Shown here: positions 1-64,000 of the stretch, piece after piece | Layout: the number at the start of each line of letters is the position of its first letter | How positions within the stretch are numbered: position 1 is the first letter of the stretch | Source of the DNA: Candidatus Pacearchaeota archaeon | GTDB lineage: Archaea > Nanobdellota > Nanobdellia > Pacearchaeales > GW2011-AR1 | Assembly (NCBI GenBank): GCA_016186365.1 | Contig: JACPLT010000006.1 | Span: 12,049-76,048 of the forward strand | Reading direction: 5' to 3' | Length of the DNA stretch: 64,000 nt | Notes under the pieces: generated by a model | What the model saw: the letters and a program-made list of their open reading frames with translations, nothing else | What the model was told of the DNA's origin: nothing | Databases searched by the model: none | Made by a program: the position numbers and the translations under genes

Positions 1-81
1 TAATCGTATTTCTTTTCCTATCTATCAAGGAAAAAATTTCCGAAAATTTATTTCCCTTGATATAAATATGAAAAATAAAAA

Positions 82-405
82 TTATGCTGCAATTTCTTGA
101 TAAGTTTCTTCTGAACCTTTTATTAAATTCCAGTCTAATTTTATTAATTGCTGAACAGCAGGATTTTTTGTGTTTAATTTGAATAAATCTGATTTACCTA
201 CTCTTCTTGTTTTTATTACAATTTTATTTCTTACTAATTTATCCCAGAATATTTGAAGAGTTGAGTAGCTTACTCCGGAATTTTTTGCTATTTCTGTTAG
301 GGGATAGTCAAATAATTGAAATGTTATAAGAAAGTCTAGTACTTTGATTATTGGATTACTCCCAAATACTTCTGTAAATATTGTTTCGTTTTCCATACAT
401 CTCAT
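82..405 (-). CDS. winged-helix transcriptional regulator (family unassigned)
   Basis: 107-aa ORF. HTH-like segment YPLTEIAKNSGVSYSTLQIFWDKLVRNKIV is followed by a wing-like IKTRRVGKSDLFKLN. Assigned by eye. Confidence 0.55.
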   Translation of the reverse strand: MRCMENETIFTEVFGSNPIIKVLDFLITFQLFDYPLTEIAKNSGVSYSTLQIFWDKLVRNKIVIKTRRVGKSDLFKLNTKNPAVQQLIKLDWNLIKGSEETYQEIAA

Positions 406-493
406 TGTTGAATGTAGTTTATAAATGTTTCTATCTATGTTTTTATATTACAATAATAGAAACATTTAAATATATGCGTTTATTTCTTTTTCT

Positions 494-772
494 ATGGATT
501 TTCAAAATGAGGCGTGGATAAAAGCAACTATCCTTTATCATTTAAGAAGAAAGAGAGTTATTGGGGCTAAGCATACTCATTATGACACTTTGAAATTTGG
601 ATTTCCTTCGCATCTTGGAAAAGATATAAAAAAAATTGCGGATGAATTAATCAAGCAGGGATTTATCGTGGTCAAATCAACTTCTTATGGTTTGCAAGTT
701 TCTTTAAATAAAGACAAACTAAGAGAGATTGAAGACTTTATCAAGAAAGTTTTGGGATATGATTTTCAGTAA
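494..772 (+). CDS. small hypothetical protein (possible wHTH)
   Basis: 92-aa ORF divergent from 82..405. No diagnostic motif recognised. Confidence 0.4.
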   Translation: MDFQNEAWIKATILYHLRRKRVIGAKHTHYDTLKFGFPSHLGKDIKKIADELIKQGFIVVKSTSYGLQVSLNKDKLREIEDFIKKVLGYDFQ

Positions 773-797
773 AAGCTTGTTCTGGAGTTGAATAATG

Positions 798-805
798 TTT
801 AAATA
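798..805 (+). promoter_or_regulatory. putative archaeal TATA box for tRNA-Arg(UCU)
   Basis: TTTAAATA is centred about 27 nt upstream of tRNA position 1 (829). Confidence 0.4.
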
Positions 806-828
806 TGCTGAATATTTCTTAATTATAT

Positions 829-939
829 GCACCGGTGGCACAATGGTACTGCGTCCGATTTCTAGTTAATCTAGAGAAGACGAACCTGCAGAATTGTGCG
901 GCAAGCGGATTTTCAGGAGTTCGATTCTCCTCCGGTGCT
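829..939 (+). tRNA. tRNA-Arg(UCU) with 39-nt intron at canonical 37/38 position (intron 865..903)
   Basis: Acceptor GCACCGG/CCGGTGC. T-arm AGGAG-TTCGATT-CTCCT. Anticodon stem TCCGA/GCGGA (31-39 A.G mismatch). Loop after splicing TTTCTAA. Anticodon-region TCTAG pairs with intron CTAGA, as in BHB-type precursors. Mature length 72 nt. Confidence 0.8.
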
Positions 940-1052
940 TTTCTGTTTTTTATTTTTGCTTTTTCCTGTAGATATTGCTATTTTTGTTCTTTATGGTGTA
1001 ACTATTAAGTAGTTACAAATAGAAAGGTTTATAAAGCCAGAATATTGGAATT

Positions 1053-1232
1053 ATGTATAAGGGATACATAAAAATGACAAATAAAGAGCAATATGTTATA
1101 ACAAAGAGAATAGCCAAGCATGGCAGTCAGGCGATTATAGTTGTACCTAGAATTCTTGAGGATAAATTGAAACCTGGAATGGTTGTTCAGTTGAATATTG
1201 AGATAATTGAGGGAGGGAAAGATGGCAGTTGA
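1053..1232 (+). CDS. small AbrB/SpoVT-type (looped-hinge helix) DNA-binding protein
   Basis: Hand-translated 59-aa ORF, below the track cutoff: MYKGYIKMTNKEQYVITKRIAKHGSQAIIVVPRILEDKLKPGMVVQLNIEIIEGGKDGS. The pattern 'IVVPRxLxxxLKPGxxV' is typical of the AbrB/MazE fold. Its stop overlaps the kinase ATG at 1222. Confidence 0.55.
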   Translation: MYKGYIKMTNKEQYVITKRIAKHGSQAIIVVPRILEDKLKPGMVVQLNIEIIEGGKDGS

Positions 1233-3441
1233 AGAGAGAGTTGCTGAGGAAATTATTGAAAATGTCTTTGTAGGGGAGGGAGAGAAGAAACAGCCTTTAA
1301 AAAAACTAATTGCCGAAACTCTCGGAGACAAATATTCAAATCTAAGGCTAGTTAATCATGGGGCGCAATCTTACATATTTGAAGCAGAGTGGGGTCCTGC
1401 TGGGGAGACAAGAATAATTAAGGTTGATAGACCTATTTTAGAAGGTCTTAGAGCTAAGAGATATGCTGAAAGAGGATGCAATAATAGAAATGGTGTTATG
1501 CATCTTGCTAATTTGCCAGAAGCTAGCGAACATCATATAGTTGGATTAATAGATTTTGATGATTTGCAAAAAGATTATGGAATTACAATTTCAGTTCATC
1601 CTAGGATTAGTGGAGAAACTTTAGATGAAAGAATTTCTAGAGGTGAAACTCTAAACTTAAAATCTGTTAAAAAAGTATTTTCTGATGTTATTGATGGAAT
1701 GAGGCATTATATTGAGAGAGGACAATTGCATAGAGACTTGAATCCATCAAATATTATGATTCGGGCAGAGAAAGATAATCTTTCTGGAATTATACTTGAT
1801 TTTGAAAATGCGGGAGATAAATCTCAATTAACTGCTAAAGTGCTTCCAACTGCGGGCAATAGATGGATCACAGACCCCTTACTTAATTTTTCTGGAGAAG
1901 AAAGAGCTTATTCTGAGAAGTCTGAAATTTATTCGCTAGCTGATGATATTTATTTTTCAATTACTGGAAAACATGTTTTTGAGGTAGATCCTGATTCCAG
2001 GATATTAAAAGATAATCTTACTGGAGAGTCTGTTTTAGGCTCGAAGGGGATTATTGATCAGAAAAAAAGCAAGAAATTGCTGAAAAATTCAATTAAGCAA
2101 CTTCCTAGAGGTTTTAGAAGATTGGGGAAAGTTTTAAGAAAAGCTTTGAACTTTGATGAGACAGAAAGATATGCTTCTTTGGAAGATTTCGCAAAAGAAT
2201 TTGAAGAAGCAACAGAACCCGGATTAGTCTCCAGGTTTTTTTCTCATATCAAAAAGCCGATTTTTTTTGTTCCACTTATTGCAGGAATTGGAGTAATGGC
2301 TGCTTTTGGTGAGAGATTTTATGAAAAACAAATTAAAAAGAGAGATATACAATTGGCTACTGCTGTAGAAAATGCAAGCAAGCATAGAGTAGTCTCTGCT
2401 TGGCCTCCAGCAACCTTAGAATTGGAAAATAATCTTATTGATTTAAGACTCTATATAAGGAAAAAAAAGGGTTTTGAGCAATTATATTCTGATTTGGTAG
2501 ATGGGTATTCATCATCAAACACTCCAGCTTATATAAAAGCAAAAAAAGGAGAGGTTTTGCAGGTTATTCCTAGGGCATTCGCATTACCTTGGCCGAGAAA
2601 AGATTATTCTGTGCTCCCCGCTTTTCCTGTTAGAGCTTATATTGAAGGATTTAAAGGAGATAATAAAAATGGTTACTGCGGCGTGGAGTCTAAAGGGGGA
2701 GATTATTGGAGTTACGAAGGTTATTACATGCCTCCTGAATTAGAATTAAAGATTCCTGATAACACTCCTTCAGGGGTTTATCATTTAGTTGTTGAATTAG
2801 ATGCTCTTAATGATGATGAAAAAGAAAGAGCAGACAAAAATGGTCACCCTGTTATTAATGAAATTTTATTTGAAAAACCTGGAAGGGCTATTAGTGTCAG
2901 AAGAATTCCTATCCTAGTTGGAAATGTTAAAACTCCAGTAAGATTAGGAACGGCTTCAATTAATTACAATATGCATACTCTTGCCTTTAAGCATGCTGAA
3001 ACCAGAGAAAAAATCCTGCCACAAGGAATTATATATGAATTTTATGTTCCTGAATTAGGTTACAGTGAAAAATTTAACAAACGTACGGAATGGTCAAATT
3101 CAGACTTTTATTCTTTTTCATTGCCCAGAACAAATAAATCAGAAGAAGCTACACTGCAAGTTGTTATTAAAGATAGGTATAATGAGATAGTAGGATGTGA
3201 ATTCTTTCCAATTTCTACAAGAAATATTGGCAACGATATTTATTGTTGGGAACTTGAAGCGCCTAACAGAGAATTTTATGATAAAGCTGCAGGATATAGA
3301 ACACAAACTTTTGAAAGGCATAAAAATAGACCAATATCAACAAAAGCGTATGATAAGATAAAAGGGTTCAGAAAGGATATGGGATTTAGAATAGAAGAAA
3401 TGAAAAGAAATCAGATTATTAAATCTACAAAGAGAAATTAA
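1222..3441 (+). CDS. membrane-anchored eukaryotic-like Ser/Thr protein kinase with large C-terminal extracytoplasmic domain
   Basis: Catalytic loop HRDLNPSNIMI, DFG-like ILDFENAG, lysine motif RIIKVD. One TM helix IFFVPLIAGIGVMAAFG lies mid-protein, followed by an unassigned domain of about 380 aa. ATG 1222 is preferred to the track TTG 1207. Confidence 0.8.
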   Translation: MAVEERVAEEIIENVFVGEGEKKQPLKKLIAETLGDKYSNLRLVNHGAQSYIFEAEWGPAGETRIIKVDRPILEGLRAKRYAERGCNNRNGVMHLANLPEASEHHIVGLIDFDDLQKDYGITISVHPRISGETLDERISRGETLNLKSVKKVFSDVIDGMRHYIERGQLHRDLNPSNIMIRAEKDNLSGIILDFENAGDKSQLTAKVLPTAGNRWITDPLLNFSGEERAYSEKSEIYSLADDIYFSITGKHVFEVDPDSRILKDNLTGESVLGSKGIIDQKKSKKLLKNSIKQLPRGFRRLGKVLRKALNFDETERYASLEDFAKEFEEATEPGLVSRFFSHIKKPIFFVPLIAGIGVMAAFGERFYEKQIKKRDIQLATAVENASKHRVVSAWPPATLELENNLIDLRLYIRKKKGFEQLYSDLVDGYSSSNTPAYIKAKKGEVLQVIPRAFALPWPRKDYSVLPAFPVRAYIEGFKGDNKNGYCGVESKGGDYWSYEGYYMPPELELKIPDNTPSGVYHLVVELDALNDDEKERADKNGHPVINEILFEKPGRAISVRRIPILVGNVKTPVRLGTASINYNMHTLAFKHAETREKILPQGIIYEFYVPELGYSEKFNKRTEWSNSDFYSFSLPRTNKSEEATLQVVIKDRYNEIVGCEFFPISTRNIGNDIYCWELEAPNREFYDKAAGYRTQTFERHKNRPISTKAYDKIKGFRKDMGFRIEEMKRNQIIKSTKRN

Positions 3442-3442
3442 T

Positions 3443-4312
3443 CTACAGCTTGCTTACTAATAGATAATTATTCATTTTGATTGTTGTTTCTATTATCCCT
3501 GAAATATAAAAATCAATATTGTCCTTATTTTTCATTTTTGATTTTATTAATTCATATTCCTTTGCAAAATCTATTGTTTTTTCTTTATTAAAACTAAAAA
3601 ATAATTCTCTAAATAAACTGAGAAATTCTTTTGTTTCTGAAATAAGCGCTATTTGGGGTTTTGATGGCTTTATTCTCGAGCTTGAGGCCAGTTTTTTATA
3701 TAAGTCTCCTATCTCCTCAAGAGAAGTTATTATCCCATAGATTTGAGAGGTTTTTTCAAATTCCTTATACCCCTGCTTGTTAAGTATTCTTAAGGAAAAA
3801 TTCACAAATTTATTAATTGATGTATCTATATCAACTATGGGCTCTAGAGACTGATTTTTTTCTAATGCTTCTATTAACTCTTGAGCCATTGAGTCTAATA
3901 TTAAAAATATTCTTTGAATTAATTCATCTAAATCTTGATTTTTTGTTCCAGTTATATCTTTAATAATTAAACTTTTCTGGCTTTGTTTTATTATTTCAAA
4001 TCCCAGCAATTCATTAATTACCCTTTTTTGGAAATCTTTTATTTCTTCTTTGTTGGAAAAATTAACTTCTAATTCGTCTATCCCCTTAATGTATAAAGAC
4101 ATTAATATCCTGTTAATTAATGGGTAGCAATTAGAGATATTTATAGTTTGTCTTGTTTTTTCCTCTCTCTTAATGTTAGAAATTTCTATTTTATTTTCCT
4201 TCTCAATCATATCAACTTCGTCGCCCTTGCCGAGCTTGTTATTCTTTATCCATTTGCTCGGCAAAGAAATCATCATTGTTGCTGCGCCCTGCTTTACCAG
4301 TTTTCTTTTCAT
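3443..4312 (-). CDS. PhoU-like regulator with N-terminal AbrB/SpoVT domain
   Basis: N-terminus MKRKLVKQGAATMMISLPSKWIKNNKLGKGDEVDM is AbrB-like. The helical remainder matches the archaeal AbrB-PhoU architecture. Confidence 0.7.
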   Translation of the reverse strand: MKRKLVKQGAATMMISLPSKWIKNNKLGKGDEVDMIEKENKIEISNIKREEKTRQTINISNCYPLINRILMSLYIKGIDELEVNFSNKEEIKDFQKRVINELLGFEIIKQSQKSLIIKDITGTKNQDLDELIQRIFLILDSMAQELIEALEKNQSLEPIVDIDTSINKFVNFSLRILNKQGYKEFEKTSQIYGIITSLEEIGDLYKKLASSSRIKPSKPQIALISETKEFLSLFRELFFSFNKEKTIDFAKEYELIKSKMKNKDNIDFYISGIIETTIKMNNYLLVSKL

Positions 4313-4451
4313 GATTATCCTAATTTTAGGTGATATTTAAACTTTTCTAAAATATATATAGATTTAAACTAATATATATAGTTTAATAAAAAAGTTTAAA
4401 TCTGCTCTTTCTTAGTTGTTTTAACTAAATAGTAGTTAAATAACAACGAAA

Positions 4452-5627
4452 ATGAAAACAAAAAAACTTTCAATAATAAAAACAGCAATAGCTGCTGCAG
4501 CAAGCGCTGCAACAAGCTTAATCGGAGCGGGAATAGCTGCTGCAGATGAGCCTGCTATAAAGATAGGACCGGTTCCACAGGCAGTAAGGCTAAGAGATGA
4601 GCATACAAGAAATCTAGTGACTGATATTGACTCAAATAAAGCAACACTTGGAGTAGCTGGAGATAATGGAGAATTTTTGAGAGTATATAATTTTCTTGGA
4701 GACGGAAAGGGAAATGATTATACTGCTATGGGATTTGCTCCTTGGATTAAGTTCGGAGGATTAGAAGCAAGCGTTAATATGTTTGGAGTAGCTGGAGGCA
4801 AAGAAGGAATTGGAACTGAAACTAAGTTTAGTATTAAACCTTGCACTCTTTTCTTGAATTATGAAGAAAGCATGATTAAAGGAGATAATCCAACAAGAAT
4901 AGGCGGAGCTTTAGACACAAAAATAGAGAACACTACATTTGGATTTGGATTTGACCAGACAAATTCTCCTGTAATTAGAAATGCTTTGAATTTTAAGGTT
5001 TTTAGCGATGTAACTGGAAATGATCAGTTAGGAGCAGCTTATAACAGAATAGATAATCCTGAAATGAATAGTGTAGCAGCTTACTGGCTGCATCATAATA
5101 AAGATAATGCTAAATGGGGAACAAGAACATGGGGAAAATTTGATTGGAGTAATGAATCAGATTGTAAGGCACTTACATTGGATAGTATCTGGGCTCAAAA
5201 TCCCACTATGCCTAGTGTTTGTGGAGATTTTATTGTTGATAGAGGAAGCTTGAATGGAGGAATGTACAACAGAGGAGTTGTAATGAATCCTCTGCAAGTG
5301 GAAAGGTTTCCTTTAATAGCTAGAACTAAAAACGGATTTGCAGGAGAGATTAAATTTTTTGCAACAGATAAAGCAGGAATTTTAACCAGCTCTGTTTTTG
5401 GAGAGCTCGCATATAGATTTCCTCTTCCTGAAATCTTTGAACAGAAAACTTTGCTTGGATTTTCAATTAGCGACCAGTACAGCCTTGAGCCAAGACAAAA
5501 TGTAGTCGGCGGAAGCATGCTTTTGGATGTTGGAAATTTCAGGCTGGAAGTAAGCGGAAGGACAGGTACTTCTGGAAATAAGAAAGAAGAAATTTACGGA
5601 AGTGTGGGATATGCCTTTAAGTGGTAG
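4452..5627 (+). CDS. secreted beta-strand-rich protein, possible beta-barrel (porin-like)
   Basis: Signal peptide MKTKK + LSIIKTAIAAAASAATSLIGAGIAAA|DEP. Many short amphipathic/aromatic strands (TTFGFGFDQT, WGTRTWGKFDW, GNFRLEVSGRTG). The C-terminus is ...GSVGYAFKW. Confidence 0.6.
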   Translation: MKTKKLSIIKTAIAAAASAATSLIGAGIAAADEPAIKIGPVPQAVRLRDEHTRNLVTDIDSNKATLGVAGDNGEFLRVYNFLGDGKGNDYTAMGFAPWIKFGGLEASVNMFGVAGGKEGIGTETKFSIKPCTLFLNYEESMIKGDNPTRIGGALDTKIENTTFGFGFDQTNSPVIRNALNFKVFSDVTGNDQLGAAYNRIDNPEMNSVAAYWLHHNKDNAKWGTRTWGKFDWSNESDCKALTLDSIWAQNPTMPSVCGDFIVDRGSLNGGMYNRGVVMNPLQVERFPLIARTKNGFAGEIKFFATDKAGILTSSVFGELAYRFPLPEIFEQKTLLGFSISDQYSLEPRQNVVGGSMLLDVGNFRLEVSGRTGTSGNKKEEIYGSVGYAFKW

Positions 5628-5636
5628 AAGTGAAAA

Positions 5637-6388
5637 ATGAGCAGTGAAAAAACTAGAGAAGAATATGACAAAATTGCGCAGGGATATTCTAATTCCTCGA
5701 AGATTTTAACAAGCAATTGTATTCTTTATCCGACTCTTTTGAAAACATTAGGCGATGTTTCTGGATTGGATATAGCTGATTTGGGACTACAAGATTGATT
5801 GCTGAACAAAAGCCCAGAAGGATAATTGGGATAGATATTTCTGAAAAAATGCTTGAAATTGCGAGAGCAGAAGAAGAAAAAAGAAAGCAAGGAATAGAAT
5901 ACTATCAAGGAGATGTTTCTGAAACAGATTTAACTCAATTTGGAAAATTTGATTTGGCAACAGGATGTTTCTTGCTTCATTATTCCAGTTCTAGGGAAAT
6001 GCTGGAAAATATGCTTGATAATATAAATAGTCTACTAAAATCAAGAGGAAGATTTGTTGGAATAAATATTAATCCTGAACTAACCCCTAATTGGCAGAAT
6101 TATCAGCATAGATATATTTTTCCAAAAAGAGAGGAGGGTGCAAGATTAGGAATAGAATTATTTTCTTCAGAAGGAATAAAATTTGCAGAATTTACAGCTT
6201 TTTATTGGGGAAGAAAAACTTATGAAGAAGCATTCAAGAAAGCGGGGTTTGTTTGTTCTTGGATTCCATTAGAAGTTTCTCAAGAGGGAAAAGAACAATG
6301 TGGCGAGCATTATTTTGATGCTTATTTAGCTAATCCTAGCTGTCTTATTCTTGAATTAAAAAAAATAAAAATTAAAAAGTTAGATTAA
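5637..6388 (+). pseudogene. class I SAM-dependent methyltransferase, frameshifted/deleted in motif I
   Basis: ATG 5637 reads MSSEKTREEYDKIAQGY...VSGLDIADLGLQD then TGA at 5796-5798. The rest (LIAEQKPRRIIGIDISEKMLEIARA...) continues in another frame from 5795. The expected DLGCGxG glycine loop is missing at the junction. Confidence 0.5.
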
Positions 6389-6559
6389 TTATTTCTTGCC
6401 TGAGTAATTCCTCATCAGCTTGCCTATACCTACTATTAAGACAGCCAGAGCAATAACCCATTGCACCCAAACTTGAGTCATGCTAAGTGCGTCTACAAGC
6501 AATCCTAACACTAACAATACTCCTATAAGAGTTACAAGCCAGGCAGTTAATTTTGCCAT
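6389..6559 (-). CDS. small two-TM membrane protein
   Basis: MAKLTAWLVTLIGVLLVLGLLVDAL... is preceded by GGAGGTG 5 nt upstream. This internal ATG is preferred to the track start 6637. Confidence 0.55.
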   Translation of the reverse strand: MAKLTAWLVTLIGVLLVLGLLVDALSMTQVWVQWVIALAVLIVGIGKLMRNYSGKK

Positions 6560-6620
6560 TTTTACACCTCCTTTGATTGTTTTATATAAGGAATTTAAGC
6601 TTAAATAGTTTTCTTTTTTA

Positions 6621-6935
6621 TTAAGTCTATAATTCAACTTAACATCCTTCGTTTAGTTTCTAACTTATAATATAGCAGAAATTTGATTTTTCTCCCTCAA
6701 TAATAGGGGTGAATCAAGAAAACCTTTTAGAATAGATTGTAGGTTTTCTGGATGATCAGAAATGCCCAAAGCAAATAGCATTTCTGACACAAATAAAATT
6801 ATCTGTGAATCAAGAAAACCCTTTAGACTAGATTATGGGTTTTCTGGATGATCAGAAATGCATACGATAAATAGCATTTCTGACATAACAATTTTACGGG
6901 AGTTAGGGGATGTTAAGTTCTATAGTTTACTTAAC
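6621..6935. repeat. TIR-bounded MITE-like element, copy A (composite, carries nested tandem hairpin units)
   Basis: Left end TTAAGTCTATAATTCAACTTAACATCC and right end GGGGATGTTAAGTTCTATAGTTTACTTAA are inverted. Both are homologous to the ends of copies at 55118..55276 and 59711..59867. Confidence 0.6.
6710..6890. repeat. tandem duplication (period 96 bp) of a double-hairpin unit
   Basis: The unit TGAATCAAGAAAACCyTTTAGAmTAGATTrTrGGTTTTCTGGATGATCAGAAATGC-n12-GCATTTCTGACA occurs twice, with unit starts at 6710 and 6806. Confidence 0.85.
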
Positions 6936-7079
6936 ATTTTTCCTATTAAGCGGAAATAAACTGGTATACCTGGCAATAATTTATTTTCATTGATAATATG
7001 TTTTTGAATGATAGGAAATTTCTTAATTGTTAATCATAGGCATAGTAATGTTTATTAAATGCAGATTTTTATCTATGTT

Positions 7080-8579
7080 ATGGCAAAAGAAGAAAAGAAG
7101 GAGCAGGAAAAAATAAGCATTGATGAACTTGCAGCGTTCTGCAAGAGAAAGGGATTTGTTTTTAGGTCAAGCGAGATTTATGGAGGTTTGGCAGGTTTCT
7201 GGGATTTTGGAAGTATTGGAGCAGAGTTATTTAATAATATCAAGCAGAGCTGGTGGAATTATTTTGTTCATCAAAAAGAGAATATGGTTGGAATTGAAGC
7301 TTCTATTATAAGTCATCCAAGAACATGGAAAGCTTCGGGGCATATTGCCAGTTTTTCAGATGTGGCTGTAAAATGCAAGAAGTGCAAGAAATCTCTCAAG
7401 ATTGATAAAAGCGAAGTTGGAAAGGTAAAGTGCGATTGCGGGGGAGAGTATGAAATTCAGGGGGAGTTTAATTTATTATTTAAAACAAGTATTGGTGCTC
7501 TGAATCCTGTTGAAGCTTATCTTAGAGGGGAGACTGCCCAGGGAATGTTTTTAGATTTTAAACAGGTTTATGAAACTGCAAGGAAACCGCTTCCATTTGG
7601 AATTGCCCAGATAGGAAGATGTTTTAGAAATGAAATTGCTCCGAGAGATTTTTTATTCAGAAGCAGGGAGTTTACAATTGGAGAGTTTGAATTTTTTATT
7701 CATCCTGAAGAGAAAAAATGCGAGCTGCTTGACAAAAAACATCTGGATGTTGAAGTAAAGCTGTTGGAGAAAGAGACACAAGTTTCTGGAAAGAAGGATT
7801 TGAAGAAAACTACAATTGGAAAAATGCTGAAAGAGGGAAGGCTGGAAGAATGGCATGCTTATTGGCTTGCAGAACAGATTTTATGGTATAAAGAGCTGGG
7901 AATTGATATGAATAAAATAAAAATAAGGGAGCATACTAAAGATGAACTTTCTCATTATTCTTCTGCTACTTTTGATGTTGATTTTGAATATCCGTTTGGA
8001 AGCGTGGAATTGGGGGGGAATGCTAACAGAGGGCAGTATGATTTAACACAGCATTTAAAAGAGAGCGGAGAGAAGCTGGAAGTATTTGATGAAAAAAGCA
8101 AAAAGAAAGTTATTCCACGAGTGATTGAGCCGACATTTGGAATGGAAAGAATATTCTTAGCAATATTAAGCCAGGCTTATGAGTATGATAAGAAAAGAGA
8201 AAATATTGTTTTGCATATTCCTAAGAAGCTGGCTCCGTATAAAGCTGGAATTTTTCCTTTGATTAATGATGATAAGATGATTAAGCTGGCTAGGGATATT
8301 TTTAAGGATTTAATTAAAGAATTTTATGTTGTTTATGATTCTGGCGGAAGTGTTGGAAGAAGGTATTCTCGCCAGGATGAAATTGGGACGCCTTTTTGTA
8401 TTACTATAGATGGGGATAGTTTGAAAGATAATGCAGTTACTATAAGAGAGAGGGATAGCACTCATCAGATTAGAGTTAAAATTAAGGATTTGAAAGAGAT
8501 TTTGGGGAAATTAATTAATTCTGAGATTGAGTTTGATAAAGCAGGGAAGAAAGTTGATACGAGGGTTAAGGAGAATTAA
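7080..8579 (+). CDS. glyS: glycyl-tRNA synthetase (archaeal/eukaryotic-type class II)
   Basis: FVFRSSEIYGGLAGFWDFG, RGETAQGMF, FRNEIAPRDFLFRSREF, PRVIEPTFGMERI. ATG 7080 (MAKEEKK) is preferred. Confidence 0.9.
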   Translation: MAKEEKKEQEKISIDELAAFCKRKGFVFRSSEIYGGLAGFWDFGSIGAELFNNIKQSWWNYFVHQKENMVGIEASIISHPRTWKASGHIASFSDVAVKCKKCKKSLKIDKSEVGKVKCDCGGEYEIQGEFNLLFKTSIGALNPVEAYLRGETAQGMFLDFKQVYETARKPLPFGIAQIGRCFRNEIAPRDFLFRSREFTIGEFEFFIHPEEKKCELLDKKHLDVEVKLLEKETQVSGKKDLKKTTIGKMLKEGRLEEWHAYWLAEQILWYKELGIDMNKIKIREHTKDELSHYSSATFDVDFEYPFGSVELGGNANRGQYDLTQHLKESGEKLEVFDEKSKKKVIPRVIEPTFGMERIFLAILSQAYEYDKKRENIVLHIPKKLAPYKAGIFPLINDDKMIKLARDIFKDLIKEFYVVYDSGGSVGRRYSRQDEIGTPFCITIDGDSLKDNAVTIRERDSTHQIRVKIKDLKEILGKLINSEIEFDKAGKKVDTRVKEN

Positions 8580-8587
8580 CTATTTTA

Positions 8588-9556
8588 ATGATTAAAAAAA
8601 GAGTGAGGGATATTCTAGCTAAGATGTCTAGAAGAAATGCGGGTATTAATATTTTAACCGGGATGTATTATGATAAGGAATTTAATATTTATTTTAATAA
8701 ATTTATTGATATTGTTTATAAGCTGAGAGAAATGCAGAATTCTAAAACTGGCAGTTGGCTAAATAAAAATGCCCCATTTTTTGCAGAAATTGAGACAAAT
8801 ATAGAGATAACAAGCTTATTGGCACAATTTGGATTAACCCCTAAATATAAACTAAGTTTTTTAGAGAAATATAGAAATTGGGATAAATTAAAAAATAAAT
8901 TTGAGAAATGGAAAATAGAAACAAAAGACGGCATGAATCGTGCAAATATGAATAAAGGGGCGACGAAACTTATGAGATTCTATAAACTAGTTCCTGGCAT
9001 GTTTTCAAAAAAATGGCTAGAAAATTATCTTAGATTTTTTCTTGATTGGCAAGATCCTTCTACAGGATGTTGGGGGGTTTGTTTAAAAAAAGAAAATAAA
9101 TTAATTAAAACTTCTGATTTGAGCTTAACTTTCCATATCATAAAAAGATTCTATAAGAAAAATGGAGAAAAAAGATACAATTTAGAAATTCCCAATATTC
9201 AAAAAATAATTGAGACTATATGGGATTTAGAAAATAAAGAATACCCTTTTGGATGGAAAGAAAAAAACAAATGGAATGGGCATCATATTATGGATGTTAT
9301 AGTTATGATGAAAATCTGTTATAAATATCTTGATAAGAAGGAAAAAAATAAAATAATTGTATTTGAGAAAAAAGTGAGGAAATGGTCAGAAATAGAAATT
9401 AAGAAGATACTAGAGGAAAAGAATAAAGAAAAAATGATTGAAAATTTGTGCTGGTTTGCCCAGATGCCAACAAAATTTAATGATTTAAGGAGAATTAATA
9501 GTGAAATCTTCTTTCATATTCTTTATGATCCAGCCATTCTAAGACAATTGATATAA
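8588..9556 (+). CDS. hypothetical protein with weak QW-like repeats
   Basis: 322-aa ORF. It has three segments resembling terpenoid-cyclase/prenyltransferase QW motifs (QNSKTGSWLN, QDPSTGCWGV, KEYPFGWKE). The assignment is weak. Confidence 0.45.
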   Translation: MIKKRVRDILAKMSRRNAGINILTGMYYDKEFNIYFNKFIDIVYKLREMQNSKTGSWLNKNAPFFAEIETNIEITSLLAQFGLTPKYKLSFLEKYRNWDKLKNKFEKWKIETKDGMNRANMNKGATKLMRFYKLVPGMFSKKWLENYLRFFLDWQDPSTGCWGVCLKKENKLIKTSDLSLTFHIIKRFYKKNGEKRYNLEIPNIQKIIETIWDLENKEYPFGWKEKNKWNGHHIMDVIVMMKICYKYLDKKEKNKIIVFEKKVRKWSEIEIKKILEEKNKEKMIENLCWFAQMPTKFNDLRRINSEIFFHILYDPAILRQLI

Positions 9557-9824
9557 CAAAGATTTTATTACTTTCTATTGAGTAAATCAGTCTCCAAGCA
9601 TTTGGAAGATTATATTTCCAGACATTTTTAATCCCAAATTTTTGGATGTATTCTTTCGGGATTAATCTTTTTGGGATTTGTATACCACAAAAAGGATTTT
9701 TACAAATATCATTAAATGCCCTTTCTAAATAATTTTTTAATTCTTTTTCTTCATAAGCTCCGGACGCCAATTTGTCAAAAGCCTCTTTTACTTTATTATT
9801 AGCAAATTGCAGTTGACATTCCAT
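9495..9824 (-). CDS. RelE/ParE-superfamily toxin
   Basis: C-terminal NAWRLIYSIESNKIFVISIVLEWLDHKEYERRF is typical of archaeal RelE-like toxins. It is tightly coupled (1-nt gap) to the upstream small ORF. Confidence 0.6.
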   Translation of the reverse strand: MECQLQFANNKVKEAFDKLASGAYEEKELKNYLERAFNDICKNPFCGIQIPKRLIPKEYIQKFGIKNVWKYNLPNAWRLIYSIESNKIFVISIVLEWLDHKEYERRFHY

Positions 9825-9825
9825 C

Positions 9826-10110
9826 CTAACCTCTCCAAAATAAATGTGCTTGCTTTAATCTTGTTTCTGCTTCTTTTGGATAAAAAATCCAGCCAATTTT
9901 CCCTTCTGAGTCTACGGATATTTTTCCAGATATTAAAAGATAGTCTATTATTATGCTGAATGTTTGATACATTATCTTTTTTGGCATTGCTTCCCATAAC
10001 TTCTTTTTTCTGAATTCTCCATCATGTTCTTTTATGAAATCTTCTACCATTAAAACCGTGTCTAATCTGGGGTATCTTGCAGGAGTTTTTCTTATTAATT
10101 CGCTTATCAT
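9826..10110 (-). CDS. putative cognate antitoxin / small DNA-binding protein
   Basis: 94-aa ORF immediately upstream of the RelE-like gene. The call rests on position only. Confidence 0.45.
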   Translation of the reverse strand: MISELIRKTPARYPRLDTVLMVEDFIKEHDGEFRKKKLWEAMPKKIMYQTFSIIIDYLLISGKISVDSEGKIGWIFYPKEAETRLKQAHLFWRG

Positions 10111-10305
10111 CTTAATTAGTTATATCATTTGATATACCTTTATAAATCTTGTGTTAAGTTTATAGAACTAAATTATTTCATAAGGACATTATAATTTAAT
10201 TGCCCCTATGAAACTAAGCAAATCTGGGCTGTTTGAGACATCTAGAAAGATTTAAATAGCTAATTTATTACATATTAGTAAATAAACTACTAAATTAATA
10301 TAAAA

Positions 10306-11010
10306 ATGCAATTAAGTAAAGGCGAAGAAAAAGCGTATGAAACTTTGAAAAGAAACAAGTTGCAATTATTTAGATTAAGAGAGTTATCCCTGCTTTTGAA
10401 TATAGACAAAACTAAAACATATAATCTGATTAAGGCATTGAAAGGGAAAAATGCAGTGGATGTACTTTCTTCAGGAATTTATTCTCTAAAGGATACGGAT
10501 GATTTTGCAGCCGGAGCTTATTTTAATTGGCCCTCTTATGTAAGTTTTCTTTCTGCTTTGAATTATTATGGTTTTAGCGACAATTTGCCTAAAAAAATAA
10601 CATTTGTTTCAACAAAATATAAAAAAAATCAAAGATTTGAGTATGTTTGCTTATCTCAAAAGAGATATTTTGGTTATAAAAAAATAGGAGATATTATTAT
10701 TGCTGATAGAGAAAAGGTGTTTGTGGATTCTTTATTGTTTCCAAAATATTCCGGGGGAATAAAGGAGATAGCAAGACTTTTATTAGAGAATATTAATAGT
10801 TTGGATATAAATAAATTATTGAACTACTCTTTAAGAGTTGATAGTAAAATGGTTTTAAGAAGATTGGGATTTATTTTGAATGATAAGCTAACTAAGAAGG
10901 AGAAAGGACTCTTATTAAGTAAAATTGGGAAGGGAGCAGGGTTTCTTGACCCAATGATTAAAACAAGAAAGAATTTAAATAAAGAATGGCTGCTGTATAC
11001 TAATTTATAA
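10306..11010 (+). CDS. AbiEi-like antitoxin/transcriptional regulator
   Basis: N-terminal wHTH (FRLRELSLLLNIDKTKTYNLIKALKGKNAV). Its stop overlaps the start of the AbiEii-like gene (TAATG). Confidence 0.6.
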   Translation: MQLSKGEEKAYETLKRNKLQLFRLRELSLLLNIDKTKTYNLIKALKGKNAVDVLSSGIYSLKDTDDFAAGAYFNWPSYVSFLSALNYYGFSDNLPKKITFVSTKYKKNQRFEYVCLSQKRYFGYKKIGDIIIADREKVFVDSLLFPKYSGGIKEIARLLLENINSLDINKLLNYSLRVDSKMVLRRLGFILNDKLTKKEKGLLLSKIGKGAGFLDPMIKTRKNLNKEWLLYTNL

Positions 11011-11753
11011 TGATATCAAAAGAGGAACTCGTATTGCTTAAACAAAAGAGAAAGATTAGTTTGTATTATTTAGAAAAGGAATATTTGCAGCATATATTTC
11101 TAAATGCTATCTCTAAATATGGAGATTCAATTGTTTTTAAGGGTGGAACTTGTCTAAGGTTATGTTATGGTTTAGAAAGAGCATCTGAAGATTTAGATTT
11201 TAGCAGTTCTTTAAGTGTTAGTAAACTGAAAGAGGTTATAAATAAATGTTTGAAGTCTTTTGAGTCGCTAGGAATAGAGCATTTTGATTTAATTGAAAAA
11301 GAGTCTGAAGGGAGTATAAGATTTGAAATTAAATTTAAGGGGGTTTTGTTTAATGGAAATCTGAATTCAGCTAATAATCTGAAGATTGACTTTAATAAAA
11401 ATAAGGTTTTTTTTAAAACAGCCATAGTTGTTAATCAGGTTTTTTCAGACATTCCTCTGTTTGTTATAGTTGCTTTAGCTGAAAAAGAAATTCTTGCTGA
11501 GAAAATTAGAGCAATTGCTAATAGAAAGCAAGCAAGAGATTTATATGATTTATGGATTTTGCTTGGAAAAAAAGTGGAAATAGATAAAAAATTAATTGAT
11601 AAAAAATTAAAAGAAGAAAATGTTAATATAAAAAATATCACTTTTATTTCTAGGGAAGCGTATGAAACTGATTTGAAAAACTTGGTGGATTATATTCCAG
11701 ATTATGAGCAGATAAAAAAAGAGATAGTGAAGTTTCTTGAGGGATTGAAATGA
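11010..11753 (+). CDS. AbiEii/AbiGii-family nucleotidyltransferase toxin
   Basis: FKGGTCLRLCYGLERASEDLDFS signature, plus EKIRAIANRKQARDLYDLW. Confidence 0.8.
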   Translation: MISKEELVLLKQKRKISLYYLEKEYLQHIFLNAISKYGDSIVFKGGTCLRLCYGLERASEDLDFSSSLSVSKLKEVINKCLKSFESLGIEHFDLIEKESEGSIRFEIKFKGVLFNGNLNSANNLKIDFNKNKVFFKTAIVVNQVFSDIPLFVIVALAEKEILAEKIRAIANRKQARDLYDLWILLGKKVEIDKKLIDKKLKEENVNIKNITFISREAYETDLKNLVDYIPDYEQIKKEIVKFLEGLK

Positions 11754-11804
11754 TAGAAGCATATTTTATACATTTATTAATTTTAATTGGAAGATAATTA
11801 ATTT

Positions 11805-12392
11805 TTAAAACCCCTTCTTTTTCTTCAGAAAAAGAACTAATTCCTTGGAAATTCTCGGTTTATTTTTGACTAGGGGATAGAGATAAGGGAGAATAACTGA
11901 ATCATATTTTCCTGTGGGGATTTCTATTTCGTTTTGAAATTTCATTTCTTTTAGGTTTTTTCCCTGCAGTATTTGTTTAACTACAAATACTGCGTTATCT
12001 GTGGAAAACTGCTGTTTTCCTATATTTCTTTTTTCTGCATTCCTGATGAATTTTGTTAGTTCTACTTCTGTTCTTTTTCTTGGAGGATAATCTCCTAAAA
12101 TTCCTCCGAAAATGAAGAATGAGAAGTTTTTTGCTTCTTCACTTGTTAAGGTATTTGGTGCTTCTGGGTCGAGGATACAGGAATTTTTTAAGTTTAATTC
12201 TTTTACTGATAATTCCGAAACTTTTCCGTATTTTTCCAGCTTGTTTTTATCTTCTTTTTTTATATTTGTGAACCAGAGATTAGATTTTCCTATTATTTTT
12301 GATATGCTTTTGTATTCGATTATACACCAGGGATAGAGTTCTGGTTCGAGATGCTCGATTATCATTATTTGTTGGGATTTCATGACAAGCAA
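11805..12392 (-). CDS. SFM1-like SPOUT methyltransferase (DUF431)
   Basis: IIEHLEPELYPWCIIEY and LDPEAPNTLTSEEAKNFSFFIFGGILGDYPPRKRT closely mirror yeast Sfm1 as I recall it (IIEHMEE...W..LEY; LDP...FDYFVFGGILGDHPPRDRT). Confidence 0.75.
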   Translation of the reverse strand: MLVMKSQQIMIIEHLEPELYPWCIIEYKSISKIIGKSNLWFTNIKKEDKNKLEKYGKVSELSVKELNLKNSCILDPEAPNTLTSEEAKNFSFFIFGGILGDYPPRKRTEVELTKFIRNAEKRNIGKQQFSTDNAVFVVKQILQGKNLKEMKFQNEIEIPTGKYDSVILPYLYPLVKNKPRISKELVLFLKKKKGF

Positions 12393-12424
12393 AACTTTAT
12401 TAATTTTATAATTCTTTCTATTTC

Positions 12425-12967
12425 ATGAACAGAAAGAGCGAGGTTTTTATGATTATATTTATTCTGCTAGTTGTGACTTTCGCTTTAATTATTGCTCTTA
12501 ATCTGGATTATTTTGATTCTCTGATAAAAAGAAATATTGAAACTTATGGATATCCTGCGATATGGGTATTTGCTTTTTTATGTGATTTATTAGAACAGCC
12601 CATAAGCTCTGAAGTTCCCGCAATTTTTGGATATCTTTTGGGAATGAATGTAGTCTACTTATTTGTTATTGCAAGTCTTGGAAGCAGCATTGCTAGTTTA
12701 ATGAACTTTTATTTTGGCAAAAGAGTTTTATCTTCAAAAATTTTGAGGCATTGCGAAACAAAAAAATATGCTAACTATTGCAAGTTTTTTTATAAACATG
12801 GAAATTTAAGCCTGGCTTTGGCTGCGTTGACTCCAATTCCTTATGTAACCTTCTGCTGGCTTTCAGGGGCATTTAATATGAGTTTGAAAAACTTTTTTAT
12901 TTATGGATTATTAACCAAAGCTGCAAGAATTGGCTTTGCTCTTTGGATTGTCTGGCTTGTTGTGTAA
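12425..12967 (+). CDS. DedA/YqaA-like (VTT domain) membrane protein
   Basis: Multi-TM ORF with YGYPAIWVFAFLCDLLEQPISSEVPAIFGYLLG. Confidence 0.5.
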   Translation: MNRKSEVFMIIFILLVVTFALIIALNLDYFDSLIKRNIETYGYPAIWVFAFLCDLLEQPISSEVPAIFGYLLGMNVVYLFVIASLGSSIASLMNFYFGKRVLSSKILRHCETKKYANYCKFFYKHGNLSLALAALTPIPYVTFCWLSGAFNMSLKNFFIYGLLTKAARIGFALWIVWLVV

Positions 12968-12969
12968 AA

Positions 12970-13040
12970 TGGACCCATCGGGAGTCGAACCCGAGCCTCA
13001 TCCATGCCATGGATGCATTCTACCGCTGGACTATGGGCCC
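12970..13040 (-). tRNA. tRNA-Ala(GGC)
   Basis: Reverse complement: GGGCCCA-TA-GTCC-AGCGGTA-GAAT-G-CATCC-ATGGCAT-GGATG-AGGC-TCGGG-TTCGACT-CCCGA-TGGGTCC-A. The G3:U70 alanine identity pair is present. Confidence 0.9.
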
Positions 13041-13093
13041 AATTACTTTCTTTATGAAGAAAGGTTTATTAAGGTTTTTCTTATCCTTAGTTT

Positions 13094-13549
13094 ATGGAAA
13101 ATAGCGAATGCATATTCTGCAAGATTGCAAGAGGGGAGATTCCCTGTGCTAAAATTTGGGAAGATGAAAAATATCTCGCTTTTTTAGACATAAATCCCAA
13201 CACGCGGGGAATGACTTTAGTTATACCTAAAAAGCATTTTGATTCTTATGCGATAGATATGAATGATAAAGATTATAGTGAGCTGTTTTTAGCGGCTAAA
13301 AATGTAGCTAAACTCCTAGACAAAAAGTTAAAGGTTAAAAGAACTGCGATTGTTCTTGAAGGATTAGGAGTTAATCATGTTCATGTTAAACTTTATCCTA
13401 TTTATGGATTAGATGCTAAATTTAAAGAGATATGGGCAGATGAAAAAATTTTCTTTGAAAAATATCAGGGGTATATTACAACTCAACTTGGCCCTAAAGC
13501 AGATGTTGATGAACTAAACAAATTAGCTGAAGATATAAAAGAAAAATGA
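13094..13549 (+). CDS. HIT-family (histidine triad) nucleotide hydrolase
   Basis: CIFCKIARGEIP and the histidine triad GVNHVHVKLYP. Confidence 0.85.
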   Translation: MENSECIFCKIARGEIPCAKIWEDEKYLAFLDINPNTRGMTLVIPKKHFDSYAIDMNDKDYSELFLAAKNVAKLLDKKLKVKRTAIVLEGLGVNHVHVKLYPIYGLDAKFKEIWADEKIFFEKYQGYITTQLGPKADVDELNKLAEDIKEK

Positions 13550-14946
13550 GTAGTGGAAATTTAAGAAACTTCTTTGATGTCAGAAATGCTGCTGATTTGT
13601 GCATTTCTGAGCATCCTAAAAACTTAAAGAATAGCCTTAAGAGTTTTTTTGAAGCAAAAAAAATAGCAGTAATAGGGGCGAGCAGAGAAGAGGAGAAAGT
13701 TGGGCATATTATATTTAAAAATCTTGTTAGGAACAAATATCTCAAGGTTTTTCCTGTTAATCCTAGTGCTGAAGAAATTTTAGGGATAAAGTGTTTTAAT
13801 GATATATCTGAAATTCCGTTTGAAATTGATATGGTTGTTATAGCTGTCAAGGCAGAATTTGTTCCAGATATTTTAGAGCAATGCGGAAAAAAGGGAGTGA
13901 AATCTGCAATAGTTATTTCTGCGGGATTTTCTGAATCTGGAAATAGAGAGCTTGAGGATAAATTAAAAAAAATAAGCGAGGATTATGGGATTAATATTTT
14001 AGGGCCGAATGTTCTTGGAATAATAAATGCTTATAAGGATATGAATGCCTCTTTTTTTAATGGAATGCCTGAAAAAGGAAACATTTCTTTTATCAGCCAG
14101 TCAGGAGCTCTTGGAACATCTATTTTAGATATTGCAATTCAGAATAGGATAGGATTCGCTAATTTTATTTCTTTAGGGAATATGATGTTCAATGATTTCA
14201 TTTCTGCTTTGGAATATCTTGAAAATGATCCTAAAACAGAAGTAATCATGATATATATGGAGTCATTAAAAGAGGATACTGGAAGAAAATTTATTGAAGT
14301 ATGCCAAAGAATATCCAAAGTTAAAAAAATAATAGCTGTTAAGGCTGGAAAGACTGAAAAAGGGCAGGAAGCTGCCAGAACTCACACTTCTTCCCTTGCA
14401 AGCGACTCTAAAACTTATTCAGGGGCATTTAAGCAGTCAGGAATAATTGAAGCAAGCTCTATAAGAGAGATGCTCGCTTTAGCTAGAATATTTTCTAAAT
14501 ATAAAAATTTGGGAAAAAAGGCAATGATAATAACCAATGCAGGAGGATTAGGAGTTTTGGCAAGCGATTCTTTGTCTGATGCAAATATTAGTATTCCCAG
14601 TATCCCTGAAAAACTGCTAGAAGAATTTGATAAAATCCTGCCTAAAGGATATTCTAGAAATAATCCTCTGGATATATTGGGAGATGCTCTTGCAGAGAGA
14701 TATGAGAAAGTTCTTTTAAGGATAGATAAAGAGGGTTTTTTTGATTTTTTTGTTGTTATTATGTCTCCTCAAGAGATGTCGCAGCCGGTTGAAACTGCTA
14801 AAGTTTTAAGCAGACTGAAAAAACCAGTATTTCCTGTTTTTATTGGCGGGAAAAGCTTTGAAGAAGCTAAAAAATTAATCAGTGAAAAAGAAATAATAAG
14901 TTTTGATGATGTTTCTGATTTTGGCGTTTTTGGAAAGATAAATTAG
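13546..14946 (+). CDS. acdA: acetyl-CoA synthetase (ADP-forming), alpha (CoA-binding/ligase) subunit
   Basis: KKIAVIGASREEEKVGHIIFKNL, AIVISAGFSE, ILGPNVLGIIN, SQSGALGTSILD. ATGA overlap with the HIT gene. Confidence 0.8.
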   Translation: MSSGNLRNFFDVRNAADLCISEHPKNLKNSLKSFFEAKKIAVIGASREEEKVGHIIFKNLVRNKYLKVFPVNPSAEEILGIKCFNDISEIPFEIDMVVIAVKAEFVPDILEQCGKKGVKSAIVISAGFSESGNRELEDKLKKISEDYGINILGPNVLGIINAYKDMNASFFNGMPEKGNISFISQSGALGTSILDIAIQNRIGFANFISLGNMMFNDFISALEYLENDPKTEVIMIYMESLKEDTGRKFIEVCQRISKVKKIIAVKAGKTEKGQEAARTHTSSLASDSKTYSGAFKQSGIIEASSIREMLALARIFSKYKNLGKKAMIITNAGGLGVLASDSLSDANISIPSIPEKLLEEFDKILPKGYSRNNPLDILGDALAERYEKVLLRIDKEGFFDFFVVIMSPQEMSQPVETAKVLSRLKKPVFPVFIGGKSFEEAKKLISEKEIISFDDVSDFGVFGKIN

Positions 14947-14947
14947 G

Positions 14948-14955
14948 TTTAAATA
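14948..14955 (+). promoter_or_regulatory. putative TATA box (short-leader/leaderless transcript of ABC gene)
   Basis: TTTAAATA is centred about 25 nt upstream of ATG 14977. Confidence 0.4.
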
Positions 14956-14976
14956 TTATAAAAAGGTGTTTTTTAA

Positions 14977-16767
14977 ATGATAGAGAAGAATGAAGCAGGC
15001 AAGGGAATTGATTTCAAGTATAACCTTAGACTTTATTTTGGATTTGTCAAAAAGTATAAATGGGTTTTTATATTTCTTCTTGCACTCATATTAGTTATAG
15101 AAGCAACTTCAGTTGCGATAAGCTTCTTTTTTAAATATCTTGTTGACAGGGGAAGCCAGTTTTTTTCTAGTCAGTCGGGTATTGAAACATTTATCAGGGC
15201 AATGATTGCAATTGGAATCGCATATGGAATTACTTCTTTGGTAAGAGTATCTTCAAAATTTTGTTATATTCATTATGTAAATAAGCTGGAAGTTGATTTG
15301 ATTGCGGACATAAAAAGGAAATTTTTCAGCCATTTAATAGAGCTGGATTATGGCTTTCATACCTCTCATAAAACAGGGAGCATGATATCCAAACTTTCAA
15401 GAATAGGAGGAGCTGTTGAGAGAATGACTGATGCGATAATATTTAATTTTTCTCCTATGCTGCTGCAATTAGTTGTTTCTGTGTTCTCTCTTATTTATTT
15501 TGACTGGGTCAGTGCAGTAATAACTCTCGCAACAGTTTTATTATTTGTATCTTTTGGACTTTTTATGCAGAAGGTGCAGGAGAAATCAAATGTAGAAGCA
15601 AATGATGCAGAAGATTTTGAAAAAGCAAATGTTTCAGATGTTTTTACAAATATGGAATCAATCAAATATTTTGGCAAAGAGCGTTCAGTTGTTGAAAAAT
15701 TCAGAAATTTGAGCGAAATAACAAAAAATAAAGTGCTGGCTAACTGGAATTATTCTAGGTGGACTGATTCTATACAGGCATTAATTCTTGCGATAGGAAC
15801 ATTTTTTGTAATTTATTTTCCTCTTATTGATTTTATCAATGGAAAAACTACCATCGGAACTTTAGTCTTTATTTATAGTGTTTTTTCATCGCTTTTTGGC
15901 AATCTTTACAGCTTTGTTTGGGGAATAAGAGGGTTTTATAGGTCAATGGCAGATTTTGAGTCATTGTTTCAGTATGCTAAAATAAGCAATAATGTTAAAG
16001 ACAAACAGAATGCAGAGAGCTTAAAAATAAAAAATGGAGATATTGAATTTAAAAATATCTCTTTTAGCTATGACAAAAGAAAAATATTTGAGAACTTTAA
16101 TCTTAATATTCCTAAAAATAAGAAAGTGGCATTGGTGGGGCATTCTGGAAGCGGGAAGTCTACTCTTATCAAGCTGTTATACCGGCTTTATGATGTCAAT
16201 AATGGCGGAATTTTAATTGATGGAAAAGATGTAAGAGAGTTTAAGCAGGAATCATTAAGAAATGAAATGGCAATTGTTCCGCAAGAATGCATCTTATTTG
16301 ATGATAGTATCTATAATAACATACTATTCTCAAATCCAAAAGCAACAAGACAGGAGGTCATAGCGGCAATTAAATTTGCACAATTAGACAGAATAATCAA
16401 AGATTTCCCAAATAAAGAGAATACCGTTGTGGGAGAAAGAGGGATAAAACTTTCAGGGGGAGAAAAACAAAGAGTTTCTATTGCAAGGGCTATTCTGGCA
16501 AATAAGAAAATTTTAGTTTTAGACGAGGCAACCTCTTCCCTGGATTCTCTGACAGAGTTTGAAATAAAAAAAGATTTGGAAGAGCTTATGAAAAACAGGA
16601 CAACTATAATAATCGCCCATAGACTTTCTACTATTATGAGTGCAGATATTATCGTTGTTATGGAAAGGGGAAAAATTGTGCAAATAGGCCACCATAATCA
16701 GCTTATTGACAGGCAGGGGTTATATAGAAAATTATGGAATATGCAAAAAGGCGGGTATATTAAATAG
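14977..16767 (+). CDS. ABC transporter, fused permease/ATPase (ABCB/MsbA-like exporter)
   Basis: Six-TM N-terminal half. Walker A GHSGSGKST, signature LSGGEKQR, Walker B ILVLDEATS, H-loop IIAHRL. Confidence 0.9.
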   Translation: MIEKNEAGKGIDFKYNLRLYFGFVKKYKWVFIFLLALILVIEATSVAISFFFKYLVDRGSQFFSSQSGIETFIRAMIAIGIAYGITSLVRVSSKFCYIHYVNKLEVDLIADIKRKFFSHLIELDYGFHTSHKTGSMISKLSRIGGAVERMTDAIIFNFSPMLLQLVVSVFSLIYFDWVSAVITLATVLLFVSFGLFMQKVQEKSNVEANDAEDFEKANVSDVFTNMESIKYFGKERSVVEKFRNLSEITKNKVLANWNYSRWTDSIQALILAIGTFFVIYFPLIDFINGKTTIGTLVFIYSVFSSLFGNLYSFVWGIRGFYRSMADFESLFQYAKISNNVKDKQNAESLKIKNGDIEFKNISFSYDKRKIFENFNLNIPKNKKVALVGHSGSGKSTLIKLLYRLYDVNNGGILIDGKDVREFKQESLRNEMAIVPQECILFDDSIYNNILFSNPKATRQEVIAAIKFAQLDRIIKDFPNKENTVVGERGIKLSGGEKQRVSIARAILANKKILVLDEATSSLDSLTEFEIKKDLEELMKNRTTIIIAHRLSTIMSADIIVVMERGKIVQIGHHNQLIDRQGLYRKLWNMQKGGYIK

Positions 16768-16809
16768 CAGAACAACAATCCTTTTAAACCTTCTAAAAAT
16801 ATCTTTTTT

Positions 16810-17187
16810 ATGCCATCCAGCCTTGAGAAACTAATGAGCTTTTTTAGAGCCCCATTTAACACAGAAAAACATATTCAGGGATTTGTTTGCTCTTTTATTC
16901 CTGAAACTGATTCTGCAACTTTGACTGTATCATGTTTATCTGAAGACTGCCAATCTTGGAGAGATAGTGTCAGAGTTTATTATCCTCAGGATTTAGAATC
17001 AAGAAGATTGGTGGAGAGTGCATTAAAAAATGGGAGATTTATTGAGGTTCTTCTTACAAAATCTGGTATATTTTCCCAGCTCTTTTATATAAAAAGAGTA
17101 GACTATTCTGATGGAGGAATTGTTTCAGCATATTATTCTGTAGATATGAAAAGAGCTAAAACAGAAAAATCAGCTAGACAGCTTTAA
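16810..17187 (+). CDS. hypothetical protein (orphan)
   Basis: 125-aa ORF with no motif recognised. Its 3' end overlaps the convergent acdB-like gene by 18 nt. It looks less AT-rich by eye. Confidence 0.35.
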   Translation: MPSSLEKLMSFFRAPFNTEKHIQGFVCSFIPETDSATLTVSCLSEDCQSWRDSVRVYYPQDLESRRLVESALKNGRFIEVLLTKSGIFSQLFYIKRVDYSDGGIVSAYYSVDMKRAKTEKSARQL

Positions 17188-17778
17188 TCTTGCATCCACA
17201 ATAACTGCTTCTTTTTCATTGACAATTATAGGGTTTAAATCTGCTTCTTCTATTTTTTCTTCTGCGGTTTTTGCGAATTTTTCAATTAAATCTGTTAATC
17301 TTGCAATATTATATTTTTTTTCTTCTATTACCTTTGAAATTTTCAACTCTTTTATTGCTAAATTGATTTCATCCCTGCTTATTGGAAGAACTCTTTGAAT
17401 TGTGTCTTGAAGTATCTCTGTGAATGAGCCTCCTGCTCCGATTAGCAAAACTTTTCCAAAGATAGGGTCTGTTTTTATTCCTGCGATTATTTCAACTCCC
17501 TCTGTATTTTTTTGTATTATAAACTTTTTATTTTCAAATTTCTTTTTTAGCTTGGAGTATTCTTCTTCCAGCTCTCTTGTATCCCTTGCTTTTTTGACTG
17601 CATCTATCTTCATCTTGTGTTCTGGAGAGTTAAGTTTAATCCAGATAGGGAAGCCCATCTTTTCTATTTTTTCCCTGAATTTTTTTATATCTGCATTTAT
17701 CGGAAGAATAAAACTACCCGCTATTGGGAGATTTTTAAGCTCTTCAAATGAGTTTTCTATGTTTAGGAACTCTGTCAT
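17170..17778 (-). CDS. acdB: acetyl-CoA synthetase (ADP-forming), beta (ATP-grasp) subunit
   Basis: ATP-grasp-like GVEIIAGIKTDPIFGKVLLIGAGGSFTEILQD and a C-terminal DLNPIIV segment. Confidence 0.7.
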   Translation of the reverse strand: MTEFLNIENSFEELKNLPIAGSFILPINADIKKFREKIEKMGFPIWIKLNSPEHKMKIDAVKKARDTRELEEEYSKLKKKFENKKFIIQKNTEGVEIIAGIKTDPIFGKVLLIGAGGSFTEILQDTIQRVLPISRDEINLAIKELKISKVIEEKKYNIARLTDLIEKFAKTAEEKIEEADLNPIIVNEKEAVIVDARLKLSS

Positions 17779-17869
17779 GAACTAGAGAGATTAACAGTGT
17801 TTTTAAGATTTTGCAATCTATCTTGTTTTGTATAATTATGTTTATATATTTGGCAAACTTGGAATATTA

Positions 17870-19489
17870 ATGAAAAAAATTATATTACTTGTTGTCTGCA
17901 TGATTTTTCTTTCTTCTTTTGCATTTGCAGGAGTAAAAGAAGACTTGCTTGTTTTTATCAATCAGGAGAGAAATTTGCAGGGTGCTGCAAATTTAAGTTT
18001 TGAATCCAGCATAAATAATGCTGCCCAGCTTCATAGCGATGATATGCTGGCTCAAGATTATTTTTCCCATACCTCTTTAGATGGGAGAAATATGGTGGAC
18101 AGGATGAATGATGCGGGATTTTTCGGGATGGCATATGGGGAAAATCTTGCAGCCCATACAGGGCAGGCAAATGCCTCCCAGGTATTTGAGATGTGGAAAA
18201 ATTCTTCAGGGCATTATCTTAACATGATTAATTCTAATTTTAATGCTGCAGGAATTGGAATTGCAGAAGGAAACTGGGATAATTTTGGAGGGCTGTATTC
18301 TTCTATTTATACTCTCAATTTAGGAAAGATTTCAGGAAGCTATAATACTACAATTTGCACTGAAAATAGCACAAGAATTTGTGGAGTGAACAATGTAGGA
18401 GAATGTAAAACAGGAGTTCAAACTTGCACAAATAATTCGTGGGGAGTTTGTGATGGGGCGATAAATCCTGTTGCTGAAATTTGCATTGATGGAAAAGATA
18501 ATGACTGCGATGGCAGAATTGACGAAAACTGCGTTAATCTATGCGACAAAGATGCAGATAAATTTGTGGATTTAGTGTGTGGAGGAAATGACTGCAATGA
18601 TAATAACAAACAGATTAATATAAATTCAACTGAAGTTTGCAATGGAATTGATGAAGATTGCGATGGCGGAATTGATGAAGATTGCAGTGCTAATTTAGAA
18701 ATATTGTCTCCTGAAAATAATTTTGAAAGCAATAATTCAAGAGTTAAGATTGAGCTGAATGTGGTTCATTTAAATGGATATGTTTATTATAAAATAAACA
18801 ATGGCAACTGGCTAGTATTTTGTGTAGATGCATCCAACTGCCAGAAGAATGTTTATCTTTCTAATGGAAATAGCATTATACAGATTAAACTTAGTGATTT
18901 TAACAATATTGTTTATACTGCGAATTTAAGCATTTTTGTGGATTCTATCAAGCCGAGAATTTTGTCGCAAATTCCCAGAAATCTTGGATATACTAACGGA
19001 ACATTCTCAGTCAAGTATAGCGAGAGCAATTTGCAGTCTGTTGATTTGTATCTTTCTTTTCCTGGAGAAAGTTTTATTTTAGCAGCTTCTAAAACTGATT
19101 GCGAAAATGGAAGCAACAAAATCTGCAATTTGACTTATGATTTATCTCCTTATAATGGACAGGAAGTGAGATATTATTTCAGCATTTCTGATAAGTTTTC
19201 TTCTGTTAGTTCTAATACTTATACGGCTAAAGTTGATAGTGCAAAACCTGAATTTTTATGGGTTAATGCAAATAAAACTTCTGTTAATTATGAAAGATAT
19301 AAACTAAGTGTGAATATGAGCGAGTATTCTAAACTTCAGTATTCTATTAGTAATGGGGTATTACAAACTATGTGCTCCAGATGCAAAATTGCTAATCGAT
19401 ATTTTTCATTTTCTTCAAAACCAGATTATATTGACTTGTTTGCAACTGATGCTGCCGGAAACAGCAATAGTTATAGAATTGAATTGTAA
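17870..19489 (+). CDS. secreted CAP/SCP (PR-1-like) domain protein with Cys-rich DxDCDG repeats and C-terminal beta domains
   Basis: Signal peptide MKKIILLVVCMIFLSSFAFA. CAP motifs FSHTSLDGR, GENLA, NSSGHYLNMIN. Repeats CIDGKDNDCDGRIDENC and CNGIDEDCDGGIDEDC. Confidence 0.75.
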   Translation: MKKIILLVVCMIFLSSFAFAGVKEDLLVFINQERNLQGAANLSFESSINNAAQLHSDDMLAQDYFSHTSLDGRNMVDRMNDAGFFGMAYGENLAAHTGQANASQVFEMWKNSSGHYLNMINSNFNAAGIGIAEGNWDNFGGLYSSIYTLNLGKISGSYNTTICTENSTRICGVNNVGECKTGVQTCTNNSWGVCDGAINPVAEICIDGKDNDCDGRIDENCVNLCDKDADKFVDLVCGGNDCNDNNKQININSTEVCNGIDEDCDGGIDEDCSANLEILSPENNFESNNSRVKIELNVVHLNGYVYYKINNGNWLVFCVDASNCQKNVYLSNGNSIIQIKLSDFNNIVYTANLSIFVDSIKPRILSQIPRNLGYTNGTFSVKYSESNLQSVDLYLSFPGESFILAASKTDCENGSNKICNLTYDLSPYNGQEVRYYFSISDKFSSVSSNTYTAKVDSAKPEFLWVNANKTSVNYERYKLSVNMSEYSKLQYSISNGVLQTMCSRCKIANRYFSFSSKPDYIDLFATDAAGNSNSYRIEL

Positions 19490-19504
19490 GACTATTTCAT
19501 AGGA

Positions 19505-19512
19505 TTTATAAA
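19505..19512 (+). promoter_or_regulatory. putative TATA box
   Basis: TTTATAAA is centred about 26 nt upstream of ATG 19534. Confidence 0.4.
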
Positions 19513-19533
19513 TCATCTTTATTTTGTTTTTAA

Positions 19534-21024
19534 ATGAGGTTCAGCATATTGATTGGAGGGAAAGCGGGACAAGGGCCAAATATATTAACCCAGTTAGTTG
19601 GAGAGGCTTTAGTAAATAAGGGATATTTTGTTTTTTATTCAAGAGATTATGAATCTTTAATAAGAGGAGGGCATAATTTTAATACCCTGACTTTTTCTGA
19701 TAGTGAAAGTTACAGCAATGATAGTGTTATTGATATTATTGTGGCGTTAGATGAAAATAGTGTTAAGAAGCATAAAGACAAACTGAAGAAAGGCGGAATT
19801 ATTATTGAAGGAAGCGGCAAGGATAATATGTATTTTGCTGGAAGATTATTCAAAGTTTTATGCATGGATTTTTCTATTCTTGAAAAAGAGCTGAAGAAAT
19901 TAAGAAATTTTGATGAAAATCTGAAAAATTCTAGAATTGGATATGAAGAAGAGACAAGAGCATGCATTGTTTTTAAGGCAAACAAGGGAATAAATGGAAG
20001 ATTTATGAATGGAAGTTCTGGAATAGCAGAGGGAGCTATTAAATCTGGAATGGAAGTTTATTATGCTTATCCTATGACTCCGGCTACTCCTGTTTTGTTT
20101 GAATTAGCTTCTAAAAAAGATAAGGGGAGCTTTAAAATATTTGAGCTGGAGAATGAGATTTCTGTTATATGTGCAGCAATAGGCTCTTCTGCATGGGGAA
20201 TGAAAAGCATGGTGGGGACATCTGGAGGAGGATTTGATTTAATGACAGAAGCGATGAGCTTTGCAGGACAGGCAGAAATTCCTATTGTTTGCTATCTTGC
20301 TTCAAGGCCGGGGCCTGGGACAGGAGTTGCAACTTCTACAGGGCAGGGAGACTTGAATATGGCGAGACATTGTGGGCATGGGGAATTTTTTAGAATGATT
20401 GTTGCTGGCGGAGATCCTAAAGAATGCGAGGAATTAACAAGCCAGAGCTTTTATTTTTCACAGAAATATAAAATTCCGGCAATTGTCATGAGTGATAAAC
20501 ATCTTGCTGAAAGTTTTTATACTATTGGAGAAGAGGCAAAAATAACTAAATCTGAAAAGACAATGAAAGCAGGAAGATATAACAGCTATGAACATACTGA
20601 AACAGGAGAGGCAACTGAAGATACTGAAATTACAAAGAAAAATTTTGAAAGAAGAATGAAGAAAGCTAAAGAAATTGAAAAAGAGGCTGGAAAATTTGAG
20701 CAGTATAAAATTTATGGAAAGAAAACCAGCAAAAATTTAATTATTTCTTACGGCTCTACAAAAGGAGCAATATTAGATTCTATTTCTGGGAAAGATGCTA
20801 AATTTCTGCAGATATTATATATTGAACCGTTTTCTGAAAAAATAAAAGATGAGCTAAAAAAAGCTGAAAAAATTGTTTTAGTTGAAAATAGTGCAACAGG
20901 GATGCTGGCAGATTTGATTGCTGAAAAAACAGGAATAATTATTAAGGATAAAATATTAAAATATGACGGGAGAGCTTTTTTCTGCGATGAATTGAGCAGG
21001 GAGATTGAGGAGAAAATAAAATGA
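19534..21024 (+). CDS. 2-oxoacid:ferredoxin oxidoreductase, fused gamma-alpha subunit
   Basis: Gamma-like N-terminus IGGKAGQGPNILTQLVG...GGHNF, then alpha-like GIAEGAIKSGMEVYYAYPMTPATPV and GGGFDLMTEA. Confidence 0.85.
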   Translation: MRFSILIGGKAGQGPNILTQLVGEALVNKGYFVFYSRDYESLIRGGHNFNTLTFSDSESYSNDSVIDIIVALDENSVKKHKDKLKKGGIIIEGSGKDNMYFAGRLFKVLCMDFSILEKELKKLRNFDENLKNSRIGYEEETRACIVFKANKGINGRFMNGSSGIAEGAIKSGMEVYYAYPMTPATPVLFELASKKDKGSFKIFELENEISVICAAIGSSAWGMKSMVGTSGGGFDLMTEAMSFAGQAEIPIVCYLASRPGPGTGVATSTGQGDLNMARHCGHGEFFRMIVAGGDPKECEELTSQSFYFSQKYKIPAIVMSDKHLAESFYTIGEEAKITKSEKTMKAGRYNSYEHTETGEATEDTEITKKNFERRMKKAKEIEKEAGKFEQYKIYGKKTSKNLIISYGSTKGAILDSISGKDAKFLQILYIEPFSEKIKDELKKAEKIVLVENSATGMLADLIAEKTGIIIKDKILKYDGRAFFCDELSREIEEKIK

Positions 21025-21467
21025 AAAATAATTTTAATATGTGGTCTGTTATTTTAAATGTATTTTCAGCAATATTTCTAATAATTGCAGAGTATTTATT
21101 GATAAGCGGGGTTAAAGATAAAACCAAGTTAACCATCTATTTAATTATTATGTTATTAATACTCATTTTTATTAATCTTGTAAATCTTTTAACAATTTTA
21201 TTTTACGAGAAATATAAAATAAGTGAAAGTATTGAATTAATGAAATTTAGAATGAATAAAAATCTTAACTTATCTTTGTTGCTTCTTGGTGTAGGAATCC
21301 CCCTATTTATTGTTTCTTGGTCTGTAGGATTTTTAGATAACATTTTTATTACAATTACTTCAATAATCTTATCCCTTGTGGGAAGTTTTTTATGGGAAGT
21401 GGGTTATGTTAGAAGAAGCAAAATATTAGAGATGAGATTATTAAAAGAAGAATGGAGAACAAAATGA
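21021..21467 (+). CDS. four-TM membrane protein embedded in the OFOR operon
   Basis: 148-aa hydrophobic ORF. ATGA overlaps occur at both ends, with the alpha stop at 21022-24 and the beta ATG at 21464. Confidence 0.55.
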   Translation: MKNNFNMWSVILNVFSAIFLIIAEYLLISGVKDKTKLTIYLIIMLLILIFINLVNLLTILFYEKYKISESIELMKFRMNKNLNLSLLLLGVGIPLFIVSWSVGFLDNIFITITSIILSLVGSFLWEVGYVRRSKILEMRLLKEEWRTK

Positions 21468-22264
21468 AAGCTGAAACTAATTTATCAACTGGAATTCCAA
21501 ATACCTGGTGCCCGGGATGCTTTAATTTTTCTATTTTGGCAGGAGTGAAGAATGCAATTGCAAAAGAAATAGCTGAAGGAAAGAAAAAAGAAGATTTTGC
21601 AATTGTTTCTGGAATTGGATGCCACGCCAAGATATTTGATTATATCCATTTGAATGGTATAAATAGTCTGCATGGAAGAGTTTTGCCTGTCTGCCTGGGA
21701 ATGAAAGTTGCAAAGCCGAATCTTAGTGTTATAGGATTTTCTGGTGATGGAGATGCTTATGCAGAGGGGATGGAGCATTTGATACACATGGCAAGGTTTA
21801 ACCCTGATGTAAAATATATTGTTCATAATAATCAGGTTTTTGCTTTAACAGTGGGACAGCCGACTCCTACAACTGAATTAGGATATAAAGATAAAACAAC
21901 TCCTGATGGAGTGAAACTGATGCCTTTGAATCCTATCAAGCTGATGCTTGCGGCTAATGCGGGCTTTGTTGCGAGAGTTTATGCTGATGTCAAACAGATA
22001 GAAGAAGTTTTAAGAGAGGCATTCAAGCATAAGGGGTTTGCATTTATAGAGATTATCCAGCCCTGCATTATTTTTCATAAAGATGAAGGAGTAAAAGAAA
22101 AAATGTATTCCTTGCAGGAACAGGGGCATGATAGATCAAACTGGCAGGAAGCTATGAAAAAAGCAGAAGAGTTTGATTATAATAATGCAGAAAAAATTCC
22201 TTCCGGTATATTTTATCAGAAAGAACGAGCAACATTTGAGGATATTTTTCTTAGGTATAGATAA
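21464..22264 (+). CDS. 2-oxoacid:ferredoxin oxidoreductase, beta (TPP-binding) subunit
   Basis: WCPGCFNFSIL, GFSGDGDAYAEGMEHL, NNQVFALTVGQPTP. An alternative in-frame ATG lies at 21452. Confidence 0.85.
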   Translation: MKAETNLSTGIPNTWCPGCFNFSILAGVKNAIAKEIAEGKKKEDFAIVSGIGCHAKIFDYIHLNGINSLHGRVLPVCLGMKVAKPNLSVIGFSGDGDAYAEGMEHLIHMARFNPDVKYIVHNNQVFALTVGQPTPTTELGYKDKTTPDGVKLMPLNPIKLMLAANAGFVARVYADVKQIEEVLREAFKHKGFAFIEIIQPCIIFHKDEGVKEKMYSLQEQGHDRSNWQEAMKKAEEFDYNNAEKIPSGIFYQKERATFEDIFLRYR

Positions 22265-22346
22265 TTGCGATAATTAGTATGCTGCTATTGCAATTATCTA
22301 TCTCTATAATTGCACGACATTTTATACTAATCCATGCAATTATAGA
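22257..22346. repeat. two adjacent 12-bp-stem hairpins built on ATAATTGC/GCAATTAT
   Basis: ATAGATAATTGC (22257-68) pairs with GCAATTATCTAT (22290-301). TCTATAATTGCA (22303-14) pairs with TGCAATTATAGA (22335-46). They lie between the convergent OFOR-beta stop and the tRNA 3' end. Confidence 0.6.
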
Positions 22347-22353
22347 TAATGTA

Positions 22354-22425
22354 TGGCTGTGAAGGGAGTTGAACCCTCCACTCCGGCCTTATGAGAGCCG
22401 TACTCTACCGCTGAGTTACACAGCC
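22354..22425 (-). tRNA. tRNA with CAU anticodon (elongator Met or Ile2; not initiator-like)
   Basis: Reverse complement: GGCTGTG-TA-ACTC-AGCGGTA-GAGT-A-CGGCT-CTCATAA-GGCCG-GAGTG-GAGGG-TTCAACT-CCCTT-CACAGCC-A. Confidence 0.9.
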
Positions 22426-22487
22426 ATCTAAACCTTAAAATTTGGCTATTTAAAAGGTTTTTTAAACTCTTTTTTATTAACTAATTT

Positions 22488-23084
22488 ATGAATATAGGCA
22501 TAATAAAAGAGGTTAAGAGAAAGTTTATTCATTTTTTAGCTTTATTCTTTATTGTGATATATGTTTTGCTCTCTAAGTATTATACTGAAAAAATAGCTCT
22601 TTTAGGACTGCTCTTACTATTAGTTGTCTTTCTTATTATCGATTATATAAGAGTAGAGATGAATAAAAAAATTCCAATTATCTGGAATATTTTTAGAGAG
22701 AAAGAAAAAGATAAATTTGCAGGAAATGTTTTCTTTTTAATTGGCGCAATAATCGTGTTTTCTCTTCTGGATTTTAGAATAGCTTTAACTGCTTTATTGA
22801 TGACTATTTTTGGAGATATGGCTGCTGCACTTATAGGAAAAAGCCTTGGCAAAACCTGGATAACTAAGAACAGGGCATTAGAGGGAATAGTTGCAGAATT
22901 AATAATAGATGTTATAATTGGATGCATTGTTCTTGACAGCTGGATTATAATTTTAGTTATGGCGCTTGCTGCAACAATTGTTGAGACTAGCGTGAATAAA
23001 TTAGATGACAATCTTTTTATCCCTGTTTTTTCTGGATTTTTTGGAGAGATAGCAAGATACATTCTTGAATGGGGAATAATCTAA
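22488..23084 (+). CDS. polyprenol/dolichol-kinase-like (cytidylyltransferase family) membrane protein
   Basis: Multi-TM ORF with IFGDMAAALIGKSLGK and ALEGIVAE, typical of the CTP-dependent kinase / CdsA-like family. Confidence 0.5.
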   Translation: MNIGIIKEVKRKFIHFLALFFIVIYVLLSKYYTEKIALLGLLLLLVVFLIIDYIRVEMNKKIPIIWNIFREKEKDKFAGNVFFLIGAIIVFSLLDFRIALTALLMTIFGDMAAALIGKSLGKTWITKNRALEGIVAELIIDVIIGCIVLDSWIIILVMALAATIVETSVNKLDDNLFIPVFSGFFGEIARYILEWGII

Positions 23085-23299
23085 TGGTGCTGGAAAATTT
23101 AACGAATCTTATTTCTGCAGAATATTTGGAGAGAGACTTAAGCTATCTTATAAAACTTTTTGAGGCGATTGGAGGATTAATCTTAGCTTATTTTATTTTT
23201 AATGTAATTTCTATTATTCATAATTGGAGATTAAGGAAAGAGGTAAGACAGATGAAAATATTAATTGAAAAGATAGATAGAAAGTTGAATAAAAAGTAG
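23084..23299 (+). CDS. small single-TM protein
   Basis: TAATG overlap with the upstream gene. An alternative in-frame ATG lies at 23069. No motif recognised. Confidence 0.4.
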   Translation: MVLENLTNLISAEYLERDLSYLIKLFEAIGGLILAYFIFNVISIIHNWRLRKEVRQMKILIEKIDRKLNKK

Positions 23300-23301
23300 A
23301 A

Positions 23302-24672
23302 TTAAGTTTTATAAAATCTATTTGGTTTGAAAAGAGCAATATCATTGTCTAGTCCTGATTCATAAATTTTTATTATTTTTATTATTTTTTCTGGAGTTAA
23401 CGCTTTGGGATGCAGAGCATAACTGCCATGAGCTGTCTTTGTATACATTTTTCCGTCTGCTCTTGTTTTAATGTAGTTTTCATACATTTCAGGGGTTACT
23501 CCTTCTTCTATCGCTAGAGGAGAGCCAGGGTATAAACAAGTGGGAGAGATAGCAACTTCATCTGGCTTTAATTTTTCATTTAATACTCTTATTGTTCTTC
23601 TAATAGTTGAAAATTTTTCTAAATCTTCTCCTGGAAGCCCAAATTGAATTGAAGCCATACTTCTTATTTTATATTGCCTTATAATCTTAAATGCTTTTTC
23701 AGCTTGTTCTATAGTTATTTTCTTTCTGCATCTATTAAGTATTTCTTGTATTCCAGATTCAATACCGAAATATATGAATATGCATCCTGAATCGCTAAGA
23801 GTTTTTGCAATTTCTTCATCTATTGCATCGACTCTTGTTTGAAGAGAGTATTCTATTTGTAATTCTTTTTGTTTTATCTGTCTAGCAAATTCTAAAAACC
23901 AGTTTTTATCTGCTATACTCATATCATCTTCAAACATAAACCCTCTGAATCCCTGTGAGTAAAGTTCTTCTAATTCTTGTATCACATTTTCAGGAGTTCT
24001 TTGTCTTATTTTTCCAGGCCAATTTACTTTAGATGAACAAAAAGAACAAGAATATTGACAACCTCTTGAAGTCATTATAGAAGTTGATTTTTTTCCTTCA
24101 AATAATGCGGCACTATAATAACTATCAAATCTTTTGTCTAAGTAAAATAAATCTCTTGCGGGTTTTGGAAGTGTATCTAAATTTTGAATTAGCCTTCTTT
24201 TTCCATTGTTTATTACAATTCCCTCTTCTCTAAAAACTACTCCTTCTAATCCTTTAACACTCTGCCTTTTAGATATTCTTTTTACTAATTCAATAATTGT
24301 TTTTTCTCCTTCTCCAATAACCGAATAATCTATTTCAGGGTTATTTTTTATAGTTGTTTCTGCACAATTTGTTTCGTGAGGTCCGCCTTTTATTATGGGT
24401 ATTTTTTTCCATTGTTTAACAATTTTAGCAACTTCTAAAGCTTCCTTGTGTGTTGGAGATGTAGAAGTTATTCCCACAATTTCTGGATTTTTATTAACTA
24501 ACTCTTCCTGCAGGATTTCTTTATAGTTTCTTCTTTCAATTTCCGCTCTCGCAGTTAGATCTAAAACTGAAATATCATGCTCTTTTCTTAAAGCTCCAGC
24601 TATATAAGCCAAGCCAAGTGAAAATCCTTTTAGTCCTTCTTTGAAATAGGGATCAATTAGCAATATTTTCAT
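23302..24672 (-). CDS. B12-binding-domain radical SAM protein
   Basis: N-terminal Rossmann-like MKILLIDPYF...GITSTS and the radical SAM cluster motif SRGCQYSCSFCSS. Confidence 0.85.
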   Translation of the reverse strand: MKILLIDPYFKEGLKGFSLGLAYIAGALRKEHDISVLDLTARAEIERRNYKEILQEELVNKNPEIVGITSTSPTHKEALEVAKIVKQWKKIPIIKGGPHETNCAETTIKNNPEIDYSVIGEGEKTIIELVKRISKRQSVKGLEGVVFREEGIVINNGKRRLIQNLDTLPKPARDLFYLDKRFDSYYSAALFEGKKSTSIMTSRGCQYSCSFCSSKVNWPGKIRQRTPENVIQELEELYSQGFRGFMFEDDMSIADKNWFLEFARQIKQKELQIEYSLQTRVDAIDEEIAKTLSDSGCIFIYFGIESGIQEILNRCRKKITIEQAEKAFKIIRQYKIRSMASIQFGLPGEDLEKFSTIRRTIRVLNEKLKPDEVAISPTCLYPGSPLAIEEGVTPEMYENYIKTRADGKMYTKTAHGSYALHPKALTPEKIIKIIKIYESGLDNDIALFKPNRFYKT

Positions 24673-24765
24673 AATTATAAAGTGGTAATATGTAATATAA
24701 AACTTATGTTATAATATTTTGACAAAAGATAAAATTTATAAGGTAATAATTACTATTGTCTAAAT

Positions 24766-25740
24766 ATGGTAGAAGAAATAAGGAAAATAGACTATTTTGA
24801 CCGGAAAATTCTTTTTGAGTTAGATAGGAATACAAGAATTTCTGCAACTGAATTAGGAAAGAAGATTAGAAAATCAAAACAATTTGTGGATTATAGAATT
24901 AAAAAACTCGAAGAAGATAATATTCTAAGGGGGTATGTCTCGGTTATTGATTATTCTAAATTGGGCTATCTCAGTGTTAGGGTATATTTTAAGTTTCATA
25001 ATCTCAATCCAGAAGAGCAAGAAAAACTTGAAAATGAATTAATAAAAGATAAAGAGGTTTGGTGGCTGGTAACTCTAGAAGGTGCTTGGGATGTAGGTTA
25101 TGCCACAGCAGTTAAGAATATTTTAGACTTTTATGATTATTGGGATAAAATAATGAAAAAATATAGAAAATACATCATAAATCATTCAATAGTTGTTTAT
25201 ACTCATATTAGACAATATCCTAAATCATATATCATAGACAAGAATAATTCTGATGAAGGAACTCTGGTGGGGGCTTCAAAAATAAAAGCTAAGGTTGATG
25301 ATATGGATATTAATATTTTGAGATTTATATCTAATAATGCGAGAGCCTCCCTTCTTGAGATAGCAGATAAAATTAAGTCAAGCCCCCAAGTTGTGAGAAG
25401 CAGATTAAATAAACTTCAGCAATCAGGAGTAATTCAAGGATATCGAGCGTTAATTGATGTTTCTTTCTTAGGGTATAGATATTATAAGGTTTACATAAAT
25501 TTGGTCCATATTGACAAACTGAATGAACTAGGACAATTTTGTAAACAACATCCAAATATCTTAAATGTTAATAGAACAATCGGAGGCAGAGATTTTGAGA
25601 TTGAACTTCAGGCAAAATCTTTTGAACAATTTGATTCAATTATGAAAGAACTAAGAAGCAAATTTATTGGAATGATTGATGACTATGAATTTGTCATAGC
25701 AAGAGAGGAGAAAAAAATGGTTTATTTTCCATTTGAATAG
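24766..25740 (+). CDS. tandem-duplicated Lrp/AsnC-family transcriptional regulator
   Basis: Two HTH_AsnC modules: DRKILFELDRNTRISATELGKKIRKSKQFVDYRIKKLEEDNILRGY and DINILRFISNNARASLLEIADKIKSSPQVVRSRLNKLQQSGVIQGY. Confidence 0.75.
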   Translation: MVEEIRKIDYFDRKILFELDRNTRISATELGKKIRKSKQFVDYRIKKLEEDNILRGYVSVIDYSKLGYLSVRVYFKFHNLNPEEQEKLENELIKDKEVWWLVTLEGAWDVGYATAVKNILDFYDYWDKIMKKYRKYIINHSIVVYTHIRQYPKSYIIDKNNSDEGTLVGASKIKAKVDDMDINILRFISNNARASLLEIADKIKSSPQVVRSRLNKLQQSGVIQGYRALIDVSFLGYRYYKVYINLVHIDKLNELGQFCKQHPNILNVNRTIGGRDFEIELQAKSFEQFDSIMKELRSKFIGMIDDYEFVIAREEKKMVYFPFE

Positions 25741-25746
25741 TTTGTT

Positions 25747-25932
25747 TTAAGCCAAAACTGGCGCTCTTTTAACTTTTTTTGTAATATAACCTGCTACCTT
25801 GTTTTTTATTCTTTTGCTTGGCATAGTTGCCCCTAGAATTTTCTTGTTTATTTCGAAATCGGGAGTGAATTTGCTTTCTAGGATTAACTTAGCTCCGGTT
25901 CTTTTAATTAGTGTGGATTTTATTCTTCCCAT
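25747..25932 (-). CDS. rps17e: 30S ribosomal protein S17e
   Basis: MGRIKSTLIKRTGAKLILESKFTPDFEINKKIL matches the S17e N-terminal consensus. Confidence 0.85.
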   Translation of the reverse strand: MGRIKSTLIKRTGAKLILESKFTPDFEINKKILGATMPSKRIKNKVAGYITKKVKRAPVLA

Positions 25933-25963
25933 AATAATAAGCTGGTTTGAAGGTTTTTAAAGA

Positions 25964-26929
25964 TTATTGTTCCTTTTTATGGAGCGTTTCTATGCCTTTT
26001 AAGGACTTGCTGGCGTCAATAAACTCTTTCATTTTCTTAGAAATAACATCCTGAATCACGATTATATAGGGAAGATTATAGGGAAGGGATTTTTTATAAG
26101 CTTTTATCAGCTCTTTTTCATTAATCCTCTTTTTATTAAATGCAAATAACAGGCAGTCTTCTGAATTAATTCTTATCTTGGCTAGGACTTCTTTTTTATC
26201 ATAGTATTCTGTGCTGATAATTGAAATATTTTTTAGGGTTAAAAATGTTTTAATCTCATTTAAGAAGTCTTCTGGCTGAGATTTTGCTTTTTTTGCAGGA
26301 GTCTTATCAAAAATTGGCTCAATTTTTAATTCTGTTTCTTGGGTTATCTTTATTTCTTCTTTGGGTTTTTCTGCTATTATTTTTATTTCTTGTTTTATTT
26401 CTGGCTTTGAGAATTCTGCTTCAATCTTTGTTTCTTGTTTTTGAATAACTGCCTCTTGTTTTATTTCCTGCTTTAGTTTAATCATGTTTTCTATTATTGG
26501 TGAGGCTTGTTCAATAGGCAGAGAGTGAAACTTCCAGAATAACATTCTTTCCTGCAATCTTGGGATAAGCGGGAATGCAAAATCCTTGATATTTCTAAGA
26601 GCCACTCTTATTGCAGGTTCTAATTTTATGTCTTCCAGAACTTTTTTTTCTTTTAGAAGAAGAAAAGCTTCTCTTTCTTTTCCAGGAAGATAGGTATAGA
26701 ATTTTTCTAGCTGTTCTTCTTGCCCTGGAATAAGATAAAGGGGAGAGCCGCCAACTTTCATTATGCTTATTTTTACATTATTATCTGCTGCCAGCTCTGA
26801 TAGAAATGCAGAGGCGAAAATCATGCTTAGCCCTGTTTCTCTTGACACGTGGATAGGCAGACTCGGTCCTTTTGTCTTTAAGAAATTTATTATCTTTTCT
26901 CTGATTAGCTGGGGATTTTTTAAGTCCAT
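25964..26929 (-). CDS. hypothetical protein with N-terminal winged-helix-like modules and EIKQE-repeat linker
   Basis: 321-aa ORF with a low-complexity K/E/I repeat in the middle. No family recognised. Confidence 0.5.
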   Translation of the reverse strand: MDLKNPQLIREKIINFLKTKGPSLPIHVSRETGLSMIFASAFLSELAADNNVKISIMKVGGSPLYLIPGQEEQLEKFYTYLPGKEREAFLLLKEKKVLEDIKLEPAIRVALRNIKDFAFPLIPRLQERMLFWKFHSLPIEQASPIIENMIKLKQEIKQEAVIQKQETKIEAEFSKPEIKQEIKIIAEKPKEEIKITQETELKIEPIFDKTPAKKAKSQPEDFLNEIKTFLTLKNISIISTEYYDKKEVLAKIRINSEDCLLFAFNKKRINEKELIKAYKKSLPYNLPYIIVIQDVISKKMKEFIDASKSLKGIETLHKKEQ

Positions 26930-27038
26930 AGTTAAATAATATGATTAGAAGTTATAAATCTTGTTGTGGTGGAAGAGTTATTATACGCTCGATAAACAGA
27001 AAACGAATTGATTATGGAGCAATAATTATCACATTTAT

Positions 27039-27590
27039 TTAAGGTTTTGTCCAGGAAACTTCGTAATAGGTTACATCGCTCTCTTCATCAACTATTCCTA
27101 TAAGAAGGTTTTTCTTTGTCGAGTGAGCTACTCTATTTTTAGCTGAAAAATCGTGCCAGGTTAGGGTTTCTGATTCTTTTACAGGATAAATAATCCATTT
27201 TGCATGGTCTTCTCCCGGCTTTATTCCTTTGTCATAAACCCTGAACTCTGCTCCAAATTTTAGAGCGGTTTTTACAATATAACCTTTGTCTCTTAAATCT
27301 TTAAAAACTCTGTACTTGGTTTCTATTTTAGGGTCCTCTTTTTTCAGCTCTTCTATAAGTCTTTGGAAGCTTAACTTTTTCTTTTTTGAGGTTATCTCTA
27401 TTTTTTCCCTTTCTAATAAATAGAGAGCTTCTGCAAAGGAGTAAAATATTTTGCCCTCTTTTGCCTCTCCAAATCGTGACTGTTCATATAGCGAGAATGC
27501 TTCTTTCTTATTGCTGTAAACTATCTCTCCTGAAAAAACTGCTTTTATTGCGGATTTTTTTGGAGTTTTTTCTTTTGTTTTTTTAACCAT
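27039..27590 (-). CDS. endA: tRNA-splicing endonuclease (homotetramer-type size)
   Basis: LRDKGYIVKTALKFGAEFRVYDKG...HAKWIIYPV catalytic-domain pattern. 183 aa. Confidence 0.85.
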   Translation of the reverse strand: MVKKTKEKTPKKSAIKAVFSGEIVYSNKKEAFSLYEQSRFGEAKEGKIFYSFAEALYLLEREKIEITSKKKKLSFQRLIEELKKEDPKIETKYRVFKDLRDKGYIVKTALKFGAEFRVYDKGIKPGEDHAKWIIYPVKESETLTWHDFSAKNRVAHSTKKNLLIGIVDEESDVTYYEVSWTKP

Positions 27591-27622
27591 GTTTTAGTAA
27601 GTAAAAAATGATATATAAATGT

Positions 27623-28888
27623 TTATTCTTCTAATCTTTGATTAATCTCTCCGGAGAGATTTTCCTGCATCTTTTCTTTTATCTGGCTTTTCCAGTTTTT
27701 ATGCCCTAAAACATATCCGAGCTTGACATAAGCGGTTTCTGGGAGAGTGTCTTCCAGGAAAATAATTCCTGATTTCATCAGCTTTCTTCCTGGAGAGTAA
27801 ACATAGGGATTGACTCTTCCGTATAAGGTTTGGCTTGTAATACAGACAATAAGTCCGTTGTCAATCGCTTTTTTTATAGCTGGAAGAAGATTTTTTCTTG
27901 CTTCGTCTATTGCGAGGTGCCCTAATCCTGAAGCTTCAATTACAATCCCTTCATATTTTTGAGAGAGATAATCAAATATTTCAGGATTCATTCCTGGATA
28001 GAACTTTACAAGAGCTATTTTTTCATTAAAATTGGAATCTAGCTTAACTTTTTTGTTGTTATCCCTTTTGTTGTAAGAAGTTAGGGGTTCTATTCTGTCG
28101 GGATAAATTTTTGCGATTGGCATGGAATTAACTGGCTTGAAGGCGTCTCTTCTTGAGGAGTGCATTTTTCTTACTTTGTTTCCTTTTAATGCAAAACAAA
28201 AGTTGTCATTAGTTGAGCTGTGCCCTACTAACATCACTTCTGCTATTTCAGATATCGCGGCTCTTGCTGCGCATTGAAGATTTAAAGAAGCATCAGAACT
28301 TGCTCTATCAGAACTTCTTTGAGAATAGGTAAGAACAACCGGCTTGTTTATATCTTTTAGAAAAAAAGAGAGCGCGGCAGAGGTATAGTGAAGAAAGTCT
28401 GTTCCGTGTGTGATTATCACTCCTGAAATTTCGCTGTCATTCAGACTTTTTTCTGTTTCTTTTGCAATTTCCTGCCAGTCTTTTGCGTCCATATTTTCTG
28501 AAGCTTTCATAAAGGGGATTATTATTTTTCTTATGTTGACTATGTCAAACAATTCTGGGTAAAACTTGAAAAAATCATCGGCTGATGTCAGCCATGAAAC
28601 CCCTCCTGTTTTTGAATCTAATCTTGAAGAAATTGTTCCCCCTGTCATGATGATATCAATCTTAGGCAGGTTTTTATCTGGCTTAATCTCTCTTGCTTTT
28701 TTTTCAGGAGCAGGCTTTTTCTTTTCAATCTGCGCAATATTAATAATGTCTTCTTTTTTTATTCCAATATTATACCCTGATTTTAGCTTAATAAGAATAA
28801 TTTCTGGCTGATAGCTCTCTAATAAAGTTCCTTCTATTGTTTCTTTAGCAGTAGTTATTTTTATTTTATCCCCTGTTTCTGGTTCCAT
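27623..28888 (-). CDS. gatD: Glu-tRNA(Gln) amidotransferase subunit D
   Basis: Asparaginase-type motifs IIMTGGTISS and VIITHGTDFLHYT, with the N-terminal GatD extension. Confidence 0.9.
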   Translation of the reverse strand: MEPETGDKIKITTAKETIEGTLLESYQPEIILIKLKSGYNIGIKKEDIINIAQIEKKKPAPEKKAREIKPDKNLPKIDIIMTGGTISSRLDSKTGGVSWLTSADDFFKFYPELFDIVNIRKIIIPFMKASENMDAKDWQEIAKETEKSLNDSEISGVIITHGTDFLHYTSAALSFFLKDINKPVVLTYSQRSSDRASSDASLNLQCAARAAISEIAEVMLVGHSSTNDNFCFALKGNKVRKMHSSRRDAFKPVNSMPIAKIYPDRIEPLTSYNKRDNNKKVKLDSNFNEKIALVKFYPGMNPEIFDYLSQKYEGIVIEASGLGHLAIDEARKNLLPAIKKAIDNGLIVCITSQTLYGRVNPYVYSPGRKLMKSGIIFLEDTLPETAYVKLGYVLGHKNWKSQIKEKMQENLSGEINQRLEE

Positions 28889-28996
28889 AAATAGTGAAGA
28901 ATGAGATGATATAAAAAGTTATTTATTTGCTGAATAATTTTACATTTATATGCCCTTTTCTAAAGATTTAAAAGAGCTAAAGATATATGCTAATTT

Positions 28997-29335
28997 ATGC
29001 CAGTCCAGCAAATTGAGATAGAAAAGTTACAGCCTACAGATAATCTTAGAGTTGAGAGTTTTTCTTATCTTGTTCAACTGGCAGATGAAGAGCTGGATAA
29101 AATAGATGAAAAAGAGGGGCATCCTCAAGCGTGGCTTGTCGATGGAAAGATAATTATATCTGATGGAAATCAAAGAACAGCTGCGAGAGCTATGAAAGGA
29201 AAGAGAGTTGTTAATGTGGATTATCAGGGAGAGCTTCCCAGTTATTTGGCAGGTTTTGCAGAAGAGGTTTTAATAAGAAAAACAAGATTGCAGAAAAATG
29301 GAGTATATTCTTTTTTTGACTTGCTTGAATCCTAA
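28997..29335 (+). CDS. ParB/sulfiredoxin-fold (ParB N-terminal-like) domain protein
   Basis: IEIEKLQPTDN... and IIISDGNQRTAARAMKG resemble the ParB-N DGHHR/GxxRxxA core. Only 112 aa. Confidence 0.45.
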   Translation: MPVQQIEIEKLQPTDNLRVESFSYLVQLADEELDKIDEKEGHPQAWLVDGKIIISDGNQRTAARAMKGKRVVNVDYQGELPSYLAGFAEEVLIRKTRLQKNGVYSFFDLLES

Positions 29336-29404
29336 GTTATAAAAATAAAAAAATAAAGAAATTACCTTTGAGGTTTATTTTTGTTATTTGGGTTATTTAG
29401 AAAA

Positions 29405-31252
29405 TTATTCTTGTTTTTCTTCCCAGATACGAGCAGTTTTCATATCACAGAGTAATTTCGCTCCTTTTTTTCTCTTGTCTCCAATCCTCAAGACTCCTGG
29501 AATTATAGAAATCCAGCCGCTAAATTCTGGATTGTCAGGCCAGTATTCTTCAGGACGATACAGCATGAAGGCGGCATCTGCAACTTCAGGAATTCCTTTG
29601 CAATCAGAGAAATCTTCTATACCTCGAGGTTTTTTATTTTTTCTTTTTAATACTTCAAGTTTTAGCTGGGCATTCACTAAGACATCCACCCCCAAAGTTT
29701 CTGCAACATCCCTTTTTAATCTTTTTAATACTTCATAATAAATATCCGATTTATTTCCCTGATAAGGCACATATCCTGCAAAAGATTGCAACCCATCTAC
29801 AACTACTAAGTGTAAGTTAGGATTCATAACCTTTAATTCGTGGCTTCTGGCAACAATATACTCAATATCAGGTTTATTGGAATCAAATTCTATCTGAAGT
29901 TTTTTAACTTCTTCTGAAGCTAATTTTATTCTTTCTATTTCTTCTTGAGAGAGATTCCCACTTTCTACATCCCAATATCTGAATCTTTCAGTATCAATTC
30001 CTGCTCTTTTTGCTATCAACTTTTCAACTAACTCGCTAATAGAAGATTCATATGTAAAAAATAAACTGGATTTTCCCTGTGCTGACAATTTGTCTGCAAT
30101 ATTTAATACAAGAGTGGTCTTTCCCTGTTTAGTTGAGGCTCCGCACATTATTAATCGGTGACCCCTTACTCCATGAGTAATTCTATCTACTCCGTGGTAG
30201 CCTGTAGAAATATCTGGCTTGCCTTTTCTTTCAACTAATTTGTCAAAATCATCTATAACTGCTTCAACGCCTGAAGCAGCATCTCGCGATTTCTGAAATC
30301 TAAATGGAATTAATCTGGCTAACTCCATAGCTTTAACTCTTATCCATTCAGTCATAGATTGGTTTGGCGAGGGAACTTTTTCATCTGGGTTTCTTTCGTA
30401 TGCCGCATCTCTACAGAGAGTTTTTGAATATACTATAATTTCTCTTCTTAGAAAACAGTTTTCTACCTGCCTAAAATATTCTGACACATTTTCTGGTTTA
30501 CCGGAGTTTTTAGCTTCTTGAACTAATTCTTGTAAATAAAATCTCCCCCCCACTTTCTCAAGCACCCCCTTTGCAGCAAGCCAGTCTTGTAAAGTAGTCA
30601 AATCGAGTTTGCTTCCTAATGCAATTATTCCATTGCAGATGTCTTGATGAGCAATTTTGTACAGTGCTAGATAAAGGTATTTTAAATTAACTTCTTTTCT
30701 TGCTTCAGGGTGATTAATTAAAGTTCCTAATAAAACCATCTCAGCTGAGGGATTATGGGGCGGGACTACATCATAATAAGGACCTTCTTTAGAGTCGCGC
30801 CTAACCCCTGTCCCTCTAGCCATTTCTCTGAAATTATCTTCCAGATCTTTTTCTTCTAATCTCCCCAATAATTCGCGATTTTCTGCCATTAATAAAGCAT
30901 AAGCCTGCCGTGCGTCTTTCATAGTTTTTCTTAACTCTGCAACCCGCGCTTTTGCATAATCCAAATTATTTTGCAACATTTTTTCGGCATCAGGAATGTA
31001 TCCTTCTGTATTTTTTGTTTCTTCTAAAAGAATTCCAAAATCTTCGCCACTTTTGTCTGTATCCCATGTATTAGGATTCCAACTCTCAATTCTTTTCCCA
31101 TTGTATTCATGAGCTCTTTCAGAACTAACAAAAGTATTCACAAACATTTCTAAATCTTCAGCCGATGGATTATAATAAAAAGGCTGTCTTTCTGCCGTTT
31201 CTATTTCTTCTTTTGTTAATTCTTCCCGTTTTTTTAGTATTCTTTCTGTCAT
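29405..31252 (-). CDS. DnaB-family (bacterial/phage-type) replicative helicase with ~170-aa N-terminal extension
   Basis: DnaB-N-like PPHNPSAEMVLLGTLINHPEA...GGRFYLQELV. RecA-like core with Walker A CGASTKQGKTTLVLNIA and Walker B LHLVVVDGLQ. ATG 31252 is preferred to TTG 31276. Confidence 0.8.
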   Translation of the reverse strand: MTERILKKREELTKEEIETAERQPFYYNPSAEDLEMFVNTFVSSERAHEYNGKRIESWNPNTWDTDKSGEDFGILLEETKNTEGYIPDAEKMLQNNLDYAKARVAELRKTMKDARQAYALLMAENRELLGRLEEKDLEDNFREMARGTGVRRDSKEGPYYDVVPPHNPSAEMVLLGTLINHPEARKEVNLKYLYLALYKIAHQDICNGIIALGSKLDLTTLQDWLAAKGVLEKVGGRFYLQELVQEAKNSGKPENVSEYFRQVENCFLRREIIVYSKTLCRDAAYERNPDEKVPSPNQSMTEWIRVKAMELARLIPFRFQKSRDAASGVEAVIDDFDKLVERKGKPDISTGYHGVDRITHGVRGHRLIMCGASTKQGKTTLVLNIADKLSAQGKSSLFFTYESSISELVEKLIAKRAGIDTERFRYWDVESGNLSQEEIERIKLASEEVKKLQIEFDSNKPDIEYIVARSHELKVMNPNLHLVVVDGLQSFAGYVPYQGNKSDIYYEVLKRLKRDVAETLGVDVLVNAQLKLEVLKRKNKKPRGIEDFSDCKGIPEVADAAFMLYRPEEYWPDNPEFSGWISIIPGVLRIGDKRKKGAKLLCDMKTARIWEEKQE

Positions 31253-31386
31253 GCTAATTTTCTTGAGAACTCTCAAGGCGAATTTACCACCTCTAATCTC
31301 TTGGGTTCTTTGTGTTTATAAAAATATGTGCGTTCTATTTCGCATAAAACCTCAAAGAATAAAAACCCCAAATTCTAACTATAATT

Positions 31387-32781
31387 ATGCAGGAAATAAA
31401 AGTAGGATTAGAGATACACGGATATCTGAATACAAAAGAGAAGCTGTTTTGCCGATGCAAAGCAGTGAGGCATAGCTTAAAAAAAGAGATAAAGGAAAAC
31501 AGCTTTGTCTGCCCGATATGCACTGGACAGCCAGGAAGCAAGCCAATGCTCCCTAATTCTTCAGCTATAGCCAGAGTAGTCGAAATTGCTTTAATGCTCA
31601 ATTCTGAAGTTAATCTTTATGATTCTGGAAAAGAGTTAGTATGGAACAGAAAACATTACAGCTGGCCTGACTTGCCTAAGGGCTATCAAAATACAATTTC
31701 AGGGGCTTATTCTGTTCCAGTGGCTGAAAAAGGGAAATTTGAAGGAATCAAGATAAGAGAGATTCATTTAGAGGAAGACCCTGCTCAATGGAATCCTGAA
31801 ACTGGAGGTATAGATTATAACAGGAGCGGACTTCCTTTAGTTGAAATTGTTACTGAGCCAGATTTTGATTCTCCTGATAAAGTTGTTGACTGGCTTAAAA
31901 AATTAGTTTTAACTCTGTCATATATTAAAGCAGTTGATAAAAATGCAGGGATCAAAGTAGATGTGAATATCTCAACTAAAAAAACAGATTTTAAAGAAAG
32001 AGTAGAAATAAAGAATCTTAGCAGTCTTGAAAATATAAGAAAAGCAATTGAATTTGAAGCTAAAAGACAGGAAACTGAAAAGACAGGAAAAGAGACGAGA
32101 AGATATGATGAAAAAAATGAAAGGACAATAAAAATGAGAGATAAGGAGGGGGCAGAAGATTACAGATTTATTCCTGACCCTGATTTGCCTATTATCAAGA
32201 TTAGAAAGAGTGAAATTGAAAAACTAAAAAAAGCGCTTCCTGAATCTCCGCAGGAAAAACTTGATAAATTAATTAAAAAACATAAAATTGGAGAAAAAGA
32301 TGCGTCAGTTTTATCACAAAATATTGAAGTTGTTGAATTTTTTGAGAAAGTTATTGAAAAAGTTAATCCCAGATTTGCACTTCCATGGGTTAATGTTGAA
32401 CTGATGCGAGTTCTTAACTGGAACAAGAAAACTCTTGATGAAGTAGAAATAATGCCTGAACATTTTATTGAATTATTGCAGTTAGTGGAAAGCAAAAAAC
32501 TTACTGAACTTAAAGCAAAAAGCATACTAAATGAGTTTATTCCAAAATCTTTTTCTGTAAAAGAAAGAATGAAGGAATTTGGAAAAATTGCAGATATGGG
32601 GGAGATAGAGAAAATCTGCGGGGATGTTGTTAAAAATAATGTTCAAGCTGTTCAGGATTATCTCTCTGGAAAAGAAGAATCTCTTAACTTTTTAATTGGA
32701 GAGGTTATGAAAAAGAGCAATAGAAGAGCAGATTATAAAACTGCTAAAGAAATACTCAAAAAAATAATAAATAATAAATAA
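31387..32781 (+). CDS. gatB: Asp/Glu-tRNA amidotransferase subunit B
   Basis: GLEIHGYLNT, CPICTGQPGSKPMLN, DYNRSGLPLVEIVTEPD, plus a C-terminal YqeY-like tail. Confidence 0.85.
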   Translation: MQEIKVGLEIHGYLNTKEKLFCRCKAVRHSLKKEIKENSFVCPICTGQPGSKPMLPNSSAIARVVEIALMLNSEVNLYDSGKELVWNRKHYSWPDLPKGYQNTISGAYSVPVAEKGKFEGIKIREIHLEEDPAQWNPETGGIDYNRSGLPLVEIVTEPDFDSPDKVVDWLKKLVLTLSYIKAVDKNAGIKVDVNISTKKTDFKERVEIKNLSSLENIRKAIEFEAKRQETEKTGKETRRYDEKNERTIKMRDKEGAEDYRFIPDPDLPIIKIRKSEIEKLKKALPESPQEKLDKLIKKHKIGEKDASVLSQNIEVVEFFEKVIEKVNPRFALPWVNVELMRVLNWNKKTLDEVEIMPEHFIELLQLVESKKLTELKAKSILNEFIPKSFSVKERMKEFGKIADMGEIEKICGDVVKNNVQAVQDYLSGKEESLNFLIGEVMKKSNRRADYKTAKEILKKIINNK

Positions 32782-33114
32782 TTATTTTTTAGTTTCTGCA
32801 ACTTCTATCCTTATCCCTCCGAAGTATTTTGCCAGCAAATTATATATAATTGCTATTAACAGCCCCCATACTAACCCTATCAGTGCGTATTCTGCAATAA
32901 TTATTAGTGCTCCTGCGAAATTAAAGCTTGAAAGCGTCTGCAAATATGCCATGCTTTGATACTGAGGATTATTGGCTATCTCTGCCAGCGGAATAGATGA
33001 TGCAACTACTTTTTTTAGCACAAGCAGTATAATATCTGTCAGTATTCCGGTTATCAATCCAAATAAAAGGGATAGTTTTGCCAGACTCCAGATTTTTACT
33101 TTTTTTATTTCCAT
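32782..33114 (-). CDS. small three-TM membrane protein
   Basis: 110-aa hydrophobic ORF ending ...AKYFGGIRIEVAE. Confidence 0.5.
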   Translation of the reverse strand: MEIKKVKIWSLAKLSLLFGLITGILTDIILLVLKKVVASSIPLAEIANNPQYQSMAYLQTLSSFNFAGALIIIAEYALIGLVWGLLIAIIYNLLAKYFGGIRIEVAETKK

Positions 33115-33210
33115 CTTAAAATTTTGTTTTTTCCTCCTTTTATTATACTTATAGTTGAATCTGGTTTTTAAATATATTGTTAAAAAAGATAAAAAAGTTA
33201 AAATAAAAAA

Positions 33211-33951
33211 TTATTTCAAGCTGAATGTAACCATAACATTCCCTATAATTTCCTGCTCTCCTGGCTGTATGTTTGTTGAGGCTGATTTTGCTAAAGTTCC
33301 TGCTTCTGCAACATCCATTGCTGAATTTTCGTATGCTCTCCAAGGATAGTAGTTAAAGCTCGATTCTGAAACAGATACGATGTCTCCTACTTTTTTTCCT
33401 GCTCCTGAAGCTATTGCTTCTGCTTTTGTTCTCGCATCTATTGTGGCTTTTTCTAAAGCAAGAGCTTTATACTGGGATTGCAATTCATCACTAAGCTCAA
33501 AGGCTATGTAGCTTATTAGGGCGCCGGAATCAACTCCTGCATCAATTACATCCCCTATTTTGCTTGTATCGGAAGCAGGCATTTTAACTTTTATGTTATG
33601 ATTCGTAATGTATCCCTTTAGTCTCTGATTCCCATTGTTCCAATCATATTCAGGATAGACATTAAAGTTTTCTGTTATAATATCTTTTCTTTCAAATCCT
33701 ATTTTTATCAGACTTGTAATCATATCATCAGTTATCTTGCTGTTTTTGTCTCTGGCGTCTGTTGCACTGTCTCCTCTTGTCTGGACATTAAAATAGGCAG
33801 TTACTATATCTGGTGTGGCTCTTATAGTAGATTGTCCTTGAACAGAGATGTTATCTCTGGGATTTACTTGCTGATAAAAAATCATTCCCAATAAGGCTAG
33901 GCCAATTATGGTAGCAGCAATTATTAGTGTTATTTTTATTGAGTTTTCCAT
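33211..33951 (-). CDS. SIMPL/DUF541-family secreted protein
   Basis: N-terminal TM, then ISVQGQSTIRATPDIVTAYFNVQT and LKGYITNHNIKVKM, typical of SIMPL. Confidence 0.7.
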   Translation of the reverse strand: MENSIKITLIIAATIIGLALLGMIFYQQVNPRDNISVQGQSTIRATPDIVTAYFNVQTRGDSATDARDKNSKITDDMITSLIKIGFERKDIITENFNVYPEYDWNNGNQRLKGYITNHNIKVKMPASDTSKIGDVIDAGVDSGALISYIAFELSDELQSQYKALALEKATIDARTKAEAIASGAGKKVGDIVSVSESSFNYYPWRAYENSAMDVAEAGTLAKSASTNIQPGEQEIIGNVMVTFSLK

Positions 33952-33953
33952 TT

Positions 33954-34511
33954 TTACCTCCTTTCATTTTTTAAAAAATTTATTATGAAAAATATCACTA
34001 TTCCCAGCCAGACAGCTATTAAAAATACATTTATGATTGATGTTTGATTTGATGCAACAGGAATTGCAGCTTCTGCATAACCTCTCATTATTTCTGCAGA
34101 TTTCTGCTCTAAACTATCTGGAACAGTATTTTTTACTTTTTCATACCATAAGATAAAGAATGTGAATATTGCCGAGACAATAAATACAGGGATAAAACTT
34201 TTTATTTTATTCTGTGATTTTTTTGGAGAGATGACTATATATTTGTTAGAAATCTTATACATTGGAATCTTTTTTCCTTTGACACTCCACCAGTGGCTTG
34301 TTTTTTCTATAAATCCGGCCTCTAACAGCTTTTTTATATTATATTCTGCGGTGTTTATCGGCATTTTTAATTCTATAGAGATATCTGTTTCAGAAGCTTC
34401 TTTTTCTGCCAGCATATCTAATATTCTTTTGCAGCTTTTATTCCCCAATATTTCTGATATCTTCCTTGCTCTTTCGTCTTCTAGCGAGACTAGAATGTAT
34501 TTTTCTTCCAT
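33954..34511 (-). CDS. ArsR-type wHTH regulator with C-terminal TM segments
   Basis: RKISEILGNKSCKRILDMLAEKEASETDISIELKMPINTAEYNIKKLLEAGFI, plus two C-terminal hydrophobic helices. Confidence 0.7.
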   Translation of the reverse strand: MEEKYILVSLEDERARKISEILGNKSCKRILDMLAEKEASETDISIELKMPINTAEYNIKKLLEAGFIEKTSHWWSVKGKKIPMYKISNKYIVISPKKSQNKIKSFIPVFIVSAIFTFFILWYEKVKNTVPDSLEQKSAEIMRGYAEAAIPVASNQTSIINVFLIAVWLGIVIFFIINFLKNERR

Positions 34512-34569
34512 ATTAAGTTATAGTGTTGGGTATTTATAAACAATTAGTTAGCTTCAATCTCAATTGAAG

Positions 34570-35682
34570 CTATAATATCTCGTAGATAATTCCTAAGATG
34601 AACATTATTATCAGCACTATTTTTATTAAAAGGGGAATTTTTATTTTATATTCGGGTTTTCTTTCTAGTTTTCTATTCTTTATTTTTTCGTGAACTATAA
34701 GGATAGTTATCGCCAGCAATCCTCCAGATATTGCCCCGCCAAACCCGAGAATTTTTACAAAACCTGAAAGATTAAAGATAGTTATGAGCAAGAAAAATAT
34801 CAGCGGAAATATGTTTGTTAATATCCCGGAGGTTCTTGAGGAAAGAGAGAAATCCAGCTTAAAGGTATCTTTTAGAGCCAGACTTAAAGCAAGAAACGCA
34901 GTGAACATTGTGAATATTCCTAGAATAGCAGAAATTCTTCCTAAAGAAAGTGTGGCTATCTCATTTACATTCTCTCCATGTATCCCCAGGATGATTATCA
35001 CAAATAAAGTATAGACAAATAGGGGGATTAGGCTGCCGATTATAATTGATTTTTTCATCAGCTTCTCATTTTTTTGCAGTACTTTCCTTATTTCTGGAAT
35101 TGAAGAGGTGCCTAAAAAAGAGAATAATACCGCCCCAAATGGGAGAAGAAGATATTCGTAATTTGCGTAGCTTAAATTAGATATTTCTATTTTGTTAAAC
35201 ATATAGAGGCCTATCCCTAAAGAGAAGAGCAGTATTGCTATGACTCCTATTGGCTCTATTTTTTTAAATAGTCTTATGCTACTCATGTTGATTATTGCTA
35301 CAATTAAAAAGAAAATTATTCCTGCGGCAAGTTCGAAATTTTCATTTCCCAATAATAAGAAGCTTAAACTTCTTCCCTCTCCAAGCAGATAGGCAGTTAA
35401 GCCTGCATAAAATCCGACTATAGAAGATATAAATACAATTATTTTTGTTTTTCTTCCTAAATATTTTGAAGCATATCCTGGAAGCTGATGGATAGTTTTT
35501 GATGAAAGAGCAATTTCCCCTATTGTTAAGTTAATTATCATCATAATTATAGAGAGCAATATCATCCAGAATAATCCTATTACCAATCCTGATTTGGACA
35601 TCACATAAGGCAGGCTTAAGAAACCTGCACCGATTATAGTTCCTGTCAGTGTGGATACTGCCAGAAAAGTTTTGTTTTTCAT
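34570..35682 (-). CDS. amino-acid permease (aromatic amino acid/AAAP-like family)
   Basis: About 11 TM segments. N-terminus FLAVSTLTGTIIGAGFLSLPYVMSKSG. Confidence 0.7.
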   Translation of the reverse strand: MKNKTFLAVSTLTGTIIGAGFLSLPYVMSKSGLVIGLFWMILLSIIMMIINLTIGEIALSSKTIHQLPGYASKYLGRKTKIIVFISSIVGFYAGLTAYLLGEGRSLSFLLLGNENFELAAGIIFFLIVAIINMSSIRLFKKIEPIGVIAILLFSLGIGLYMFNKIEISNLSYANYEYLLLPFGAVLFSFLGTSSIPEIRKVLQKNEKLMKKSIIIGSLIPLFVYTLFVIIILGIHGENVNEIATLSLGRISAILGIFTMFTAFLALSLALKDTFKLDFSLSSRTSGILTNIFPLIFFLLITIFNLSGFVKILGFGGAISGGLLAITILIVHEKIKNRKLERKPEYKIKIPLLIKIVLIIMFILGIIYEIL

Positions 35683-35736
35683 GTTCCTCTTTTTATTATT
35701 AAGATTAAGCAGATTTTTAAAGTTTGAGATATTAAG

Positions 35737-35870
35737 AATATCAAGAAAACCCTGAGTATATCATACCTTAAAAGGTGCGGTTTGTTTTGGGTTTTCTGGA
35801 TGCTCAGAAAAGGACATTTGTTCACAAATGTCTGCAAAACTCAGAAGAGGTATTTACTTTTCTGACATCA
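35737..35870. repeat. double-hairpin repeat unit (copy D) abutting tRNA 5' end
   Basis: ATCAAGAAAACCC..GGGTTTTCTGGATGCTCAGAAAAG..CTTTTCTGACATC uses the same scaffold as the 6710/6806 units. Confidence 0.6.
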
Positions 35871-35872
35871 CA

Positions 35873-36009
35873 GGGCCTATAACTCAACCTGGATAGAGTA
35901 CTCGGCTTCGGAGGTAAGGAACCAAGGTTTCTTAACCATCAACCTCCTTTAATTGGGAGATAAAATGAGAAGCAACCGGGGAATGAGGGTTCAAATCCTT
36001 CTAGGCCCG
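35873..36009 (+). tRNA. tRNA-Arg(UCG) with 63-nt intron at 37/38 (intron 35912..35974)
   Basis: Acceptor GGGCCTA/TAGGCCC. T-arm GAGGG-TTCAAAT-CCTTC. Anticodon stem CTCGG/CCGGG. Loop CTTCGG|A. Exon/intron pairing GGAGGT..ACCTCC. Mature length 74 nt. Confidence 0.75.
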
Positions 36010-36022
36010 CTTATATAGAATT

Positions 36023-36841
36023 TTGAATTTCATAAAGATTAAAAATGAAACTTTCTTTGGGACTATATATTATTTTTCTGTTAAAATAAAAAATGTTGAA
36101 AATTCAGTTATAAGTGTGAGTGATAATTTAAACAATAAAATTGAGTTAAATGATAAAAATATGCAGAGCAAGATTAATTCTTTGACTGAAGCGATAAATT
36201 CGCTCTCTATGAACCAGAGCGATTTGAAAACTCAAATAGGGCAGATTAAAGCGACAACGAGTGCAGATTTTTCCGGTATAATTGAGCAGGATATTAAGGG
36301 AGTCGTTACAATAAAAACTGATGCTGCCCAGGGGACAGGATTTATTTTAACTGAAGATGGATATATTGTTACTAATGCTCATGTTTTGTCTGGCGCAAGA
36401 TATGCCAATATTTATACCTATGATAATAATAGATATTCTGCATCTCTTGTAGGGTATGATAGTGAGATAGATATAGCTTTATTAAAAGTTTCTGGAGAAT
36501 TTTTCAAGCTGATCTTGGGAAATTCTGATGAAGTTAGAATAGGAGAAAAAGTTATAGCCATAGGAAACCCTTTAGGATTGAGCTTTACTGCAACAGAGGG
36601 GATTATCAGCGCGAGAGAAAGAGAGGGAGATAATGGGCTTCCTTATTATTTTCAGACAGATGTTTCTCTTAATCCTGGGAATTCAGGAGGACCATTAATA
36701 AATACAAAAGGAGAGGTTATTGGAATAAATAACTTTAAAATATCTGGAGCGGAGAATATAGGGTTTGCTTTGGAGAGCAAGTATATTGAGCAGACAATTG
36801 ATGACATTTCTTTGAGAGAGTTGAATATGACTATTATTTAG
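36023..36841 (+). CDS. trypsin-like serine protease (S1C/HtrA-like, no PDZ)
   Basis: GTGFILTEDGYIVTNAHV (His), DIALLKV (Asp), GNSGGPLIN (Ser). The start is uncertain: a TTG 14 nt after the tRNA, with no signal peptide or TM seen. Confidence 0.8.
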   Translation: MNFIKIKNETFFGTIYYFSVKIKNVENSVISVSDNLNNKIELNDKNMQSKINSLTEAINSLSMNQSDLKTQIGQIKATTSADFSGIIEQDIKGVVTIKTDAAQGTGFILTEDGYIVTNAHVLSGARYANIYTYDNNRYSASLVGYDSEIDIALLKVSGEFFKLILGNSDEVRIGEKVIAIGNPLGLSFTATEGIISAREREGDNGLPYYFQTDVSLNPGNSGGPLINTKGEVIGINNFKISGAENIGFALESKYIEQTIDDISLRELNMTII

Positions 36842-36864
36842 TCTAAATTTTTCTTTATGTCCAT

Positions 36865-37081
36865 AGATTTAAAACTGCACCATTTATGGTGCGATTGTAA
36901 CTTTAAGGTTTTAAATCTTGGATCACAAGAAAATTGCTGTTGATTTTTGCAATTTTCTGTGCCCGGAAACCTAGGGTTTCCTTGGCATCCTAAAAACCCC
37001 ACGAACAATTCCTATCTTTTAAGACTTCAGAAATTTATAATTTCTGACAGTGCTCAGAAATCCATAAAGGGTTTCTGACAT
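36865..37081. repeat. train of six hairpins including TCAGAAA..TTTCTGA modules (copy F)
   Basis: AGATTTAAAAC/GTTTTAAATCT, GCACCA/TGGTGC, CACAAGAAAATTGC/GCAATTTTCTGTG, GGAAACC/GGTTTCC, TCAGAAATT/AATTTCTGA, TCAGAAATCC/GGGTTTCTGA. Confidence 0.6.
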
Positions 37082-37090
37082 GGGGTAAAA

Positions 37091-37513
37091 CTAAAGGGTT
37101 TTTTTGATGTCAGAAATAAATTCCTTTGTATCTTCTTCTAATTCTTCAGCAATTGAATTAAAAACCAGCTCATCGTCTATTTCTCCGTATTCATGCACAA
37201 TAAAATTTCTCATTCCCTTTGCTTCTTTTAATCTTTTAGACAGCTCTGAGTTTATTATCTTCTTATTTTCTAAAACTAAAAAAATTTGTTCTTCTTCTTT
37301 TGGAGATTCCAACTCTTTGTATCTTGAAAACAAAAAAGCTAAATCAATTATCGCGACTATAATCTTCTCAAAGTATCTCTCACACGCGGCTTTAGTAAAA
37401 CTATCATTAGTATATTCTTCATAACTGCTTGGAAAATGTTGATAAAGTTCCTCAAGATATTTTTCAATTTCTTTTATTTTTTCATCTATTCTTTTTTTGA
37501 ATTCCTCTTTCAT
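37091..37513 (-). CDS. HepT-like HEPN (DUF86) toxin
   Basis: Rx4HxY motif in GMRNFIVHEYGEID. Confidence 0.8.
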   Translation of the reverse strand: MKEEFKKRIDEKIKEIEKYLEELYQHFPSSYEEYTNDSFTKAACERYFEKIIVAIIDLAFLFSRYKELESPKEEEQIFLVLENKKIINSELSKRLKEAKGMRNFIVHEYGEIDDELVFNSIAEELEEDTKEFISDIKKTL

Positions 37514-38003
37514 AAATCACCTTTCCTTTTTCATCTATCTCTTTTTTTATTTTTTCTGGAAGAATGTTATAAACTTGTATATCTATTATTTCTGGCAATT
37601 TGCTTAATGTTTTTATCCTAAATTCTGAAGCTTCTCTTGAATTTATACTGCTGAATTCCACAGCAATATCTATATCTGAACGAAATGTTCTCTCATTTGC
37701 TGCAGTAGAGCCAAAAAGCCATATTTTTTTTATTTTTGAAACCTGTTTGCTTTCAAATATAACCTCTTTCGCTTCTTTTATCAATTCTTTTATATTCTGC
37801 CCTTTTTTTAGCTGAAATTCCGAAATATTTTCAGACAATTTTCTAACTGCTTCAAGTTTAGTTTTTATATCCCGCGATAATCTTGTTCTTTCAGATGGCT
37901 TAAGTTTTATTCCTAACAGCTGTTTTTCAATTATTTCCAGCTCTTTTTTTCCAAATATTTTTCTTATTTCAGGATTTTTTCTTATAGTTTCTATTAAGCC
38001 CAT
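37482..38003 (-). CDS. MNT-type nucleotidyltransferase antitoxin with N-terminal extension
   Basis: GSx10DxD motif LFGSTAANERTFRSDIDIAV. It overlaps the HepT start by 32 nt. Confidence 0.8.
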   Translation of the reverse strand: MGLIETIRKNPEIRKIFGKKELEIIEKQLLGIKLKPSERTRLSRDIKTKLEAVRKLSENISEFQLKKGQNIKELIKEAKEVIFESKQVSKIKKIWLFGSTAANERTFRSDIDIAVEFSSINSREASEFRIKTLSKLPEIIDIQVYNILPEKIKKEIDEKGKVIYERGIQKKNR

Positions 38004-38072
38004 TTTTATCTCTATTATGATAATAATTATCTTAATTATGATAACTATTTAAATGTTTCGATAGGTAGAAAT

Positions 38073-38408
38073 TTAAGCAAGTTTCAGCCCATTTTTGACT
38101 TTTTTATCTGGGCAGGCTAACACTACTTCATCATTATTTAAGATAAATCCTGTTGTTAAAACTTCGGAGATAAAATTTGCAATTTGCTTTTTAGGAAAAT
38201 TAACAACACATACAACTTGTTTTCCAATTAAATCTTCTTTTTTATACAATTTAGTTATTTGTGCAGATGATTTTTTAATTCCTAACTCTCCTAAATCTAT
38301 TTCCAGCTTGTAAGCTGGTTTTTTTGCCTCTGAAAAATTTTCTGCCTTAACTATAGTGCCTACTCTTAACTCAACTTTTTCAAAATCATTCCAGCTTATT
38401 TCTTCCAT
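38073..38408 (-). CDS. csaA: tRNA-binding OB-fold protein (CsaA/Trbp111-like)
   Basis: [33 protein letters not shown]...[13 protein letters not shown]. Confidence 0.8.
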
Positions 38409-38416
38409 AGTTTATC

Positions 38417-38509
38417 TATAGAAAATTCTGTTAATTTGAATAAGTTTTCCGCAGAATTTTCTATCTGGATAATTCTGAAAAAGACTATTCTAATCATCAG
38501 AATTATCCA
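38417..38509. repeat. conserved double-hairpin module (copy G)
   Basis: TATAGAAAATTCTG..CAGAATTTTCTAT-C-TGGATAATTCTGA..TCAGAATTATCCA. Shares its outer stems with 59051..59143. Confidence 0.65.
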
Positions 38510-38557
38510 TAAAAATAACAGGTTTAAAAAGATTAGTTTTAAATATCTTCTATACTT

Positions 38558-39439
38558 ATGAGGAGTATGATTATTGAAATTGGGGTGCTGGCAGCTTTTT
38601 TAGCAATGTTGTGCTGGGGAATTGGAGATTTTTTAATCCAGAAAAATGTTAGGAAAATTGGGGATATTGAAGCATTAGCTTTTATTGGGATAATAGGGGC
38701 TATTGGAATAATCCCTTTTGTCTTTAATGATATCCTGCTTTTATTTTCTTATAGAAATGCGGCTATTTTATTCTTGCTTGGAATAATTACTTTTGTCGCA
38801 GCAGTATTTAATTTTCAGGCGTTAAAAGAAGGAAAGTTAGCAGTAGTAGATGTGATAATTGAGCTTGAACTTCCTGTGACGATTGTATTGGGCTTTTTGT
38901 TTTTTAAAGAAACGCTTTCTGCAATTCAATTTTCTGTTATCGGATTTGCATTTATAGGGATATTGATGATGGCGATTAAAGACCCGTATTTAGAGAATCC
39001 ATTTAAAAGATTAGAAAAAGGGGTTGTTCTGGCAGTGTTTGCTGCTGTTGGAATGGGCTTAATCAATTTTTTAACTGCTGCGTCTTCTAAGCAGATTTCT
39101 CCTTTAATGGCGGTTTGGGTTCCATGGGTTATTTTTTCATTTATCTGCCTTATTGTTATCGGCAGAAGAGAGGGATTTGATAAATTTATTAAAAATGGAA
39201 TAAAATTTAAATGGCTGGTATTGGGAATGGCAGTATTTGATACTCTTGCCTGGATTTTTTATGCCTTGGCTACTCATGACAATGAGATTTCTATAATTAC
39301 TGCTATTACTGAAAGTTATCCCGCTATTGCTTTATTTTTGGGATTGTGGATAAATAAAGAAAGAATAAGAATACATCAGTATTTTGGGGCAGTTCTTGCT
39401 TTGATTTCAAGTTTTATTTTGGCGTTTATTTTGGGTTAG
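38558..39439 (+). CDS. EamA/DMT-family transporter
   Basis: 10-TM ORF with two EamA-like halves. TTTTAAATAT lies about 24 nt upstream of the internal ATG 38567. Confidence 0.75.
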   Translation: MRSMIIEIGVLAAFLAMLCWGIGDFLIQKNVRKIGDIEALAFIGIIGAIGIIPFVFNDILLLFSYRNAAILFLLGIITFVAAVFNFQALKEGKLAVVDVIIELELPVTIVLGFLFFKETLSAIQFSVIGFAFIGILMMAIKDPYLENPFKRLEKGVVLAVFAAVGMGLINFLTAASSKQISPLMAVWVPWVIFSFICLIVIGRREGFDKFIKNGIKFKWLVLGMAVFDTLAWIFYALATHDNEISIITAITESYPAIALFLGLWINKERIRIHQYFGAVLALISSFILAFILG

Positions 39440-39480
39440 GTTTTCTATAAATTTAAATACTCATTTTATTCTATGAAATT

Positions 39481-39890
39481 ATGAGCAGACAAACTGGCCA
39501 GGAATGGCGTGGTTTTTTTCCTAGAAGAGTATAAACTTAGTCTGAGCTCTAATTTTGCTTTAGACAGGAGGGTTTACCCTTGAGAAAATTTTTGCTTATT
39601 CTGCTTATGATTATTTAAATGATGTTAAAGAAGATGGGAATTATGAAAAATTAACGAAAAAATATGGCAAAGAATTCTTCGAAGATATAGAGAAAATAGC
39701 TGAAGAGGCATTTATTATTGATTCTGATAGAAGGGTTACAAGAAGATTCTTATTAGACTTATTGAATGAACATGATAAAAATAAAAGAAAGTTTTATTGC
39801 GAGATGAGGCATGTATTCATGCGTTTTATGAATTCTATAAGAATAAATTTAAATATGCTGCAAGATAGGGTATATAGACAATTCGGGTAA
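39481..39890 (+). pseudogene. possible decayed gene remnant
   Basis: An 18-codon ORF from ATG 39481 sits behind a TATA-like TTTAAATA about 28 nt upstream. It is followed by a 108-codon stop-free frame (39564..39887) with no usable start codon until its last 46 codons. Confidence 0.3.
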
Positions 39891-39913
39891 TTTTGTCACT
39901 TTTTGTCCCAAAT

Positions 39914-39965
39914 TCTCTATCTGGAGAATTAGGATACGAGGTAACTTAATCAACCTAATTATCCA
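39914..39965. repeat. single-hairpin copy (I) of the TCTATCTGGA-AA..TTATCCATAA module
   Basis: TCTCTATC-TGGAGAATTAGG..CCTAATTATCCA-TAAC, ending 5 nt before the proS ATG. Confidence 0.5.
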
Positions 39966-39970
39966 TAACT

Positions 39971-41470
39971 ATGGAAAAGAAAGCAGAGAAAAAACAAGAG
40001 AAGATTGAAGAGAAAGGAAAGAAAGTAACATTCAATATCTCTAAAGAAAAGAATTTTTCTGAATGGTATACTGAAATAGTACAAAAAGCAGAACTTGGAG
40101 ATATAAGGTATAATGTCAAGGGATTTATTGTTTTTCAGCCATGGAGTGTTATGTCTATGGAAAAAATGTATCATTATATGGAAAAGACACTCCAAAGAAA
40201 AGGACATAAGCCGTACTGGTTTCCTACACTGATTCCTGAAAAAAATTTAAAATTGGAATCTAGCCATATTAAAGGTTTTACTCCTGAAGTTTTTTGGGTT
40301 ACATCTCATGGCAATGATGAGCCAGTAGAAGAAAAATTGGCATTAAGACCTACCTCTGAAACTGCTTTTTACCAGATGTTTTCGTTATGGATTCATTCTT
40401 ATAAAGATTTGCCTTTTAAAACTTACCAGAGGGCAAATGTTTTTAGGTATGAGACAAAAGCTACACGCCCTTTTTTGAGAAGCCGGGAGTTTCATTGGAT
40501 TGAGGCTCATTGTGCGCATGAATCAGAAGAAAAAGCAATGTTGCAAGTTAAAGAAGATATGGAAACAACTAGAGAAGTTTTACATGACATTTTTGGATTG
40601 CCATTTATATTTTTTGAAAGACCTTCTTGGGACAGATTTCCCGGGGCAAAAAGAACATTTGCAGCAGATGTTCTTAATCCTGATGGAAAAGTGGTTCAAC
40701 AGCCATCTACTCATTTATTAAAACAGGATTTTGCAAAAGGATTTAATGTTCAGTTTAAAGATAAAGATGGAAAGGATAAATTTGTCTGGATAACTTGTTA
40801 TGGTCCTGCTACATCGAGAATTTTTGCTTCTGTGATTATAGTTCATGGAGATGATAAGGGATTGAAATTCCCTTGGAAAATAGCACCTCTGCAAGTGGTA
40901 ATAGTTCCTATTAAAAATGAAAAGAAAATTTTAGATGAAGCTGAAAAAATAAAAAATAATTTGGAAGAGAAGGATATTTCAGCTGAAATTGACTTGAGCG
41001 AGAGAAGCCCTGGAGATAAATTTTATTTTTGGGAGATGAAAGGAGTTCCATTGAGAGTTGAGATTGGGGAAAAAGAGATTAAAGAGGGAAAACTTACATT
41101 GTTTAGAAGAGATATTGGAAAGAAAGAAGTTATCTCTAACTTAGATTTGTTAAGCTATGTTGATAAAACTTCAAAAGAGATTGATAAAAACTTAATAAAA
41201 CAGGCGGATAACTTGTTTAATAATAGAGTTGTTGATGTTGTAGATAAAAAACAGCTTAAAGATTCTATTGATTCTGGAAAAATTGCAAGATGCGGATTTT
41301 GTTCTGTTGATGAAGATGGGGCAGGATGCGCTGAAGTTATAGAAAAAGAAGTTTTGGCAAGTGTGAGAGGGACAAAGCTTGAAAAAGAAACTCCTTCGGG
41401 TAAAATAACTAAATGCGTAATCTGTGGGAAAAAGGCGAAAGAAGTTGTTTATGTTGCGAGACAGTATTAG
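39971..41470 (+). CDS. proS: prolyl-tRNA synthetase (archaeal/eukaryotic type)
   Basis: FSEWYTEIVQKAEL, FRYETKATRPFLRSREFHWIEAH, and a C-terminal zinc-type CxxC...CxxC tail ending VARQY. Confidence 0.9.
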   Translation: MEKKAEKKQEKIEEKGKKVTFNISKEKNFSEWYTEIVQKAELGDIRYNVKGFIVFQPWSVMSMEKMYHYMEKTLQRKGHKPYWFPTLIPEKNLKLESSHIKGFTPEVFWVTSHGNDEPVEEKLALRPTSETAFYQMFSLWIHSYKDLPFKTYQRANVFRYETKATRPFLRSREFHWIEAHCAHESEEKAMLQVKEDMETTREVLHDIFGLPFIFFERPSWDRFPGAKRTFAADVLNPDGKVVQQPSTHLLKQDFAKGFNVQFKDKDGKDKFVWITCYGPATSRIFASVIIVHGDDKGLKFPWKIAPLQVVIVPIKNEKKILDEAEKIKNNLEEKDISAEIDLSERSPGDKFYFWEMKGVPLRVEIGEKEIKEGKLTLFRRDIGKKEVISNLDLLSYVDKTSKEIDKNLIKQADNLFNNRVVDVVDKKQLKDSIDSGKIARCGFCSVDEDGAGCAEVIEKEVLASVRGTKLEKETPSGKITKCVICGKKAKEVVYVARQY

Positions 41471-41478
41471 TTCTTTTT

Positions 41479-42453
41479 TTAAACAAACGCCTTCCCGGCA
41501 ATAATTGGAAAAAGAATTGTGGCATCGCCATAAACCTTGATTGATTCTGCTGTCTTAGCTATTTTTCCCCAGGAAACAGCTTCTTCAGGCAAAGCTCCTG
41601 TATCGCTTCCGTCAAATTCCTGCTGTGAATTAATATAAACAGCATAATCAGCCCCGTTTCTAAACATATTGGCATTGCATATATGATGTTTTATTATTCC
41701 GCTTCCCAAAATTATAATTCCGGTTTTTTTCTTTCCCATTGTAGAATTATTAATCGCAACAATATCTTCTGTAACATCAATTTTAAAATTAGGATTTTTA
41801 TTCTTAAAAAAATAAATCATATCTCCTAAACTGCCATCTGTCACAGCAGGGCAGAATACAGGAATATTATTTTTATAACACCAATAATAAATACTCTCTT
41901 TATTGTTTATTTCTTTTCCTAAAATTTTAATCAGTTCAGAAGGGGTTAAAATTTTATCTTTATATCTTTCAAGTATAGGAATGATAAATTCTTCAAATCT
42001 GCAATATCTCGAGTTGGGAATAAAAATATTTCCTGCTCTGTTTATTCCTTTATCTCTTAATTCTTTTCCATCAGCATCAAATTTTCCGACTTTAAAATCT
42101 CCCAGGCATTTGATAAAATCTTCTTCAACTCCTCCTGCTGTTGTAACTATCACATCTATAAGTTTATGTTCTGCAAGATATCTGAAAATATCTCTTAATC
42201 CAGAAGTTACTAAATTTGAAGTATATCCTAAATAAATAAAAGCTTTCTCCTGTCTCATTTTCTTAATAATTTCTATAGCTTTAGAAAGATTAGTTGCCTG
42301 AAAGCCTGTGCTAGAGAAGCTGTCAACCAGCTTTTCCCAATTAATTCCAGAATTAAAATCATAACCTTTAACACTTTCTCCTGTAATTTCAGAGCTCTCT
42401 CTAAGTATGTTTTTCCTTGCGGTATTTTCCTTTTTATTAGTATTTTCTGGCAT
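41479..42453 (-). CDS. dys: deoxyhypusine synthase
   Basis: GYTSNLVTSGLRDIFRYL, VTTAGGVEEDFIKCLG, GINRAGNIFIPN. Confidence 0.9.
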   Translation of the reverse strand: MPENTNKKENTARKNILRESSEITGESVKGYDFNSGINWEKLVDSFSSTGFQATNLSKAIEIIKKMRQEKAFIYLGYTSNLVTSGLRDIFRYLAEHKLIDVIVTTAGGVEEDFIKCLGDFKVGKFDADGKELRDKGINRAGNIFIPNSRYCRFEEFIIPILERYKDKILTPSELIKILGKEINNKESIYYWCYKNNIPVFCPAVTDGSLGDMIYFFKNKNPNFKIDVTEDIVAINNSTMGKKKTGIIILGSGIIKHHICNANMFRNGADYAVYINSQQEFDGSDTGALPEEAVSWGKIAKTAESIKVYGDATILFPIIAGKAFV

Positions 42454-42513
42454 AGTTTCGGGTATATCTCTCTATATATAAATCTTTATTAGCCACTTTT
42501 TATTTATGAACTT

Positions 42514-42861
42514 ATGGAAGAAACAACCTCAAAAGATATAATTCTGCTAATTTTAGGAATTGTAGGTTCATTATTGCTTTTATCCATGATAAATATTTTA
42601 GGAATAAGTAATATTAATACTCGAGAAAATATCCCCATGATAATCGCGATTATAATCGCTTCAATAATTATTATATTTATTGTTTATAAAAAATTTAATG
42701 AAGTTACAAAGGAATTAAACAAACAGGAAGAAAGGCAGCAAAAATTGTCAGATCGCTTAGATATTTACAAAGAGTTAACAGAAATGAAAGCCGAAGATAA
42801 GTATTTAAAAGATAAGATATTAGAATTAGAAAAGAGAATAAAAAATGGCAATAAAAAATAG
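42514..42861 (+). CDS. two-TM protein with C-terminal coiled coil
   Basis: 115-aa ORF. No family recognised. Confidence 0.45.
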   Translation: MEETTSKDIILLILGIVGSLLLLSMINILGISNINTRENIPMIIAIIIASIIIIFIVYKKFNEVTKELNKQEERQQKLSDRLDIYKELTEMKAEDKYLKDKILELEKRIKNGNKK

Positions 42862-42951
42862 TTTTTCAGACATGGTTCTTGACATAATAAAAGTAGTTGC
42901 GGCTATAATTATCGGATATATAATAGTAAATGTGATAATTCAAGCAATTGG

Positions 42952-43698
42952 CTAGTTTCTGCTTCTTTTCCAGATCAGCTCAAAATATCTCCTGAAGTTA
43001 TTGCTTATCTTTTTGTTTTCTATTCTTAGACAGATATAATCTTCTTCGATAATAACAATAATAATTCTGTCATCATAAATAATAATCCCCATAGGGATTT
43101 TGTATTCTTTTGGAAGATATCTAACTTGCTGGAGTTTTTGCTGGGTTTGCTCTTTCCCCTTTAAATCAAAATCTAGGATTATTTTCCTTTTTATTCCTTT
43201 TTCAACTCTTCTCCTGCCAAATCCAGGAAGAAAATATTTTAAAGTTTCATCTGCTTTTTGAGTAAGTCCCATAACTAGATATTCTTCTCCTTTATTCAAT
43301 GTTCTTAAAATATCATTTAGCTGAGACATAAATCCTTGTTTTCCTAGATAGATAGAAGCCAGTAATTTAGTTTTTTCCTCTGAAGTTATATTTTTTAATT
43401 CACTAATTAAATTATTCAATTCTTTCTTTTCTTCTTCTAATTCTTCTTCTTTTTTCTTAAGCAGGACTTCCAGCTTTTCTGGAGCAACTGCTTCAAAATA
43501 TTTCTTATCGCTTTTTGAAGAAAAAGAAACAACTCCTTTTTTTGCCAGGCTTTCAAGCAAGTCATAAACATGAGTTCTATGAAGCTTGCTTATTTTAGCA
43601 ATTTCTCCTGCGCTTAACACTCCTTTTTTTAATAATGTTAAGTAGATGTTTATTTCATTATCATTAAGCCCTAATTTTTTCAGTATCTTTGATTCCAT
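42952..43698 (-). CDS. TrmB-family transcriptional regulator
   Basis: LKKLGLNDNEINIYLTLLKKGVLSAGEIAKISKLHRTHVYDLLESLAKKGVV. Confidence 0.8.
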   Translation of the reverse strand: MESKILKKLGLNDNEINIYLTLLKKGVLSAGEIAKISKLHRTHVYDLLESLAKKGVVSFSSKSDKKYFEAVAPEKLEVLLKKKEEELEEEKKELNNLISELKNITSEEKTKLLASIYLGKQGFMSQLNDILRTLNKGEEYLVMGLTQKADETLKYFLPGFGRRRVEKGIKRKIILDFDLKGKEQTQQKLQQVRYLPKEYKIPMGIIIYDDRIIIVIIEEDYICLRIENKKISNNFRRYFELIWKRSRN

Positions 43699-43817
43699 AA
43701 TTTTTCTATATTTTTCTTGTTTTTAAGCTTTTCTATTGTAGTAGTTATTTAACTACAACATAATATTAAAAATATAGACAGGAGTACTCCATAATAATAA
43801 ATATCACAATAATAAAA

Positions 43818-44630
43818 ATGAACGAAAGGATATTTGCCAGCAGGACAAGTGTAAAAAACTTAAGGAAGTTTTTATTAAAATACTTCCAAGATATAGATGT
43901 ATCTGGGATGCTTTCTCTTAGAGAAAATTATCTGGATAATAAAAAAATTGAAGCAAATTTTTTTGGGAGAAGATTATCTGGTTTATGCCTTGCAATTGAA
44001 ACTCCTTATGCAGAGTGGCTACTCCCCGGAAAATTTCATGAGCAATTGGGAGATGATCCGCAGTTTATAGAGATAATGAGACAAGCATTTAGAGGTTCTG
44101 AAGGAAAACCATTTATTGATTTAGGAGCAGGGATGTGCAGTTACGGGTATCAAATAGCAAGAAATCTTAATGCTTCATGTTATGTGGGAGTAGAACCTTA
44201 TTTTAATCCTTCTCTTCTTCTGTCAATAGTAATTGAAAGAGAAAAAAATCTGAAAGCTCAAATTCCTTATGCTGTTGTTTCTGAACATATGTTGAAATTT
44301 TTAAAAAGATTCACGGACAATTCTTTAAATGCCACTTTATTTGCCTGCGCAATAGATAATGCTGTTCTTAACGAGGGGTATGCTTATGATGTTAAAGACC
44401 AAATAAAAAGAATATTATCCCCTAATGGAAGTTATATTTTTTGTGAGCCCGCTGGCATGTCAGTTAGTCCTGTTATGGGAGATGTAAGACAACACTCTTC
44501 TTATTATGGGTTTGAAGGATCTTCAGTACCTTGGTTGAAATACGAAGATTTTTCTGGAGAAACTTCTCGAGGATATGATTTTAGATTAATAAGATTCACA
44601 AAACCTGGAGAAAAAGCAAATGGCATTTAA
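43818..44630 (+). CDS. putative class I SAM-dependent methyltransferase-like protein (divergent)
   Basis: Motif-I-like FIDLGAGMCSYG and post-I YVGVEP; ILSPNGSYIF. Otherwise an orphan. Confidence 0.45.
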   Translation: MNERIFASRTSVKNLRKFLLKYFQDIDVSGMLSLRENYLDNKKIEANFFGRRLSGLCLAIETPYAEWLLPGKFHEQLGDDPQFIEIMRQAFRGSEGKPFIDLGAGMCSYGYQIARNLNASCYVGVEPYFNPSLLLSIVIEREKNLKAQIPYAVVSEHMLKFLKRFTDNSLNATLFACAIDNAVLNEGYAYDVKDQIKRILSPNGSYIFCEPAGMSVSPVMGDVRQHSSYYGFEGSSVPWLKYEDFSGETSRGYDFRLIRFTKPGEKANGI

Positions 44631-44919
44631 ATTTATAAGAGATTCTGAATGTGGTGCTGTTGAAGGTTCGTTATATACTAGCCTCATATTGAATGAGCAG
44701 GAGTATTATGTTTTATGGGAAGATTGTGAGAGATTTCTAAAAGGAATTGAATATGATGGGCGAGTTATATTGCCTAAACTAGTTTATAGAAGTGTTTTAG
44801 AGCGAAAAACTGGCGCAGTTGCTGTTCCTGTAAGAAAAAAAGAAATTTTAGAAGCGATTATGGCAGAAGTAGAGTGTCTTGCAACTAGAGATAGAAGAAG
44901 AAAACGAGAAATAAACTAG
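44620..44919 (+). CDS. hypothetical protein
   Basis: 99-aa ORF overlapping the upstream gene by 11 nt. No motif recognised. Confidence 0.4.
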   Translation: MAFKFIRDSECGAVEGSLYTSLILNEQEYYVLWEDCERFLKGIEYDGRVILPKLVYRSVLERKTGAVAVPVRKKEILEAIMAEVECLATRDRRRKREIN

Positions 44920-45962
44920 CTCCCAACTAATTTTTCAATTCTCTCTTTGAACTTAGGAAGGTCAACTAACTCAACTTTGCAACCTGTTGCATCGTCATGC
45001 CCGCCGCCTGTGGCTCCTTCCAGCCCTTCAATTGCTTTTAGCGTGATTTCTTTTACTCCCTTGCCCCTTATTGAGATATTTGCCTTTGTCCCTCTTATGT
45101 AAGCTACAACTATCACTTTTTCAGGAAAATTATAGCAAAGTTCATTTGAAATATCCGCAGACATAGATAAATCCCCTCCATACTGAAAATAAAGGAGTCT
45201 TTTTTTTGCAAAGTTTTTGGCTTTTTCAATTAGTTTTTGATATTTTTTGTTTAATTGTTTGTATCGATATAACAAGCTGTTTGAAGGAGTGTCTTCTAAA
45301 ATTTCGTTAGGGAATTTTGTCTTTAGGAGAAGCCGAATCATCTTCATCACATTGCCTGTTCTGTCTTTCAAAGCGAAGTTAATAACTCTTGTAATTTTTC
45401 CTATAGAGGTTTCGTATAATGCCTGGAATGCAGTTTTAATCTCCGGCTCTGCCAGTTCGGGATAGTGTTCCTGAAATTCTTTTTTGAAATCTGGGAGATA
45501 GTTGTCTCCTATGCATCCGCAGAATGCAATCCACATATCCTCTTTTTTTTCTGTAGCTTTCCAGGTGATATAGGTTGTAGGCATAAATTCTTTTTTTTCC
45601 TCTTTTTGAGGATTATAATAATAGACATTCCCTATATTCAGATTTTCTCCTACTTCTGTATCATGGTGGTCTATCCAGACAACAGGGAGATTAAGACTTT
45701 TGGCTTCTTCTAAAAAATTCTTAGAAACCAGGGGCTTGTCAAGTATAAAAATATAATCAGGAGAGAGTTCGTGGAGCTTTCTAGCATAACTTATATCGAG
45801 TTCTGGAAAGCTTTTTATGGCCACTCCCTTGCCTTTTCCAGAGAATCTTGCCAGGAGCAGAAAGGAGCATAAGCCGTCCGCATCATTATCAAAGAAGAAA
45901 AGAGGGTTTTGAGCTTTTTCTAAATGTTCTTTTATCTCTCCTATCTGTTTTTGACTTAACAT
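44916..45962 (-). CDS. DHH/DHHA1-family phosphoesterase (RecJ/NrnA-like)
   Basis: FFFDNDADGLCS, VVWIDHHD, GGGHDDATG. Confidence 0.8.
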   Translation of the reverse strand: MLSQKQIGEIKEHLEKAQNPLFFFDNDADGLCSFLLLARFSGKGKGVAIKSFPELDISYARKLHELSPDYIFILDKPLVSKNFLEEAKSLNLPVVWIDHHDTEVGENLNIGNVYYYNPQKEEKKEFMPTTYITWKATEKKEDMWIAFCGCIGDNYLPDFKKEFQEHYPELAEPEIKTAFQALYETSIGKITRVINFALKDRTGNVMKMIRLLLKTKFPNEILEDTPSNSLLYRYKQLNKKYQKLIEKAKNFAKKRLLYFQYGGDLSMSADISNELCYNFPEKVIVVAYIRGTKANISIRGKGVKEITLKAIEGLEGATGGGHDDATGCKVELVDLPKFKERIEKLVGS

Positions 45963-46121
45963 GATTAACCTAGATTTTATTGATTTAAAATTGTTTCTGA
46001 AGTCAAATTTTTCTTTGGTTTTTGTTACTATCGTTCAGAAGGGTAAATTTGGATATGCTATAAAGTACCTAAATTTTTTCCCTATAGAAATCTTTTTAAA
46101 TAAGTTAATCATAACTATTGA

Positions 46122-46310
46122 ATGAACAAGTGGATAGAACTTTTACTTGGCCTTATATTGGTTATAGTGCCGATATATGTCGCCTGGTCAATGAAACTAT
46201 ATGGCTTAGGGTCAGCAGCTATTGTTGTCCTAAAGGGGGGAATTATATGGGCAATAATCGGAATTGGCTTGCTTTTAATCCTTCTAGGCATAAGTGATTT
46301 GAAAGAGTAA
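46122..46310 (+). CDS. small two-TM membrane protein
   Basis: 62-aa hydrophobic ORF. Confidence 0.4.
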   Translation: MNKWIELLLGLILVIVPIYVAWSMKLYGLGSAAIVVLKGGIIWAIIGIGLLLILLGISDLKE

Positions 46311-46416
46311 AAATACTTTAATTTAGTTATAGCAAATTTATCTGTATTTGGGAGTTTGTTTGTTTTATACACCAGATTATACAAATCTATATTAAATTAA
46401 GCTTTTTCTTTTTATT

Positions 46417-47664
46417 ATGCCGGGGAATTTATGCGTTAAATGCAAGGGGAGAAGATATTGCGGGAAAGAAGTTTGTTCAATTCTTTCTAAATTTAGAATG
46501 AATGTAAGAGAGTTAAATCAAAACTTAAAGCAAGAATTTGATGGAAGCTCTCCTCCAAGCGTGTTTATAGGGAGCAAATTGGACTATCCTAATGTGAATG
46601 TTGGAGTAATGAGTCTGCCTAGCATAAAACAGAATGCCTGGATTTATGATTCTCCTAACTTTTGGAGCAAGGAAAATTTGTTAGCTGAAAGAATAACTGA
46701 TTTTAGAAAGAGCATGATAAATTCGAGATTTAGAAGCAAGGTGTTTGATATACAAAAGAATAGCTCTCTTCTTTCTCTTATTCAAGAGATAGGGATGACA
46801 AATATGCAGGCAGATGTGGAAGTCAGCCTAAAGAAAAAACCTATTCCGAGAATGGAGTTTGATGAGCATGTTCTTCCTATGGGAAGTTCTGGACAGCTGA
46901 AAAACTTAAAAGTTATTTCTAATCCCAAAATTCCGCAACATGTTGAGAAGGTTTATTATGATACAGACTTAAAGTCAAGAGAGGCGCTGAATTATCTGTA
47001 TAAAAAGGGGTTGGAGGAACACTATCTTTCTAAGATTTTGTCTGTGGGAGTGACTGGATTGAAAAAAAATAGAAAGCTGGTTTCTACTAGGAATTCAATT
47101 AGTGCTGTTGATGATAATATCGGGAGGTTTTTATTAGAGAAGATAAGAGATTATAGAATTATAGACTGCTGTTTTTTGCATTTTGGGGGGCATTTGGGAA
47201 ATTATTATATGCTGTTATTTTTTCCTGAAATTTTTAGTTACGAGTTATTTGAGAGTGTTTTTCCTAGAACAACCTGGAATTTATCCTCTTCAGTCGAGAT
47301 TATGACTGATTATGAATCTTATTCTGGAAGAAAAAATTATGCAGAAGAGACAGCGGGGGGATATTATGCTGCGAGGCTTCCTATTTTACAATATCTAGAG
47401 AGTGAAAAAAGGCAGGCATCTGTGCTGGTATTAAGATTTGTTCTGCCTGATTATGACACTCCCTTAGGAGTGTGGGTTTGCAGGAATAGTGTTAGAAAAT
47501 CTTTAGAAAGCGAAAGCATAAAATTTGAATCTAGGGAAAATATGATTGATTATGCCTGCAATTTTATAAAAGATAAGATGAAATTTGATATAAACTTTAT
47601 TTTGGAGAGAAGCAGAATTTTAAATGAGATAAAGAAGCAGCGAAAACTGAATAATTATTTTTGA
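46417..47664 (+). CDS. Nre-family (DUF650/DUF651) putative DNA-repair protein
   Basis: N-terminal Cys motif MPGNLCVKCKGRRYCGKEVCSIL. Length and architecture fit archaeal NreA/B as I recall them. Confidence 0.6.
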   Translation: MPGNLCVKCKGRRYCGKEVCSILSKFRMNVRELNQNLKQEFDGSSPPSVFIGSKLDYPNVNVGVMSLPSIKQNAWIYDSPNFWSKENLLAERITDFRKSMINSRFRSKVFDIQKNSSLLSLIQEIGMTNMQADVEVSLKKKPIPRMEFDEHVLPMGSSGQLKNLKVISNPKIPQHVEKVYYDTDLKSREALNYLYKKGLEEHYLSKILSVGVTGLKKNRKLVSTRNSISAVDDNIGRFLLEKIRDYRIIDCCFLHFGGHLGNYYMLLFFPEIFSYELFESVFPRTTWNLSSSVEIMTDYESYSGRKNYAEETAGGYYAARLPILQYLESEKRQASVLVLRFVLPDYDTPLGVWVCRNSVRKSLESESIKFESRENMIDYACNFIKDKMKFDINFILERSRILNEIKKQRKLNNYF

Positions 47665-47670
47665 TTATTT

Positions 47671-47798
47671 CTAAATCTGGGTTAATACCCCACAGCTTGC
47701 TGTGTCAAGAACTTTGCTAAAGCTCAAAACGTTCTTGGGTTCTTGAGCATGCTCAGAAATGCATGAGATACAAAGCATTTCTGACATGGCAGATTTAG
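47671..47798. repeat. structured repeat copy E (outer stem enclosing two hairpins)
   Basis: CTAAATCTG (47671-79) pairs with CAGATTTAG (47790-98). Inside are TCAAGAAC..GTTCTTG and GCTCAGAAATGC-n12-GCATTTCTGAC. Confidence 0.6.
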
Positions 47799-47802
47799 AA
47801 CC

Positions 47803-47881
47803 TTCAAAATCATGGATTTTGAATGGCCCTGGAAAAACCTGCGTTTTTCCTTGGAGAAAGAAATTGCTAGGCAATTTCTTT
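47803..47881. terminator. three consecutive perfect short hairpins at a convergent gene junction
   Basis: TTCAAAATC-ATG-GATTTTGAA; GGAAAAAC-CTGC-GTTTTTCC; AAAGAAATTGC-TAG-GCAATTTCTTT. The last overlaps the stop of the minus-strand gene. Confidence 0.45.
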
Positions 47882-48488
47882 ATTTTATTAAGAAAATAAG
47901 AAGGGTTTCTATTATCCCTGCTATGAAAAGAAGAGGAAGTATTATCAAAATAAAAACTCTTAGAGAATTTTCTAAATTGTATTTTAAGCTTTTTGATTTT
48001 TCTTTTGCAAAAATAAACATTCCAAGCCTTAATCCCAGTGATAGAGAGATAATGAGTGCAGGAATTTCAAATATTCCGTGAGGAAGAAGAGCAAAAATAA
48101 ATTTTGCTCCTATGGAATCTGCGGTTTTAGAAGATACAAAACCTAGAACATAACCATTTATTATTGTTATTATCACTGGAAAAATTCCTAAAAATAACCC
48201 AATAATCATTCCAGAGAAGGCAGTTGTCAAGTTATTCTTAAAAATAAATATAAACATCTGCATAAAATTCATATCCTGTGTTTTTTCTGCCAGCTCTTTC
48301 AATAAACTTTTTATTGCCTCTATGAAAAAAACAGGGAAAATAAATCCTATTAATATAGATAATGCAAACAGAGAGATAATTATGTAAATATAAAATTTTG
48401 ACTCTTTTAGATAATTCCAGCATTGCATGTAACTGGAGGAATCTTCCTTTTCTTTCATTTTCATCAGCTTTTTTTGTTTTTTTGCCAT
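47880..48488 (-). CDS. SpoIIM-like (DUF95) membrane protein
   Basis: LLPHGIFEIPALIISLSLGLRLG is typical of the family. Confidence 0.7.
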   Translation of the reverse strand: MAKKQKKLMKMKEKEDSSSYMQCWNYLKESKFYIYIIISLFALSILIGFIFPVFFIEAIKSLLKELAEKTQDMNFMQMFIFIFKNNLTTAFSGMIIGLFLGIFPVIITIINGYVLGFVSSKTADSIGAKFIFALLPHGIFEIPALIISLSLGLRLGMFIFAKEKSKSLKYNLENSLRVFILIILPLLFIAGIIETLLIFLIK

Positions 48489-49342
48489 TATCTGAATATC
48501 CTATTTAATACTGAAAGTTTTTTCTTGTATTTTCTTTTTAAATAGAATGCATAAATTATTCCAGCTATCAGTCCACCGAGATGTGCCATGTTGCCTATTG
48601 GAAGAGGAACAAACAACCCAATAATAACCAGAGGAACAATTGCGATTATAGGAAGAAGCCAGAATGGCATTTCAAGAGGGAGAGCGAGTTTTCTAAGTCT
48701 TGGATTAAATGAAACTATCGCAAGGATAGAAATAAAAAAGTAAATATTAACTATCATTCCTATGATGCTGTTGATTGGAGAGGAGGCGATTATTTTACTC
48801 AATAAGGATTGAGCGATTATCGCTATTAGCGGACCGAGTATGAGATAGACTCTTAAAAGAGGAGTTAGAACTGCGATTAATCCTATTAATCCGAATATTG
48901 CTCCTGATGCTCCTACTCCGGGTATATCGGGAGAGTTGAATATTTTTTCTCCTATTGCAGAACTTCCAAAAAATCCAGATAATAAAGTTAGAAATATTCC
49001 TGCAAATATTCCTGAAAGGATATAAAACCACAAAAGTCTTTTTTTGCCTGCAATTTTTTCTATAAAGTTTCCTATAAAATATAAAGAGAACATATTAAAG
49101 AAGAGATGGGCAAATCCGGAGTGAGCAAACATATGAGTAAGCAAGGTCCAGAGATTTTTTCCCTGAAATATTGATGAGGGTTTTAGAGCGATATAATTAA
49201 TAAAATTTGGATTTGCTAGGATAAGTATGTAAAAAATTATGAACAACACAACATTCGCTACGATAATCCAGTTTGTAGTGCTCATGCTTCCCAGGAATAG
49301 GGAGAATAATGAGCGATATATTCCTCTTTTTCTGTAGCTCAT
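48488..49342 (-). CDS. rhomboid-family intramembrane serine protease
   Basis: HSGFAHLFFNM and the catalytic GASGAIFGLIG; a downstream AHLGG. Confidence 0.85.
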   Translation of the reverse strand: MSYRKRGIYRSLFSLFLGSMSTTNWIIVANVVLFIIFYILILANPNFINYIALKPSSIFQGKNLWTLLTHMFAHSGFAHLFFNMFSLYFIGNFIEKIAGKKRLLWFYILSGIFAGIFLTLLSGFFGSSAIGEKIFNSPDIPGVGASGAIFGLIGLIAVLTPLLRVYLILGPLIAIIAQSLLSKIIASSPINSIIGMIVNIYFFISILAIVSFNPRLRKLALPLEMPFWLLPIIAIVPLVIIGLFVPLPIGNMAHLGGLIAGIIYAFYLKRKYKKKLSVLNRIFR

Positions 49343-49383
49343 TTTTATACTAACTTCTTTATGTATTTAAGCTTTCCCTAGAA

Positions 49384-50034
49384 TTATTTTTTCTTCTTTT
49401 TCTTAACTTTTGATTTTAGTTTAGTTTTGCTAATTTTGCCTTTCTTCTTCGCAGTTTTAGTTTTGCCTTTCTTTTTCTTAACTTCTTTTTCTGCTTTTTT
49501 TAATTCTAGCTCTTTGCAAAGAACCATCTCCTGCAAAATTTCTTCTCTTTGTTTTTGCAGCCTGGCAATCCTGCTTTTTAAAAGTTCAAGTATTTTTTTG
49601 TCCTCGTTTAGTTCATAAACTTCTCCGCATTCTCCGCAGACAAAATTATGAAGAAGAGCATTTTCTTCACCCACTTCTGTCTTGCAGGTTTTACAAAGAT
49701 AAAACCTCCTTGTCTCTCTGCTCTTTAGCTGCTGTTTTAGAGATTCTATCTCTTTTTCCAGCCTCTTTTCAAGCAAGTCCAGAACTTTTAGTATGTTTAG
49801 CGTCCAAAAATAAGTGTACCAGCCCTTTTTCTTTTCTTTTTTTCTTATAAAACTGACCAGCCCAAAATTAGCGAGTTTGTAGAATATGTTTCTTACCTGA
49901 TTTATAGTGAGTTTTAGCTTTTTTGCGATTAAAAATTCATTTACATCTCTTTTATTTTCCAATAGCTCCAGTATGCCTTTAGACTGCTCCCCTGCTATTT
50001 CGGTTATAATCTCCCCAAGAAGTTTGTTTTGCAT
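49384..50034 (-). CDS. tfe: transcription factor E alpha (TFIIE-alpha homologue) with polybasic C-terminal tail
   Basis: wH FLIAKKLKLTINQVRNIFYKLANFGLVSF...GWYTYFW. Zn ribbon CKTCKT...CGECG. Tail KKKGKTKTAKKKGKISKTKLKSKVKKKKKK. ATG 50034 is preferred. Confidence 0.8.
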   Translation of the reverse strand: MQNKLLGEIITEIAGEQSKGILELLENKRDVNEFLIAKKLKLTINQVRNIFYKLANFGLVSFIRKKEKKKGWYTYFWTLNILKVLDLLEKRLEKEIESLKQQLKSRETRRFYLCKTCKTEVGEENALLHNFVCGECGEVYELNEDKKILELLKSRIARLQKQREEILQEMVLCKELELKKAEKEVKKKKGKTKTAKKKGKISKTKLKSKVKKKKKK

Positions 50035-50120
50035 TTCATTTTTAAAAATGAACAGAATAAATAGTTTTCGGTTTTGGTTTTTACTACTATATAATTTATG
50101 CAAAGCTATTTATATTAATT

Positions 50121-50762
50121 TTGTCATTTTTTAATATGTCGTGGTTATTTGGTGGAAATAAAAAACAAGAGGCGAAAAGGGCAGAGGGTTCTAGACTGCC
50201 TGAACTGCCAGAGCTGCCTCCACTAGAAGACTCTTTTTCTGATAAACAGGTGAAATATTCTGGAAGAAGCAGTCTTCCGAGTTATCCTTCATTTAATCCA
50301 ATTAAGGAGAAAACAAGCAATGAAGAGATTAAACAGGCGATTGTTGAGCCTCCGAGTTTTCAGGATGAGAATTCTGAAGTTCAACTGCCTAAGAAACCCA
50401 TGACTAAAGAGATTGGAGAGGAGATACAAATCCCTTCTATTATGGATAGAGAGCCGATTAGCAGGGAGAGTCTAAAAATTCCAAAAACTCCCAGAATGCA
50501 GACTCAAGAAAGAAATATTCCTCAAAGACAAATTTTAAGAAATGAACCCCTTTTTATTAGAATCGATAAATATCAGGATTCAATCTCTGATTTGGAAGAG
50601 GTAAAAAGAAGAATATTGGAGATTGAAGATGTTCTTAAAAATATACGAGATGTGAGAGCAAAAGAAGAAGTCGAATTGCAGCAGTGGGAAGCTGAAATAC
50701 ACGAAGCTAAGATGAATCTGGATAAAATAGACAGAACAATATTCCAAAAGCTGGGGGAATGA
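50121..50762 (+). CDS. hypothetical protein, disordered N-half and C-terminal coiled coil
   Basis: 213-aa ORF with C-terminal LFIRIDKYQDSISDLEEVKRRILEIEDVLKNIRDVRAKEE... No family recognised. Confidence 0.5.
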   Translation: MSFFNMSWLFGGNKKQEAKRAEGSRLPELPELPPLEDSFSDKQVKYSGRSSLPSYPSFNPIKEKTSNEEIKQAIVEPPSFQDENSEVQLPKKPMTKEIGEEIQIPSIMDREPISRESLKIPKTPRMQTQERNIPQRQILRNEPLFIRIDKYQDSISDLEEVKRRILEIEDVLKNIRDVRAKEEVELQQWEAEIHEAKMNLDKIDRTIFQKLGE

Positions 50763-51097
50763 GAATGGAGCCTATCCATATTAAGATTGATTTTTCTGAT
50801 GCTAAAAATTCTAGGAAAGACTTATTATTATGTGAAATGAATTTTCTTAAGATGGTTGAGAAGCTTAAAAATTACAGAGAGCTAAGGCAAAAAGAGTTTA
50901 GCGAGAAAAACAAGCTCAAAAATAAGGTTAAGGAGATTAATTTAGGAGTCAGGAGATTTAAGAATAAGATTCCTAAAATTAAATCTGCTGGGAGAGAGAA
51001 AGAGGAAATAAAAGAGAGCATTCATGATATAGAGAAGAAAAGTTCTATTGAGCTGGAATTGAAGGAAATAAAAGAAAAACTTGACAGATTGGGATAA
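50759..51097 (+). CDS. coiled-coil protein
   Basis: ATGA-coupled to the upstream ORF. K/E-rich heptad-like sequence. Confidence 0.45.
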   Translation: MRMEPIHIKIDFSDAKNSRKDLLLCEMNFLKMVEKLKNYRELRQKEFSEKNKLKNKVKEINLGVRRFKNKIPKIKSAGREKEEIKESIHDIEKKSSIELELKEIKEKLDRLG

Positions 51098-51156
51098 TTT
51101 TAACAGATATTTTGGAGAATAATAATACTTATATACTATTTTCTGAATAATTTAAT

Positions 51157-51444
51157 ATGGATCAAGGAAGAAAAGTTTTGGCATATGATATGACTAATGG
51201 GGTTACTTATATAGGTGAAGAAGTTAGAGAGGGAATATTAGAAAGATGGATTAAAGAAAAAACAGGAGAAACCACTTCTCCTTTTTCATTAGCAGTATTA
51301 TATGTTGCAGCCCTAAGTAATAAAAGAGACAGCCCTGGGCAAATAGAGTTAAATATTGTTCAATTTACTGCTAAATATAACTTAACTCCTTTTGTAGAAG
51401 AGAAGAGGCATAAAATAGAACAGAAACAAAGAAGTGTTGATTAA
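51157..51444 (+). CDS. hypothetical protein
   Basis: 95-aa ORF. No motif recognised. Confidence 0.4.
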   Translation: MDQGRKVLAYDMTNGVTYIGEEVREGILERWIKEKTGETTSPFSLAVLYVAALSNKRDSPGQIELNIVQFTAKYNLTPFVEEKRHKIEQKQRSVD

Positions 51445-51478
51445 CAAGATTTTTAAATTCTAAATATTAGCTATATTA

Positions 51479-53254
51479 ATGAAAAAAATAGAAACAAGAG
51501 AAGAGCTAATTAAGAGTTATATTGATTTTTTTAAATCAAAAGCTCATAAAGAAATTATTAACTCGCCACTTATACCTGAAAACGACCCCACTGTCTTATT
51601 TACCACAGCAGGCATGCATCCTCTTGTTCCATTTTTGCTTGGGCAGGAGCATCATCTTGGAAAAAGATTAGTTAATGTTCAAAAGTGCATCAGAACAGGA
51701 GATATTGATAGTGTAGGAGATGCTTCTCATCTCACTTTCTTTGAAATGCTCGGAAACTGGAGTATAGGAGATTATTTTAAAAAAGAGGCAATCGAATATA
51801 GTTTTGAGTTTTTAACTAAAATTCTTGATATTCCTTTTGAAATGCTTTCTGTTTCTGTATTTGAAGGAGATAAAGTTGTCAAGAAAGATGAAGAAGCAGC
51901 TAAAATCTGGAAATCTCTAGGAATAAAAGACGAAAGAATAGCATTTCTTCCAAAAGAAAATAACTGGTGGGGACCTGCAGGAAAAACAGGGCCTTGCGGA
52001 CCTGATACAGAAATGTTCTTTTACCTAGGAAAAAAACCAAAAGGAAATCCAAAAACCAATGAAAAAGAATGGAGAGAAATCTGGAATGATGTATTTATGC
52101 AGTATAATAAAAATGAAGCAGGAAACTATTTAGAATTAAAGCAGAAAAACGTAGACACAGGAATGGGAGTAGAAAGAGTTCTTGCTGTATTAAATAACAA
52201 AAAATCTGTTTATGAAACTTCTTGTTTCTTGCCTATAATAAAAAAAATAGAAGAGATTTCAGGAAAAGAATATGGAAAAGATGAAGAAAAAACAAGAGCA
52301 ATGAGAATAATCGCAGACCATATTAAAGCTTCTGTTTTTATTCTTGCTGAAAAAGTTGCTCCGAGCAATGTTGAAAGAGGTTATGTATTAAGAAGATTAA
52401 TCAGAAGAGCCATCAGATATGGAAAGTTGTTAGGAATTGAAGAAAATTTTACAAAAGAAATCGCACAAGAAGTTATGAAACTCTACAAGGATTATTCTCA
52501 TATTGAAAAAAATAAAGAATTTATATTCCAAGAGCTGGAATTAGAAGAGGCAACTTTTGAAAAAACATTAAAAGAAGGAATAAAATATTTTGAAAAGCTG
52601 AAAAAAGAGGCAAAAAAAGTAATAGACGGGAAAACTGCTTTCTTGCTATATCAAAGTTATGGTTTTCCTCTTGAAATGACTCAGGAGTTAGCAAAAGAAA
52701 ATAATCTTGAAGTGGATATTAGTGAATTTGAACAGGAGCAAGCCAAACATCAGGAATTATCTAGAACCGCATCAGCAGGAGTTTTCAAAGCAGGTTTGGC
52801 AGATAATTCAGAGCAGACAACAAAACTGCATACTGCAACTCATTTATTATTATCTGCATTAAAACAAGTTCTTAAAAAAAATATAGAGCAGAGAGGAAGC
52901 AATATCACAGCAGAAAGATTGAGATTTGATTTTTCGTTTGACAGAAAATTAGAAGAGATAGAACTAAAAGAAATAGAAGAGATAGTTAATAAGAATATAA
53001 AACAGAATTTAGAAGTAAAAAGAGAGGAAATGAGTGTGAAAGAAGCAAAGAGTTCAGGAGCCACTGGAATTTTTGAGCATAAATATGGAGATAAGGTTTC
53101 TGTTTATACTATCTGCAATCCTAAAGATGTCATCAGCAGAGAGATTTGCTGCGGCCCGCATGTTACAAATACAAAAGAGCTGGGAAAATTCAAAATTCTA
53201 AAAGAAGAAGCTTCAAGCAAGGGTGTGAGAAGAATAAAAGCGAGTCTGGAATAG
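51479..53254 (+). CDS. alaS: alanyl-tRNA synthetase, short bacterial-type form (no C-Ala domain)
   Basis: DPTVLFTTAGMHPLVPFLLG, FFEMLGNWSIGDYFK, GPCGPDTEMF. Editing-domain HxxxH (TATHLL) and CCGPHV. Only 591 aa. Confidence 0.9.
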   Translation: MKKIETREELIKSYIDFFKSKAHKEIINSPLIPENDPTVLFTTAGMHPLVPFLLGQEHHLGKRLVNVQKCIRTGDIDSVGDASHLTFFEMLGNWSIGDYFKKEAIEYSFEFLTKILDIPFEMLSVSVFEGDKVVKKDEEAAKIWKSLGIKDERIAFLPKENNWWGPAGKTGPCGPDTEMFFYLGKKPKGNPKTNEKEWREIWNDVFMQYNKNEAGNYLELKQKNVDTGMGVERVLAVLNNKKSVYETSCFLPIIKKIEEISGKEYGKDEEKTRAMRIIADHIKASVFILAEKVAPSNVERGYVLRRLIRRAIRYGKLLGIEENFTKEIAQEVMKLYKDYSHIEKNKEFIFQELELEEATFEKTLKEGIKYFEKLKKEAKKVIDGKTAFLLYQSYGFPLEMTQELAKENNLEVDISEFEQEQAKHQELSRTASAGVFKAGLADNSEQTTKLHTATHLLLSALKQVLKKNIEQRGSNITAERLRFDFSFDRKLEEIELKEIEEIVNKNIKQNLEVKREEMSVKEAKSSGATGIFEHKYGDKVSVYTICNPKDVISREICCGPHVTNTKELGKFKILKEEASSKGVRRIKASLE

Positions 53255-53255
53255 A

Positions 53256-53265
53256 TTTATAAATA
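53256..53265 (+). promoter_or_regulatory. putative TATA box
   Basis: TTTATAAATA is centred about 25 nt upstream of ATG 53285. Confidence 0.4.
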
Positions 53266-53284
53266 ATCCCCTGCATAATAAAAT

Positions 53285-53527
53285 ATGGCAGGAGAGCTGA
53301 CTATTTTAGCAATACTTGGAATTATACTTATAGTTTTGGCTCTGTTTGCCCTTGTCATATTTCTCCTGGTATTCTGGATATTGATGATAGTTGACTGCGC
53401 AAAAAGAAAGTTCAAGACAGACGGAGAAAGAATTGCATGGATATTGATTCTTATTTTTATAGGGATTATCGGGGCGATAATCTATTATTTTGTTGTTAAG
53501 AGAGGCAAGAAATCAAAAAAACAATGA
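53285..53527 (+). CDS. PLDc_N-type small membrane protein
   Basis: WILMIVDCAKRKF...ERIAWILILIFIGIIGAIIYYFV. Confidence 0.7.
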   Translation: MAGELTILAILGIILIVLALFALVIFLLVFWILMIVDCAKRKFKTDGERIAWILILIFIGIIGAIIYYFVVKRGKKSKKQ

Positions 53528-53528
53528 G

Positions 53529-53640
53529 GCATCCCACATTAAAAGGCAGGGTTTGTAAAACCTATTGTTTTTATGATGCTCAAGAACGCAACTTCACACT
53601 TTAGTGTGAAGTTTTCTGTCGAGTGTTCTTGACATAACCT
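53529..53640. repeat. hairpin repeat copy J
   Basis: GATGCTCAAGAAC..(AACTTCACAC-TTTA-GTGTGAAGTT)..GTTCTTGACATAAC has the same flanks as the GATGnTCAGAAA..TTTCTGACATAA units, but with a different, still complementary, stem. Confidence 0.5.
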
Positions 53641-53678
53641 TTGCAATGATTTATAAACAATTATTGTTTTATTAATAA

Positions 53679-54413
53679 ATGAACAACTTGTTTTACATTA
53701 TTCTTGCAACTCTAATTGTCAGCTTAATTTCATTTATAGGAATTTTATCTCTGGCAATAAGAGAGAGATTACTTGAAAAAATACTTCTTTCTTTAGTTGC
53801 ATTATCTGCGGGAGCATTGATTGGCGGAGCTTTTCTGCATTTAATTCCAGAAGCTGTTGAAAAGACAAAAAGCGTTTTTGTTCTTGTTTTAATAGGATTT
53901 GTCATATTTTTTTTAATTGAGAAAGTTTTGCACTGGCAGCACTGCCACGAAGGCAAGTGTGAAATACACACCTTTGCTTATATGAATTTAGTAGGAGATT
54001 TTTTCCATAATTTTTTAGATGGATTAATTATTGCAGCATCTTTTATCCTAGATTTTAAACTCGGAATAATTACTACCTTTGCAATAGCAATACACGAAAT
54101 ACCTCAGGAAATAGGAGATTTTGGTGTTCTTGTTTATGGAGGGTTTAGCAGAAAGAGAGCGGTTTTTATGAATTTTATCTCTGCACTTGCAGCTGTTCTT
54201 GGAGGAATTTTTGGATATTTTTTATCTTCTTATTCTAACATTCCAATGAGTTTTATACCTCCTATTGCTGCAGGGGGGTTTATTTACATTGCAGCTTCGG
54301 ATTTGATTCCTGAATTGAGAAAAGAGAATACCCGAATGTCTATTGTTCATTTTTTTGTATTTATTTTAGGTATCGCTATTATGTATGGACTGAAGTTTTT
54401 AGGAGTGGATTAA
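53679..54413 (+). CDS. ZIP-family divalent metal (zinc) transporter
   Basis: HEIPQEIGDFGVL and HNFLDGL motifs. 8 TM. Confidence 0.85.
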   Translation: MNNLFYIILATLIVSLISFIGILSLAIRERLLEKILLSLVALSAGALIGGAFLHLIPEAVEKTKSVFVLVLIGFVIFFLIEKVLHWQHCHEGKCEIHTFAYMNLVGDFFHNFLDGLIIAASFILDFKLGIITTFAIAIHEIPQEIGDFGVLVYGGFSRKRAVFMNFISALAAVLGGIFGYFLSSYSNIPMSFIPPIAAGGFIYIAASDLIPELRKENTRMSIVHFFVFILGIAIMYGLKFLGVD

Positions 54414-55076
54414 AAAATCAATAAAAATATTTATATTATTTTTCTTTCTTGCTTTTAATAATGCTTCATATTCTTGGGAAGTAATATTTCTTAAATATCC
54501 TCCACCATACATTTTTTCTATATTAATGAAAAAATCAGCCATTTTTACAGCTGCATTCCAGCCCTCAGTTTCAAAGCAATAGACAACGCTTTCTAAAATC
54601 TCCTGTTTTCTTAATTCTTCTGGAAGCTTTTTGACTGCGTTTTCAGCTTCTGCCTCCAGCTTAATTGAGAGTTTGTCATCTGTCATAGAAAGAAGATATT
54701 TTTTTGGGTTATTTGCCGCTTGTTTTACATGCTCTAGCTCATGAATGATAATAGGAATTAGTGCAGGCAAGGAGAGAAAACCTAATCGGGATTTATTTAT
54801 AAAAATCATAATCTCTTTTCCCTGCTTTTCACTCGCTGCGATAAGATTAGTTGAAGAAAAAGAGTCATAATCGTAGGGCATTATTTTTTCTTTTCCTATA
54901 AAATTTCCTGCAGTGAGATAAACTTTCCAGCCGTTTGGGATTTCTTTCTTAAAAGTATTTAGAATTTTATTAATGTTCTTTTCAAAGTTTTTAGTGTTTT
55001 CAGAAAAAAAGATTTTTCTTCCAGATTTTAGCATTCTTCTTGAGTTTTCTGCTTCTTTTAAAATTTTTTTAATCAT
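54399..55076 (-). CDS. putative HExxH zinc metallopeptidase-like protein
   Basis: PIIIHELEHVKQ is the only motif recognised. Confidence 0.45.
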   Translation of the reverse strand: MIKKILKEAENSRRMLKSGRKIFFSENTKNFEKNINKILNTFKKEIPNGWKVYLTAGNFIGKEKIMPYDYDSFSSTNLIAASEKQGKEIMIFINKSRLGFLSLPALIPIIIHELEHVKQAANNPKKYLLSMTDDKLSIKLEAEAENAVKKLPEELRKQEILESVVYCFETEGWNAAVKMADFFINIEKMYGGGYLRNITSQEYEALLKARKKNNINIFIDFLIHS

Positions 55077-55117
55077 ACGAAATTAATGTAATACCCCTAA
55101 TTAAATATTTCTACAAG

Positions 55118-55276
55118 GTTAAATAAACCCTCAAACTTGACATCCCACGCCGAGTATCGAGTTTGTAATATAACAGAAATTTGATTTTTCTCCCCTATTT
55201 ATTGAGGGAGAACAAATAAAATTCTCTGGGAATAATATGCCTCCTGGGGGATATTAATTTACAAAGTTTATTTAAC
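55118..55276. repeat. TIR-bounded MITE-like element, copy B
   Basis: GTTAAATAAACCCTCAAACTTGACATCC ... GGGGATATTAATTTACAAAGTTTATTTAAC, with a central imperfect palindrome GAAATTTGATTTTTCTCCCC-TATTTATT-GAGGGAGAACAAATAAAATTC. Confidence 0.65.
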
Positions 55277-55283
55277 ATACAGC

Positions 55284-63750: not shown

Positions 63751-64000
63751 ATATAGTTTTCTTATAAAAAAAGGACTGAATCAACCGCTTCAGAATATTC
63801 CTTACCATATGAAAGCACCATTAAAAAGAATTCTCCTTCAAGATGACAAAACATTTCCGGATATAAAAACTATCTTGCCAGGCTCAAATTTTCATATAGC
63901 GGTTCATATTATCAGCAATCTTCCTAAAAAAGTTTCGCAGTATGTTAAGTCCCATTCGCATAATTGTGATGAAATAAACTTAATTTTAAGTGAAAGCGGG
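63740..64000 (+). CDS. hypothetical protein, 5' partial view (runs off window)
   Basis: ATG 63740 overlaps the upstream stop. The frame is open to the window end (87 codons). Confidence 0.4.
   Translation, partial: MKNKYSFLIKKGLNQPLQNIPYHMKAPLKRILLQDDKTFPDIKTILPGSNFHIAVHIISNLPKKVSQYVKSHSHNCDEINLILSESG

Follow-up and report, generated by a model that had tools for sequence, protein, structure and literature searches.

That cellular replication is divided between two kinds of helicase is the textbook view. The division runs between a DnaB-type helicase (SF4) in bacteria and an MCM-type helicase (SF6) in archaeo-eukaryotic lineages (PMC4889955). The closest described systems to the archaeal helicase gene analyzed here are the bacterial DnaB proteins (of E. 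coli, and the Geobacillus DnaB/DnaC of structures 4ESV, 2R6A and 2VYE), which have the same PF00772 collar, linker helix and PF03796 motor and share all of its ATPase residues, including the arginine finger in a beta-hairpin. The bacterial proteins are 24-28% identical to the archaeal helicase, which alone has an N-terminal extension of 160 residues; bacterial DnaB is universal, whereas the archaeal helicase is patchily distributed, in a host that possesses MCM and Orc1/Cdc6 and has no match to DnaG. The DnaB proteins of phages and plasmids (TIGR03600, PHROG 19, P1 Ban, and SPP1 G40P of structure 3BGW) have the same domains and are also accessory and horizontally moving, but the best matches among them reach 27-28% identity in alignments that always leave out the N-terminal extension, the named phage proteins are placed with the bacterial ones in the tree, and the members of the DPANN clade described below never adjoin phage or plasmid genes. 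The archaeal RadA/RadB and KaiC-like ATPases have the RecA-type P-loop core in common with the helicase but lack the DnaB N-terminal domain and linker. PF03796 weakly matches proteins of the RecA superfamily in archaeal control genomes, and two weak hits are found in the host genome.

The host is a tiny groundwater DPANN archaeon, and the gene lies in a window of 64,000 nucleotides (the whole stretch of DNA that was analyzed, from contig JACPLT010000006.1 of a Candidatus Pacearchaeota archaeon), the relevant features of which are given in Table 1. The preferred reading, to which a probability of about 0.65 is assigned, is that the gene encodes a functional stand-alone DnaB (SF4) ring helicase of a DPANN-only subfamily, which was singly inserted and is accessory to MCM.

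Table 1. Features of the helicase locus, with positions in the window and residues numbered from the ATG start.
Feature	Position	Strand	Basis and remarks
gatD, Glu-tRNA(Gln) amidotransferase subunit D (flank)	27623..28888	-	NCBIfam PRK04183, 481 bits, above cut-off
112-aa gene, ParB-N/sulfiredoxin fold	28997..29335	+	AlphaFold2 model and Foldseek, homologs
Convergent spacer, 69 nt	29336..29404		A/T runs, which are oligo-T on both strands; sequence reading
DnaB-like helicase gene	29405..31252	-	615 aa from ATG at 31252; ORF list, Pfam, NCBIfam, PHROG, fold
Helicase gene, alternative start	29405..31276	-	would be 623 aa if started at the in-frame TTG upstream (31276)
RecA-type motor domain, aa 350-615	29408..30205	-	PF03796, motif columns
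Linker region with linker helix, aa 286-349	30206..30397	-	model and alignment to Geobacillus DnaB
Collar (DnaB N-terminal) domain, aa 163-285	30398..30766	-	PF00772, confident helical model, alignment to DnaB N-terminal domains in PDB
N-terminal extension, aa 1-162	30767..31252	-	AlphaFold2 confidence and secondary structure
Divergent intergenic region common to the helicase gene and gatB	31253..31386		sequence reading
gatB, amidotransferase subunit B (flank)	31387..32781	+	NCBIfam GatB equivalog, 419 bits, above cut-off

Judged from sequence profiles and from its predicted structure, the ORF is a full-length DnaB-family helicase with an N-terminal collar, a linker and a RecA-type motor; the original prediction of a DnaB N-terminal-like domain and a RecA-type core is thus borne out by Pfam, NCBIfam, PHROG and the fold match. 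Numbered in the 623-aa frame, residues 172-272 match PF00772, the DnaB N-terminal domain (E 9.8e-11, 42.1 bits against a cut-off of 23), over profile positions 2-102 of 103, and residues 356-579 match PF03796, DnaB_C (E 3.1e-30, 105.8 bits against a cut-off of 27). DnaB is also the best match in NCBIfam and PHROG. The nominal top model in NCBIfam is TIGR03600 (phage_DnaB), with 162.9 bits that are well under its cut-off of 498.65, and TIGR00665 scores 158.6 bits, which is well under its equivalog cut-off of 385.25. Assignment to the KaiC/RadA-like proteins, which had been put forward as the outcome that would speak against DnaB, is refuted because the RadA and KaiC models score 25 bits and 19 bits, respectively, compared to 159-163 bits for the DnaB models. 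The AlphaFold2 model of the helicase superposes on 4ESV chain F with a TM score of 0.81 (E 3.6e-28, ~457 columns), and all 50 of the top 50 Foldseek matches are DnaB structures. The linker is modeled as low-confidence loops with helices at residues 300-314 and 325-341.

The motor residues (in 615-aa numbering) are Lys378 in the Walker A motif GASTKQGKTT, the catalytic Glu402, the Walker B Asp486, Gln489, the sensor Gln529 and the arginine finger Arg589; the Walker A motif and the Walker B motif (LVVVDG) are present in the motif alignment where they had been read by eye. In a comparison of the motif columns of 40 clade members with those of 115 other DnaB proteins, the P-loop Lys and the Walker B Asp were found in all 40 members, the catalytic Glu in 34, the two Gln residues in 39 and 38, and the arginine finger as Arg in 38 members and as Lys in two. 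The central-channel loop, which on the basis of the 4ESV work is taken here to be a contact for single-stranded DNA, reads DFSDCKG (with Cys551 and Lys552) in place of the canonical SDLRESG of the bacterial protein; in the corresponding columns, 35/40 clade members have Cys and 30/40 have Lys, whereas the other DnaB proteins have Ser (108/115) and Gly (111/115). Because this loop is unlike that of every characterized DnaB, the substrate or the polarity of the helicase could differ. Motif H2 is DGLQ rather than the bacterial DYLQ (Walker B), and motif H3 is AQLK rather than SQLNR. The replacement of SDLRESG by DFSDCKG was also considered as a loss of the arginine finger; this was rejected because the finger corresponds to R420 of GkDnaC/Bst in a later beta-hairpin (PMC3236778, PMC12214026) and is kept as Arg589, which was placed by alignment to that residue.

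The N-terminal region of about 170 aa that the original prediction had left unassigned, with a coiled-coil-like stretch, is real. In the AlphaFold2 model, residues 19-87 (615-aa numbering) are low-confidence or disordered and acidic, with the motif FYYNPSAEDLE, and are followed by a single long helix of ~58 residues (aa 87-145) and a disordered link (140-160). Nearly all clade members have N-terminal extensions, of 70-220 aa, and the acidic motif is present in 6 of 34 members, compared to 0.5 expected from shuffles. For one congeneric pair (G409/G443), dN/dS is 0.13 in the extension, 0.07 in the core and 0.09 overall; the helicase gene is under purifying selection, as would be expected of a functional gene. 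The extension is probably a docking or oligomerization arm for archaeal partners, and biochemical work could clearly be directed at both it and the altered loop of the DNA channel.

A HMMER scan of all 1.84 billion cluster representatives with a threshold of E < 1e-30 returned 41 clusters, mostly of 540-690 aa, below which the next tier was a flat plateau of DnaB proteins of ~450 aa at 100-120 bits. The long forms are grouped in the tree with an SH-aLRT value of 98, and the long forms plus short archaeal sister forms with a value of 96, leaving E. coli, Bacillus, P1 Ban, Aaphi23 P and a cyanophage DnaB outside the archaeal group; identity between the clade and bacterial, phage and plasmid DnaB proteins is about 27%. 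All of the named members are from Woesearchaeota, Pacearchaeota or Nanoarchaeia, and the gene is carried by 5 of 301 genomes of the family and 10 of 400 genomes of the phylum, or ~2%. The literature on DnaB with DPANN, Woesearchaeota or Nanoarchaeota yielded no description of a DPANN-only DnaB clade, which is apparently rare and undescribed.

That the gene is wedged between gatD and gatB, as originally stated, was confirmed by comparison with G011 and G021, in which gatD and gatB are divergent neighbors with either 142 nt or a single small ORF between them; the helicase gene was therefore inserted here. G013 and G022, which are the nearest relatives (GatD 70% identical), lack it, and different relatives have different small genes in the slot. 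According to the preferred reading, a single gene would have been inserted between orf112/gatD and gatB in the host lineage. The insertion relative to G011 and G021 would also be expected if the gene were all that is left of an integrated virus or plasmid, or were cargo of one, with a helicase that serves or once served replication of the element and not of the host, and this explanation, which the original prediction had offered in terms of a mobile replicon, agrees with the patchy distribution, the departure of the phylogeny from taxonomy, the presence of ParE toxins and a DNA methylase near some clade members, and the near-restriction of SF4 helicases otherwise to bacteria and phages (PMC4889955). 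It is nevertheless considered quite unlikely, because the insert consists of one gene, no integrase or transposase ORF is present within 6 kb on either side of it, a search of 28700-31600 for att-like or flanking repeats returned chance AT-rich matches only, and there is no tRNA target at the locus, the nearest tRNAs being at 22353 and 35873. The GC content of the helicase gene is 0.362, that of the 112-aa ORF is 0.372 and that of gatD is 0.357 (gene mean 0.331 +/- 0.031), and the helicase gene is at the 39th percentile of GC3 and the 33rd percentile of codon-usage likelihood among 685 genes; the impression that the two genes are less AT-rich than their flanks is not a significant signal. Since the composition is native, the insertion would be either old or derived from another low-GC DPANN genome. 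The strong purifying selection likewise argues against a remnant, as do the homologs: ~20 family members each stand singly among archaeal chromosomal housekeeping genes, in independent contexts with no recurrent mobile-element hallmark and none on a viral contig, and no close relative was found by protein searches of 50,697 phage (INPHARED) and 72,556 plasmid (PLSDB) records or by a clade-specific pattern scan of 2.9 million IMG/VR contigs, with the best matches 24-28% identical. All-against-all clustering of 293 neighboring ORFs from 22 loci gave no conserved partner or operon, and the sole recurrent neighbor was a DUF357 gene within one genus. A variant of the locus without the insert was not found in contigs from four groundwater runs; one 'skip' joint in these contigs, considered as an empty site, had a 20-letter side only and was taken as spurious. 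The sequencing runs found were all DNA runs of groundwater metagenomes, with no RNA run among them. Of the two suggestions of the original prediction, the one that fits is a domesticated helicase.

An ancestral DPANN gene, inherited vertically, lost from most lineages and shuffled in fast-rearranging genomes, would account for a clade that is monophyletic and limited to DPANN, for the native composition, and for the several members of one genus that carry the gene, partly in a shared neighborhood; synteny in these genomes is generally poor, and even gatD-gatE is broken here. This origin is considered unlikely, because presence of the gene in so few genomes, high-quality genomes included, would require very many independent losses, the slot is empty in G011, and the two closest relatives lack the gene. 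The original prediction had held that composition indistinguishable from the flanks together with conserved presence at the locus across relatives would indicate a vertically inherited host gene; the composition is indeed indistinguishable, but relatives do not share the gene at this position. Three helicase lineages with 37-41% identity to each other exist in one genus, and G450 and G443 have a shared neighborhood with flanking genes that are 67-71% identical; the helicase of G450 is 48% identical to a copy from another family, compared to 37-40% to its congeners. The occurrence of congeneric versions with 37% identity in one neighborhood suggests horizontal turnover. Neighbor identity compared with helicase identity across loci was too noisy to favor either vertical or horizontal descent. 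The deep divergence of congeners in one neighborhood, the sporadic distribution, the variable N-terminal extension and the different small genes in the gatD-gatB slot could instead be signs of a genetic-conflict gene (one that defends the host against DPANN viruses, acts as a decoy, or derives from a virus and serves in exclusion), but this is considered very unlikely: the best PADLOC match, to mads_8, spans 80 residues in the P-loop region and is not significant (E 2e-4), the helicase is accompanied by neither an effector nor a partner gene, its dN/dS does not indicate diversifying selection, and the neighbors of some members are genes for replication or dNTP synthesis (in L039 the gene is flanked by TBP/MCM and ligase, and in G271 it is part of a cluster for dNTP synthesis). 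With the helicase as a singly inserted accessory gene, a gene of the core replication type can be passed from one ultra-small archaeon to another on its own, with no accompanying genes.

MCM and Orc1/Cdc6, which the original prediction had named as genes to be looked for, are both present in the helicase-carrying genome, and MCM is kept in all 12 of the other carriers tested; the helicase is therefore regarded as accessory and not as the principal helicase of replication. DnaG is the classical partner of the DnaB N-terminal domain. The bacterial-type DnaG (PF08275) has no match in the host genome, the assembly of which is 82% complete, but is present in 4-5 of the 12 other carriers; in the phylum-wide comparison, DnaG was found in 3 of 10 carriers versus 13 of 390 non-carriers (Fisher p = 0.005, uncorrected for phylogeny). 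By homology, the helicase would form a two-tier hexamer, with ATP bound at each subunit interface by Lys378, Glu402 and Asp486 on one side and by Arg589 of the neighboring subunit on the other, and the ring is predicted to move 5'-3' along single-stranded DNA. Most probably it would serve replication or repair as a second helicase (an accessory ring with 5'-3' polarity), with fork restart and lagging-strand work as possible tasks and the bacterial-type DnaG primase as a possible co-worker in some carriers. An intact DnaB homolog that coexists with MCM and is statistically linked to DnaG offers a concrete instance, open to testing, in which both systems are mixed within a cell. A more far-reaching proposal, which is doubtful, is that a subset of DPANN possesses a hybrid replication or restart machinery, in which a DnaB-type ring, docked via its N-terminal acidic/coiled-coil arm, would work beside MCM/Orc1, and in some lineages with DnaG, for instance at stalled forks or in lagging-strand synthesis; if true, this would be the first case of a cellular lineage in which replicative helicases of both kinds are used.

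The 112-aa ORF was originally presented, together with the helicase, as a ParB/Srx-like gene. It has no match in Pfam, NCBIfam (E <= 0.01), PHROG or PADLOC, and a profile search of PDB sequences returned nothing relevant. Its structure is modeled with a pLDDT of 89.9, and the top 50 Foldseek matches all have the ParB-N/Srx fold (Noc, ParB, Atu1540, sulfiredoxin, SbnI and SerK; best E 1.5e-4, TM 0.45-0.55). The predicted ParB-N/sulfiredoxin-like core thus holds for the fold of the model but not for sequence profiles, and because no such profile (for example, PF02195) matches, the assignment is made at the level of fold only. Compared to the ParB-N/Srx superfamily, in which the predicted fold is alike with a TM score of only ~0.5, the ORF has DGN-x-R at the position of the nucleotide-binding GxxR/DGHHR box and is a single domain that lacks the DNA-binding HTH and the dimerization domain. 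Its motif is ISDGNQR, and ISDGN is invariant among homologs that are 29-49% identical. The adjacency of gatD and orf112 recurs in L116, and other homologs are located elsewhere, in every case with no DnaB-like gene; the two genes of the window do not form a pair, and the 112-aa gene neighbors gatD independently of the helicase. The spacer between the two convergent genes contains inverted AT-rich repeats (I10 and I22 of the repeat search) and is likely to provide putative transcription stops for both of them. In the divergent intergenic region, a TATA-like TTTATAAAAATA at 31316-31327 may be a promoter.

Four genes (gatD, orf112, the helicase gene and gatB) occupy 27.6-32.8 kb of the window among archaeal housekeeping genes such as those for tRNA-splicing endonuclease and ribosomal protein S17e, on an 81-kb contig of a 0.97-Mb genome (33% GC, 82% complete) that was assembled from groundwater metagenomes and encodes both MCM and Orc1/Cdc6. 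The original prediction that a DnaB-type helicase is wedged between gatD and gatB was borne out by profile matches and by fold. The DnaB N-terminal domain and DnaB_C both score above the Pfam gathering thresholds; the top NCBIfam matches are phage_DnaB and then DnaB, at approximately 160 bits each versus 25 bits for RadA and 19 bits for KaiC; PHROG 19 (DnaB-like replicative helicase) matches with an E value of 1e-37; and the closest solved structures are the DnaB proteins of Geobacillus, Vibrio and E. coli (approximately 100 bits). An AlphaFold2 model built from ten members of the clade (the DPANN-only DnaB subfamily that includes the helicase) superposes on full-length DnaB with a TM of up to 0.81. 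Its confidence is high over the collar domain (aa 165-285) and over the motor (aa 350-611); aa 1-160 begin with an acidic stretch modelled at low confidence, continue in one long helix (aa 87-145) and end in a disordered link.

Coordinates of the genes at the helicase locus and of the DUF357 genes adjoining DnaB-like genes elsewhere
Feature	Coordinates	Strand	Basis or context
gatD	27623..28888	-	ORF list, Pfam, NCBIfam
orf112, 112 aa	28997..29335	+	ORF list
helicase, 615/623 aa	29405..31252/31276	-	ORF list, Pfam, NCBIfam
gatB	31387..32781	+	ORF list, Pfam, NCBIfam
DUF357 gene	L093:4530-4820		beside DnaB-like gene
DUF357 gene	L094:8279-8532		beside DnaB-like gene
DUF357 gene	L095:5604-5924		beside DnaB-like gene
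DUF357 gene	L102:9532-9822		beside DnaB-like gene

Alignment of the clade (40 members) with 115 DnaBs from outside it shows the P-loop lysine and the Walker B aspartate in all 40 members, the catalytic glutamate in 34, and two glutamines in 39 and 38, respectively. Loss of the arginine finger was considered and rejected: alignment to R420 of GkDnaC/Bst, on which two papers agree (PMC12214026, PMC3236778), locates the finger in the helicase, and the clade has arginine (38 members) or lysine (two) there. Three motifs mark the clade, namely DGLQ for DYLQ, AQLK for SQLNR and DFSDCKG for SDLRESG. The last of these positions is reported from the 4ESV work to be the loop that contacts ssDNA. Within the N-terminal extension, an acidic-aromatic motif (FYYNPSAEDLE, aa 23-36 of the 615-aa form) fits the pattern P-[ST..]-x-[DE][DE]-[LM..]-[DEA], which occurs in 6 of 34 clade extensions from different subclades (0.5 expected from shuffles) and may be a docking peptide.

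Of 1.84 billion cluster representatives searched in full with HMMER, 41 have E < 1e-30, most of them 540-690 aa; the next matches form a level plateau of ordinary DnaBs of 450 aa (100-120 bits, 27-31% identity). In a maximum-likelihood tree with E. coli DnaB, Bacillus DnaB, P1 Ban, Aaphi23 P and a cyanophage DnaB as non-archaeal comparators, the long forms cluster together (SH-aLRT 98) and, with a few shorter archaeal forms, split off at a support of 96. The named clade members are all Woesearchaeota, Pacearchaeota or Nanoarchaeia. In a DPANN-type contig (PPCM01000810.1, L038:4310-7452), DnaB-like genes of 447 aa and 597 aa lie in tandem and adjoin form-III RuBisCO. A 444-aa DnaB placed outside the archaeal clade lies with an integrase, a ParB-like nuclease and a terminase in a 48% GC stretch (L033, G063:C5:16000-30000) of a bin whose relatives have 25-34% GC; this stretch is probably a phage-like contig, either foreign or a contaminant.

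Of 301 genomes sampled from the host's family, 5 have the helicase gene, as do 10 of 400 high-quality genomes from the phylum; the two closest relatives (GatD 70% identical) do not have it. Because gatB and gatD are divergent and adjacent, 142 nt apart, in one related genome (G011) and separated by a small membrane ORF alone in another (G021), the helicase sits in a slot that is empty elsewhere. Four carriers in one genus have three helicase lineages that are 37-41% identical; the helicase of G450 is closer to a copy from another family (48%), and the flanking genes common to G450 and G443 are 67-71% identical. Divergent helicases in a shared neighbourhood are taken to mean that copies have been replaced or exchanged among DPANN genomes; ancient paralogy followed by differential loss is a possible alternative explanation of the divergence within the genus. 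The history of the helicase does not appear to be simply vertical.

Descent from a mobile replicon, of which the gene had been proposed to be a remnant, found no support at the locus, where there are no meaningful flanking repeats, no adjoining tRNA and no compositional signal. The impression by eye that the genes are less AT-rich than their flanks did not hold up as such a signal: the GC of the helicase gene is 0.362 (85th percentile of the genome's genes), and its GC3 and codon usage are mid-distribution for the genome. Phage, plasmid and IMG/VR collections contain no relative above 24-28% identity. In the approximately 20 genomic contexts inspected, every clade member is a single gene amid chromosomal genes, with neighbours that include PheRS, RNA polymerase, Kae1, NAC, Sec61-beta, Rpb7/Spt4 and ribosomal proteins. 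Among 111 neighbouring proteins tallied by Pfam domain, no integrase or transposase recurs, and clustering of 293 neighbours gave no conserved partner gene. The sole recurrent neighbour found is a DUF357 gene (approximately 96 aa), which directly adjoins the DnaB-like gene in genomes of genus g225 and is 8 kb away in G034.

The other proposal, a domesticated helicase, fits. MCM is retained in all 12 carriers tested. The gene is under selection, with a dN/dS of 0.09 for the 82% identical pair from G409 and G443 (extension 0.13, core 0.07). The gene most likely encodes a functional DnaB-type helicase that stands alone, moves horizontally and belongs to a DPANN-specific subfamily; its presumed job is that of an accessory motor in replication or repair. 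Neither the archaeal control genomes nor the host genome (82% complete) has the DnaG core domain PF08275. This domain is present in 16 of 400 genomes of the phylum, with enrichment in carriers (3/10 versus 13/390 non-carriers; Fisher p = 0.005, uncorrected for phylogeny). In G271 (L032:1049-10703) the DnaB-like gene lies inside a dNTP-supply cluster, between NrdR-like, ribonucleotide reductase, corrinoid adenosyltransferase and dCMP-deaminase-like genes and thymidylate kinase, ThyX-like and thioredoxin genes, assigned by eye except for RNR, CobA and thioredoxin (Pfam tallies). In a metagenome contig, L039:8001-17460 (JGI Ga0373630_0000596), a short sister gene (491 aa) has TBP and an intein-containing MCM on one side and ATP-dependent DNA ligase on the other; a bacterial-type DnaG (Zn ribbon, DNAG_N and Toprim, 605 aa) is approximately 5 kb further along, followed by a 505-aa PolB-exonuclease/RNase-H-like gene. 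Both contexts suggest a connection with DNA replication or repair.

The confident model of orf112 resembles only ParB-N/sulfiredoxin folds, and Pfam, NCBIfam and a profile search gave no sequence-profile detection. Its three homologues (29-49% identity) have an invariant ISDGN motif and no DnaB-like neighbour: in L116:1-1238 (JGI Ga0172375_10229255) gatD and orf112 again form a divergent pair (GatD 61%, orf112 49% identical), and in G088 and G103 the homologue is located away from gatD. The orf112 gene is an independent neighbour and not half of a two-gene cargo. In L116 an unrelated 105-aa Lys/Glu-rich coiled-coil ORF comes next after the orf112 homologue; the slot beside gatD evidently accepts different small genes. 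On the other side of gatD is the tRNA-splicing endonuclease gene (27039-28888 with gatD), the place of gatE in 10 of 12 relatives; gatE is at about 61047-62477, approximately 32 kb from gatD. Summed depth of Logan contigs rises two- to four-fold at 29170-29386 and 29604-29820, short pieces of which are also present in other Logan contigs, and many loose contig ends fall at 29289-29348 and 29629-29651; the depth spikes could stem from low-complexity AT-rich sequence or from a small repeat.

Follow-up and report, generated by a model that had tools for sequence, protein, structure and literature searches.

A 93-nucleotide double-hairpin repeat in DPANN archaea, probably a MITE-like palindromic DNA transposon

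The window analyzed here, a 64,000-nucleotide stretch of contig JACPLT010000006.1 from Candidatus Pacearchaeota archaeon, includes a tRNA-Met gene and the genes csaA, proS and leuS, and close to each of these lies a module made up of two consecutive hairpins. There are four full copies in total, designated J, G, I and H, all of them on the plus strand. Each module extends over 91-93 nt, runs from TATAG to ATCCA (TTATAGA in J), and is directly followed by TA. The copies, with their scores under a covariance model (CM R1) and their DNA folding z-scores, are as follows:

22256-22348, plus strand: copy J, full double hairpin (CM R1 67.9 bits, E=1.7e-11; DNA fold z=-5.6)
38417-38511, plus strand: copy G, full double hairpin (CM 94.6 bits; DNA fold z=-7.1)
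39873-39967, plus strand: copy I, full double hairpin, partly decayed (CM 87.5 bits; DNA fold z only -1.9)
59051-59145, plus strand: copy H, full double hairpin plus TA (CM 94.3 bits; DNA fold z=-6.3)

The original prediction, made from the letters of the window alone, had described G, H and I, and these sequences were found in place exactly as it had written them. In the case of copy I, it had recognized only the second hairpin. However, the copy is a complete double hairpin (39873-39965), in which the first hairpin, TATAGACAATTCGGG...CCCAAATTCTCTAT, has two mismatches and the second has one. The count of three loci likewise held for those three but fell short by one, since copy J was recovered by a covariance model built from the family, a scan that had been suggested at the outset. 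In copy G, the segment from TATAG to ATCCA occupies 38417-38509 and the flanking TA is at 38510-38511; the arms of its first hairpin (38418-38430 and 38452-38464) and of its second (38466-38478 and 38497-38509) are 100% complementary. Copy J consists of 91 nt plus the TA, adjoins the 3' end of the tRNA-Met gene (22353-22426, minus strand) with a gap of a few nucleotides, and has a doubly compensated outer stem in its second hairpin (TCTATAA/TTATAGA). The positions relative to neighboring genes are as originally described: 8 nt separate copy G from the csaA ATG, copy H lies 49 nt upstream of the leuS ATG (59001, minus strand), and the ATCCA of copy I ends 5 nt before the proS ATG (39971), with 3 nt between the flanking TA and that ATG.

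Exact matches to the outer stem of the second hairpin (TGGATAA-N20-50-TTATCCA) occur twice in the window, in G and H, against 0.06 expected, and exact matches to TATAGAAAA-N20-50-TTTTCTAT occur in the same two copies against 0.01 expected. For the two hairpins of G and H, RNA folding z-scores relative to shuffled sequences are -6.8 and -3.8, respectively, and the corresponding DNA values are -7.1 and -6.3. The four copies share only 64-73% pairwise identity and are old and diverged. Approximately 5 kb of further sequence from the same contig contains no additional copy.

Other features lie in the same surroundings. Adjoining csaA on the minus strand (37091-38003) are an MNT-like nucleotidyltransferase (PF18765/PF01909) and a HepT-like RNase (PF01934), which form a module of the toxin-antitoxin type. 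A 137-nt tRNA match at 35873-36009 on the plus strand (Rfam, 44 bits) was missed by ARAGORN and presumably represents an intron-containing tRNA. The leucyl-tRNA synthetase (56110-59001, minus strand) has an unusual architecture for a LeuRS, in which a NUDIX hydrolase domain (residues 374-491; PF00293, E=2.5e-13) is inserted directly after the editing domain.

The family extends far beyond this window. When one genome per species was scanned with a pattern, most matches were due to chance, but 15 were true double hairpins, all of which are in Woesearchaeota, Pacearchaeota or Nanoarchaeota MAGs. A scan of metagenomes with a stricter pattern returned at least 120 loci, mostly from groundwater samples, which contain at least 97 distinct 93-mers. 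Altogether, more than 130 further copies are present beyond the window, and decayed, nested, interrupted and variant copies are among the members of the family. The columns that appear to be invariant (TATAGA.AA, TCTATCTGGA.AA and ATCCA) were fixed by the search patterns, and matches to the HMM and CM vary at these columns, as in TCTATCTGTATAA, TCTATCTCTATAA and TCTCTAATGGATAA. Searches of IMG/VR, PLSDB and INPHARED found no copy of the element.

The element proper is approximately 91 nt long and has TA on each side. Its left end reads TATAGA.AA and its right end reads TTATCCATA. Each half is a hairpin with a stem of 12-14 bp and a loop of 18-21 nt; the stems start at position 2, one nucleotide from the left end, and finish at the last base before the TA. 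The outer 14 nt form terminal inverted repeats, TATAGAWAATTCTG and TATGGATAATTCTG, which match at 12 of 14 positions. Stop codons are present at both ends, and the element is non-coding, with no ORF. The inner stems usually have the same sequence in the first and second hairpins, and the loop consensus of the first is the reverse complement of that of the second. These shared stems and mirrored loops make the element one large imperfect palindrome, centered on the junction TCTATC/TGGA, and the mirrored halves imply that the four arms are a single sequence in the order forward, reverse, forward, reverse.

Structure statistics were obtained from 58 representatives of less than 93% mutual identity, taken from among the matches listed. 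In the two-hairpin model, 96.1% of the stem cells pair, and 11 of the 25 pairs exhibit two-sided change; column 7/43, for example, is A-T in 27 representatives, G-C in 21 and T-A in 2. The observed covariation was reached by none of 500 shuffles, and when the structures are slid by 1-3 columns, pairing falls to 35-51%. Two claims made for the window copies, that the inner stems change in a compensatory fashion and that stem complementarity is under selection, are thus borne out in the family as a whole. A fold that combines long-range pairing with a central hairpin was rejected, as it pairs at 83.6% versus 96.1%, and column 7 covaries solely with column 43. Of the 1448 stem cells of the 58 representatives, 1382 are Watson-Crick pairs, 10 are G·T and 10 are A·C. 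Such rare wobble, equal on both strands, suggests a constraint at the level of DNA rather than on a transcript of one strand. In-place changes in three orthologous pairs comprise no stem and four loop differences, a sample too small to support a conclusion.

Covariation and constant length could also be expected of a small structured RNA gene family, or of an RNA cis-regulatory leader, selected for its secondary structure. Either would fit the proximity of three window copies to gene starts, two of the genes being those for aminoacyl-tRNA synthetases, and an RNA element tied to gene starts was one of the models initially put forward. However, neither strand has more G·U than A·C, the copies lack a promoter that recurs at a set distance to their left or right, and no Rfam family scores above noise, let alone at the gathering score. 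The H/ACA, C/D-box, 5S-like, split-tRNA and SRP-like classes were considered individually and rejected, given the continuous 13-bp stems, the lack of a pocket or boxes, the lack of an enclosing helix in the window copies and the absence of Rfam hits.

The genomic placement of the copies also argues against an RNA of this type. Gene arrangements around 109 distinct insertions, among the matches listed, include 27 (+,+), 24 (-,-), 15 divergent and 11 convergent cases, and positions behind gene ends or between convergent genes are as common as positions before starts. Approximately 100 insertions are thus spread over all intergenic arrangements, and the association with gene starts that was suspected from the window is not seen across them as any preference beyond the effect of short intergenic spacers. 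Such MITE-like placement is what the original prediction had itself named as evidence against its reading. Additionally, as described below, unrelated flanks contain identical copies and some orthologous sites are empty, and the closest relatives of the eamA locus of the window have no copy. Taken with the balance of G·T and A·C and the lack of an Rfam relative, these observations render an RNA family or leader extremely unlikely.

When 1038 ORFs from 137 loci were clustered, no family was enriched near the element, and the largest clusters of neighboring ORFs encode AAA+ ATPases, an Lrp-like regulator and similar proteins, none of which looks transposase-like by eye. At approximately 10 loci, minus-strand ORFs enter the right end of the element and stop at the TAA of TTATGGATAA, an overlap of 9 nt. 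Either the native stop codon was replaced upon insertion, or the overlap is an artefact of ORF calling.

Although a link to gene starts is not a property of the family, two of the window copies have a specific relationship to promoters. In the upstream regions of 45 window genes, the genome promoter motif GAAAGCTTTATAAA mostly starts between -34 and -36 relative to the ATG, and window messages therefore appear to be leaderless. Upstream of csaA and proS, the motif is present at a greater distance:

38523-38536, minus strand: native BRE/TATA promoter of csaA, CTAATCTTTTTAAA, displaced 93 nt from the ATG by copy G
39842-39855, plus strand: native BRE/TATA promoter of proS, AATAAATTTAAATA, displaced 93 nt from the ATG by copy I

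When copy G (38417-38509) is deleted in silico, the csaA motif falls at -35 with a PWM score of 6.9, whereas the occupied allele scores -2.7 at -34 to -37. Deletion of copy I (39873-39965) places the proS motif at -36 with a score of 6.6, compared with -5.3 for the occupied allele. Scores of at least 6 occur at 0.3% of window positions. The canonical spacing regained on deletion indicates that G and I are insertions between the TATA box and the start codon. As a result, transcripts of csaA and proS would begin with the element, as a structured leader of approximately 95 nt, or would be served by a weak start inside it. Since G and I are downstream of native promoters, their transcription as 5' leaders is very probable. 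In other genomes, removal of short-gap copies did not restore a promoter, so promoter displacement is particular to G and I and not family-wide. The eamA homologues were used as a synteny test, but the closest of them share just 66% identity, lie in a different gene order and do not carry the element, so there is no direct empty site for G or I.

Other promoter-related features of the window include two GAAAGCTTTATAAA-type promoters at 422-468, located between divergent genes, which together make up a perfect 13-bp dyad (TAAATGTTTCTAT/ATAGAAACATTTA). The leuS gene is without the canonical motif at -35, and a separate short hairpin, CCAGAAAACCGCCGTTTTCTGG, is located between copy H and its ATG (59024-59045, plus strand).

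It might be proposed that the element is a portable bidirectional promoter/operator cassette, with an outward-facing BRE/TATA-like box in each loop and a regulator bound to the dyad of the arms. Both halves do have the same outward loop consensus, AAAA..GT.ATATAA..AA, approximately 20 nt from the element end, and an internal start signal would be useful to csaA and proS, which G and I have cut off from their native promoters. Many copies also immediately precede a resident promoter, from which they are separated by 31-43 nt. However, when the loops are scored with the genome promoter matrix, the median best score is approximately 3, as opposed to 9-13 for real promoters, and no position is favored, which suggests that the element is not in general a portable promoter. 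The loops are no more alike within an element (0.58) than between elements (0.57), many copies face gene ends, and the inner stems differ between copies of one genome, a poor fit to a single regulator that binds the arms. A role as a promoter cassette is therefore very unlikely.

Direct evidence for mobility comes from comparisons among loci. One identical 93-mer is present in at least five unrelated flanks, and another is present in two. When the left and right flanks of each copy were joined and searched among the loci, exact presence/absence of 93 nt was found in four orthologous comparisons (L132 versus L228; L185 versus L122; L222 versus L228 and L167; and L121 versus L137). In one homologous region, there have been three independent insertions at different TAs.

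The flanks also define the target. The TA at the left end of every copy was set by the search pattern, but the right end was free to vary, and there, in 101 distinct insertions among the matches listed, position +1 is always T (100%) and position +2 is A in 99%. The composition of the left flank mirrors the complement of the right over three bases on each side, with C at 1% at -2 and -3, and G at 8-10% at +4 and +5. Mirrored flanks, together with TA at both ends, indicate a target that is symmetric around TA. At the insertion point in the empty relatives, TA is present in two of four cases and CA in the other two; the CA is attributed to divergence, as the flanks are 75-92% identical, but is flagged as unexplained. 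Neighboring copies on one contig share their orientation in approximately 10 of 13 pairs, including 4 of 4 in the window, and there is a weak association of orientation with GC skew (50 of 79, p=0.02).

The element is a widespread and nearly length-invariant MITE family across DPANN orders, common in groundwater archaea. No description of a 93-nt DPANN family was found in the literature. In a census of MITEs across prokaryotes, a Woesearchaea genome is reported to have a very high density, 105 per Mb, although individual families are not described there (PMC11602168).

Taken together, the data are best explained if the module is a small, non-autonomous, MITE-like palindromic DNA transposon with arms that must be self-complementary, and this is most probably its identity. 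Insertion takes place at a TA within a symmetric A/T-rich target and leaves TA on both ends, as is seen in the flanks. The TA would represent a 2-bp target-site duplication, as in IS630/Tc1-mariner-type MITEs, and an enzyme encoded elsewhere would mobilize the element in trans. Only copies with pairable arms would be mobilized, with the hairpin, a cruciform or a strict dyad presented to the enzyme. A need for pairing of this kind would account for the compensatory, exclusively Watson-Crick stem changes and the drifting loops of the lineages that spread. Elements of the IS630-Tc1-mariner group are known to recognize and duplicate TA (PMC8533490).

This explanation has its own difficulties. A transposase that binds double-stranded DNA has no obvious need of hairpins within each end, so that a plain IS630-type mechanism does not account for the strict stem complementarity. 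With only three orthologous pairs compared in place, selection by the host on copies already inserted may also play a part. An enzyme that cuts after TA and makes no duplication could likewise yield TA at both ends, and the shared orientation and weak GC-skew link are not predicted by simple cut-and-paste transposition. An autonomous partner with matching ends was not found in the window, in the 1.86 Mb of element-bearing loci, or in IMG/VR, PLSDB or INPHARED. A phmmer search with a Mos1 mariner query returned nothing in the six-frame ORFs of these 1.86 Mb of partial-genome loci, which is weak evidence, as the homology would be distant. Long inverted repeats flanking an ORF were detected only in the hairpin-repeat clusters of locus L205 and in a duplicated region of L167.

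A model based on a different class of enzyme also merits consideration. If the element were REP/REPIN-like or derived from IS200/IS605, an HUH (Y1) enzyme (RAYT/TnpA) would recognize single-stranded DNA hairpins, cut next to TA, and act through a single-stranded intermediate. Stems that are strictly Watson-Crick and compensatory, with G·T equal to A·C as in a DNA hairpin, would be natural in such a system, and the module does resemble a REPIN or BIME in being a tail-to-tail doublet of palindromic units. The same genomes also contain related hairpin repeats with TATAG ends, both single and clustered, copies are weakly biased towards one strand, and no terminal remnant of a transposase is present. 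The target, however, has two-fold symmetry about TA, and TA is found at each end, while IS200/IS605 elements recognize an asymmetric target that lies solely on their 5' side and produce no duplication. Moreover, the stems reach the ends of the element, so that linker and guide segments like those of an IS608-type system could not be accommodated, and the ATAG is inside the stem, unlike the free 5' tetranucleotide of E. coli REPs. A phmmer search with IS608 TnpA (Y1) found nothing in the six-frame ORFs of the 1.86 Mb around the 137 loci, again weak evidence. The early suggestion of a hairpin recognized by a nucleic-acid enzyme therefore stands in part: a hairpin recognition structure is viable, but the HUH/RAYT proteins proposed as examples are disfavored by the symmetric TA target, by hairpins that extend to the ends, and by the lack of a Y1 homologue in these loci, and mobilization by such an enzyme is considered unlikely.

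Several other hairpin repeats occur in the window and in related loci. At 6711-6792 and 6809-6888 on the plus strand are two tandem units of approximately 80 nt that constitute another double-hairpin repeat, GTGAATCAAGAAAACC[loop]GGTTTTCTGGATGATCAGAAATGC[loop]GCATTTCTGACA. The two units differ by compensation (AACCT/AGGTT versus AACCC/GGGTT), and although their R1 scores are weak (26 and 19 bits), the repeat may be distantly related to the 93-nt element. Locus L205 contains dense clusters of related hairpin repeats at 3380-3560 and 4245-4860, for example TATAGACATTCCCGTT...AACGGGAATGTCTATA, with nested and reversed copies around an ORF of 189 amino acids, and these clusters resemble bacterial BIME clusters. 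In L082 (5355-5510), and likewise in L101 and L118, the 93-nt element is found within the loop of a TA-flanked single-hairpin element, TATAGCGAGAGACCAAAA...TTTTTGTTCTCTCGATATA, for which an uninterrupted form exists in L205 (4262-4310); comparison of the two forms indicates nested insertion. In L236 (7796-8035), a first hairpin is followed by approximately 190 nt of other structured sequence and then by a degenerate right end, CAGAATTCACCATAA, an arrangement that probably arose when another insertion interrupted the element.

It is tempting to place these repeats in a broader context, in which DPANN archaea (Pacearchaeota, Woesearchaeota) would have their own counterpart of the REP/REPIN world: a TA-flanked hairpin superfamily with stems kept by selection, because a nuclease or transposase, possibly a domesticated one, would recognize them in folded DNA. 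Some resident copies would have been co-opted as structured 5' leaders or start signals for essential, otherwise leaderless genes such as proS and csaA. Such a superfamily may include both doublets, of 93 nt and of 80 nt (6711-6888), as well as the forms in L205 and L082 that have one hairpin or occur in clusters. As a whole, this scenario is rather unlikely.

With the MITE-like transposon as the preferred explanation, what looks like a conserved RNA fold in reduced DPANN genomes, complete with covariation, is a mobile repeat and should not be annotated as a regulatory RNA. Model R1 can be used to mask these repeats and to track insertions in Pacearchaeota and Woesearchaeota MAGs. Two questions are raised: which enzyme moves a TA-flanked, self-complementary element in genomes of approximately 1 Mb with few recognizable transposases, and how essential leaderless genes such as proS and csaA are expressed with a 93-nt pair of hairpins between TATA and ATG.

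Stowaway-like MITEs, derived from IS630-Tc1-mariner transposons, are represented in prokaryotes by MITEEc1 and in archaea by SM1 of Sulfolobus. Like these, the element is short, non-coding and multi-copy, with terminal inverted repeats; it is flanked by TA in a symmetric A/T-rich target, is intergenic, and exhibits presence/absence polymorphism. Unlike them, each of its terminal repeats is a 46-nt hairpin kept complementary by compensation, its length is almost fixed at 93 nt across DPANN orders, and a parent IS or DDE transposase was not found in the loci searched. A second parallel is provided by the Correia elements (CREE/NEMIS) of Neisseria, bacterial elements of approximately 100-150 bp that are flanked by TA, have ends beginning with TATAG, and contain GGAT(T)AA. 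They are often adjacent to promoters and are co-transcribed as hairpin leaders, and they have long had no known transposase. The shared features are the TATAG...GGATAA ends and promoter-proximal insertions, although so short a resemblance of the ends may be due to chance, and the DPANN element has two local hairpins, in contrast to one long hairpin formed by 26-bp terminal repeats.

Other similarities are to elements moved by HUH enzymes. As in REP/BIME/REPIN systems with their RAYTs (TnpA-REP), the units are palindromic and compensatory, are arranged as an inverted doublet of approximately 100 nt, are strictly intergenic, and comprise many diverged families per genome. The element differs in having TA on both sides, a symmetric target, no free conserved 5' tetranucleotide, and an archaeal host, and no RAYT-like gene was seen in the 1.86 Mb of loci. 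The PATEs of haloarchaea and Nezha of cyanobacteria are MITEs derived from IS200/IS605. They resemble the DPANN element in having two hairpins in approximately 100-150 nt, no coding capacity, and a known occurrence in archaea. Their ends, however, are asymmetric, some distance separates the hairpins from the cleavage sites, and the target is confined to the 5' side, whereas here the halves are mirror images down to the loop consensus and the stems reach the ends. The element belongs to the MITE class: it is of the Stowaway/IS630 type in its ends and target, and resembles a REP doublet in its palindromic units.
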